A DNA stretch of 32,000 bases from Synechococcus elongatus PCC 6301 (GTDB taxonomy: Bacteria > Cyanobacteriota > Cyanobacteriia > Synechococcales > Synechococcaceae), in NCBI RefSeq assembly GCF_000010065.1, contig NC_006576.1:780001-812000 (forward strand), written 5' to 3'. Position numbers and translations under genes: made by a program. This document shows, piece after piece, positions 1-32,000 of this stretch (positions are counted from its first letter, which is position 1; each line of letters begins with the position of its first letter). The notes beneath the pieces were generated by a model that saw nothing but the letters and a program-made list of their open reading frames with translations, ran no database searches and was not told where the DNA came from.

Positions 1-1
1 G

Positions 2-604
2 CATGGTTTTGCCCGCGATCGCGCTTGGGCTTTGCTGCAGTGGGATGAGGACAGCGGCCAAGCCGAGTTAGAGCTCCGAGAGTCACTAGAAACCTTACAG
101 ATTTGGCCGTTTGCTTTTCGGTTGGTGCTCAAGCTGCAACTCCGACCCCAGCAACTGCAGCTGCAACTCACTGTTGAGAACTGCGATCGCCAACCTTGGT
201 CGTTTACAGCAGCACTGCACAGCTATCTAGCGGTGCCGGATCTGGCCACTGTGCATCTACAAGGACTGCAAGGGCGTTGGGGCACGGAACAAACCACGGG
301 CGATCGCTGGCAGGAGATGGAGTGCGATCGCCACTTCCCTCAAGCGATCGATGCGCTCTACGAGGCTCCGGCGCAGCCCTTGACCTTGCTGGCTCCTCCT
401 TGGTCAGCCCTTCAGATCTGTCAGACAGGGTTTACCGAAACAGTGATCTGGAACCCGGGGTCAGCAGGGGTCAGTCAGATTGGCGATCTGGCCTCCGGCT
501 CAGAACAGCAGTTTCTCTGTGTGGAAGCAGCTGTCGTGCAGTCTCCTCCCCGCCTTGAACCTGGGGAAATTTGGCAGGGGCAACAAGTCTTTCAGGTCGG
601 TTGA
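2..604 (+). CDS. Aldose 1-epimerase-family protein (D-hexose-6-phosphate mutarotase, YeaD-like); 5' end cut by the window edge
   Basis: The frame is open from nt 2 (HGFARDRAWAL...) into the 32..604 track ORF. The HGFAR motif and overall pattern resemble glucose-6-P 1-epimerase family members (recalled from memory). Confidence 0.65.
   Translation, partial: HGFARDRAWALLQWDEDSGQAELELRESLETLQIWPFAFRLVLKLQLRPQQLQLQLTVENCDRQPWSFTAALHSYLAVPDLATVHLQGLQGRWGTEQTTGDRWQEMECDRHFPQAIDALYEAPAQPLTLLAPPWSALQICQTGFTETVIWNPGSAGVSQIGDLASGSEQQFLCVEAAVVQSPPRLEPGEIWQGQQVFQVG
15..22. repeat. HIP1 octamer GCGATCGC (one example of dozens across the window)
   Basis: Exact GCGATCGC also occurs near 183, 301, 325 and 671 and then throughout the window, often extended as CCTAGGCGATCGCC-type palindromes (for example 14800-14807 and near 11287). 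Confidence 0.95.
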
Positions 605-1057
605 ATGCCCCTGCGATGGTAGTGCTCACTGTTAACCCTGCGAAGTATTCCTGCAATTGCTTGGCAGTGCCGCGATCGCAATCCTAGGGTGAGGATAGTT
701 CGGATGACGACCTCCAGGACAGCGTAAAGCTTGAGGACTGGACGGGTGAACATAGTCGGCGGTGGTTTCCTCTGGAGCCATCGCCTTTTATTGTTGTGTT
801 TCCCAAGCTGGCCCTGCCAACGACGCTCGCTCAACGTCTTGCCAGTGACTCATGACAAGACCAAAGTTGCCCAGAACAGTTTGGTGTACCAACGCAGTGA
901 TAAAGGGCTGAATGACCAGACCGCTCCTGAGGGAAATGCTATGCCTGGGGGCGGCTAACGCCAATGCATCCCACCGCAAATTGATAGTGCTCAAACCCTT
1001 CCATTCGTTAAAGTAGGATAAAGGCCAACTACTGAACCGATTCCCCTTGCTGCGTCC

Positions 1058-1768
1058 ATGGGTCGAGCCCTGACTGATAGAACGGCTGACCGCATCGATC
1101 TGACGGCGGCCGCCGCTCAGGTTCAGACTGTCCTGCAAGGAATTGAAGCCGATAGTTGCCCGCGCCTTTACAACTTCCATCTCCATACCACCTGTTCTGA
1201 CGGCAAGCTTCAGCCCCGAGAGGTGATGGAACAGGCGATCGCGATTGGGCTACGAGGGCTAGCAATCACAGATCATCACGGCGTGCGAGGCTACGAAGCT
1301 GCCTGTGCTTGGCTGGAGGATTATCAGTGGCGCAGTGGCGGTCGGTCGCCCTTGCCCAAGCTCTGGGTGGGAACCGAGATCAACGCCGATCTACAAGGCA
1401 CCGAAGTGCACATTCTCGCCTATGGTTTTCAGACCAGCCATGTGGCGATGCGGCCCTACCTAGTGGGTCGTCCGCCGCAGGGAGATGCGCACCTGGCACC
1501 CAATGTGATTGCCGCCATTCAGCAAGCAGGAGGGCTAGCCATTTTGGCGCACCCCGCTCGCTATCGGCGATCGCCCCAAGAATTGATTTTGGCGGCCTAT
1601 CGCTACGGCATCGACGGCGTTGAGACCTACTACGCTTACGGCAATCCCAATCCTAGGCAAGCCACCCCAGAACCAACTCAAGCGATCGCCAGCCTAGCCG
1701 CTGAGTTGAACTTGCTGAGTAGCTGTGGCACCGACACCCATGGTCGCAGTTTGCTCAGTCGCCTTTAG
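1058..1768 (+). CDS. PHP-domain metal-dependent phosphoesterase
   Basis: PHP signatures are present: YNFHLHTTCSDG, LAITDHH, ILAHP, GTDTHG. An in-frame TAA at 1019 makes ATG 1058 the first possible start. Confidence 0.8.
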   Translation: MGRALTDRTADRIDLTAAAAQVQTVLQGIEADSCPRLYNFHLHTTCSDGKLQPREVMEQAIAIGLRGLAITDHHGVRGYEAACAWLEDYQWRSGGRSPLPKLWVGTEINADLQGTEVHILAYGFQTSHVAMRPYLVGRPPQGDAHLAPNVIAAIQQAGGLAILAHPARYRRSPQELILAAYRYGIDGVETYYAYGNPNPRQATPEPTQAIASLAAELNLLSSCGTDTHGRSLLSRL

Positions 1769-1931
1769 CTCGGTTCTCATCTCAACGACACTGCTGCTTA
1801 GCCAAGGGCGATCGCAGCTGTGGGCAATCGTTCCAGAACTGATTGTGAGTGCGGGTCTAACGCTCTAGCAGCTTCCCCGTAGAATTAGGAAACCGTGCCT
1901 TCATATTTAGTAATCGTTGGGGTGTCAATTC

Positions 1932-2363
1932 ATGACCGGTTTTATTCGGGGTCTGTTTCAGAGCAAGCCCAAAGCAGAACAAGCCCCGCAACCCAAGCAG
2001 AAAGGGGAGAGCTTCTACCTCGATGCAGACGAAGCGAAGAGCTTGGGCAATTTGGATTACATCCGTTCTGCTTCAACGATTGAACACACCTTTCCTAAAA
2101 CGGCGAGCAATCCTGAAGAGCGAGTTCTCATTCAAAAAGTTTCATCCCTGTCGCTGGAAGTCGTTGAAGCCTCTGAGGGCTTGCCCCAAGCAGACCAGCG
2201 GAAGCAAGCGGCTTTGAACAAGGTAGCCGCGGAGGCCGAGGCCAACAAAGCGCCAACAAAAACCTTTGCCGGTCAAGCCGAGACCAGCGAAACGAGCAGT
2301 CGTCGTCGTTCGACCGGTGATTTAGATATGTTCCGTCAAATGGCGCGGGACTTGAAGAAGTAA
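1932..2363 (+). CDS. Hypothetical protein, low complexity, Lys/Glu/Ala-rich
   Basis: The track ORF 1917..2363 begins at TTG. The first ATG is at 1932 (MTGFIRGLF...). No recognisable domain. It sits in the plus-strand run between the PHP gene and gor. Confidence 0.5.
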   Translation: MTGFIRGLFQSKPKAEQAPQPKQKGESFYLDADEAKSLGNLDYIRSASTIEHTFPKTASNPEERVLIQKVSSLSLEVVEASEGLPQADQRKQAALNKVAAEAEANKAPTKTFAGQAETSETSSRRRSTGDLDMFRQMARDLKK

Positions 2364-2461
2364 ACCGCGAATCGCGTCGCAGACCAGCAAAGGGTGGCTG
2401 CTCTTGAACTTCCAGCGCGGCTGCCCTCATTTTTTGTTCGGGCCAAACAGGGCTTTGCAGC

Positions 2462-3802
2462 ATGAGTTTTGACTACGACCTCTTGGTGATTGGTGCCGGT
2501 TCTGGTGGGTTGGCAGCCTCAAAACGAGCTGCTAGCTATGGTGCCAAAGTTGCGATCGCAGAAACCGATTTGGTCGGGGGCACCTGCGTGATTCGTGGCT
2601 GTGTGCCGAAGAAGCTGATGGTCTATGCCTCCAGTTTTGCCAGTCAGTATCATTACGCCGAAGCCTATGGCTGGTCTGCTATACAGCCTCAATTCTCTTG
2701 GCCCAAATTGATTGCGGCCATCGATGCGGAAGTCAACCGCCTCAGTCGTCTACATATCAGCTTGCTCGAAAAAGCCGGTGTCGATCTCATTTTGGGCCAT
2801 GCCCAGTTTGTGGATGAGCATCGCTTGCAAGTGGGCGATCGCCAAGTGACGGCGGCAAAAATTTTGATTGCAGCGGGGGGCCGCCCCATCAAGCTGCCGA
2901 TTCCGGGCGGTGAGCTAGCGATTACCTCGCGGGAGATGTTTCATCTCCCCGAACAACCCCAGCGCTTTGCAGTCATTGGTGGTGGCTACATTGGTTGTGA
3001 GTTTGCGGGCATTCTGCGCAGCCTGGGCTCAGAAGTCACGCAAATTATTCGCCGCGATCGCATTTTGCAGGGCTTTGACCAAGAACTGCGGGAAGCGGTG
3101 CAAACCGGCATGAGCCAGCTCGGTGTTCAGTTCCGCACGGGCGTCACGGTCGAGCGGATCGATCAGACTGAAACGGGCTTACAACTGAGCTATAGCGACG
3201 GCAGCCAGCAAATCGTGGATCAAGTGCTGATGGCCACGGGGCGGGAACCTTGGCTGGAAGGCTTGGACCTAGACGCTGCCGGGGTTGCGATCGAGGGTCG
3301 TCGCATTGCGGTTGATGCTTGGAGTCGCACCAATCAGCCCCATATTTTTGCGGTGGGTGACTGCACCGATCGCGTTAACCTTACGCCGGTGGCGATCGCA
3401 GAAGGTCGGGCGTTTGCCGATACCGAATTTGGGCAAAAGCCGCGCCAAATCTCCTACGAGAATATTGCTTCAGCTGTTTTTAGCCAGCCAGAAGCCTGTA
3501 GTGTTGGCCTGAGCGAAGAAGCAGCCAAAGCGGAATACGGTGAGGAGCGCATTCGGGTTTATCGTAGTCGCTTCCGACCGATGTTTTACACCCTGCCTCA
3601 AGCGGAAGAACGGGTGTTGATGAAGCTAGTGGTTGAGACTGAGAGCGATCGCGTTCTGGGAGCGCACATGGTCGGCAAAGATGCGGCTGAAATCATTCAA
3701 AGTGTGGCGATCGCAGTGACGATGGGTGCGACGAAAGCTGATTTTGACGCCACGATGGCTTTGCATCCCACTTCAGCAGAGGAGTTCGTAACCATGCCCT
3801 AG
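2462..3802 (+). CDS. gor: Glutathione-disulfide reductase
   Basis: N-terminal FAD fold VIGAGSGG, redox-active GGTCVIRGCVPKK, second Rossmann GGGYIGCEFA, C-terminal HPTSAEEFVTM typical of GR rather than lipoamide dehydrogenase. Confidence 0.88.
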   Translation: MSFDYDLLVIGAGSGGLAASKRAASYGAKVAIAETDLVGGTCVIRGCVPKKLMVYASSFASQYHYAEAYGWSAIQPQFSWPKLIAAIDAEVNRLSRLHISLLEKAGVDLILGHAQFVDEHRLQVGDRQVTAAKILIAAGGRPIKLPIPGGELAITSREMFHLPEQPQRFAVIGGGYIGCEFAGILRSLGSEVTQIIRRDRILQGFDQELREAVQTGMSQLGVQFRTGVTVERIDQTETGLQLSYSDGSQQIVDQVLMATGREPWLEGLDLDAAGVAIEGRRIAVDAWSRTNQPHIFAVGDCTDRVNLTPVAIAEGRAFADTEFGQKPRQISYENIASAVFSQPEACSVGLSEEAAKAEYGEERIRVYRSRFRPMFYTLPQAEERVLMKLVVETESDRVLGAHMVGKDAAEIIQSVAIAVTMGATKADFDATMALHPTSAEEFVTMP

Positions 3803-3855
3803 AGTCGACTGGTAGCACTCTTCATCGGCTTGCGATCGCAGGGTTCAAGCAACCG

Positions 3856-5196
3856 CTAGGACCCGAGGAGTGCGGTACATTCCAGACGTTCTTGACTAGC
3901 ATCGCGGCGATCGCGGCGCCATTGAATTTGATCGGCAAGGTATTCAGCGTCTTGGCCGACCCCACAGAAACGGCCCGATCCCCAGGTGTGTAACCAAGGC
4001 AGGCCAATGAAGTACAGACCAGGTACTGGGGTGACACCGCGCTGATGAACCGGCAGCCCCGAACCATCAAACACCGGTACTTCGACCCAAGAAAAATCAC
4101 TGCGATAGCCCGTGCACCAAATCACGGCCGCAATCTCAGCGACTAGAAGTTGGGTTGAGGTTTGACTTTCGGTCGGCTGCCAGCAGGGTTGATAGGGCGG
4201 TTCTTCTGGCGCTTCTAGCTGATGCTGAGCAATGAAGTCATCGATGCTGCGGCGAATCCGACAGTAAACCGCATCTGCCGCATCCAAATGAGTAGCGAGG
4301 TTGTCCTCAAACTGAATGGCTTGGGAGGTCAGCGTAAACAAACGACCATGCAAGAGCAGACCCTCTTTGGCCCGTTGACGCAGGTCGATTTCCCGCCCCC
4401 CATCGCGCCCTGTCAGATAGTGATTGGTTTTGCGGCGAACACTGCGCGGATCTGCATGGGCATCGATCGGGGTGTCGTAGTAGCCCATTTGGTCGAGCCA
4501 GTCGACGACATCCCTGCCCCGATAGCGTCGTGGCGATCGCGGGGCAGAGCCCACACTCAGATGAACGGTTCGGCCGGCCAGGAACAAATCCTCAGCAATC
4601 TGACAGCCCGACTGACCACTGCCAACAACCAGTACCGCGCCTGGTGGGAGCTGTTCAGGATTGCGGTAGTCTCTTGCATCGATTTGGACAATTGACTCCG
4701 GCAAGCGAGCAGCTAACGGATGCCGTTTGGGTTCGTGATAAGCCCCTGTGGCAATAACCACCTGTTGCGCCCAGTACTCCCCTTCGTTGGTCAGCAGCTG
4801 AAAACCGCGATCGCACTGCTGCAGTCGTTGTACGGTGACCCCTTCCCGGATGGGCGCCCGACAGGTTTTCGCGAAGCGATGGAGGTAATCGACGATCGCC
4901 TGCCGGCCCATGAATCCTTCCGGTTCAGCACCGTCGTAGGGGAAGTCGGGCAGCCGACATTGCCAGTTAGGCGTGACCAAACAAAACGAGTCCCAACGCT
5001 GCTGATCCCAGGCAAAACCAATGCGATGCTTCTCCAACACTAAGGGCTGCAGACCCCGTTTCTGGAGGCAGTAGGCCATCGACAGACCGGCTTGCCCCGC
5101 CCCAATGACAATTGTGGAATGGCGATCGCGAACACTATCTCGAAGTCGGGCGGGTTCAGAGTTCTGCATGCGATCGCGGTCAACTAGGTAAAACAT
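3856..5196 (-). CDS. Flavin-dependent (FMO/CzcO-like) monooxygenase, Nit1C-associated (MSMEG_0569-type)
   Basis: Two dinucleotide folds are visible (VIGAGQAGLS and VVGSGQSGCQ). It is divergent from the nitrilase operon across a 197-bp AT-rich spacer. The start may be the internal MQNSEP at 5169. Confidence 0.85.
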   Translation of the reverse strand: MFYLVDRDRMQNSEPARLRDSVRDRHSTIVIGAGQAGLSMAYCLQKRGLQPLVLEKHRIGFAWDQQRWDSFCLVTPNWQCRLPDFPYDGAEPEGFMGRQAIVDYLHRFAKTCRAPIREGVTVQRLQQCDRGFQLLTNEGEYWAQQVVIATGAYHEPKRHPLAARLPESIVQIDARDYRNPEQLPPGAVLVVGSGQSGCQIAEDLFLAGRTVHLSVGSAPRSPRRYRGRDVVDWLDQMGYYDTPIDAHADPRSVRRKTNHYLTGRDGGREIDLRQRAKEGLLLHGRLFTLTSQAIQFEDNLATHLDAADAVYCRIRRSIDDFIAQHQLEAPEEPPYQPCWQPTESQTSTQLLVAEIAAVIWCTGYRSDFSWVEVPVFDGSGLPVHQRGVTPVPGLYFIGLPWLHTWGSGRFCGVGQDAEYLADQIQWRRDRRDASQERLECTALLGS

Positions 5197-5301
5197 CCCA
5201 ATTTAAATGTAATTATTCAGAACATATAAAACCGTATCAATCGCGACCGAAAGAAGATTATTCAATCCAGAATTAAGTCAGGTTAAACAGGCAATCATTT
5301 A

Positions 5302-5315
5302 GTAGTCACCGTTAC
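5302..5315. promoter_or_regulatory. Candidate NtcA binding site GTAGTCACCGTTAC (GTA-N8-TAC)
   Basis: This is a perfect match to the NtcA core palindrome, 79 nt upstream of ATG 5394, in the AT-rich divergent promoter. The hexamer 22 nt downstream is TAGTTA, which matches TAN3T only imperfectly. Confidence 0.35.
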
Positions 5316-5393
5316 AGTCATTCCTTAGAACTTGTTTTAGTTAATTGGTAGCTGTTTACACCAGCAGCCACCGTTCTAATTGCAGATTTTCCC

Positions 5394-5876
5394 ATGCCTG
5401 AAGTGACGAAGCCGGCCAATCAACCGGGTGATTTTCTGGTTGATTATGAAGAGAAAGTCTTTCCGGATGTCAAAGCAGAACCCGGTGAAAAAGCACTGAT
5501 CACATTTCACACAGTCGCCTTTGAAGGGTCGATCGGTCTCGTCAACCTTCTCCAAGCTAGCCGCCTAATTAACAAAGGCTTTGAAACATCCATCTTGCTC
5601 TATGGGCCTGGGGTCACTCTCGGGGTTCAGCGTGGCTTTCCCAAGTTGGGTGATGCAGCCTTTGATGGTCACTTGAACTTCAACGCTCGGATTCAAAAGT
5701 TCTTGGACCAAGGTGGCAAAGTCTACGCTTGCCGATTTGCCCTACAGGCGCTTTACGGTCATGGCGAAGGAGCTTTAATCCCGGGAATCCGTCCGATTAA
5801 TCCCCTGGATGCGATGGATCTGATCCTGATGCACCGCAAGGAAGGGGCTTTTATCCTCGACACTTGGACGCTCTAG
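5394..5876 (+). CDS. Sll0783/MSMEG_0572-family nitrogen-starvation response protein (DsrE-like fold suspected)
   Basis: 160 aa and first gene of the nitrilase operon. The [11 protein letters not shown] segment resembles the DsrE/DsrF-type conserved Cys loop. Position and size match the first gene of Nit1C cassettes. Confidence 0.75.
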
Positions 5877-5912
5877 TTCAAGTTGGTTTTTTAGGATTCT
5901 TAGGCAGAAGCG

Positions 5913-6917
5913 ATGGCCGATAAAATCATTGTGGCAGCTGCACAAATCCGACCTGTTCTATTCAGTTTGGAAGGATCTGTTGCTCGGGTTCTAGCGGCCA
6001 TGGCAGAAGCCGCAGCAGCGGGCGTTCAGCTGATTGTTTTCCCTGAAACCTTTCTGCCCTACTATCCTTATTTCTCCTTCGTCGAACCGCCGGTTCTGAT
6101 GGGGCGATCGCACCTCAAGCTCTACGAACAAGCCTTCACAATGACGGGGCCGGAACTCCAGCAAATTGCCAGGGCTGCTCGACAGCATCGTCTCTTTGTT
6201 TTGCTCGGCGTCAATGAGCGAGATGGCGGTAGTCTTTACAACACTCAGCTATTGATTAGCGATCAGGGTGACTTACTTCTGAAGCGCCGCAAAATCACCC
6301 CGACCTATCACGAACGGATGGTCTGGGGACAAGGCGGTGGCGCGGGCCTAACCGTTGTCGAAACGGTGCTGGGTAAGGTTGGGGCCTTGGCTTGCTGGGA
6401 GCACTACAACCCCTTAGCCCGCTTCAGTCTGATGACTCAGGGGGAGGAAATTCACTGCGCCCAATTCCCAGGATCGCTGGTGGGGCCAATTTTTAGCGAG
6501 CAAACCGCGGTCACACTGCGTCACCATGCCCTCGAAGCCGGTTGCTTTGTGCTCAGCTCGACGGCTTGGTTGGATCCGGCCGACTACGACACAATCACTC
6601 CCGATCGTAGTTTGCACAAAGCCTTTCAAGGGGGCTGTCACACCGCGATCATCAGTCCCGAAGGGCGCTATCTCGCAGGGCCACTGCCCGAGGGCGAAGG
6701 ACTCGCGATCGCTGAACTCGACAAAAGTTTGATCACCAAACGTAAGCGAATGATGGACAGCGTCGGTCACTATTCGCGCCCCGATTTACTCAGCCTTCGG
6801 ATCAATCGCAGCCCTGCCACACAAGTGCAAGCGATCGGTTCAGCTGCTGCCTTGCCAGAACTACCGAACCTAGAAGCCGCACCGGCTGAGACTGCGGAGG
6901 ACTATCTCCATGCCTAA
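5913..6917 (+). CDS. Nitrilase (Nit1C / Nit6803-type, carbon-nitrogen hydrolase superfamily)
   Basis: The Glu-Lys-Cys triad contexts are visible: [35 protein letters not shown]. Confidence 0.92.
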
Positions 6918-8007
6918 GTCAACGTCTCAGTCCTTAGGGGAGTTGGTGACGGAACTCCAAGTACAAGGGGTGATGGCTCCGGCGGTTAGAGGAAATCCTG
7001 GTCGCCAAGGCGGTGCAGGGCCTTCGGACCATCGGGCGATTACCCTCGAGGGCACAACAGTGATGGTGCCGGTTTACAACTCGACGGCGCAACAGTCGCC
7101 CTACCAGCTGACGACAACGGCGGATGGGGGTGTGGCTCTCCATCATCAAGGCGAGCTGACGACCACGCTGGAAACGCCGCCGGAACCCCATTTCTACAAC
7201 TTGCAGACTGCGGAAAGCATTCCCTACAAGGCGATCGCCCTCCTGCACGGCAAGGATGTGCTGGCCACGACGCTGCAACAGACCTGCATTCGCTTTCGCG
7301 ATCGCAGCGAGTCTTGCCAGTTCTGTGCGATCGAGCAGTCGCTGACCTCAGGCCAAACGATTGTTCGAAAGACGCCAGAGCAGGTCGCAGAAGTTGTGGC
7401 CGCAGCCGTTCGGCTGGATGGCGTTCGGCAACTGGTAATGACCACGGGCACGCCCAACAGTCGCGATCGCGGGGCTCGTCTGATGGCAGAAACAGCCGCA
7501 GCAGTGAAGGCAGTGGTGGACATACCGATTCAAGCCCAGTGTGAGCCACCGGATGATCCGGTCTGGTTCAGCCGAATGAAAGCTGCGGGTGTCAACAGTC
7601 TGGGCATGCATTTAGAAGTGGTGGAACCGGAGGTGCGTCGTCGCATCTTGCCGGGGAAATCGGAGCTGACCCTCGAGCATTACTACCGCGCCTTTGAGCA
7701 GGCCGTGGCCGTCTTCGGTCGCGGTGAAGTCTCGACTTACCTGCTAGCCGGACTCGGGGATAGCGCTGACAGCTTGATCGACTGCAGTCGGCGGCTGATT
7801 GCGATCGGCGTTTATCCATTCATCGTGCCGTTTGTGCCGATCGCGGGGACACCACTGGAACGTCATCCGGCTCCAACGACCGCTTTCATGCTGCAGATTT
7901 ACGAAGCCGTGGGAGCACTGCTCCATGATTCCGATCTGCGATCGGCGGCCATGTCTGCGGGCTGCGCCAAATGTGGCGCTTGTTCTGCCCTCTCGCTGTT
8001 CGAGTAG
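6910..8007 (+). CDS. Radical SAM-family protein (MSMEG_0568-type) with atypical Cys spacing
   Basis: ATG 6910 overlaps the nitrilase stop (6915-6917). Cys cluster C126-x9-C136-x2-C139 ([18 protein letters not shown]) plus C-terminal CAKCGAC. Its position matches the radical SAM member of Nit1C. Confidence 0.75.
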
Positions 8008-8055
8008 TCCCTGTCTCTTCTTATTTGTCTCATCGTCGTGATTTCGGGTATTGCG

Positions 8056-8688
8056 ATGTACTTCCTTGATCCCACTAGTCCCGAGCTGGGCCAGAGCCGC
8101 ACCTCCTTGCCAAACAGTTTTGTGCCCTCGGTGCGCTGGGGCATTGGCATTGATGCTGAAGACTTTCGACTGTCGCCAACGGCGAGTTCCGATCGCTTTT
8201 CTTTTCATCTGGCGCAGCCGCCTTCGCCGCTGCTGGCGGGCTACTGGGACCTGCGGCGACGCATTTTCTGCGAAGAGCAAGGGTTATTTAAAGACTCCGA
8301 TCGCGATGATCAAGACGCGATCGCCTATCCGATTGCAGCAGTTGCTCACACCGGTGATGCGGCCGGGCAGGTTGTCGGTGTGGTCCGCATTCTCGAATCC
8401 TCACCTCGGGTCTGGTACGGCGGTCGCTTGGGCGTGGATGCCGCTTTTCGTCGCCAAAACCAGATTGGCAAAGGTCTGATCTGGAAAGCTGTGACCACGG
8501 CAAATGCTTGGGGCTGCGATCGCTTTTTGGCAACGGTGCAAATTCAAAATGTTCGCTTCTTACAACGCTTGCACTGGCAGTCGCTGGATGAGTTGGAAAT
8601 TCGGGGCTTGGCCCATTATCTGATGGAAGCAGACCTCAACTACTACCAACCGGCCCGGATGCTCCGCCCCCGTCGTCAAGCCGCATGA
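8056..8688 (+). CDS. GNAT N-acetyltransferase (MSMEG_0567/Sll0786-type)
   Basis: Acetyl-CoA binding-type segment RLGVDAAFRRQNQIGKGLIWKAV, and WDLRRRIFCEEQGLF typical of this GNAT subfamily. The first ATG in the 8038 ORF is at 8056, so the start is uncertain. Confidence 0.72.
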   Translation: MYFLDPTSPELGQSRTSLPNSFVPSVRWGIGIDAEDFRLSPTASSDRFSFHLAQPPSPLLAGYWDLRRRIFCEEQGLFKDSDRDDQDAIAYPIAAVAHTGDAAGQVVGVVRILESSPRVWYGGRLGVDAAFRRQNQIGKGLIWKAVTTANAWGCDRFLATVQIQNVRFLQRLHWQSLDELEIRGLAHYLMEADLNYYQPARMLRPRRQAA

Positions 8689-9701
8689 GCGATGCTGCGA
8701 TTGCCCAAGATTTGGCTGCTCTCGCGGCTCAACTCCAAACCTTGGCAGGCTTGCAGGGCAAGCGCGATATTCAAGCAGCAGCAGCGAGTTTGCCCCATCG
8801 GCCCTTTCCCAAATTGGGACTAGCAGCAGCCTTGGGTGATGATGCGGCTCTGTTACCTGCGACTGCTAACCGCTTACTCTTCGCTTGCGAAGGAATTCAT
8901 CCCGACTTAGTGGCAGAAGATCCTTGGTTTGCTGGCTGGAGTGGTGTGCTGGTGAACCTCAGTGACATTGCCGCCATGGGTGGTCGTCCGATCGCGGTGG
9001 TCAATAGTCCCTGGAGCCGCGATCGCCAGCATGCTGATCAGGTGTTCGCCGGTCTTCAGTTTGCCGCCGAGAAATTTGGTATCCCGATCGTCGGGGGGCA
9101 CTCCAACCTCCAAAGCCCCTACAGCGCCCTGTCCGTGGCAGTCCTAGGTCAAGTGGGTCCCCACGTCCTCTCAGCGCGATCGGCCCAAGCCGGCGATCGT
9201 TGCTACCTGTTGATCAACCGTGACGGCCAGTTCTATCGCCACTATCCCTTTTGGGATGCCGCCACAGGGACAGCGCCGGAACAGCTGCGTCGCCACTGGG
9301 AACTGATGGCGCAGTTAGCCGATGCTGGCTTGGTTTCAGCGGCTAAGGATGTCAGTATGGGCGGCTTGATTGGTACCGCCGTGATGTTCGCCGAAACCAG
9401 CGGTGCGGGGCTTGATCTCCACCTCGATCGCCTCAGCTATCCAGCCGGAGTTAGTCGCGATCGCTGGTTGACCTGTTTTCCTAGCTTTGGCTTCCTCCTT
9501 GCCGTCCCTGAAGCTTGCTGCGATCGCTTCCTACAACGAGTCGCGACAGAACCAGATCTAACCTGTGATCACCTGGGTTCTTTCACTAACACGGGTCAAG
9601 TGCGCCTCTGCGATCGCCAAGCTCAAGTCTGTTTTTGGGACTGTCAAGAGCAGTCCTTGATGGGCTTTTCAGCGCTGACTGATCCTGAATCGCCACACTG
9701 A
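8685..9701 (+). CDS. AIR synthase (PurM/ThiL)-like ATP-binding protein (Sll0787-type)
   Basis: ATGA start/stop overlap with the GNAT gene. GDDAALLP and DIAAMGG motifs of the PurM superfamily are present. Confidence 0.82.
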   Translation: MSDAAIAQDLAALAAQLQTLAGLQGKRDIQAAAASLPHRPFPKLGLAAALGDDAALLPATANRLLFACEGIHPDLVAEDPWFAGWSGVLVNLSDIAAMGGRPIAVVNSPWSRDRQHADQVFAGLQFAAEKFGIPIVGGHSNLQSPYSALSVAVLGQVGPHVLSARSAQAGDRCYLLINRDGQFYRHYPFWDAATGTAPEQLRRHWELMAQLADAGLVSAAKDVSMGGLIGTAVMFAETSGAGLDLHLDRLSYPAGVSRDRWLTCFPSFGFLLAVPEACCDRFLQRVATEPDLTCDHLGSFTNTGQVRLCDRQAQVCFWDCQEQSLMGFSALTDPESPH

Positions 9702-9917
9702 ACAACACCCGCTCAGCTACCGATCTTTGGGAAGGGAGCGATCGCATTGCAAGTTAGGACATTGAGATTCGAACGACTCAGCCTCAAACCCGTAGCAATC
9801 GTGATTGAGTCCCTCGGTCTCACAAGAAATCTGGTTGCGGTAGGGCTGGAGGGATTCGATACCCAGCAATCTCAGAAATGGTCCTAATTTGCTTGCAGCC
9901 TACTTGATGCAATGGCT

Positions 9918-9961
9918 AAAAAAACTCCCCCGCCTGGTTCGCGCTGCCATCCGACGGGGGA
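9918..9961 (-). terminator. Intrinsic terminator-like hairpin followed by T7 (read on the minus strand), downstream of ruvB
   Basis: On the plus strand an A7 run (9918-9924) precedes TCCCCCG (9926-9932), which pairs with CGGGGGA (9955-9961); inner TGG/CCA pairs extend the stem. It lies about 118 nt past the ruvB stop. Confidence 0.5.
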
Positions 9962-10078
9962 CTCCCCTTTGTCCCTGGTGGAGGACCTTATGGGAGATTT
10001 CTACCTTCAGTTTGGCGCAGTTAGAGGGCACTGATCCCGAAGCGCAATTTAAATTCATGGGAGCGATCGCCCCCACTT

Positions 10079-11206
10079 TCATGTCTCCGGTTCAGTCAGC
10101 AGTTGCTGCAAAGTCAGCTGCCCACTCGCTTGTGGTGGCTCGTAACCCAAATGTCGCCAAGCTGCTGGCGTAGCCACTCGACCGGGAGGAGTTCGCTGCA
10201 AATAACCAATCTGGAGCAGATAGGGCTCGTAGACTTCCTCCACCGTCTGAGCATCCTCGCCGGTAGCCGCTGCTAAAGTCTCCAACCCGACCGGACCGCC
10301 GCCAAAGTTCTCGATCAAGTGGGACAATAGGCGGCGATCGGTCCAGTCTAGTCCGCAGGGATCAACGTTATAGAGCTCCAAAGCAGTGGCCGCGATCGCC
10401 CCGGTAATTGGCCCTGGTGCTTTGACAGCCGCATAGTCGCGCACCCGTCGTAGCAGGCGATTAGCAATTCGTGGGGTACCCCGCGATCGCTTAGCAATTT
10501 CCTCAGCTCCAGCCTGATCGAGCGGTGTATTCAGCAGACGCGCTGTGCGCTGGACAATATCCGTCAAAGCTTCGACCTCGTAAAAACGCAGCCGTTGCAC
10601 CAGACCAAAGCGATCGCGCAAGGGTGAGGTCAGAGCTCCAATCTGGGTGGTCGCGCCCACGAGGGTGAAAGGGTGCAACGTAATACTGGGGGTGCGGGCA
10701 CTCTGGCCCTTGCCGATGGTGATGTCGAGCCGAAAGTCCTCCATTGCTGGATAGAGAATTTCCTCCGTGACCTTGGGCAGACGATGAATTTCGTCGATGA
10801 ACAGCACATCACCCGGCTGCAGATTGACCAGCAAACCAACGATATCGCGGGGGCGTTCCAGCGCTGGTGCCGTGGTGATCCGACATTGCACGCCCATTTC
10901 CGTAGCCAGCACCAAGGCCATTGTCGTTTTACCTAAGCCTGGCGGCCCGTAGAGCAGCAAATGATCGAGGCTTTCTTGACGACTTTTGGCCGCTGCGATC
11001 GCAATTCCTAGCACATCCTTCAGCTCTGGCTGACCGATGTAATCCGCGAGTCGTTGCGGGCGGATTTGGTCTTCCGGTCGCTGACTCTCTTCGGGAGCAG
11101 CCTGCGGGCGAACCAGAGAATCCTGTGGTTCAGAAACAGAGGGCTTCGTTTTAGCCTGCGATCGCCGCTCGGCTGGGTCGGGAGATTTCGAAGAAACAAT
11201 CGCCAT
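10079..11206 (-). CDS. ruvB: Holliday junction branch migration DNA helicase RuvB
   Basis: [11 protein letters not shown], Walker [10 protein letters not shown], Walker [10 protein letters not shown], and the C-terminal winged-helix region are all typical of RuvB. The N-terminal extension is low complexity. Confidence 0.95.
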
Positions 11207-11528
11207 AGCGCCCGCTTGCGCGTCGTCGCTATCCTATCGCCTACTGGGTTGAAGACTCTATTCCTGACCCGCTTCTCCAGCCTAGGGCGATCGCCTCGGC
11301 AACATCAAACTAGCCAAGAAAAGAAAAAGCGGCCAAGAGCGACCGCAGCAATTATTCAACTAAGGCCCCAATGCAAACTAGGCAATAGGTCTCTGTTCAG
11401 CATGCCCTGCCCTAGAGCGATCGCGGGGCAATCCTCAACATTGCCTGATGAACTGATCCAAGACTTCACATTATGGTTGCGCAGAATATGGAACCTCCAG
11501 CAATCCCTTGGTCTGAAGACTGGTCAAT

Positions 11529-11558
11529 AAAAAAGGGTGAATGGTTTCACCCCTTTTT
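11529..11558. terminator. Bidirectional intrinsic terminator (A6-GGGTGAA-TGGT-TTCACCC-C-T5)
   Basis: A 7-bp GC-containing stem with a 4-nt loop is flanked by an A-run and a T-run. It lies 74 nt downstream of the 11632 stop on the minus strand. Confidence 0.7.
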
Positions 11559-11631
11559 GGCTCAATCGATGGTTTGTTTGATGCCCTGACCAAGCGATAG
11601 CTTTCGATCAGGGACGGTTAGTTCTCAGGAT

Positions 11632-12291
11632 TTACCAAAGACCTCGAACGGGTGCAGGGCTCTCTTGAAGCGGCAGGGGCTCCTGTTGAGCAAAGTCGCG
11701 GTTAGAGAGCGTATTGGGATTTTGGGCAATCATCCAATCGATGCTGGTTTTTTGCATCGCTAGCTGCTGGTTGGTGTCTAGGAAAGCCAGCGCATCAGGA
11801 ATAAACTTAGCGTCGGCTGCAAACAAGGCGCCCAAGTTAATCCGAGCATCTGTCGGATAGTTTTGGATGATTTCCAGCGGGGTCGTGCGGTTGTCATCCG
11901 CCAAGGAAAGGATAATGGCACTCCGCAGTGCTTGACGACCATCTGCACCGGCTGTTCGAGGAGCCATAACCATGCCGATTTGGTCCAACAGTTTTTCGCC
12001 AGAAGCACTGTTCAGCAAGTAATCGGCTTCAACCATTTTGTAGTTGATCGGCCGATTCAGAAAATCGCGGACCGTTTGGAACTGAGTGTGCGTGATATCG
12101 ACTGCGTCGAGGGTAAAGCCTTGGACTTGATCTTGCTTCGCCATGGCTTGCAGGTCGCCAATCGTCACCGATCGCGCCCAAGCGCCATTAATGAGGGTGA
12201 CATTGTTCGCTGCCTGAGCAGACGTTGGCATGAACAAGGCCGCAGCGGTTGCAGTTGCGAAAGCACCCAAAAGCAGTGTTTTCATGATCAC
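11632..12291 (-). CDS. Secreted DUF1400-like protein
   Basis: Signal peptide MIMKTLLLGAFATATAAALFMPTSAQA. The body (GEKLLDQIG..., GRQALRSAIILSLADD..., TPLEIIQNYPT) resembles the cyanobacterial DUF1400 domain as I recall it. Confidence 0.6.
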   Translation of the reverse strand: MIMKTLLLGAFATATAAALFMPTSAQAANNVTLINGAWARSVTIGDLQAMAKQDQVQGFTLDAVDITHTQFQTVRDFLNRPINYKMVEADYLLNSASGEKLLDQIGMVMAPRTAGADGRQALRSAIILSLADDNRTTPLEIIQNYPTDARINLGALFAADAKFIPDALAFLDTNQQLAMQKTSIDWMIAQNPNTLSNRDFAQQEPLPLQESPAPVRGLW

Positions 12292-12507
12292 GAAGTCCTT
12301 AACAGCGAGGAGTAGAAAACGAGGAACAAGCGCAGGAAGGAACCGTCATAGATAAGGCTCTTCAGCAGCTCTACTCCTTATCTTCGTTAGAGAGCTTCTG
12401 GGTTTGGCAAAGCGACGATGAAGATTACTTTTCGGGAATTTATTCGCGGTCGGGAATTTTAGTTCCAGTTTAGAAACTGGATTCTTTGGGTTGCCTGGGA
12501 TCGTGGT

Positions 12508-12684
12508 TTAGCGTTGACGCGCTTTCCAAGTCCCGCCATAGCGGTAGTGCGGATTATCTTGACTAACTTGGGCTTGGCAGCCAGGACAGACGAGCTGCCA
12601 GACCCCCTGCGCCTCAACTTGGACCCGATAGCGAACAGTGGCTAGGGCTTGGCAGCGATCGCAGGGTTGAGGAGCGCGGGGCAT
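12508..12684 (-). CDS. Small (58 aa) putative zinc-ribbon protein, not in the supplied ORF track
   Basis: Hand translation gives MPRAPQPCDRCQALATVRYRVQVEAQGVWQLVCPGCQAQVSQDNPHYRYGGTWKARQR. It has an ATG start, a TAA stop and two CxxC pairs, and begins 7 nt after the raf1 stop on the same strand. Confidence 0.5.
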   Translation of the reverse strand: MPRAPQPCDRCQALATVRYRVQVEAQGVWQLVCPGCQAQVSQDNPHYRYGGTWKARQR

Positions 12685-12691
12685 CTATTCT

Positions 12692-13756
12692 TCAAACTGC
12701 CAAGGTGTTGCGATCGCGGGCTTCATCAAGGACGCGCTTCGGTCGCAAAATCAGCACTAGTCGACCAAGGATGGGCGCAGCGATCGCGGAGGGCGACCAC
12801 TGAATCCTTGCCCCTTCGGCCTGCTCGACCAAGAAAAAGTGATCGGCATCCCAGTCCCGATCGGCACGATCCACTACTAAAACAACCGCTTCTGTGGGGC
12901 CTTCTGGTGCGTTGGGCAGGCGATCGATTTGTTCGAGACAGGCGATCGGATCTTCTGCGGTCAGAATTGCTTGCCAACCCGGCAATGCCAGCCACTGTTG
13001 TCCTTGTGGACTGGAGACTAGTCCAAAGGGCCCCTCCGCTTCGACCGCTGCGATCGCTTCAATTTGGCTGCTGCTGAGCGGCAATGTGCCGGCAAACGGG
13101 AGGAGTCGCGGTAGGTCTTCTTCGGTTTCCAGTCGATAGATCGGCAGCATCGGTGGTTTGCGACTGGGCACCCCGCTGAGATCTAGCAGCAATGCTTCGA
13201 TGAGGGCACGAGCCCCCGCCGACTGGGCAAACTGTAAACCCCGGGCAATTAAGCGCGATCGCTCGGTTAGGTCCGTCCGTTCTTGAGCCAAGCGCCAGCA
13301 TTGATGGGCGACTGCGTCGCCGGGGTGGCGGTCAAAGTTTTCGGGTTGCTTGGGCAGTCGGCAAAAGTCCTTCGTGGCCTTAGCAACTTCACGGATTTGG
13401 TCCGCGTCTAACTTGCGCTCTAGGGCGAGTTGAGCACAGAGCGATCGCTGCTCTTGATCCAGCTCGCGCAATTCGTAGAGGAGGTCACTGCCCCATTCTT
13501 GATAGGTCTCGCGAACGTGAGCCGGGGGATCTTGCCGCAGGATTGAGTCATAGACCTGCATGGCGACCGTAATTTGGTTCTGCTGAATCGGCTCAAAGCC
13601 CGTGGCTTCAAATAGGGTTTGGGGATCGAGTCCATTTTTGAGCAAGGTCTGACAAGCTCTTGCCCAAGCCAGCCAGCGTCCTTCTTTGCGTCGGAGTTGC
13701 CCCAACAGTTCCTGACGTTCTTCCTCGCTGAGAGTTGTGGGGGTGAACTCACGCAT
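12692..13756 (-). CDS. raf1: RuBisCO accumulation factor 1
   Basis: The N-terminus (LSEEERQELLGQLRRKEGRWLAWARACQTLLKNGLDPQTLFEATGFEPIQQNQITVAMQVY) matches cyanobacterial Raf1 as recalled. The track ORF starts at TTG 13777; the first ATG is at 13756. Confidence 0.82.
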   Translation of the reverse strand: MREFTPTTLSEEERQELLGQLRRKEGRWLAWARACQTLLKNGLDPQTLFEATGFEPIQQNQITVAMQVYDSILRQDPPAHVRETYQEWGSDLLYELRELDQEQRSLCAQLALERKLDADQIREVAKATKDFCRLPKQPENFDRHPGDAVAHQCWRLAQERTDLTERSRLIARGLQFAQSAGARALIEALLLDLSGVPSRKPPMLPIYRLETEEDLPRLLPFAGTLPLSSSQIEAIAAVEAEGPFGLVSSPQGQQWLALPGWQAILTAEDPIACLEQIDRLPNAPEGPTEAVVLVVDRADRDWDADHFFLVEQAEGARIQWSPSAIAAPILGRLVLILRPKRVLDEARDRNTLAV

Positions 13757-13869
13757 CGCAAGAGCATTCACAAACAAGACGGATAAATATCAGCATAAAC
13801 AAAGATGACCTTGCTGCACCAGAACCAGGCAAGGAGAGCTGAAAATAGTTATAGCCAGAGATCGGGAGC

Positions 13870-14100
13870 TCAACTTTAATGTTTGATGCTCGGCAGTTCT
13901 TCGCAGCCAAAAGAAAAGGCAAAACCAGTAAAGTTCAGATTGTTAATCTCTAAAAGCATCATTAATACAACAACATCATCATTAATAGAACTTTTAAAGT
14001 CTGACAAAAGTAATAATATTGCCTCAAAATCCAGACTAAATATTTTAATTGAAAACACATAAAAATTGAGAGTCATTGATGTTGTTCTCAAAATTTTCCA
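13870..14100. other. AT-rich orphan segment, roughly a quarter to a third GC by eye versus mid-50s around it
   Basis: I counted 15 G+C in 13981-14040 (25 percent). The only ORF is 13876..14091(-), 71 aa, Ile/Leu/Phe/Asn-rich with no recognisable similarity. There are no HIP1 sites. Confidence 0.6.
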
Positions 14101-14216
14101 TGCTGCATTGAGAAGCCATTACAGAGGAAAGGTGATGAGGGTGGCCTTAGAGGGATGGGTTGGCTGCAATAGGAGATGTTGCCTGTGCTGCAGCCATGGT
14201 TTGTCAACCCTAGCCC

Positions 14217-14703
14217 AGTGATTTGACCGAGGCAGAATGAACCTTGCTCGAACCGATCTTGCCGTCGGCAAATCCCCTTGGCTCTCCGCGCACGGTGGAA
14301 ATCCGAGAAGTCGTCAATGTCTGGATGTACATCGCGGAGAACGGCATCCAGTGGAGATCTCTACTTCATGACTTTCCAGCGTGGCAAACCGTCTATGGCG
14401 ACTTCTTCCGCTGGCGGCGCTTAGAGATCGGGGAACAGGCTAATCACACCCTGAGTCGCCAAGTGTGACTGGAACTCGGACGGGAGGGAGCACTGTGTTT
14501 GGGATTGATGGATAGCCAGTCTGGATCTAACAAAACGGTTGAGCCAAGGATTCAGCGTTGAGCCCAAGCGCTGGCTGATCGAGTGAACCTTTACTGGGCT
14601 CGACAATGCGCGGCGACTCTGCCGTGATTATGAAGAGCTCCCCGAACACCATGAGTGTTTCATCTACTTGGTAATGCGTCGCCTGCTGCTGAGAAAACTC
14701 ACC
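14217..14703 (+). pseudogene. Decayed, internally deleted IS5-family (DUF4096 + DDE_Tnp_1 type) transposase
   Basis: N-terminal similarity: SDLTEAE*TLLEPILP...PRTVEIREVVN...IQWRSLLHDFPAWQTVYGDFFRWRR. Then LMDSQS. Then, in a different frame, KRWLIE*TFTGLDNARRLCRDYEELPEHHECFIYLVMRRLLLRKLT. There are in-frame TGA codons at 14238 and 14466 and another inside the C-terminal block. The DDE core between the two blocks is missing. Confidence 0.72.
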
Positions 14704-14862
14704 CTCAATCGACGCTGCCGCCCATCTCCCCGAAAACAGCTTCTTAATTGCTTTAGTCGCTCTTGGCTGCCTTTTTTTAGTTAGTTTGAGGGTGCCTAGG
14801 CGATCGCCCTAGGCTTAATTCCATACATTTCCGCCTCACACCACTCACGGGGTCGAATCTTA

Positions 14863-15519
14863 ATGCTGCCGACTTTTCAACCTTCAGCCCGCATTGGAGC
14901 AGCCGTTAGCCTTGCAGCGCAGCTTCATGCCGATCAAGTACGCAAAGGCACCAGCATTCCCTATCTAGCGCATCTACTCGCCGTCGCCAGCTTGGTGATG
15001 GAGCATGGCGGCGATGAAGATCAGACGATTGCCGCTCTTTTGCACGATGCCATCGAAGATACTGGCCCCGAATCAGAAGCTTTGATTCGTGAGCAGTTTG
15101 GCGATCGCGTAACTGCCATTGTTTGGGGTTGCACCGACGGCGTACCTGATGCAGCAGGTCAAAAGCCAGACTGGCGCGATCGCAAACAGCAATACCTGCA
15201 GCATTTAGCCACCGTTGCTCCAGATATCCTGCTCGTCTCGGCCTGCGACAAGCTCCACAATGCGCGATCGATTTTGATCGACTTGCAGAACCATGGGCTA
15301 GTACTGTTCGACCGATTCAAGGCTGGACAAGCTGGCACAATCTGGTATTACCAGCAGCTCGCTACTTGCTTCCAAGCGCGGCTGCCGGGGCCGCTCAGCC
15401 AGCAACTCAGCCAGACCGTTGAAGCCATCCAGCAAACGGCGAAGCAGCTTGAAAGTCTGGTTCGATTGATCCCAGTAGCTTGTTCAAAGGCTCAATACAC
15501 CGACATCACAGCCTGCTGA
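14863..15519 (+). CDS. Standalone RelA/SpoT-type HD hydrolase domain protein (small alarmone hydrolase-like)
   Basis: HADQVRKGTSIPYLAHLLAVA, LLHDAIEDT and ACDKLHNARS correspond to the conserved (p)ppGpp hydrolase-domain motifs. At 218 aa it has no synthetase domain. Confidence 0.78.
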   Translation: MLPTFQPSARIGAAVSLAAQLHADQVRKGTSIPYLAHLLAVASLVMEHGGDEDQTIAALLHDAIEDTGPESEALIREQFGDRVTAIVWGCTDGVPDAAGQKPDWRDRKQQYLQHLATVAPDILLVSACDKLHNARSILIDLQNHGLVLFDRFKAGQAGTIWYYQQLATCFQARLPGPLSQQLSQTVEAIQQTAKQLESLVRLIPVACSKAQYTDITAC

Positions 15520-15537
15520 GTGCATCTCACGCTAAAA

Positions 15538-16926
15538 CTAAAACTCGGCGTTTTGGGGCGTGCGGGGAAAGGGAATCACATCGCGGATGTTGCCCATGCC
15601 TGTGATGAATTGCACCAGTCGCTCAAAGCCTAGGCCAAATCCGGCATGGGGAACACTGCCGTAGCGCCACAGATCCAAGTACCACCAGTAGTTCTCCTCG
15701 GGCAGATTCGCTTCAGCAAGACGCTGCTTTAGGACACCGAGCCGTTCTTCCCGCTGAGAACCGCCGATGATTTCACCGATGCCAGGTGCCAGCACGTCCA
15801 TTGCAGCCACTGTTTTTTGATCGTCGTTGAGCCGCATATAAAGGGCTTTGATTTCGCGCGGGTAATCATAGACGATCAACGGCTTGCGGAAATACTCCTC
15901 AGCCAAGTAGCGCTCATGTTCTGATTGCAGGTCAATGCCCCAAGCCACGGGATAGTCGAAGCTGCGATCAGCTTTTTCGAGGAGAGCGATCGCATCGGTA
16001 TAGCTAACGCGCTCAAAGTCGTTATTGAGGATCGTCTCAGCGCGGTTTAGCACCTCCGAATCAATGCGCTGATTGAAGAACTCTAGATCCTCGCTGCAGC
16101 GATCGCTGACTCGCTGGAAGACAAATTTCAAGAAGGCTTCGGCCAAGTCCATGTCGCCGCCAAGATCGCAAAAAGCCGTCTCCGGCTCGACCATCCAAAA
16201 CTCTGCCAAGTGACGGGAGGTATTGGAGTTCTCAGCGCGAAAAGTCGGGCCAAAGGTGTAGACGTTGCTGAACCCCAGCCCCATAATCTCGGCTTCGAGC
16301 TGGCCGCTGACGGTTAAATAGGCACGTTTGCCAAAAAAGTCCTGTTCAAAATCTGGTGCTTGCTGTGACTGCCCTAGCTTGTCGAGATCGAGATTGGTGA
16401 CCGTGAACAGTTCACCTGCGCCTTCGCAGTCACTCGCCGTGATAATCGGCGTATGCACCCAGAGGAAGCCGCGCTCTTGGAAGAAGTCATGAATCGCAGT
16501 TGCCGCAGCATTGCGAACCCGCATCACCGCTCCGAGGGAATTGGTTCGTGGCCGCAGGTGAGCGATCGTGCGCAGAAATTCGAACGAATGGCGTTTTTTC
16601 TGGAGCGGATATTGCTCAGGATCAGCACCACCAACAATTTCAACCGAAGCTGCCTGCAGTTCAACGCGCTGACCTTTAGCGGGCGACGCCACCAACTGTC
16701 CTTCAACAGCGATCGCAGCACCCGTATCTAACTGCTTGGCAAGCATCTCATAGTCAGCCAGCTCCTGCCCCAGAACGACCTGGATGCCCTTGAGGCAAGA
16801 CCCGTCGTTGACTTCGACGAAGGTGAACTCCTTCAGTTGCCGAGCAGTGCGAATCCACCCCCGCACCACAACGGTTTGGCCAGGTTGACCCTGGCTAAGG
16901 AGATCCACAATTCGCGCTGAAGCCAT
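15538..16926 (-). CDS. asnS: Asparagine--tRNA ligase
   Basis: N-terminal OB fold ([25 protein letters not shown]). Class IIb motifs [21 protein letters not shown] and [11 protein letters not shown]-terminal PFPRTP. Confidence 0.94.
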
Positions 16927-17029
16927 ACGGATGCCGATCGCAAGACAATCTCCATTGAAACCGCAAACCGCAGCGTCTGAAGGTCTGTGAGCGATCGAAT
17001 CAGTAACTCAAGCAAGGCTGACCACGAAG

Positions 17030-17362
17030 CTAGCGCAGAACGCGTACTCGGACTGGGCCGCTCCAGTTACTGTGGCCACCCAGATCTCGCATGGCGCCGT
17101 AGGCTAAGTCGAGGTCGCAATTGCAGCGATCGTTGACGCGAACCGTCACGCTGCGGCCGCCCCGACTCACTTGCAGCTGGGTCCCCATGGGATAACGGGC
17201 GCTCGCTGCGGTGTAGCCATAGTAATTGAACCGTTCACCACTCGCGGTTCGCCCATTGTGATAGGACGAATGGTAAACCGTTGCCCAGACTTCCGAGGCC
17301 AAGGCAGACGTGGGGGTCAACAACGCGATCGCTGCTGAGCTCGCAAAGATGAATTGTTTCAA
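17030..17362 (-). CDS. RlpA-like double-psi beta-barrel (DPBB) protein, secreted
   Basis: Signal peptide MKQFIFASSAAIALLTPTSALA. YHNGRTASGERFN...AASARYPMGTQLQV...VTVRVNDR is the RlpA/DPBB signature. Confidence 0.8.
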   Translation of the reverse strand: MKQFIFASSAAIALLTPTSALASEVWATVYHSSYHNGRTASGERFNYYGYTAASARYPMGTQLQVSRGGRSVTVRVNDRCNCDLDLAYGAMRDLGGHSNWSGPVRVRVLR

Positions 17363-17626
17363 GAATTGGAATTGAACTCTTCACACCACCAGGGCTTACT
17401 AAGAAGCGACCTGAGGGACAGTCGAGAGGCAGAAAGGACAATCACTAGAGTCCTCTCGTCGTTTCGGCTAGGAAGAGGTTGAAGGCGCCGAAAACGCGAT
17501 CGCCTAGGGGCGACGATACCCTGTCATGGGTAAATATACCATCTGACCCTCAGATTGGGTTTGCTTAGTCGTTCGCTTTGGCTATGGCTACGATCGAGAG
17601 GCGCTGATTTCAGAGAAATTACCTGC

Positions 17627-17995
17627 ATGGGTCAAGGTCAAAATGTCCTCGGTCAGGACCTCGAAGTTTGCTGCTGTGCCCCGATGACCGGCTGGTATCG
17701 CAATGGTTTTTGCCAAACCGATGTCCAAGATCGCGGTAGCCATACGGTCTGCGCTGAGATGACAGAAGAGTTTTTGCTGTTCTCGCGCGATCGCGGCAAT
17801 GACTTGATGACGCCTCGCCCTGAGTTCAATTTCCCCGGACTGAAAGCCGGCGATCGCTGGTGCCTCTGCGCCAGTCGCTGGCAAGAAGCTTTTGAAGCAG
17901 GCATGGCACCGCCGGTGGTTTTGCAATCAACTGAAAAAAGCGCCCTGCGCTACGTCAGCTTGGCGGATTTACAAGCTCATGCCCTGCCGGTTTAG
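17627..17995 (+). CDS. DUF2237 family protein (Cys-rich)
   Basis: NVLGQDLEVCCCAPMTGWYRNGFC...GSHTVCAEMTEEFL...GNDL..PRPEF.FPGLKAGDRWCLCASRWQEA matches DUF2237 as recalled. The first ATG within the 17555 ORF is at 17627. Confidence 0.72.
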   Translation: MGQGQNVLGQDLEVCCCAPMTGWYRNGFCQTDVQDRGSHTVCAEMTEEFLLFSRDRGNDLMTPRPEFNFPGLKAGDRWCLCASRWQEAFEAGMAPPVVLQSTEKSALRYVSLADLQAHALPV

Positions 17996-18064
17996 ACCGC
18001 AAAATCTGGGGGCGATCGCCGTGATCAGCTAGGGTGCAAGCATGTCTTTCTGCGAGAGCGATCG

Positions 18065-19111
18065 ATGCATAAGCTGCCCGTGACGGTGATCACCGGCTTT
18101 TTAGGAGCTGGCAAAACGACCCTGATCCGCAATCTCTTGCTTAATAATCAAGGTCGCCGGATTGCGGTCCTCGTCAATGAGTTCGGCGAAGTCGGCATCG
18201 ATGGTGAGTTGCTGCGCAGTTGCGGCGTTTGCGATGAGGATGAAACTGCAGACAGTAATATTCTCGAACTGGCGAATGGTTGCCTATGCTGCACGGTTCA
18301 AGAAGAATTTCTGCCAACCATGCAAACGCTGTTGCAGCGGCGGGAACAGATTGACTGCATTGTGATTGAAACCAGCGGGCTGGCTTTACCTAAACCTTTA
18401 GTCCAAGCCTTTCGTCGGCCCGAAATTCGGACTGGGGCAACCGTCGATGGGGTGGTCACCCTCGTCGATGCTGTTGCCGTTGCAGCGGGTCAATTTGCAA
18501 CGGATTTGGATGCCCTTGAAGAGCAACGCCAAGCAGATGACAGTCTTGATCACGAAACGCCAATCGAAGAGCTATTTGAGGATCAATTAGCCTGCGCTGA
18601 TCTCGTGTTACTCAGCAAAATCGACTGCCTCTCACCCGAAGAGAGCGATCGCGTTCGCCGTTGGCTGAGTACGCAAGTGCGATCGGGTGTGCCGATTGTG
18701 CCGGTGACCAATGGTCAACTTGATTCAGATGTTTTGCTGGGCTTTAATGCAGCAGTTGAAGATAATTTAGAACAGCGACCCAGCCATCACGATCACGAGG
18801 AAGAGCATGATCACGATGATGCGATCGCGGCTGTCCATTTAAATCTGGATGCGGAATGGCAGCCAGAAGCATTGGCTGAGCGACTGCAAGCCTTACAGCA
18901 ATCCCAAACGCTCTATCGTGTGAAGGGTTTTCTAGCCGTTCCGGGCAAATCAATGCGCCTTGTTTTTCAGGGTGTAGGCCCACGCTTCGACTGGTTCTAT
19001 GACCGTCCTTGGCGATCGCCCGAAGAACGCCGTAGCCAGTTAGTTGTGATTGGTGAAGACCTCAACGCAGAGGTCCTACAATCAGCTCTCAATTCTGTTG
19101 CTGTTAGCTAG
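18065..19111 (+). CDS. COG0523-family (CobW/YjiA-like) G3E GTPase metallochaperone
   Basis: P-loop GFLGAGKTT, metal-binding GCLCC, and the His/Asp/Glu-rich insert HHDHEEEHDHDD before the C-terminal CobW_C-like domain. Confidence 0.9.
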   Translation: MHKLPVTVITGFLGAGKTTLIRNLLLNNQGRRIAVLVNEFGEVGIDGELLRSCGVCDEDETADSNILELANGCLCCTVQEEFLPTMQTLLQRREQIDCIVIETSGLALPKPLVQAFRRPEIRTGATVDGVVTLVDAVAVAAGQFATDLDALEEQRQADDSLDHETPIEELFEDQLACADLVLLSKIDCLSPEESDRVRRWLSTQVRSGVPIVPVTNGQLDSDVLLGFNAAVEDNLEQRPSHHDHEEEHDHDDAIAAVHLNLDAEWQPEALAERLQALQQSQTLYRVKGFLAVPGKSMRLVFQGVGPRFDWFYDRPWRSPEERRSQLVVIGEDLNAEVLQSALNSVAVS

Positions 19112-19138
19112 GCTTTCAGCAGACAATATCCTCTAGTC

Positions 19139-19168
19139 AGCGATCGCCTGAGTTAAGTGGCGATCGCT
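19139..19168. terminator. Hairpin built from two inverted HIP1 copies (AGCGATCGCC - 10 nt loop - GGCGATCGCT)
   Basis: A perfect 10-bp stem between convergent genes, starting 28 nt after the COG0523 stop. There is no strong U-tract, so terminator function is uncertain. Confidence 0.35.
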
Positions 19169-19239
19169 CATTAATTCAATGATTTTAGAGCACTGCAGTT
19201 GAGACCTTTACTCATCTGGATCTCAATCTCACTGCAACT

Positions 19240-20190
19240 TTAGGCTGGCTGGAGCTGCTGGCGAACTTGCTGGGCAATAAACGGCAGAATCGCTTCGTTA
19301 TTGGCGTGTTCTTTGCCTTCGGTGAATGCGACTAAAAGATGGGGTGGCAGTCCCGGAATTTCTAGATAGGCAGCATCATGGCGGACTCGGCTCATCCAGC
19401 CTGCTTTAGACCAGAGCTGACTGCCTTGAGGCAAATCTTGACCGAGGAAACCTGTAACTTGATTTTCCGGATCTTCCGCAAGCGATCGCGGATCAAAAGG
19501 CCGGTTCAATAGGTTCAACATCCGCTGTGAGGCAGAAGGAGAAACAGCAACGCCTCCAGCGATCGCATGCAATAACCGCGCCGTTGCATTGGTTGTCAAC
19601 TTGTTGCGGTTCTCAAATTCGGGACCATAGAAGGCACGTTCCCGACCATAAGGGCCATCACCCCAGGTTTTTTGATTGACGTTAATGGGCTGTAATTCCG
19701 GCCACATCAACGACTGGTAATAGCGATTGACAATGTTGCGCTGAAATTGCCAGGTTTTGAACGGTCCATCGCCTAATTCGGGGCCACTGGTGGTGCCGCT
19801 CAGTAAATCGACAATGTAGCCCGTCGCATCGTTACTGGAATCAACAATCATGTCTCGCAAGGCGCGATCGAGTTCTGCACTGGGCTGAATCATGCCCTGT
19901 TGCAACCACTCCAGTGCTGCCACTAAGTAGAAGAGCTTGACAACACTGGCTGGATAGATGGCTTCATCACCGCGATAGTGAAAGCCGCGAATTGGCAATG
20001 ACCAAAAGCTTTGGGGGGCGATCGCGCCGCCGGTATTCACAGGAACCGGATCGTCGTAGACAATCCAAGTCAGCGCCAATTGGTTGCGTGCCAACTGCGG
20101 AAATTCAGCCCAGGTGGCAGCAAGCACGGCCTCGCCCCAGAGAGCCAGCGTGGCATCCGTTTCAAAGAACAGCATTGGCGAACCTTCCAC
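19240..20190 (-). CDS. Serine hydrolase, class A beta-lactamase-like, no signal peptide
   Basis: SxxK motif in YPASVVKLFYL, SSND (SxN-like), and a later KAGW (KTG-like) triad. The start could be the internal MLFFETD at 20175. Confidence 0.68.
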   Translation of the reverse strand: MEGSPMLFFETDATLALWGEAVLAATWAEFPQLARNQLALTWIVYDDPVPVNTGGAIAPQSFWSLPIRGFHYRGDEAIYPASVVKLFYLVAALEWLQQGMIQPSAELDRALRDMIVDSSNDATGYIVDLLSGTTSGPELGDGPFKTWQFQRNIVNRYYQSLMWPELQPINVNQKTWGDGPYGRERAFYGPEFENRNKLTTNATARLLHAIAGGVAVSPSASQRMLNLLNRPFDPRSLAEDPENQVTGFLGQDLPQGSQLWSKAGWMSRVRHDAAYLEIPGLPPHLLVAFTEGKEHANNEAILPFIAQQVRQQLQPA

Positions 20191-20213
20191 CCAGAAGCCT
20201 CGAGTCTACCGAA

Positions 20214-20912
20214 TTGCCGGCCCCCACTCACTGGCAAATCACGACTGATCTCAACTTGTTTGATTCCCCTGCCTGCGATCGCCTTGCCACCCAAGCAGCA
20301 GCCGGTCGCCGGTTGCAGATTCTGGAACAGCAAGATCAAGCTTGGCTGGTACGACTGGCCGAAGATGACTACCCGGGCTGGATTTCAGCCAACGATCGCC
20401 AACACCTTCAACCTGCCAGCCTGATTTATCAACCCAAGCAACACGATCGCGCCACAATTGAGGCCGTAATTCCAGATGCGATCGCCTTTGCCCAAGCTGC
20501 GGCAGCTCAACCGAATGTCTATCTCTGGGGCGGTTGCTTGGGGCCTAATTACGATTGTTCAGGATTGGTACAGACCGCTTTTGCAGCGCAGGGAATTTGG
20601 CTGCCGCGCGATGCTTGGCAACAGGAACAATTCTGTGAGTCATTACCCAGTTGGAAAGCGGCAGAACTTGGTGATCTGATCTTCTTTGGTCGACCCGATC
20701 GCTGTACCCATGTGGCGATCTACTTAGGCGATCGCGCCTATCTTCATAGTTCAGGGCGTGAGATTGGGCGCAATGGTATCGGCATCGACTGGCTCGATCC
20801 AACAGCCGATCCTGTCAGCGATCGCTATTGGCAACAGTTACGGGGTGCCGGTCGGATTATGCGCAGCTATCAAACAGGATGCGATCGCTTCTCGGAGTGG
20901 CTGCCCAGTTAA
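20214..20912 (+). CDS. SH3b + NlpC/P60 (C40) cysteine peptidase, no signal peptide
   Basis: Catalytic Cys context NYDCSGLVQTAF and His context CTHVAIYLGD..YLHSSG. The N-terminus (LNLFDSP...EDDYPGWI) is SH3b-like. The track ORF starts at 19992 inside the opposite-strand gene. TTG 20214 is the first plausible start after 20190. Confidence 0.72.
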   Translation: MPAPTHWQITTDLNLFDSPACDRLATQAAAGRRLQILEQQDQAWLVRLAEDDYPGWISANDRQHLQPASLIYQPKQHDRATIEAVIPDAIAFAQAAAAQPNVYLWGGCLGPNYDCSGLVQTAFAAQGIWLPRDAWQQEQFCESLPSWKAAELGDLIFFGRPDRCTHVAIYLGDRAYLHSSGREIGRNGIGIDWLDPTADPVSDRYWQQLRGAGRIMRSYQTGCDRFSEWLPS

Positions 20913-20972
20913 TAACTAGACTGCTTCCAGCATCCTTTTTGCAGTGAGTGATTGAAGGAGCTCACAGACTTG

Positions 20973-22679
20973 TCAGTCATTAGCTCGGAAGTAATCGAGC
21001 CAGCGATCGCCAGAATCTGCTCGAACCAAGGTGACTACTAGGCTCGGGATAGCAGCCAAGTTGGGATAGACAAAGTAGCGTGGCTGCCAGTCGGGATGGA
21101 ACTTCTCTTTGAAGCTGTGCAGTCCTTGAAAGCGATAGAAGCGATCGAGGTGGCGATAGAGGTAATCTAAGCCCTGTTCCACTTGATTCGGTTGATCGAG
21201 TTGATCCAAACCAGAAAGAGCCGAGAGTCCTAAGCTGAAGCTATCAAAGCCTCGATCCTTAGCAGCCAAAATCGTATTGACAAGTAAAAACTCCATCGTG
21301 CTGCTTTCAGCACTGGGCAAAAAGCGAATTAAATCGAGCGTCAGTTCATTGCGCTGAAATTCTTCAACCCAGTTGGCAAACGCTTGAATTTGGCCATCCT
21401 GCGATCGCACGACAGCAATGCTGCCACTGGTGAGGTAATCGCGATCAAACCAGCCTACCGAAAAGCGTTTTTCTGGCCCTTTCATCCGCTTCAGCCACGT
21501 ATCGCTGACGAAACGCAATTCAGGTAGCAAGGGGTATATTTCTGCGGCTGGAATCACCTCAAAGCGGTAGCCAGCTCGTTCCAAACGACTGAGGGTACTG
21601 CGGAAGCCCCGCCCTCGTTTGCCCTGTAGGCTAAAGTCTTGCAGAGGGATGACGGCTTCTTGACCAATTTGATCCGAGGCTAGGCCCTGACGCTGATAGA
21701 GCGGCAAGTCATCGGGTAGAACCTGATAGAACGCAGGCAACCAATCGTTCTGCTGACATTCCCGCAAAAACTGCTGAATGATCGCCTCGCGATCGCGGGC
21801 AGGACCAATTGGATCACCCAAGGCGATCGCTCCCCGCCCCCGTTGCACAAACGCAATCAGACTCTCACCGCTGGGACTAAAGCAGTAGGATTTGTCCTCC
21901 AGCAACGTCAACCGCGCCAGAGAGGTATGGCCATGGGCCCGCACGATCGCGGTCGCCTGCCGTCGTTCTGTCACCGTCGCCGGTGGTTGCCAAACAGGTT
22001 GTAGCAATAACAAAAAGGCATAGCCAAGCGTCAGTAGCCCGACGCTAAAAATTGATTCCGCAAACAGTTGACCAAACCGTGTTTGGGGCAATGCCACACG
22101 GGCATCCCAGCTAAAAAATAGCTGCAACACCTGTTGAAGAGCCGTGAATAGATCGAAGTCGCGGGAGTAGTGGCGATCGAGCCAAAACGGCCCCAAGGTG
22201 CCGTAGGCCAAACTGAACAGCAGCGCCCCCAACAGTACCCGCACCGCTCGCACCCGCGACGGCGCATCCGAGCGCGCGATGTAGATCTTGCGATCGCCGA
22301 CCAAGCAACCCAGCAAGATCAGGTCGAGAGCAATCAAAGCTGGATGGTGGGCTCGCACGCCTTTGAGGGCAACCGAGAGACTTAAAAGCAGCACCGTCAG
22401 CAGCCAAGCGACCTGCTTGCGGCGCAATAGCTGATTGGCTAGGGTCAGCAAAATAAAGCCAATGACAGCTCCAGCGACTCGCCCTTGCGTTTCAACGGTC
22501 AAAGTAGCCAGTTGTCCTAGCCAGCGCGATCGCTCAGGCAGATGCGGCAACACTGCCACGAGTAAATTCAGGCTGCCCGCGATCGCCGTCAGCACAGCAA
22601 TCCAACGCACTCGCACAGCGGGCGATCGCAGCCCTGCGATCGGTGGGAAATGTTTAATTTGGGACCACACGATAGTCAT
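20973..22679 (-). CDS. MprF-like aminoacyl-phosphatidylglycerol synthase (TM domain + DUF2156/LysX-type domain)
   Basis: About 270 aa of hydrophobic helices are followed by a soluble domain (SYCFSPSGESLIAFVQRGRGAIALGDPIGP...) of the DUF2156 type. The ATG at 22679 overlaps the upstream gene end by 26 nt. Confidence 0.7.
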   Translation of the reverse strand: MTIVWSQIKHFPPIAGLRSPAVRVRWIAVLTAIAGSLNLLVAVLPHLPERSRWLGQLATLTVETQGRVAGAVIGFILLTLANQLLRRKQVAWLLTVLLLSLSVALKGVRAHHPALIALDLILLGCLVGDRKIYIARSDAPSRVRAVRVLLGALLFSLAYGTLGPFWLDRHYSRDFDLFTALQQVLQLFFSWDARVALPQTRFGQLFAESIFSVGLLTLGYAFLLLLQPVWQPPATVTERRQATAIVRAHGHTSLARLTLLEDKSYCFSPSGESLIAFVQRGRGAIALGDPIGPARDREAIIQQFLRECQQNDWLPAFYQVLPDDLPLYQRQGLASDQIGQEAVIPLQDFSLQGKRGRGFRSTLSRLERAGYRFEVIPAAEIYPLLPELRFVSDTWLKRMKGPEKRFSVGWFDRDYLTSGSIAVVRSQDGQIQAFANWVEEFQRNELTLDLIRFLPSAESSTMEFLLVNTILAAKDRGFDSFSLGLSALSGLDQLDQPNQVEQGLDYLYRHLDRFYRFQGLHSFKEKFHPDWQPRYFVYPNLAAIPSLVVTLVRADSGDRWLDYFRAND

Positions 22680-23700
22680 CCAGCAAAATTCGCAGACAGC
22701 CAACCGTCGGTACTGCCAAGATCACACCCAGTAAACCGCCGAGCTGCGCCCCAATCAAAATAGCCATCAGCACCCAAACGGGGTGAACCCCAATTGACTT
22801 GCCAAACAGGCGTGGCGCAATCAGGTTTTCAATCAGCTGATCGGTGCCCCAGCAGAACACCAAGATTCGGAAGCCCAGCCAAGGATTGCTGAACATCTGC
22901 ACGATCGCCAAGCTCACAATGCTGATACTGCCACCAAACGGAAAGATCGCCAGTAGGCCAATGCCGCAGCCCAGCAACAGCCAAAAGCGCAGACCCAGCA
23001 ATAACAAAACAATGGTTGCCGAGCTGCCGATCAAAAAGGCGATCGTCATCTGGCTAAGCAAATAGTTGCGGAAACTCAGCTCCAAGGCCGATCGCGCCCG
23101 CGATCGCCAACGTACAGGCAACCAGTTGTAGAGTCCATCCCAAACTTCATCGCCGCGTAGCAATAAATAGAAGCTGATCACCAAGGTCAGCATCGTTTGC
23201 AAAGCACCACTCGCCACTCCCAAGAGCAATTCCAGCAAGCGGCTCGTCAAAGCCTGCAGCTGTTCCGACAGGCGGCTCACGACTGTGCCTAACACCGCTC
23301 GCAGATCCAAGGGAATCCGGCTAAAGAAGGGGTGTTGTTCGAGCAACTGAAACTGCTGAAAGCCATCATTGAGCGATCGCGGCAGCGTATTGGCCAAGGC
23401 AGAGACCTGGTTGATCAAAATCGGCAAGAGCGTCACCGTCACTAGCAGCAGCAGGACAACAATCACCGCCAAAATAATCAGCACCGCCAGCAGACGCGGT
23501 ACCCGCCAGCGCTCTAGGGCCCGCACCGGCAGCCCAAGGATGAACGAGAGCAATGCTGCTGAGAGAAAAATCGAAATGGGGCCACGAAAGTAATCCCAAA
23601 TCAGCAGCACACACCAAGCATTGAGCAGAATAGCGGGCAGCCAAAGAAGCGGTTGGAGGGTCGCAATGATGTATTTCAGGCGCCGCTGCCAGCTCATCAC
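22654..23700 (-). CDS. AI-2E family transporter (PerM/UPF0118)
   Basis: A polytopic membrane protein of 348 aa with the typical AI-2E layout and a C-terminal P..V....I..A...G..G..LAVP motif region. Confidence 0.82.
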   Translation of the reverse strand: MMSWQRRLKYIIATLQPLLWLPAILLNAWCVLLIWDYFRGPISIFLSAALLSFILGLPVRALERWRVPRLLAVLIILAVIVVLLLLVTVTLLPILINQVSALANTLPRSLNDGFQQFQLLEQHPFFSRIPLDLRAVLGTVVSRLSEQLQALTSRLLELLLGVASGALQTMLTLVISFYLLLRGDEVWDGLYNWLPVRWRSRARSALELSFRNYLLSQMTIAFLIGSSATIVLLLLGLRFWLLLGCGIGLLAIFPFGGSISIVSLAIVQMFSNPWLGFRILVFCWGTDQLIENLIAPRLFGKSIGVHPVWVLMAILIGAQLGGLLGVILAVPTVGCLRILLDDYRVVPN

Positions 23701-23778
23701 ATTCGGGGAAAAAGGCTCTCAGCATCGTACCCTTCCCCTCTGCCGATGTAATCGTTGTCCGTAGCGCGTCGCGATCGC

Positions 23779-24804
23779 CTAGTAGCGAATTCGGGGGTCA
23801 ATCAGGGCGTTGATGAAATCGACCACGATGCTGGCTAGCACCACCAAACAACCAAAGAAAACGATGATGCCCTGCACCGTCGAATAGTCTCGCAGGGAGA
23901 TTGCTTCGTAGAGTCGGTTGGCCAGCCCCGGCCAAGAGAAGGCGACTTCCGTCAGCAGAGCACCGCCCAGTAGGGAGGCCAGGGTGAGTCCTAGCAGGGT
24001 CACGACTGGAATCAGAGCATTGCGCAGGGCGTGATTGAGCAACAGCCGCCGTTCTGATAGGCCCCGCGATCGCCCGGCATCGATGTAGTCTGCTTGGAGC
24101 GACTGCCCCAGATTGACCCGCACCAGCCGTTCAAACACACCACTCAGTAAGAGACCGAGCGTCAGGGCTGGGAGGGCTAAATAACGCAGCGCCAAACCCG
24201 CTGCCCGCCAGTCGGCCTTGAGCAACGCATCGAGCACATACAGGCCGGTCGGTCCTAGGGGCGGATCGAGGGTGACGGGGTAGCGAGTGCCGACCGGGAA
24301 CCAGCCGAGATCGACGGCAAACAGGAGTTGCGCCAGCATCGCTGCCCAGAAGGTCGGCAGAGCGTAGGTCAAAATCCCAAACAGGCGACTGGCCGTTTCG
24401 CGCCGACTGTTGGGTTTCGCCGCAGCCATCAGCCCAAGTCCCAGACCAATTGCGATCGCGATCGCTAAGCTGGCAATCGCGAGTTCCGCTGTCGCCGGGA
24501 AATATTCGCCGATGATCTGGCGTACGGACTGACCTTGGCTACTAAGAGATTGCCCGAGATCGCCTTTGAGCAGTTGACCGAGATAGTCGAAATATTGCTG
24601 CCAGAGCGGGCGATCGAGCCCGAGTTGCGATCGCAGGGCTAGGCGAGCTGCCGCCGGTGCTTTCGGCCCCAAAATCGCATCGATCGGATCGCCGGGCGTC
24701 GCCCGCAGCAACAGGAAGATCAACGTCGCGATCGTCCAGAGCATCAGGGGCAGCAACAATAGTCGCGCCAGCAGGTAGCGGCCCAAATCCCTAGCGCGCG
24801 ACAT
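23779..24804 (-). CDS. ABC transporter permease (DppB/OppB-type)
   Basis: N-terminal LLRATPGDPIDAILGP and an EAA-loop region (DYIDAGRSRGLSERRLLLNHALRNALIPV). It overlaps the upstream SBP gene by 14 nt. Confidence 0.9.
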   Translation of the reverse strand: MSRARDLGRYLLARLLLLPLMLWTIATLIFLLLRATPGDPIDAILGPKAPAAARLALRSQLGLDRPLWQQYFDYLGQLLKGDLGQSLSSQGQSVRQIIGEYFPATAELAIASLAIAIAIGLGLGLMAAAKPNSRRETASRLFGILTYALPTFWAAMLAQLLFAVDLGWFPVGTRYPVTLDPPLGPTGLYVLDALLKADWRAAGLALRYLALPALTLGLLLSGVFERLVRVNLGQSLQADYIDAGRSRGLSERRLLLNHALRNALIPVVTLLGLTLASLLGGALLTEVAFSWPGLANRLYEAISLRDYSTVQGIIVFFGCLVVLASIVVDFINALIDPRIRY

Positions 24805-26392
24805 TTTTCACCTTGCGAAGTTGGCCAAAGGCGATCGCCCCCGAGGCTCGAATATTGCCACCCTGGATGTAGGGCTGACTGAATAGATATTCGCGATTTT
24901 GCCAGAGCGGAATGAAGGGTAAATCCTCAGCGCTGAGCTGTTGAAGCTCCCGCAACAGGCGATCGCGAGCTTGGGGATCCGTACTTTCTCCTGCTTGTTG
25001 AAGCAGTTGGTTGGCGCGATCGCTGTAGTAGAAAGAGCCTTGATAGTAGCTGCTGCCGGACTGACAGCCCTGCTGCGGATTGCCCTGGCTACAAGCGAGA
25101 AAAGGCTGCAAGTAGTTATCGGCATCCAGAAAGTCGGGCAACCAGTCGAGCAAAAATAGGGGATAGGCACCTTTCTCCAGATTTTCGTAGGCCGTGGTCG
25201 ATTCCACACCCTGCAGCTGCAGGTCAATCAAACCGTCTAGTTGCTGCTGGACTGAAGCACGCAGGGTACTGGCAGCCAAGACATTGCTATTGAGATTGGA
25301 GCGATACCAGAGATCGAGCTTGAGCGGCTTGCTGGAGGAATAGCCTGCGGCTGTTAATACCGCTCGGGCTTGCTCCGGATTGTTGCGCGGAAAATCCGGC
25401 TCCGAAACCGGAAACTCCGAAGGAACCAAGCTGTAGAGGGGTTGCACCTGTCCATAGAAAACGCGATCGCGGATCACATCGCGGTTGATCGCCAGTGCAA
25501 GGGCTTGCCGCACCTCAGGGCGATCGAGGGGCGGGCTGAGGACGTTGACCGTTAGGTAATAAATGCCAAGGCCATCGTTATTGTTGATTTGAATTCGGCC
25601 CTCAGCGGCCTGCTGGCGCAATCCCCGAATTTGTTCGGCATCCAAGCCCTGATAGGCGACATCGACTAAGCCAGTCCCTAGAGCACTGTAGAGATTGGAG
25701 GGGCTGGAGAAAATCTGAATATCGAGACCTTCGTTGCGGGGTTTCTCGCCCCAGTAGTCACGATTGGCCGCCAGTCGCAGGCGATCGCCCTGAAATGATT
25801 CCAGACGATAGGGGCCAGTGCCGACAAATTGCTGCGGTAGAAATTGTCCGGCAGCCGGTTGATAGGCTTGCGGCGAAACTGCACAGAGGCCCGGGAAGGT
25901 CAGCAGGGCGAGGAAGGGTGCAAAGGGAGCTTTGAGCTGAATCGTCAGCTCGTAATCGCCAGTTGCCTGAATGGAGGCCACGCGATCGCCCAGCAAATAG
26001 GAAGGGCGGCCACCGTTTTTGATGAAGCGTTGCAGAGAGAAGGCCATGGCCGCCGCATTAAACGGGCTGCCGTCGTGGAAGCGCACATCCTGCCGCAGGG
26101 GAATGCGATAGGTCAGGCCATCCGGACTGATCTCTGGCAGAGCCGTTGCCAGTTGCGGCACGATTTCAACGCTATCGGGTCGCGTTGTATAGAGGCGATC
26201 GCCGAGGGCATAGAGCAAAGCTCCCGAAAGCAGTTCATAGGCATCGGCGGGATCCAGAGTTCGCAGTCGCGCTGCCGTTCCCACCACAATGCGATCGCTC
26301 TCGATCGCCTTTGGGAGCGCCACACAGCCCACCAGCCCTACACAGAGCCAGAAGAGCAGCAGACAGCCCAGCAACAGTTGACGCAGACGCAT
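24791..26392 (-). CDS. ABC transporter substrate-binding protein, family 5 (peptide/nickel type)
   Basis: 533 aa with a signal/lipoprotein-like N-terminus (LVGC). The SBP_bac_5 pattern (VRFHDGSPFNAAAMAFSLQR) is present. Confidence 0.88.
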   Translation of the reverse strand: MRLRQLLLGCLLLFWLCVGLVGCVALPKAIESDRIVVGTAARLRTLDPADAYELLSGALLYALGDRLYTTRPDSVEIVPQLATALPEISPDGLTYRIPLRQDVRFHDGSPFNAAAMAFSLQRFIKNGGRPSYLLGDRVASIQATGDYELTIQLKAPFAPFLALLTFPGLCAVSPQAYQPAAGQFLPQQFVGTGPYRLESFQGDRLRLAANRDYWGEKPRNEGLDIQIFSSPSNLYSALGTGLVDVAYQGLDAEQIRGLRQQAAEGRIQINNNDGLGIYYLTVNVLSPPLDRPEVRQALALAINRDVIRDRVFYGQVQPLYSLVPSEFPVSEPDFPRNNPEQARAVLTAAGYSSSKPLKLDLWYRSNLNSNVLAASTLRASVQQQLDGLIDLQLQGVESTTAYENLEKGAYPLFLLDWLPDFLDADNYLQPFLACSQGNPQQGCQSGSSYYQGSFYYSDRANQLLQQAGESTDPQARDRLLRELQQLSAEDLPFIPLWQNREYLFSQPYIQGGNIRASGAIAFGQLRKVKNVAR

Positions 26393-26473
26393 GGGCGTTA
26401 ATTAAAGCCTGTTCACGGGAAACCCTCAACCTTGGTGCGATTGACCCAAGCGATCCATGACTCTGAGCACGGT

Positions 26474-26908
26474 CTACTTTCGCACTAGCCAATAGCGGGT
26501 GGTCGCTGCGCTGCCATCTTCTTCCCGCCGCTTCTCTTGGCAATCGATTTCTTGGGCCGCAACGGAGCATTGGAACTCAGTGTTGTTGGCGGGCGAGCCC
26601 GCCGCTTCCCAAGTACCCATAAACTCTGTGGGCGTCCGCAAGCGGCCACGAATCAGCAGACAGTCTGCAGGGTTGGCCCGCTCCTTGCAGATCCGCAAAG
26701 ACTCCACCGCCAAGGTGACCTGGGCATCTTCTGGCGCTGTGACGATGCCATCTACCGAGTCTTGCTCCTTGAGGGACACCGCCACTGGAGCATCTAAGGG
26801 CCACTCTTGGCTCTGGTCAGACTGAGACCATGGCAGGCGATCGCAGCCGACTAGCGCCGCTGCCAGCACGCTCCCTGCTAACACCCGTTGCCAAGGCGAT
26901 CGCCGCAT
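26474..26908 (-). CDS. Hypothetical lipoprotein
   Basis: Lipobox AALVGC after a positively charged N-terminus. Six further Cys residues. No recognisable domain. Confidence 0.55.
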   Translation of the reverse strand: MRRSPWQRVLAGSVLAAALVGCDRLPWSQSDQSQEWPLDAPVAVSLKEQDSVDGIVTAPEDAQVTLAVESLRICKERANPADCLLIRGRLRTPTEFMGTWEAAGSPANNTEFQCSVAAQEIDCQEKRREEDGSAATTRYWLVRK

Positions 26909-26981
26909 GGCTGCTTCTCCTGACTTACCGTGCTCTCAGCCTAGTCGCTTCCGCCTCTGCTGGAGTTCCCGATCCGTCGCC

Positions 26982-27647
26982 CTAGGCTGCAACCGGCTCG
27001 AGCAGACCTGCAAACAGGCCCAGACCATCGACACTACCTGCGATCGCCTCTGCAGCCCGTTCGGGGTGGGGCATCATGCCCAAGACATTGCCAGCCACGT
27101 TGGTGATGCCCGCAATATCGTTGCAAGAACCGTTGGGATTGTCGAGGTAGCGGAACAGGACTTGGCCATTCGCTTCCAGCGCTGCCAAGGTTGCAGGGTC
27201 TGCATGGTAGCGACCTTCCCCGTGGGCGATCGGCAGATTCAGAATCTGACCTTGCTGGTAGGTGCGGCTCCACGGGCGATCACTCCGCTCGACTCGCAGG
27301 GGTGTAGTTTCGCAGCGGAAATGGAGATCGCGATTGCGCACCAGCGCACCGGGCAAGAGCCCAACTTCTGTCAGGATTTGGAAGCCATTGCAAATGCCCA
27401 AGACCAAGCCACCCGCCTCAGCGAAGGCAACCGTTGCTTGCATGGCCGGCGAAAAGCGGGCGATCGCGCCGCAACGGAGATAGTCGCCGTAGCTAAAGCC
27501 ACCGGGCACGACAATCAAATCCAAGCCCGAGAGATCGCGCTCCTCGTGCCAGATCATGCGGGTGGACTGACCTAGCAGACCTGCAGTGACCCACTGCACA
27601 TCGCGATCGCAGTTTGAGCCGGGGAAAACAATAACGCCGACGTTCAC
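26982..27647 (-). CDS. purQ: Phosphoribosylformylglycinamidine synthase subunit PurQ (glutaminase)
   Basis: [12 protein letters not shown], nucleophile GICNGFQ, and MMPHPER. Confidence 0.95.
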
Positions 27648-27913
27648 GCTGCTACTCCTGCCACCGCTTCCAATTCAAAGCGATAGTTCTCAATCACGGG
27701 GTTAGCGAGCAACTGATCGCACATCTGATCGAGCTGTTCACGGGCGATCGCTTCAGTCTCCGCTTGCAGTGACAGTTCGATGTACTTACCGATGCGGATC
27801 TGCTCGACGGAGTCGTAACCAAGGTGCTGCAGGCCAGTTTGAACCGCCGCCCCTGCCGGGTCGAGCACTGAAGGCCGCAAGGTGACGTAAATCCGAGCGT
27901 GATAGCGGGTCAA
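27644..27913 (-). CDS. purS: Phosphoribosylformylglycinamidine synthase subunit PurS
   Basis: 89 aa, [16 protein letters not shown]..., with a 4-nt overlap with purQ. Confidence 0.9.
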
Positions 27914-28144
27914 AGGTGCATTCCCCAGGGCAGAACCGTTCTTAATTTTACGGCTTGACGGGGAAACCGCACTTCAGACGGGATGCCAGGCAGTGACTTC
28001 ACCTAGCTCACCAGCACAGAACCCCAGCCCCTCTATGCCAAGATGCAGTCAGATTGCCTTGGGCGATCGCCACTACTTGGGCCTAGTACCTTCTTGCACC
28101 AGTTGGCATTCCAAGGCTGAGATCGGGACTCTTACCGTAGGGCT

Positions 28145-28537
28145 ATGGCCAGCCGTCGCACCCAAAATCAGCAAAAGATCCTAGAAGTCCTGCAAGGGCT
28201 CAAACAAGAGATTTCTGCTCAAGACCTCTACATTGAGTTACGCCAACAGCAACAGAGCATGGGTCTCGCCACTGTCTATCGATCGCTGGAAGCCTTAAAG
28301 CTCTCTGGACAACTGCAAGTTCGTACGCTGACGTCCGGCGAATCACTCTATAGCGTGCACCGCGAAGACCGCCATCATTTAACTTGCCTACGCTGTAATA
28401 TTTCGATCGCGATCGATGAATGCCCAGTGCATGCCCTCGAGCAAGACCTGCAGCAAGCCTATGGTTTCGGGATCTTTTATCACACCCTAGAATTCTTTGG
28501 TCTTTGTCAGACTTGTCAAGCCTCAAAAGCAGGATAA
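28145..28537 (+). CDS. Fur-family transcriptional repressor, probably Zur (FurB-type)
   Basis: Winged helix ISAQDLY...GLATVYRSLEALK. HHLTCLRCN and GLCQTCQ supply two CxxC pairs. The closest recalled resemblance is to cyanobacterial FurB/Zur; the subfamily call is unverified. Confidence 0.8.
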   Translation: MASRRTQNQQKILEVLQGLKQEISAQDLYIELRQQQQSMGLATVYRSLEALKLSGQLQVRTLTSGESLYSVHREDRHHLTCLRCNISIAIDECPVHALEQDLQQAYGFGIFYHTLEFFGLCQTCQASKAG

Positions 28538-28641
28538 TGTGCAAGTTGGCTGTCATCTTTAGCACAGACGACTACGCCATAGCGCCAGCAGAGTGCTATC
28601 AGTAAATACTTCCAGTGCACGCTTTGTGCTCCCCCTCGGCC

Positions 28642-30687
28642 ATGCCAACTGTTCTCTTTAGTCTGACAGCAGAACTTGACTGGGGTTGGCGTATTGAGCA
28701 ATGGCTTGATCCTCAGCAACTTTGGAAGCGATCGCTCCAGGGATTTGCCGTTGAACAACTCTGGCAAAACAGCACGTCTAGCCATGACTGGCAGGTAAGC
28801 TTTCGCCAAGCGATTCAATCCCAGGGGATTTGGCAGCACACGGGTAAATTACGGGCAGACAGCATTGAGAGCAACTGGTATCTTCTAGCCTATCCTTGTC
28901 AACTGGAAAACAGCAGTCATTGCTATCTAGGTGTCCTTCAAACCACAGTCGGGGGCAGGGAAGTCGAGGGAAGTAACCCCTGTTCAGAGGGTAAGCTCTC
29001 ACCGCTCCTACGCCATCGACTGCGACAACAAGAACTGGCTTTAGAGCACAGTAGCGATCTGATGATTCGCTGTAATAATCGAGGCTTTATCACTTGGGCT
29101 AATCAGGCACTGCTCGAACGTCAAAATAAATCACTCGACTCTATTGTTGGTATTGACTTTACTCAGTTGCGAACCCAGCCTACCGAGCGACATACCCTCT
29201 TACAAATGCTCCGCACAGGGCAAGCACTAAACGCTATGGTCGAATATCAGACAGAGGAGAAAGAATTTTATCTCGTCCAAGAAAAACTGCTGCCCATTTT
29301 GTCAGATGATGGGGAGTTAGAAACGATTGTCATCGTCCAGCAGGATTTGACTTTTCAGGCTGCTGCTGAGATCCGGACTCAACAACAACTCCAGACCGAT
29401 GCACTGACAGGTCTTCCCAATCGGAAAGGGATGTACCAATCGATTCGCCATAACCTCGGGCGGGTCGAGACACACAAGCAACCCTTCGCCCTCTTGCGAA
29501 TCAACCTTGATCGCTTCCAACGCGTCAACGATGCTGCGGGCTATCACTTCGGTGACTATCTCTTGCGTAGCTTGGCTCTCAATTTGCGGCGGGTGCTCGG
29601 CTATGGTACTGAGCTGGCCTGTTTGGGAGGCGATGAATTTGCGGCTGTGATTGCCCCTTGCTACCAGGAAGAAGAGGCGATTGCGATCGCGGATGAAGTC
29701 CGTAGTGCGATCGCGATCTCTGGTTCTCTTGCAGCAGCTGCGGGGATTAGTCTTACGGCGAGTATTGGCATCGTTCTGGTCGATACCAATTTGACTGAGG
29801 AGATGGTGCTCGATCGCGCCAATCAGGCAATGTTTGCCGCCAAACGCAGGGGCGGGGATTGTACAGTGATCTATCGCCTCCCTTTACACGACAGTATTCG
29901 CCAAGAAGCAGCCTTACAGTTTGCCCTGCGCCAGGCGATCGCCGAACAAGAACTCAAGCTCGCTTATCAGCCCATTATTAGCCTGCGTACTGGTCAAATC
30001 ATTAGTCTCGAAGCGTTGCTGCGCTGGAACCATCCCCATTTCGGCTACATTTCACCCGCCCTTTTCATTCCCTTGGCTGAAGATTCTGGGCAAATTGAAT
30101 CGCTAGGAGAATGGGCTGTTCATGAAGCCTGCCATCAGCTAGCGGAGTGGGCTAAACAACCCGATCTAGCGCACTTGCGCGTAGCAGTGAACTGCAGCTT
30201 TGTTGATCTCAAGACCGAACGCTGGGCTGCGACAGTCAAGACAGCACTCCAGAGTAGTCAACTGCCACCTTCCCAGTTGATTGTGGAATATACCGAAAGC
30301 GCAATTGCCAAGGATCCAGCTGCTGCGATCGCCCTCAGTTCCTATCTACAAGATCTAGGAGTAGATGTCGCACTCGATGACTTTGGATCGGGGTATTCCA
30401 GCATGGCCTACCTCATTCAATTCCAAGCGCAGGGGCTCAAAATCGATCGCAGTTTAATCACCCCGATCGTAGAAGACGAGCGATCGCAGGCCGTGGTGCG
30501 TACGATTATTGATTTAGCCAAACGGCTGGGTTTGAGAACCACTGCAGAAGGCGTAGAAGAACGAGAACAACTGGAATTACTCCATAGTTGGGGCTGTGAT
30601 TTTGCCCAAGGATTCTACTTCAGCAGACCCCTACTGGCTGACGATCTCCCTGACTTTATTCGCAACTACGAAGGATTGTCCTTGTGA
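28642..30687 (+). CDS. PAS-GGDEF-EAL c-di-GMP signalling protein
   Basis: GGDEF motif intact (CLGGDEFAAV). EAL motif intact (ISLEALLRW, DDFGSGYSS, QGFYFSRP). A PAS-like segment lies around aa 150-260. The track ORF begins at GTG 28615; the first ATG is at 28642. Confidence 0.88.
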   Translation: MPTVLFSLTAELDWGWRIEQWLDPQQLWKRSLQGFAVEQLWQNSTSSHDWQVSFRQAIQSQGIWQHTGKLRADSIESNWYLLAYPCQLENSSHCYLGVLQTTVGGREVEGSNPCSEGKLSPLLRHRLRQQELALEHSSDLMIRCNNRGFITWANQALLERQNKSLDSIVGIDFTQLRTQPTERHTLLQMLRTGQALNAMVEYQTEEKEFYLVQEKLLPILSDDGELETIVIVQQDLTFQAAAEIRTQQQLQTDALTGLPNRKGMYQSIRHNLGRVETHKQPFALLRINLDRFQRVNDAAGYHFGDYLLRSLALNLRRVLGYGTELACLGGDEFAAVIAPCYQEEEAIAIADEVRSAIAISGSLAAAAGISLTASIGIVLVDTNLTEEMVLDRANQAMFAAKRRGGDCTVIYRLPLHDSIRQEAALQFALRQAIAEQELKLAYQPIISLRTGQIISLEALLRWNHPHFGYISPALFIPLAEDSGQIESLGEWAVHEACHQLAEWAKQPDLAHLRVAVNCSFVDLKTERWAATVKTALQSSQLPPSQLIVEYTESAIAKDPAAAIALSSYLQDLGVDVALDDFGSGYSSMAYLIQFQAQGLKIDRSLITPIVEDERSQAVVRTIIDLAKRLGLRTTAEGVEEREQLELLHSWGCDFAQGFYFSRPLLADDLPDFIRNYEGLSL

Positions 30688-30771
30688 TTTGCTTGGATTA
30701 AAACGCCTCAGATCACACCAAAGATTACTAATTCGTCCCATCCTTGGCAGCACGATCGCAATCCGCTGCAA

Positions 30772-31503
30772 TTACGACTCCTGCGATCGCCCTAGATAGA
30801 GTTCACCGAGGAGCGGATCATCAAGAAGCTCTGCAGCTGGACCAGTTTGACGATCGCGACCACTCTCAAGAATGCAACCACGATCGGCTAGTTGTAGGGC
30901 ACGACGGGTGTTTTGCTCCACCAAAATGATTGTGGTGCCGCTGTTGTTAATCGCACGAATTTGTTCGAAGACCGTCGCAACCATCAGCGGCGACAGGGCT
31001 GCTGATGGTTCATCCAAAACCAACAGCGTCGGTTCTGCCGCCAAGGCTCGCCCCATTGCTAAGAGTTGACGTTCACCGCCGGACAGCGTTCCAGCTCGCT
31101 GCGATCGCCGAGTGGCGAGGGTCGGGAACAGGTCATAGATGCGGGCGATCGCAGCGGGTCGATGCTGGGGCCGGATTTGGAACAGCCCCATCTCTAGATT
31201 TTCAGCTACCGTCAAGCTGGCAAAAACGTTTCGCACTTGCGGCACATAACCAATGCCCAACCGCACGATCGCTTCGGAGCTGAGACGACTGATCTCTTGC
31301 CCGCGGAAACGAATGCTGCCACTGCGTACTGGTACCAGACCCAGTAGCGTCTTAGCCAAAGTAGATTTTCCGGCGCCATTGGGTCCCAAGAGCGTCAGCA
31401 ATTCACCCGCCGCGACTTGGAGATTGACCCCTTGGACAATATCCAGATCGGGAAGGTAGCCCGCAAAAACTTGGTCTAGATCAAGCAGTGGCGCAGCATT
31501 CAT
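30772..31503 (-). CDS. ABC transporter ATP-binding protein, LivF/HAAT-type
   Basis: Walker A GPNGAGKST, signature LSGGERQ, Walker B LLVLDEPS, and the LivF-like IGYVPQ.R.VF..LTV.ENL pattern. Confidence 0.85.
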   Translation of the reverse strand: MNAAPLLDLDQVFAGYLPDLDIVQGVNLQVAAGELLTLLGPNGAGKSTLAKTLLGLVPVRSGSIRFRGQEISRLSSEAIVRLGIGYVPQVRNVFASLTVAENLEMGLFQIRPQHRPAAIARIYDLFPTLATRRSQRAGTLSGGERQLLAMGRALAAEPTLLVLDEPSAALSPLMVATVFEQIRAINNSGTTIILVEQNTRRALQLADRGCILESGRDRQTGPAAELLDDPLLGELYLGRSQES

Positions 31504-31509
31504 TGGACC

Positions 31510-31734
31510 TTAGGGCGTTTGCTGCAACTCGGGACGTTCTTCGGGCAGAATGGCACCTTCGACCGGACAGACTTGCAGGCAAATACCGCAGTCGATGCAG
31601 GTGCTGAAGTCAATCCAGTACCAAGTCGTTCCCTTTTGGTTGCGTCCCGGCCCTTCTTGGATGCAAGCAACCGGGCAGGCATCGACACAGTCAGCGACCC
31701 CTTCGCAGGTATTCGTAACAATGGTGTGCGCCAC
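31510..31734 (-). CDS. Small dicluster ferredoxin (3Fe-4S/4Fe-4S-type spacing)
   Basis: The first motif CEGVADCVDACP lacks the second Cys. The second motif CIDCGICLQVCP is canonical. Its stop lies 6 nt before the ABC ATPase start. Confidence 0.85.
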   Translation of the reverse strand: MAHTIVTNTCEGVADCVDACPVACIQEGPGRNQKGTTWYWIDFSTCIDCGICLQVCPVEGAILPEERPELQQTP

Positions 31735-31766
31735 AACAGCAAGTCAGCGAGATAACGCCCCCTAGC

Positions 31767-32000
31767 CTAACAAGTTGTGGTGGCTCGCTCCGCCACGGCC
31801 ACCGCTTCACTCTGGGGGGCGCTGCCGCTACTCACCCAAACAATGCGACCAATCCGTCGCCGCTGGGCAAAGGCCTGCACCACTTCTGGCCGGCGATCGC
31901 TGTCGAGGTAGAGCTCCACTCGCAGCTGGTCCTGACGCTGCAGACGCTGGGCTTCGGCCAAAGCAGCCCCATAAGCCTCGGAATCAACGGGAATCACCAG
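31767..32000 (-). CDS. 3' end of a gene continuing beyond the window; class II aaRS-like (HisS/HisZ-type) C-terminal domain suspected
   Basis: The frame is open to the window edge. LVIPVDSEAYGAALAEAQRL...VELYL...RRRIGRIVWV resembles an anticodon-binding-like alpha/beta domain. This is a weak call. Confidence 0.3.
   Translation of the reverse strand: MVIPVDSEAYGAALAEAQRLQRQDQLRVELYLDSDRRPEVVQAFAQRRRIGRIVWVSSGSAPQSEAVAVAERATTTC

What the first reader, a model, noticed from the sequence alone, without database searches (positions are those of the whole stretch)
3856..9701. Complete Nit1C-type nitrilase / radical SAM / GNAT / AIR-synthase-like / flavin monooxygenase cassette of unresolved function
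Five tightly packed plus-strand genes sit opposite a divergent FMO-type flavoprotein. In order they are an Sll0783-like DsrE-fold protein, a nitrilase with a visible E-K-C triad, a radical SAM enzyme, a GNAT and a PurM-like ATP-binding enzyme. The start at 6910 overlaps the nitrilase stop, and an ATGA overlap occurs at 8685, so the genes appear translationally coupled. From memory, this gene set is the conserved Nit1C / nitrogen-starvation-response cluster. It was named from nitrilase comparative genomics. Sll0783 in Synechocystis is N-starvation induced and linked to PHB accumulation, and the pseudomonad version is needed for cyanide assimilation. To my knowledge the physiological substrate, the product, and the reactions of the radical SAM, AIR-synthase-like, GNAT and FMO members are not established. 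The enzyme mix covers radical chemistry, ATP-dependent carbonyl activation, acyl transfer, N- or S-oxygenation and nitrile hydrolysis. That argues for a dedicated small-molecule (nitrile or cyanide-adduct) synthesis or salvage pathway rather than generic detoxification.
Basis: partly seen in the sequence, partly recalled or inferred. Interest (0 to 1): 0.8.

Follow-up and report, generated by a model that had tools for sequence, protein, structure and literature searches.

The report
Known Nit1C nitrilase cluster, minus nitG
This is the already catalogued nitrogen-starvation "Nit1C" nitrilase gene cluster of the model cyanobacterium Synechococcus elongatus; the genes are real and intact, but the cluster has six of the usual seven genes, and its chemistry is a 20-year-old open question rather than a new discovery.

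Summary
All six ORFs exist at the stated coordinates, and each scores above the curated NCBIfam cutoff for its Nit1C family. The two start/stop overlaps are in the sequence. The window is 99.8% identical to Synechococcus elongatus PCC 7942. There the nitrilase gene is Synpcc7942_0839, and published data place it in the NtcA/PipX nitrogen regulon (PMC11420160).

"Complete" is wrong. Canonical Nit1C has seven genes. The small nitG (MSMEG_0570 family) follows nitF in 77 of 80 related picocyanobacterial loci. It is absent from all 32 kb here and from the same position in a second S. elongatus lineage.

New details:
- A perfect NtcA box and a one-mismatch box sit in the divergent promoter.
- NitB has a DsrE fold with one invariant cysteine and about 92% identity to picocyanobacterial homologs.
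- NitD has a variant Cx9Cx2C radical-SAM motif and five further invariant cysteines. Its nearest solved folds are lipoyl and biotin synthases.
- NitH lacks the FMO signature motif.

I found no published pathway. Best reading: an NtcA-activated nitrogen-scavenging module that ends in nitrilase-catalysed ammonia release, possibly working through thiol or sulfur chemistry. Known kind; moderate-to-low interest.

The parts
3856..5196 (-). nitH: MSMEG_0569-family two-Rossmann flavin oxidoreductase, transcribed divergently. The true start is probably Met10 at 5169.
   Evidence: TIGR04046 654 bits against a 498 cutoff; next best hits are ArsO at 129 bits and YpdA at 54 bits. Pfam Pyr_redox_3. GxGxxG at residues 32 and 192; no FxGxxxHxxx[YF] motif in 0 of 66 homologs. 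67% mean identity to picocyanobacterial NitH.
5197..5393 (.). 197-bp divergent promoter spacer, AT-rich relative to its surroundings.
   Evidence: GC is 0.48 for 5001-6000 against about 0.57 on either side; sequence read. Synechocystis ChIP-seq shows two overlapping NtcA peaks in the equivalent bidirectional sll0783 promoter (PMC5714215).
5302..5315 (+). Perfect NtcA box GTAGTCACCGTTAC, 79 bp upstream of the nitB ATG. TAGTTA lies 22 nt downstream as a candidate -10 element.
   Evidence: One of only 2 GTAN8TAC matches in 32 kb. NtcA-like boxes with at most 1 mismatch lie within 160 bp upstream of nitB in 92% of 65 related loci, against 24% of random windows and 48% of shuffled sequences.
5234..5247 (-). 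Second NtcA-type box, reading GTCGCGATTGATAC on the minus strand (one mismatch), then N22, then TACATT (5211 to 5206). Candidate nitH promoter.
   Evidence: The architecture GTAN8TAC-N22-TAN3T is the established NtcA class II layout (my knowledge). Function is inferred, not shown.
5394..5876 (+). nitB: MSMEG_0572/Sll0783-family protein with a DsrE fold and a single invariant cysteine, C113.
   Evidence: TIGR04044 276 bits against a 110 cutoff. No Pfam hit. AlphaFold2 pLDDT 83. Foldseek top 15 hits are all DsrE, YchN or Tus proteins. 92% mean identity to picocyanobacterial NitB. C113 invariant in 68 sequences. Only 314 representatives at E<=1e-3 among 1.84 billion proteins.
5862..5883 (+). Terminator-like hairpin with a U-run, straddling the nitB stop codon; possible attenuator between nitB and nitC.
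   Evidence: Predicted free energy -13.1 kcal/mol, z-score -2.2. Function not tested.
5913..6917 (+). nitC: Nit6803-family nitrilase with catalytic residues E45, K127, E134 and C161.
   Evidence: TIGR04048 543 bits against a 503 cutoff. PDB 3WUY E=2.8e-138. Residues checked. Protein identical to the PCC 7942 product.
6910..8007 (+). nitD: MSMEG_0568-family radical SAM enzyme. Variant cluster motif C126-x9-C136-x2-C139, plus invariant C211, C292 and C352-x2-C355-x2-C358.
   Evidence: TIGR04043 571 bits against a 304 cutoff; variant_rSAM NF045502 188 bits; LipS2 E=1e-11. All eight Cys invariant in 72 sequences. No canonical CxxxCxxC. AlphaFold2 pTM 0.82. Foldseek top hits are lipoyl synthases, then biotin synthase, HydE, NifB and ThiH. 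Start overlaps the nitC stop by 8 nt.
8038..8688 (+). nitE: MSMEG_0567/Sll0786-family GNAT. The probable start is ATG 8056, giving 210 aa.
   Evidence: TIGR04045 229 bits against a 68 cutoff; Pfam Acetyltransf_1. Conservation begins at Met7, and PCC 7942 calls a 210-aa product.
8685..9701 (+). nitF: sll0787-family AIR-synthase-like (PurM superfamily) ATP enzyme.
   Evidence: TIGR04049 463 bits against a 321 cutoff; next best is methanogenesis marker 2 at 205 bits, followed by ThiL, SelD and PurL. AIRS and AIRS_C domains. GDDA at residue 51. ATGA overlap with nitE. The GNAT and AIRS-like domains are fused in M. smegmatis MSMEG_0567, as implied by the family models TIGR04045 and TIGR04050.
9702..10078 (.). 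Non-coding spacer between nitF and convergent ruvB, where nitG sits in relatives. No nitG and no recognisable remnant.
   Evidence: No TIGR04042 hit for any small ORF here. A NitG profile and tblastn against the six-frame window found nothing at E<1. A 1-bp indel between S. elongatus lineages shifts the frame of the variably called 88/123/141-aa ORF.

Best explanation
WHAT IT IS (shown). This is the Synechococcus elongatus copy of the conserved Nit1C / 'nitrogen starvation response' cluster. The layout is nitH (divergent) plus nitB-nitC-nitD-nitE-nitF. In PCC 7942 nitC is Synpcc7942_0839 and nitB is 0840; the rest of the 0836-0841 numbering is inferred by adjacency. It is a natural six-gene version that lacks nitG.

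HOW IT IS SWITCHED ON (boxes shown; binding inferred, with literature support). Under nitrogen limitation, NtcA with PipX binds two boxes in the 197-bp divergent spacer. This drives nitH leftwards and nitBCDEF rightwards. Gaps of 0-48 nt and two start/stop overlaps couple the rightward genes.

WHAT IT DOES (inferred). The only demonstrated chemistry in the family is NitC hydrolysing a nitrile to a carboxylate plus ammonia. I take the cassette to be a nitrogen-scavenging module whose output is ammonium. The other five proteins make or present the real nitrile substrate to the nitrilase.

Folds and invariant residues point to thiol or sulfur-centred chemistry rather than plain small-molecule tailoring:
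- NitB is a DsrE-fold carrier with one invariant cysteine.
- NitD is a radical SAM enzyme resembling lipoyl and biotin synthases, with enough extra cysteines for a second Fe-S cluster.
- NitE and NitF form a GNAT plus PurM-type ATP-dependent O-activating pair. The PurM superfamily includes HypE, which dehydrates a Cys-bound carboxamide to Cys-S-CN (my knowledge).
- NitH is an NAD(P)H flavoprotein nearest to ArsO and YpdA types.

The physiological substrate is most likely cyanide-derived or another scarce nitrile.
For: Identity:
- Six curated equivalog-level models all score above cutoff.
- The order and strands match the published cyanobacterial nitHBCDEF(G) layout and 65 of 65 sufficiently long related loci.
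- 99.8% DNA identity to PCC 7942.

Regulation:
- A perfect NtcA box at 5302-5315 and a one-mismatch box with N22-TACATT on the other strand.
- NtcA-like boxes upstream of nitB in 92% of related loci, against 24% and 48% in controls.
- Synpcc7942_0839/0840 are in the NtcA-2 iModulon and the predicted NtcA-PipX regulon (PMC11420160).
- NtcA ChIP peaks at the Synechocystis sll0783 bidirectional promoter (PMC5714215).
- GlnR induces the M. smegmatis cluster more than 500-fold (PMC6039565).

Nitrogen-scavenging output:
- nitA, nitB and nitC mutants of P. pseudoalcaligenes cannot grow on cyanide or aliphatic nitriles (PMC5939895).
- NitC homologs are true nitrilases in vitro (PMC7815647).
- The catalytic tetrad is intact here.

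Sulfur or thiol flavour:
- NitB has a DsrE fold and invariant C113.
- NitD's nearest folds are LipA and BioB, and it has eight invariant Cys.
- NitF belongs to the PurM family.

Still functional:
- The six proteins keep 55-92% identity to picocyanobacterial orthologs with no frameshifts.
- A fitness phenotype is reported for 0840.
Against: - No substrate, intermediate or product is known for any member except NitC, and NitC's catalytic efficiency on all tested nitriles is poor (PMC7815647).
- The two best-documented non-Pseudomonas phenotypes concern the NADPH/NADP ratio, PHB and peroxide resistance, not nitrogen supply (PMC6039565, PMC3901256). That fits a redox or biosynthetic role at least as well.
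- The nitB mutant phenotype in Pseudomonas could be a polar effect on nitC.
- The sulfur-relay idea rests on fold resemblance only. TM-scores for NitD are modest (0.44-0.61), and the radical-SAM TIM barrel is generic.
- I could not verify from coordinates that C113 occupies the DsrE/TusD active-site position.
- NtcA binding at these boxes is not shown for S. elongatus.
- The loss of nitG might mean the pathway is altered or crippled here.
Confidence: 0.55

Rival explanations
1. Biosynthetic or redox-homeostasis pathway. The cassette makes a small, possibly sulfur-containing metabolite or cofactor during nitrogen starvation, and this shifts the NADPH/NADP balance. On this view the nitrilase is a tailoring step, and ammonia release is incidental.
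For: - M. smegmatis gpr (MSMEG_0565-0572) raises the NADPH:NADP ratio and confers peroxide resistance.
- The Synechocystis sll0783 mutant has a low NADPH pool and poor PHB accumulation (PMC3901256).
- Jones et al. relay NCBI's 'possible biosynthetic function' note and propose a metabolon built on nitrilase filaments.
- The enzyme mix (radical SAM, GNAT, ATP-dependent activation, flavoprotein) is typical of biosynthesis.
- NitB's extreme conservation suits a carrier or scaffold that contacts several partners.
Against: - No product has been seen in 20 years.
- The cluster is controlled by nitrogen regulators in three phyla and is required for growth on cyanide or nitriles in Pseudomonas, which a cofactor role does not obviously explain.
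- The NADPH effects may be indirect.
Confidence: 0.28
2. Amine-to-nitrile nitrogen salvage. NitH N-oxygenates a primary amine or amino acid to an oxime. NitE or NitF then activates the oxime oxygen by acetylation or phosphorylation for dehydration to a nitrile. NitC releases the nitrogen as ammonia.
For: - NitH has a weak Lys/Orn N-hydroxylase-family Pfam hit (PF13434).
- The pairing of GNAT and flavoprotein recalls hydroxamate pathways, and PurM-type enzymes activate carbonyl or amide oxygens with ATP (my knowledge).
- The nitE/nitF overlap here and their fusion in actinobacteria (models TIGR04045 and TIGR04050) suggest the two act consecutively.
Against: - NitH lacks the FMO and N-hydroxylase signature motif, and its best secondary matches are ArsO and YpdA types.
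- The scheme leaves NitB and NitD without a role.
- It is an energetically expensive way to deaminate.
Confidence: 0.1
3. Decaying remnant. After losing nitG, the S. elongatus cluster is non-functional or on its way out.
For: - nitG is absent, although it follows nitF in 77 of 80 relatives.
- S. elongatus has a small, streamlined genome.
Against: - All six ORFs are full length and above the strict family cutoffs.
- Catalytic and cluster-binding residues are intact.
- The NtcA box is perfect.
- Two S. elongatus lineages 1% apart in DNA keep every gene intact.
- Co-regulation and a fitness phenotype are published.
- Two picocyanobacterial loci also lack nitG after nitF.
- nitG could be encoded elsewhere in the genome; this was not testable here.
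Confidence: 0.05

Closest known systems
Nit1C cluster of marine and freshwater picocyanobacteria (nitHBCDEFG; Synechococcus WH8102, Cyanobium, Prochlorococcus HLII)
   Same: Same six families in the same order and on the same strands, with nitH divergent (65 of 65 loci). NtcA-like boxes lie upstream of nitB. Protein identity ranges from 55% (NitF) to 92% (NitB).
   Different: These clusters carry nitG directly after nitF in 77 of 80 loci. The window has a 377-bp non-coding spacer there, followed by ruvB. S. elongatus also has a hairpin with a U-run between nitB and nitC, where relatives have a gap of 0-18 bp.
Synechocystis sp. PCC 6803 sll0783-sll0787 (Nit6803 nitrilase, PDB 3WUY)
   Same: NitC aligns to 3WUY at E=2.8e-138 with the same catalytic residues. 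The sll0783 promoter is NtcA-bound and bidirectional. The cluster is induced by nitrogen starvation.
   Different: Synechocystis is reported to have all seven genes (PMC1199592). Its documented phenotype (PHB and NADPH) has not been tested in S. elongatus.
Pseudomonas nitA + nitBCDEFGH (P. pseudoalcaligenes CECT5344, P. fluorescens NCIMB 11764)
   Same: Same protein families. The cluster is induced under nitrogen limitation and is genetically required for growth on cyanide or nitriles.
   Different: nitH is the last gene on the same strand. The regulator is the sigma-54 activator NitA rather than NtcA. nitG is present.
Mycobacterium smegmatis gpr (MSMEG_0565-0572)
   Same: Namesake of the family models that hit here. 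It is nitrogen-starvation induced through GlnR.
   Different: It has eight ORFs, including a glycosyltransferase and a second CN-hydrolase, and the GNAT and AIRS-like domains are fused. The phenotype described is peroxide resistance and a raised NADPH ratio.
Sulfur-inserting radical SAM enzymes (LipA, BioB) with DsrE/TusBCD sulfur-relay proteins, and the HypE thiocyanate-forming step (analogy only)
   Same: NitD's best structural matches are LipA and BioB, and it has extra invariant cysteines. NitB has the DsrE/TusD fold. NitF shares the PurM superfamily with HypE.
   Different: No sequence-level membership: LipS2 scores 45 bits against a 270 cutoff. The cysteine motifs differ from those of LipA and BioB. 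No sulfur donor or acceptor is known. This is a resemblance, not a classification.

Membership tests
Nit1C gene cluster (Podar et al. 2005) | Nit6803-type subfamily 1 nitrilase (TIGR04048) | tested here: met
   543 bits against a 502.6 cutoff; PDB 3WUY E=2.8e-138.
Nit1C gene cluster (Podar et al. 2005) | ORF1/NitB, a 160-163 aa Sll0783-family protein, immediately upstream of the nitrilase | tested here: met
   160 aa; TIGR04044 276 bits against a 110 cutoff; 36-bp gap to nitC.
Nit1C gene cluster (Podar et al. 2005) | Radical SAM, GNAT and AIR-synthase-like genes follow the nitrilase in that order on the same strand | tested here: met
   TIGR04043, TIGR04045 and TIGR04049 all score above cutoff. 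Coordinates; overlaps.
Nit1C gene cluster (Podar et al. 2005) | ORF6/NitG, a small protein of about 100 aa (MSMEG_0570 family, TIGR04042), 'the last invariant position' | tested here: not met
   No hit for any small ORF near the cluster. The profile HMM (best E=1.9, 4.7 bits) and tblastn on the six-frame 32-kb window gave noise only. It is also absent in PCC 7942 and in a second lineage at this position. Whether it is encoded elsewhere in the genome could not be tested (one search was inconclusive).
Nit1C gene cluster (Podar et al. 2005) | Flavoprotein ORF7/NitH at one end; in cyanobacteria, divergent at the start | tested here: met
   TIGR04046 654 bits against a 498 cutoff; on the minus strand, 197 bp from nitB.
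Nit1C gene cluster (Podar et al. 2005) | Control by the host's nitrogen-starvation regulator | tested here: inconclusive
   A perfect NtcA box and a second one-mismatch box are present, and published iModulon and regulon data cover 0839 and 0840. No binding or expression data were generated here.
Nitrilase superfamily branch 1 (true nitrilases) | Glu-Lys-Cys triad plus a second Glu | tested here: met
   E45, K127, C161 and E134, aligned to 3WUY and matching the Nit11764 numbering offset by one (PMC7815647).
Radical SAM superfamily | Canonical CxxxCxxC [4Fe-4S] motif | tested here: not met
   No CxxxCxxC is present. Instead C126-x9-C136-x2-C139 is invariant in 72 sequences. This agrees with the NCBIfam 'variant_rSAM' hit at 188 bits against a 125 cutoff, and Pfam Radical_SAM still scores above its cutoff. 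NitD is therefore a member with a variant motif, as known for some other radical SAM enzymes.
Radical SAM superfamily | Partial TIM-barrel fold | tested here: met
   AlphaFold2 pTM 0.82. 72 PDB matches at E<=1e-3, and the top 47 are all radical SAM enzymes.
Lipoyl/biotin synthase-type sulfur insertases | Family-level sequence match and the known auxiliary-cluster ligand motifs | tested here: not met
   LipS2 scores 45 bits against a 270 cutoff. The cysteine pattern differs from those of LipA and BioB (my knowledge). The link is structural resemblance only.
DsrE/DsrF/YchN/TusD-like family | Fold | tested here: met
   The top 15 Foldseek hits all belong to this family, with probability 1.0 and target-normalised TM-score 0.55-0.85.
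DsrE/DsrF/YchN/TusD-like family | Active-site cysteine at the position of DsrE/TusD Cys78 | tested here: inconclusive
   The invariant C113 sits at the end of strand 109-113, just before helix 114-121. That is the expected type of position, but no residue-level superposition was available.
PurM / AIR-synthase-related superfamily | AIRS N- and C-terminal domains with the N-terminal Asp-rich ATP/Mg motif | tested here: met
   PF00586 and PF02769; GDDA at residue 51.
Class B flavin monooxygenase (FMO) | Two GxGxxG dinucleotide motifs | tested here: met
   Residues 32 and 192.
Class B flavin monooxygenase (FMO) | FMO-identifying motif FxGxxxHxxx(Y/F) | tested here: not met
   Absent in NitH and in 0 of 66 homologs, even in relaxed form. 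The PF00743 hit is marginal and covers only residues 173-215.

The most novel reading that the evidence does not exclude
Nit1C could be a protein-thiol-based system for capturing cyanide or a C1-N unit. In this reading:
- The near-invariant Cys113 of the DsrE-fold NitB, or a small thiol it serves, is activated by NitH and by the two-cluster radical SAM enzyme NitD.
- The activated thiol is converted to an S-cyano (thiocyanate-type) adduct. NitE and NitF carry out a HypE-like ATP-dependent step.
- The filament-forming nitrilase hydrolyses this thiol-bound nitrile to ammonia and CO2.

This would explain the poor activity of NitC on free nitriles. It would also link the cyanide-assimilation phenotype with the NADPH and peroxide phenotypes.

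S. elongatus would then be a natural nitG-less minimal system, showing that six genes suffice.
Probability: 0.08. Interest if true: 0.85.

Novelty: already known. Interest (0 to 1): 0.3.

Why it matters
Nit1C is one of the more conspicuous "known unknowns" of bacterial nitrogen metabolism. It is a tightly conserved cluster found across cyanobacteria, proteobacteria, actinobacteria and verrucomicrobia. The nitrogen-starvation regulator switches it on in each phylum studied. It is abundant in low-nitrogen ocean picocyanobacteria and essential for bacterial growth on cyanide. Yet it has no known substrate or product.

This window adds no new system. It does place an intact, NtcA-boxed, naturally nitG-less version in one of the most tractable cyanobacterial models, which has natural competence, RB-TnSeq libraries and iModulon data.

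The structural pointers sharpen what to test:
- NitB has a DsrE fold with a single invariant cysteine.
- NitD is a LipA/BioB-like radical SAM enzyme with a Cx9Cx2C motif and a probable second cluster.
- NitH lacks the FMO signature.

Solving the pathway would matter for marine nitrogen budgets and for cyanide bioremediation.

Tried and rejected
1. nitG hidden as a small ORF. Eight small ORFs around the cluster were scanned against NCBIfam at E<=1 with no hit.

2. nitG elsewhere in the window or decayed. A profile HMM built from picocyanobacterial NitG sequences (77 loci had a hit), run with --max, and tblastn against all six frames gave only noise. A pile-up of weak tblastn hits at 31911-31991 has a negative profile score and was rejected.

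3. The 88-aa ORF at 9907-10173 as a non-homologous stand-in for NitG. Rejected for four reasons: it has no family hit; it overlaps ruvB by 95 nt; its called length varies (88, 123 or 141 aa); and a 1-bp indel between lineages shifts its frame.

4. nitG elsewhere in the S. elongatus genome. A profile search of the 5.8-billion-protein database gave 913 hits, and none of the 120 listed is named S. elongatus. This is inconclusive.

5. Exact-sequence look-ups of NitF and AsnS were not on record, because this strain differs slightly from PCC 7942. The nitrilase look-up succeeded.

6. The perfect GTAN8TAC motif as a conserved feature. Only 3 of 65 relatives have a perfect box. The signal appears only when one mismatch is allowed, and the related loci are not independent samples.

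7. Rfam found no RNA family anywhere in the window.

9. The iModulon supplements are not held, so membership of 0836-0838 and 0841 in the NtcA-2 iModulon could not be checked.

10. Nine literature searches for a solved pathway found none.

Full report
OBSERVATION.
- NitH, 3856-5196(-): TIGR04046, 654 bits against 498.
- NitB, 5394-5876: TIGR04044, 276 against 110.
- NitC, 5913-6917: TIGR04048, 543 against 503.
- NitD, 6910-8007: TIGR04043, 571 against 304.
- NitE, 8038-8688: TIGR04045, 229 against 68.
- NitF, 8685-9701: TIGR04049, 463 against 321.

Pfam gives the expected superfamilies: CN_hydrolase, Radical_SAM, Acetyltransf_1, AIRS with AIRS_C, and Pyr_redox_3. It gives nothing for NitB. Both overlaps are in the sequence: ATGCCTAA at 6910-6917 and ATGA at 8685-8688. 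The nitrilase aligns to Nit6803 (PDB 3WUY) at E=2.8e-138 and has E45, K127, E134 and C161.

WHERE IT COMES FROM. The nitrilase protein is identical to the one encoded on CP000100.1, the Synechococcus elongatus PCC 7942 chromosome. The window is 99.8% identical to that record over 16.9 kb. The flanking genes are housekeeping genes: gor, ruvB, a Raf1 RuBisCO chaperone, asnS and cobW. So this is an annotated locus of a heavily used model organism. A 2024 study names Synpcc7942_0839 as the nitrilase. It places 0839 and 0840 in the NtcA-2 iModulon and the predicted NtcA-PipX regulon, and reports fitness effects for 0840 on glutamine and under nitrate stress (PMC11420160). By adjacency the six genes are 0841 (nitH) down to 0836 (nitF); that numbering is inference.

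Nit1C was defined as seven genes. The sixth is a protein of about 100 aa that the authors called the last invariant position (PMC1199592). In picocyanobacteria the operon is written nitHBCDEFG. I fetched 80 related loci using NitF as the query.
- All 65 loci with enough flank show nitH(-) followed by nitBCDEF(+).
- 77 of the 80 carry an MSMEG_0570-family gene directly after nitF.
- Of the other three, one contig is truncated and two genuinely lack nitG there.

In the window, nitF is followed by 377 bp and then convergent ruvB.
- No small ORF there matches TIGR04042.
- A NitG profile with all filters off and tblastn over all six frames of the 32 kb found nothing better than E about 2.
- PCC 7942 itself, three other assemblies about 99.8% identical to the window, and a lineage 1% divergent in DNA all have the same nitF-ruvB junction.
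- The ORF that some gene callers place in the spacer changes length between strains because of a 1-bp indel, so it is not coding.

REGULATORY ANATOMY. The 197-bp divergent spacer is AT-rich. It holds one of only two perfect GTA-N8-TAC matches in the window, at 5302-5315, 79 bp before the nitB ATG. On the other strand it holds GTCGCGATTGATAC-N22-TACATT, the classical NtcA class II layout with one mismatch, pointing at nitH. That -10 element lies within 10 nt of the ATG at 5196. For this reason nitH more likely starts at Met10.

Allowing one mismatch, NtcA-like boxes lie within 160 bp upstream of nitB in 92% of 65 related loci. The comparison figures are 24% of random windows and 48% of shuffled upstream regions, and the boxes fall at two recurrent positions. 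The loci are phylogenetically related, so this is supportive evidence, not a probability. In Synechocystis, ChIP-seq found two overlapping NtcA peaks in the bidirectional sll0783 promoter. A hairpin with a U-run straddles the nitB stop codon (5862-5883; -13.1 kcal/mol, z-score -2.2). It is absent in relatives and might set a NitB excess. No Rfam family is present.

PROTEIN-LEVEL CLUES.

NitB. It averages 92% identity between S. elongatus and picocyanobacteria, against 55% for NitF. Across 1.84 billion representative proteins the family has only 314 members at E<=1e-3 and no detectable outside relatives. The AlphaFold2 model (pLDDT 83) matches DsrE, DsrF, YchN, DsrEFH and TusBCD structures exclusively in the top 15 hits. 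NitB has one cysteine, C113, invariant in 68 cyanobacterial sequences, located at a strand-helix junction.

NitD. It lacks the canonical CxxxCxxC motif. Instead it has C126-x9-C136-x2-C139, plus C211, C292 and a C-terminal C352-x2-C355-x2-C358. All eight cysteines are invariant in 72 sequences. The model (pTM 0.82) is closest to lipoyl synthases, then biotin synthase, HydE, NifB, ThiH, PylB and HydG. This agrees with a weak LipS2 profile hit. The TM-scores are modest, so this is a lead rather than a classification.

NitF. It is a PurM-superfamily protein with the GDDA motif. Its nearest other family is methanogenesis marker 2.

NitH. It has two GxGxxG motifs but no FMO signature motif in any of 66 homologs. 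Its next-best families are ArsO and YpdA types.

WHAT IT MOST LIKELY DOES. Three things are shown:
- The family's nitrilases hydrolyse nitriles in vitro, but inefficiently (PMC7815647).
- nitA, nitB and nitC mutants of P. pseudoalcaligenes cannot use cyanide or aliphatic nitriles.
- The cluster is under the nitrogen-starvation regulator in cyanobacteria, mycobacteria and pseudomonads.

From these I infer an NtcA-activated nitrogen-scavenging module whose output is ammonium from a nitrile. The other five proteins generate or present the true substrate.

The DsrE-fold cysteine protein, the LipA/BioB-like multi-cysteine radical SAM enzyme, the PurM-type ATP enzyme and an ArsO/YpdA-like flavoprotein together suggest that the substrate chemistry is thiol- or sulfur-centred. 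HypE, a member of the PurM superfamily, makes a Cys-bound thiocyanate (my knowledge). This last step is speculative.

The main rival is a biosynthetic or redox role. It is supported by the NADPH/NADP, PHB and peroxide phenotypes in Synechocystis and M. smegmatis. A decaying-remnant reading is unlikely, given intact genes in two lineages, intact motifs and published co-regulation.

NOVELTY AND SCORE. The cluster was described in 2005. It has curated family models, and at least nitC and nitB have been placed in the S. elongatus nitrogen regulon in print. However, that library omits most subscription journals. The finding is therefore correct but already known.

Three small additions have value: the natural six-gene (nitG-less) state in a tractable model, the NtcA box geometry, and the structural pointers for NitB, NitD and NitH. 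Interest is 0.3. The most novel reading that the evidence does not exclude is a protein-thiol-bound nitrile pathway. I give it about 8% probability, and it would be very interesting if true.

Noticed in passing
window 5862-5883 (+): A terminator-like hairpin with a U-run straddles the nitB stop codon, inside the 36-bp nitB-nitC gap (-13.1 kcal/mol, z-score -2.2). The two picocyanobacterial loci I examined for this (L005, L011) have gaps of only 0-18 bp here. It may be an attenuator that gives NitB excess over the downstream enzymes.
   Followed up: partly
window 8038-8056: The nitE start is more likely ATG 8056 (210 aa, as called in PCC 7942) than GTG 8038. Conservation with 75 homologs begins at Met7. 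About 45 residues N-terminal to the GNAT domain are conserved and match no model.
   Followed up: partly
window 5169-5247 (-): The NtcA-type promoter for nitH puts its -10 element (5211 to 5206) within 10 nt of the ATG at 5196. The real nitH start is therefore probably Met10 (5169). The family model begins aligning only at residue 27.
   Followed up: partly
L076 (about 8970-9217) and L077 (about 8557-8999): Two picocyanobacterial MAG loci also have no nitG after nitF. In L076 a different ORF, rich in CxxCGxCC, follows instead. nitG is therefore near-invariant, not absolute.
   Followed up: partly
window 2462-3802 (+): The glutathione reductase gene (gor; TIGR01424, 625 bits) converges on nitH with only a 53-bp gap. 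gor was not seen at this position in the one picocyanobacterial locus I looked at (L005). The adjacency is probably coincidental, but it is notable given the redox phenotypes reported for the cluster.
   Followed up: no
window 13778-14862: A gap of about 1.1 kb has no long ORF. The PCC 7942 record calls a 74-aa DUF4096 (transposase-fragment) ORF here, which suggests an IS remnant.
   Followed up: no
window 20973-23700 (-): AT skew is strongly positive (+0.27 to +0.32) over 22001-24000. This coincides with minus-strand membrane-protein genes: an MprF-like protein that matches only the C-terminal synthase part of MprF (positions 325-840 of the 841-position model), and an overlapping AI-2E-family transporter ORF.
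   Followed up: no
NitD residues 40-88 (window about 7027-7173): The model shows a small all-beta N-terminal domain ahead of the radical-SAM barrel. It is highly conserved (the invariant run [10 protein letters not shown] lies just before it) and has no Pfam annotation. It may be a substrate- or partner-binding module.
   Followed up: no
PMC6039565 (M. smegmatis gpr): The authors propose that UGA read-through creates an 818-aa selenoprotein fusing the nitrilase-like and flavoprotein ORFs.
   Followed up: no
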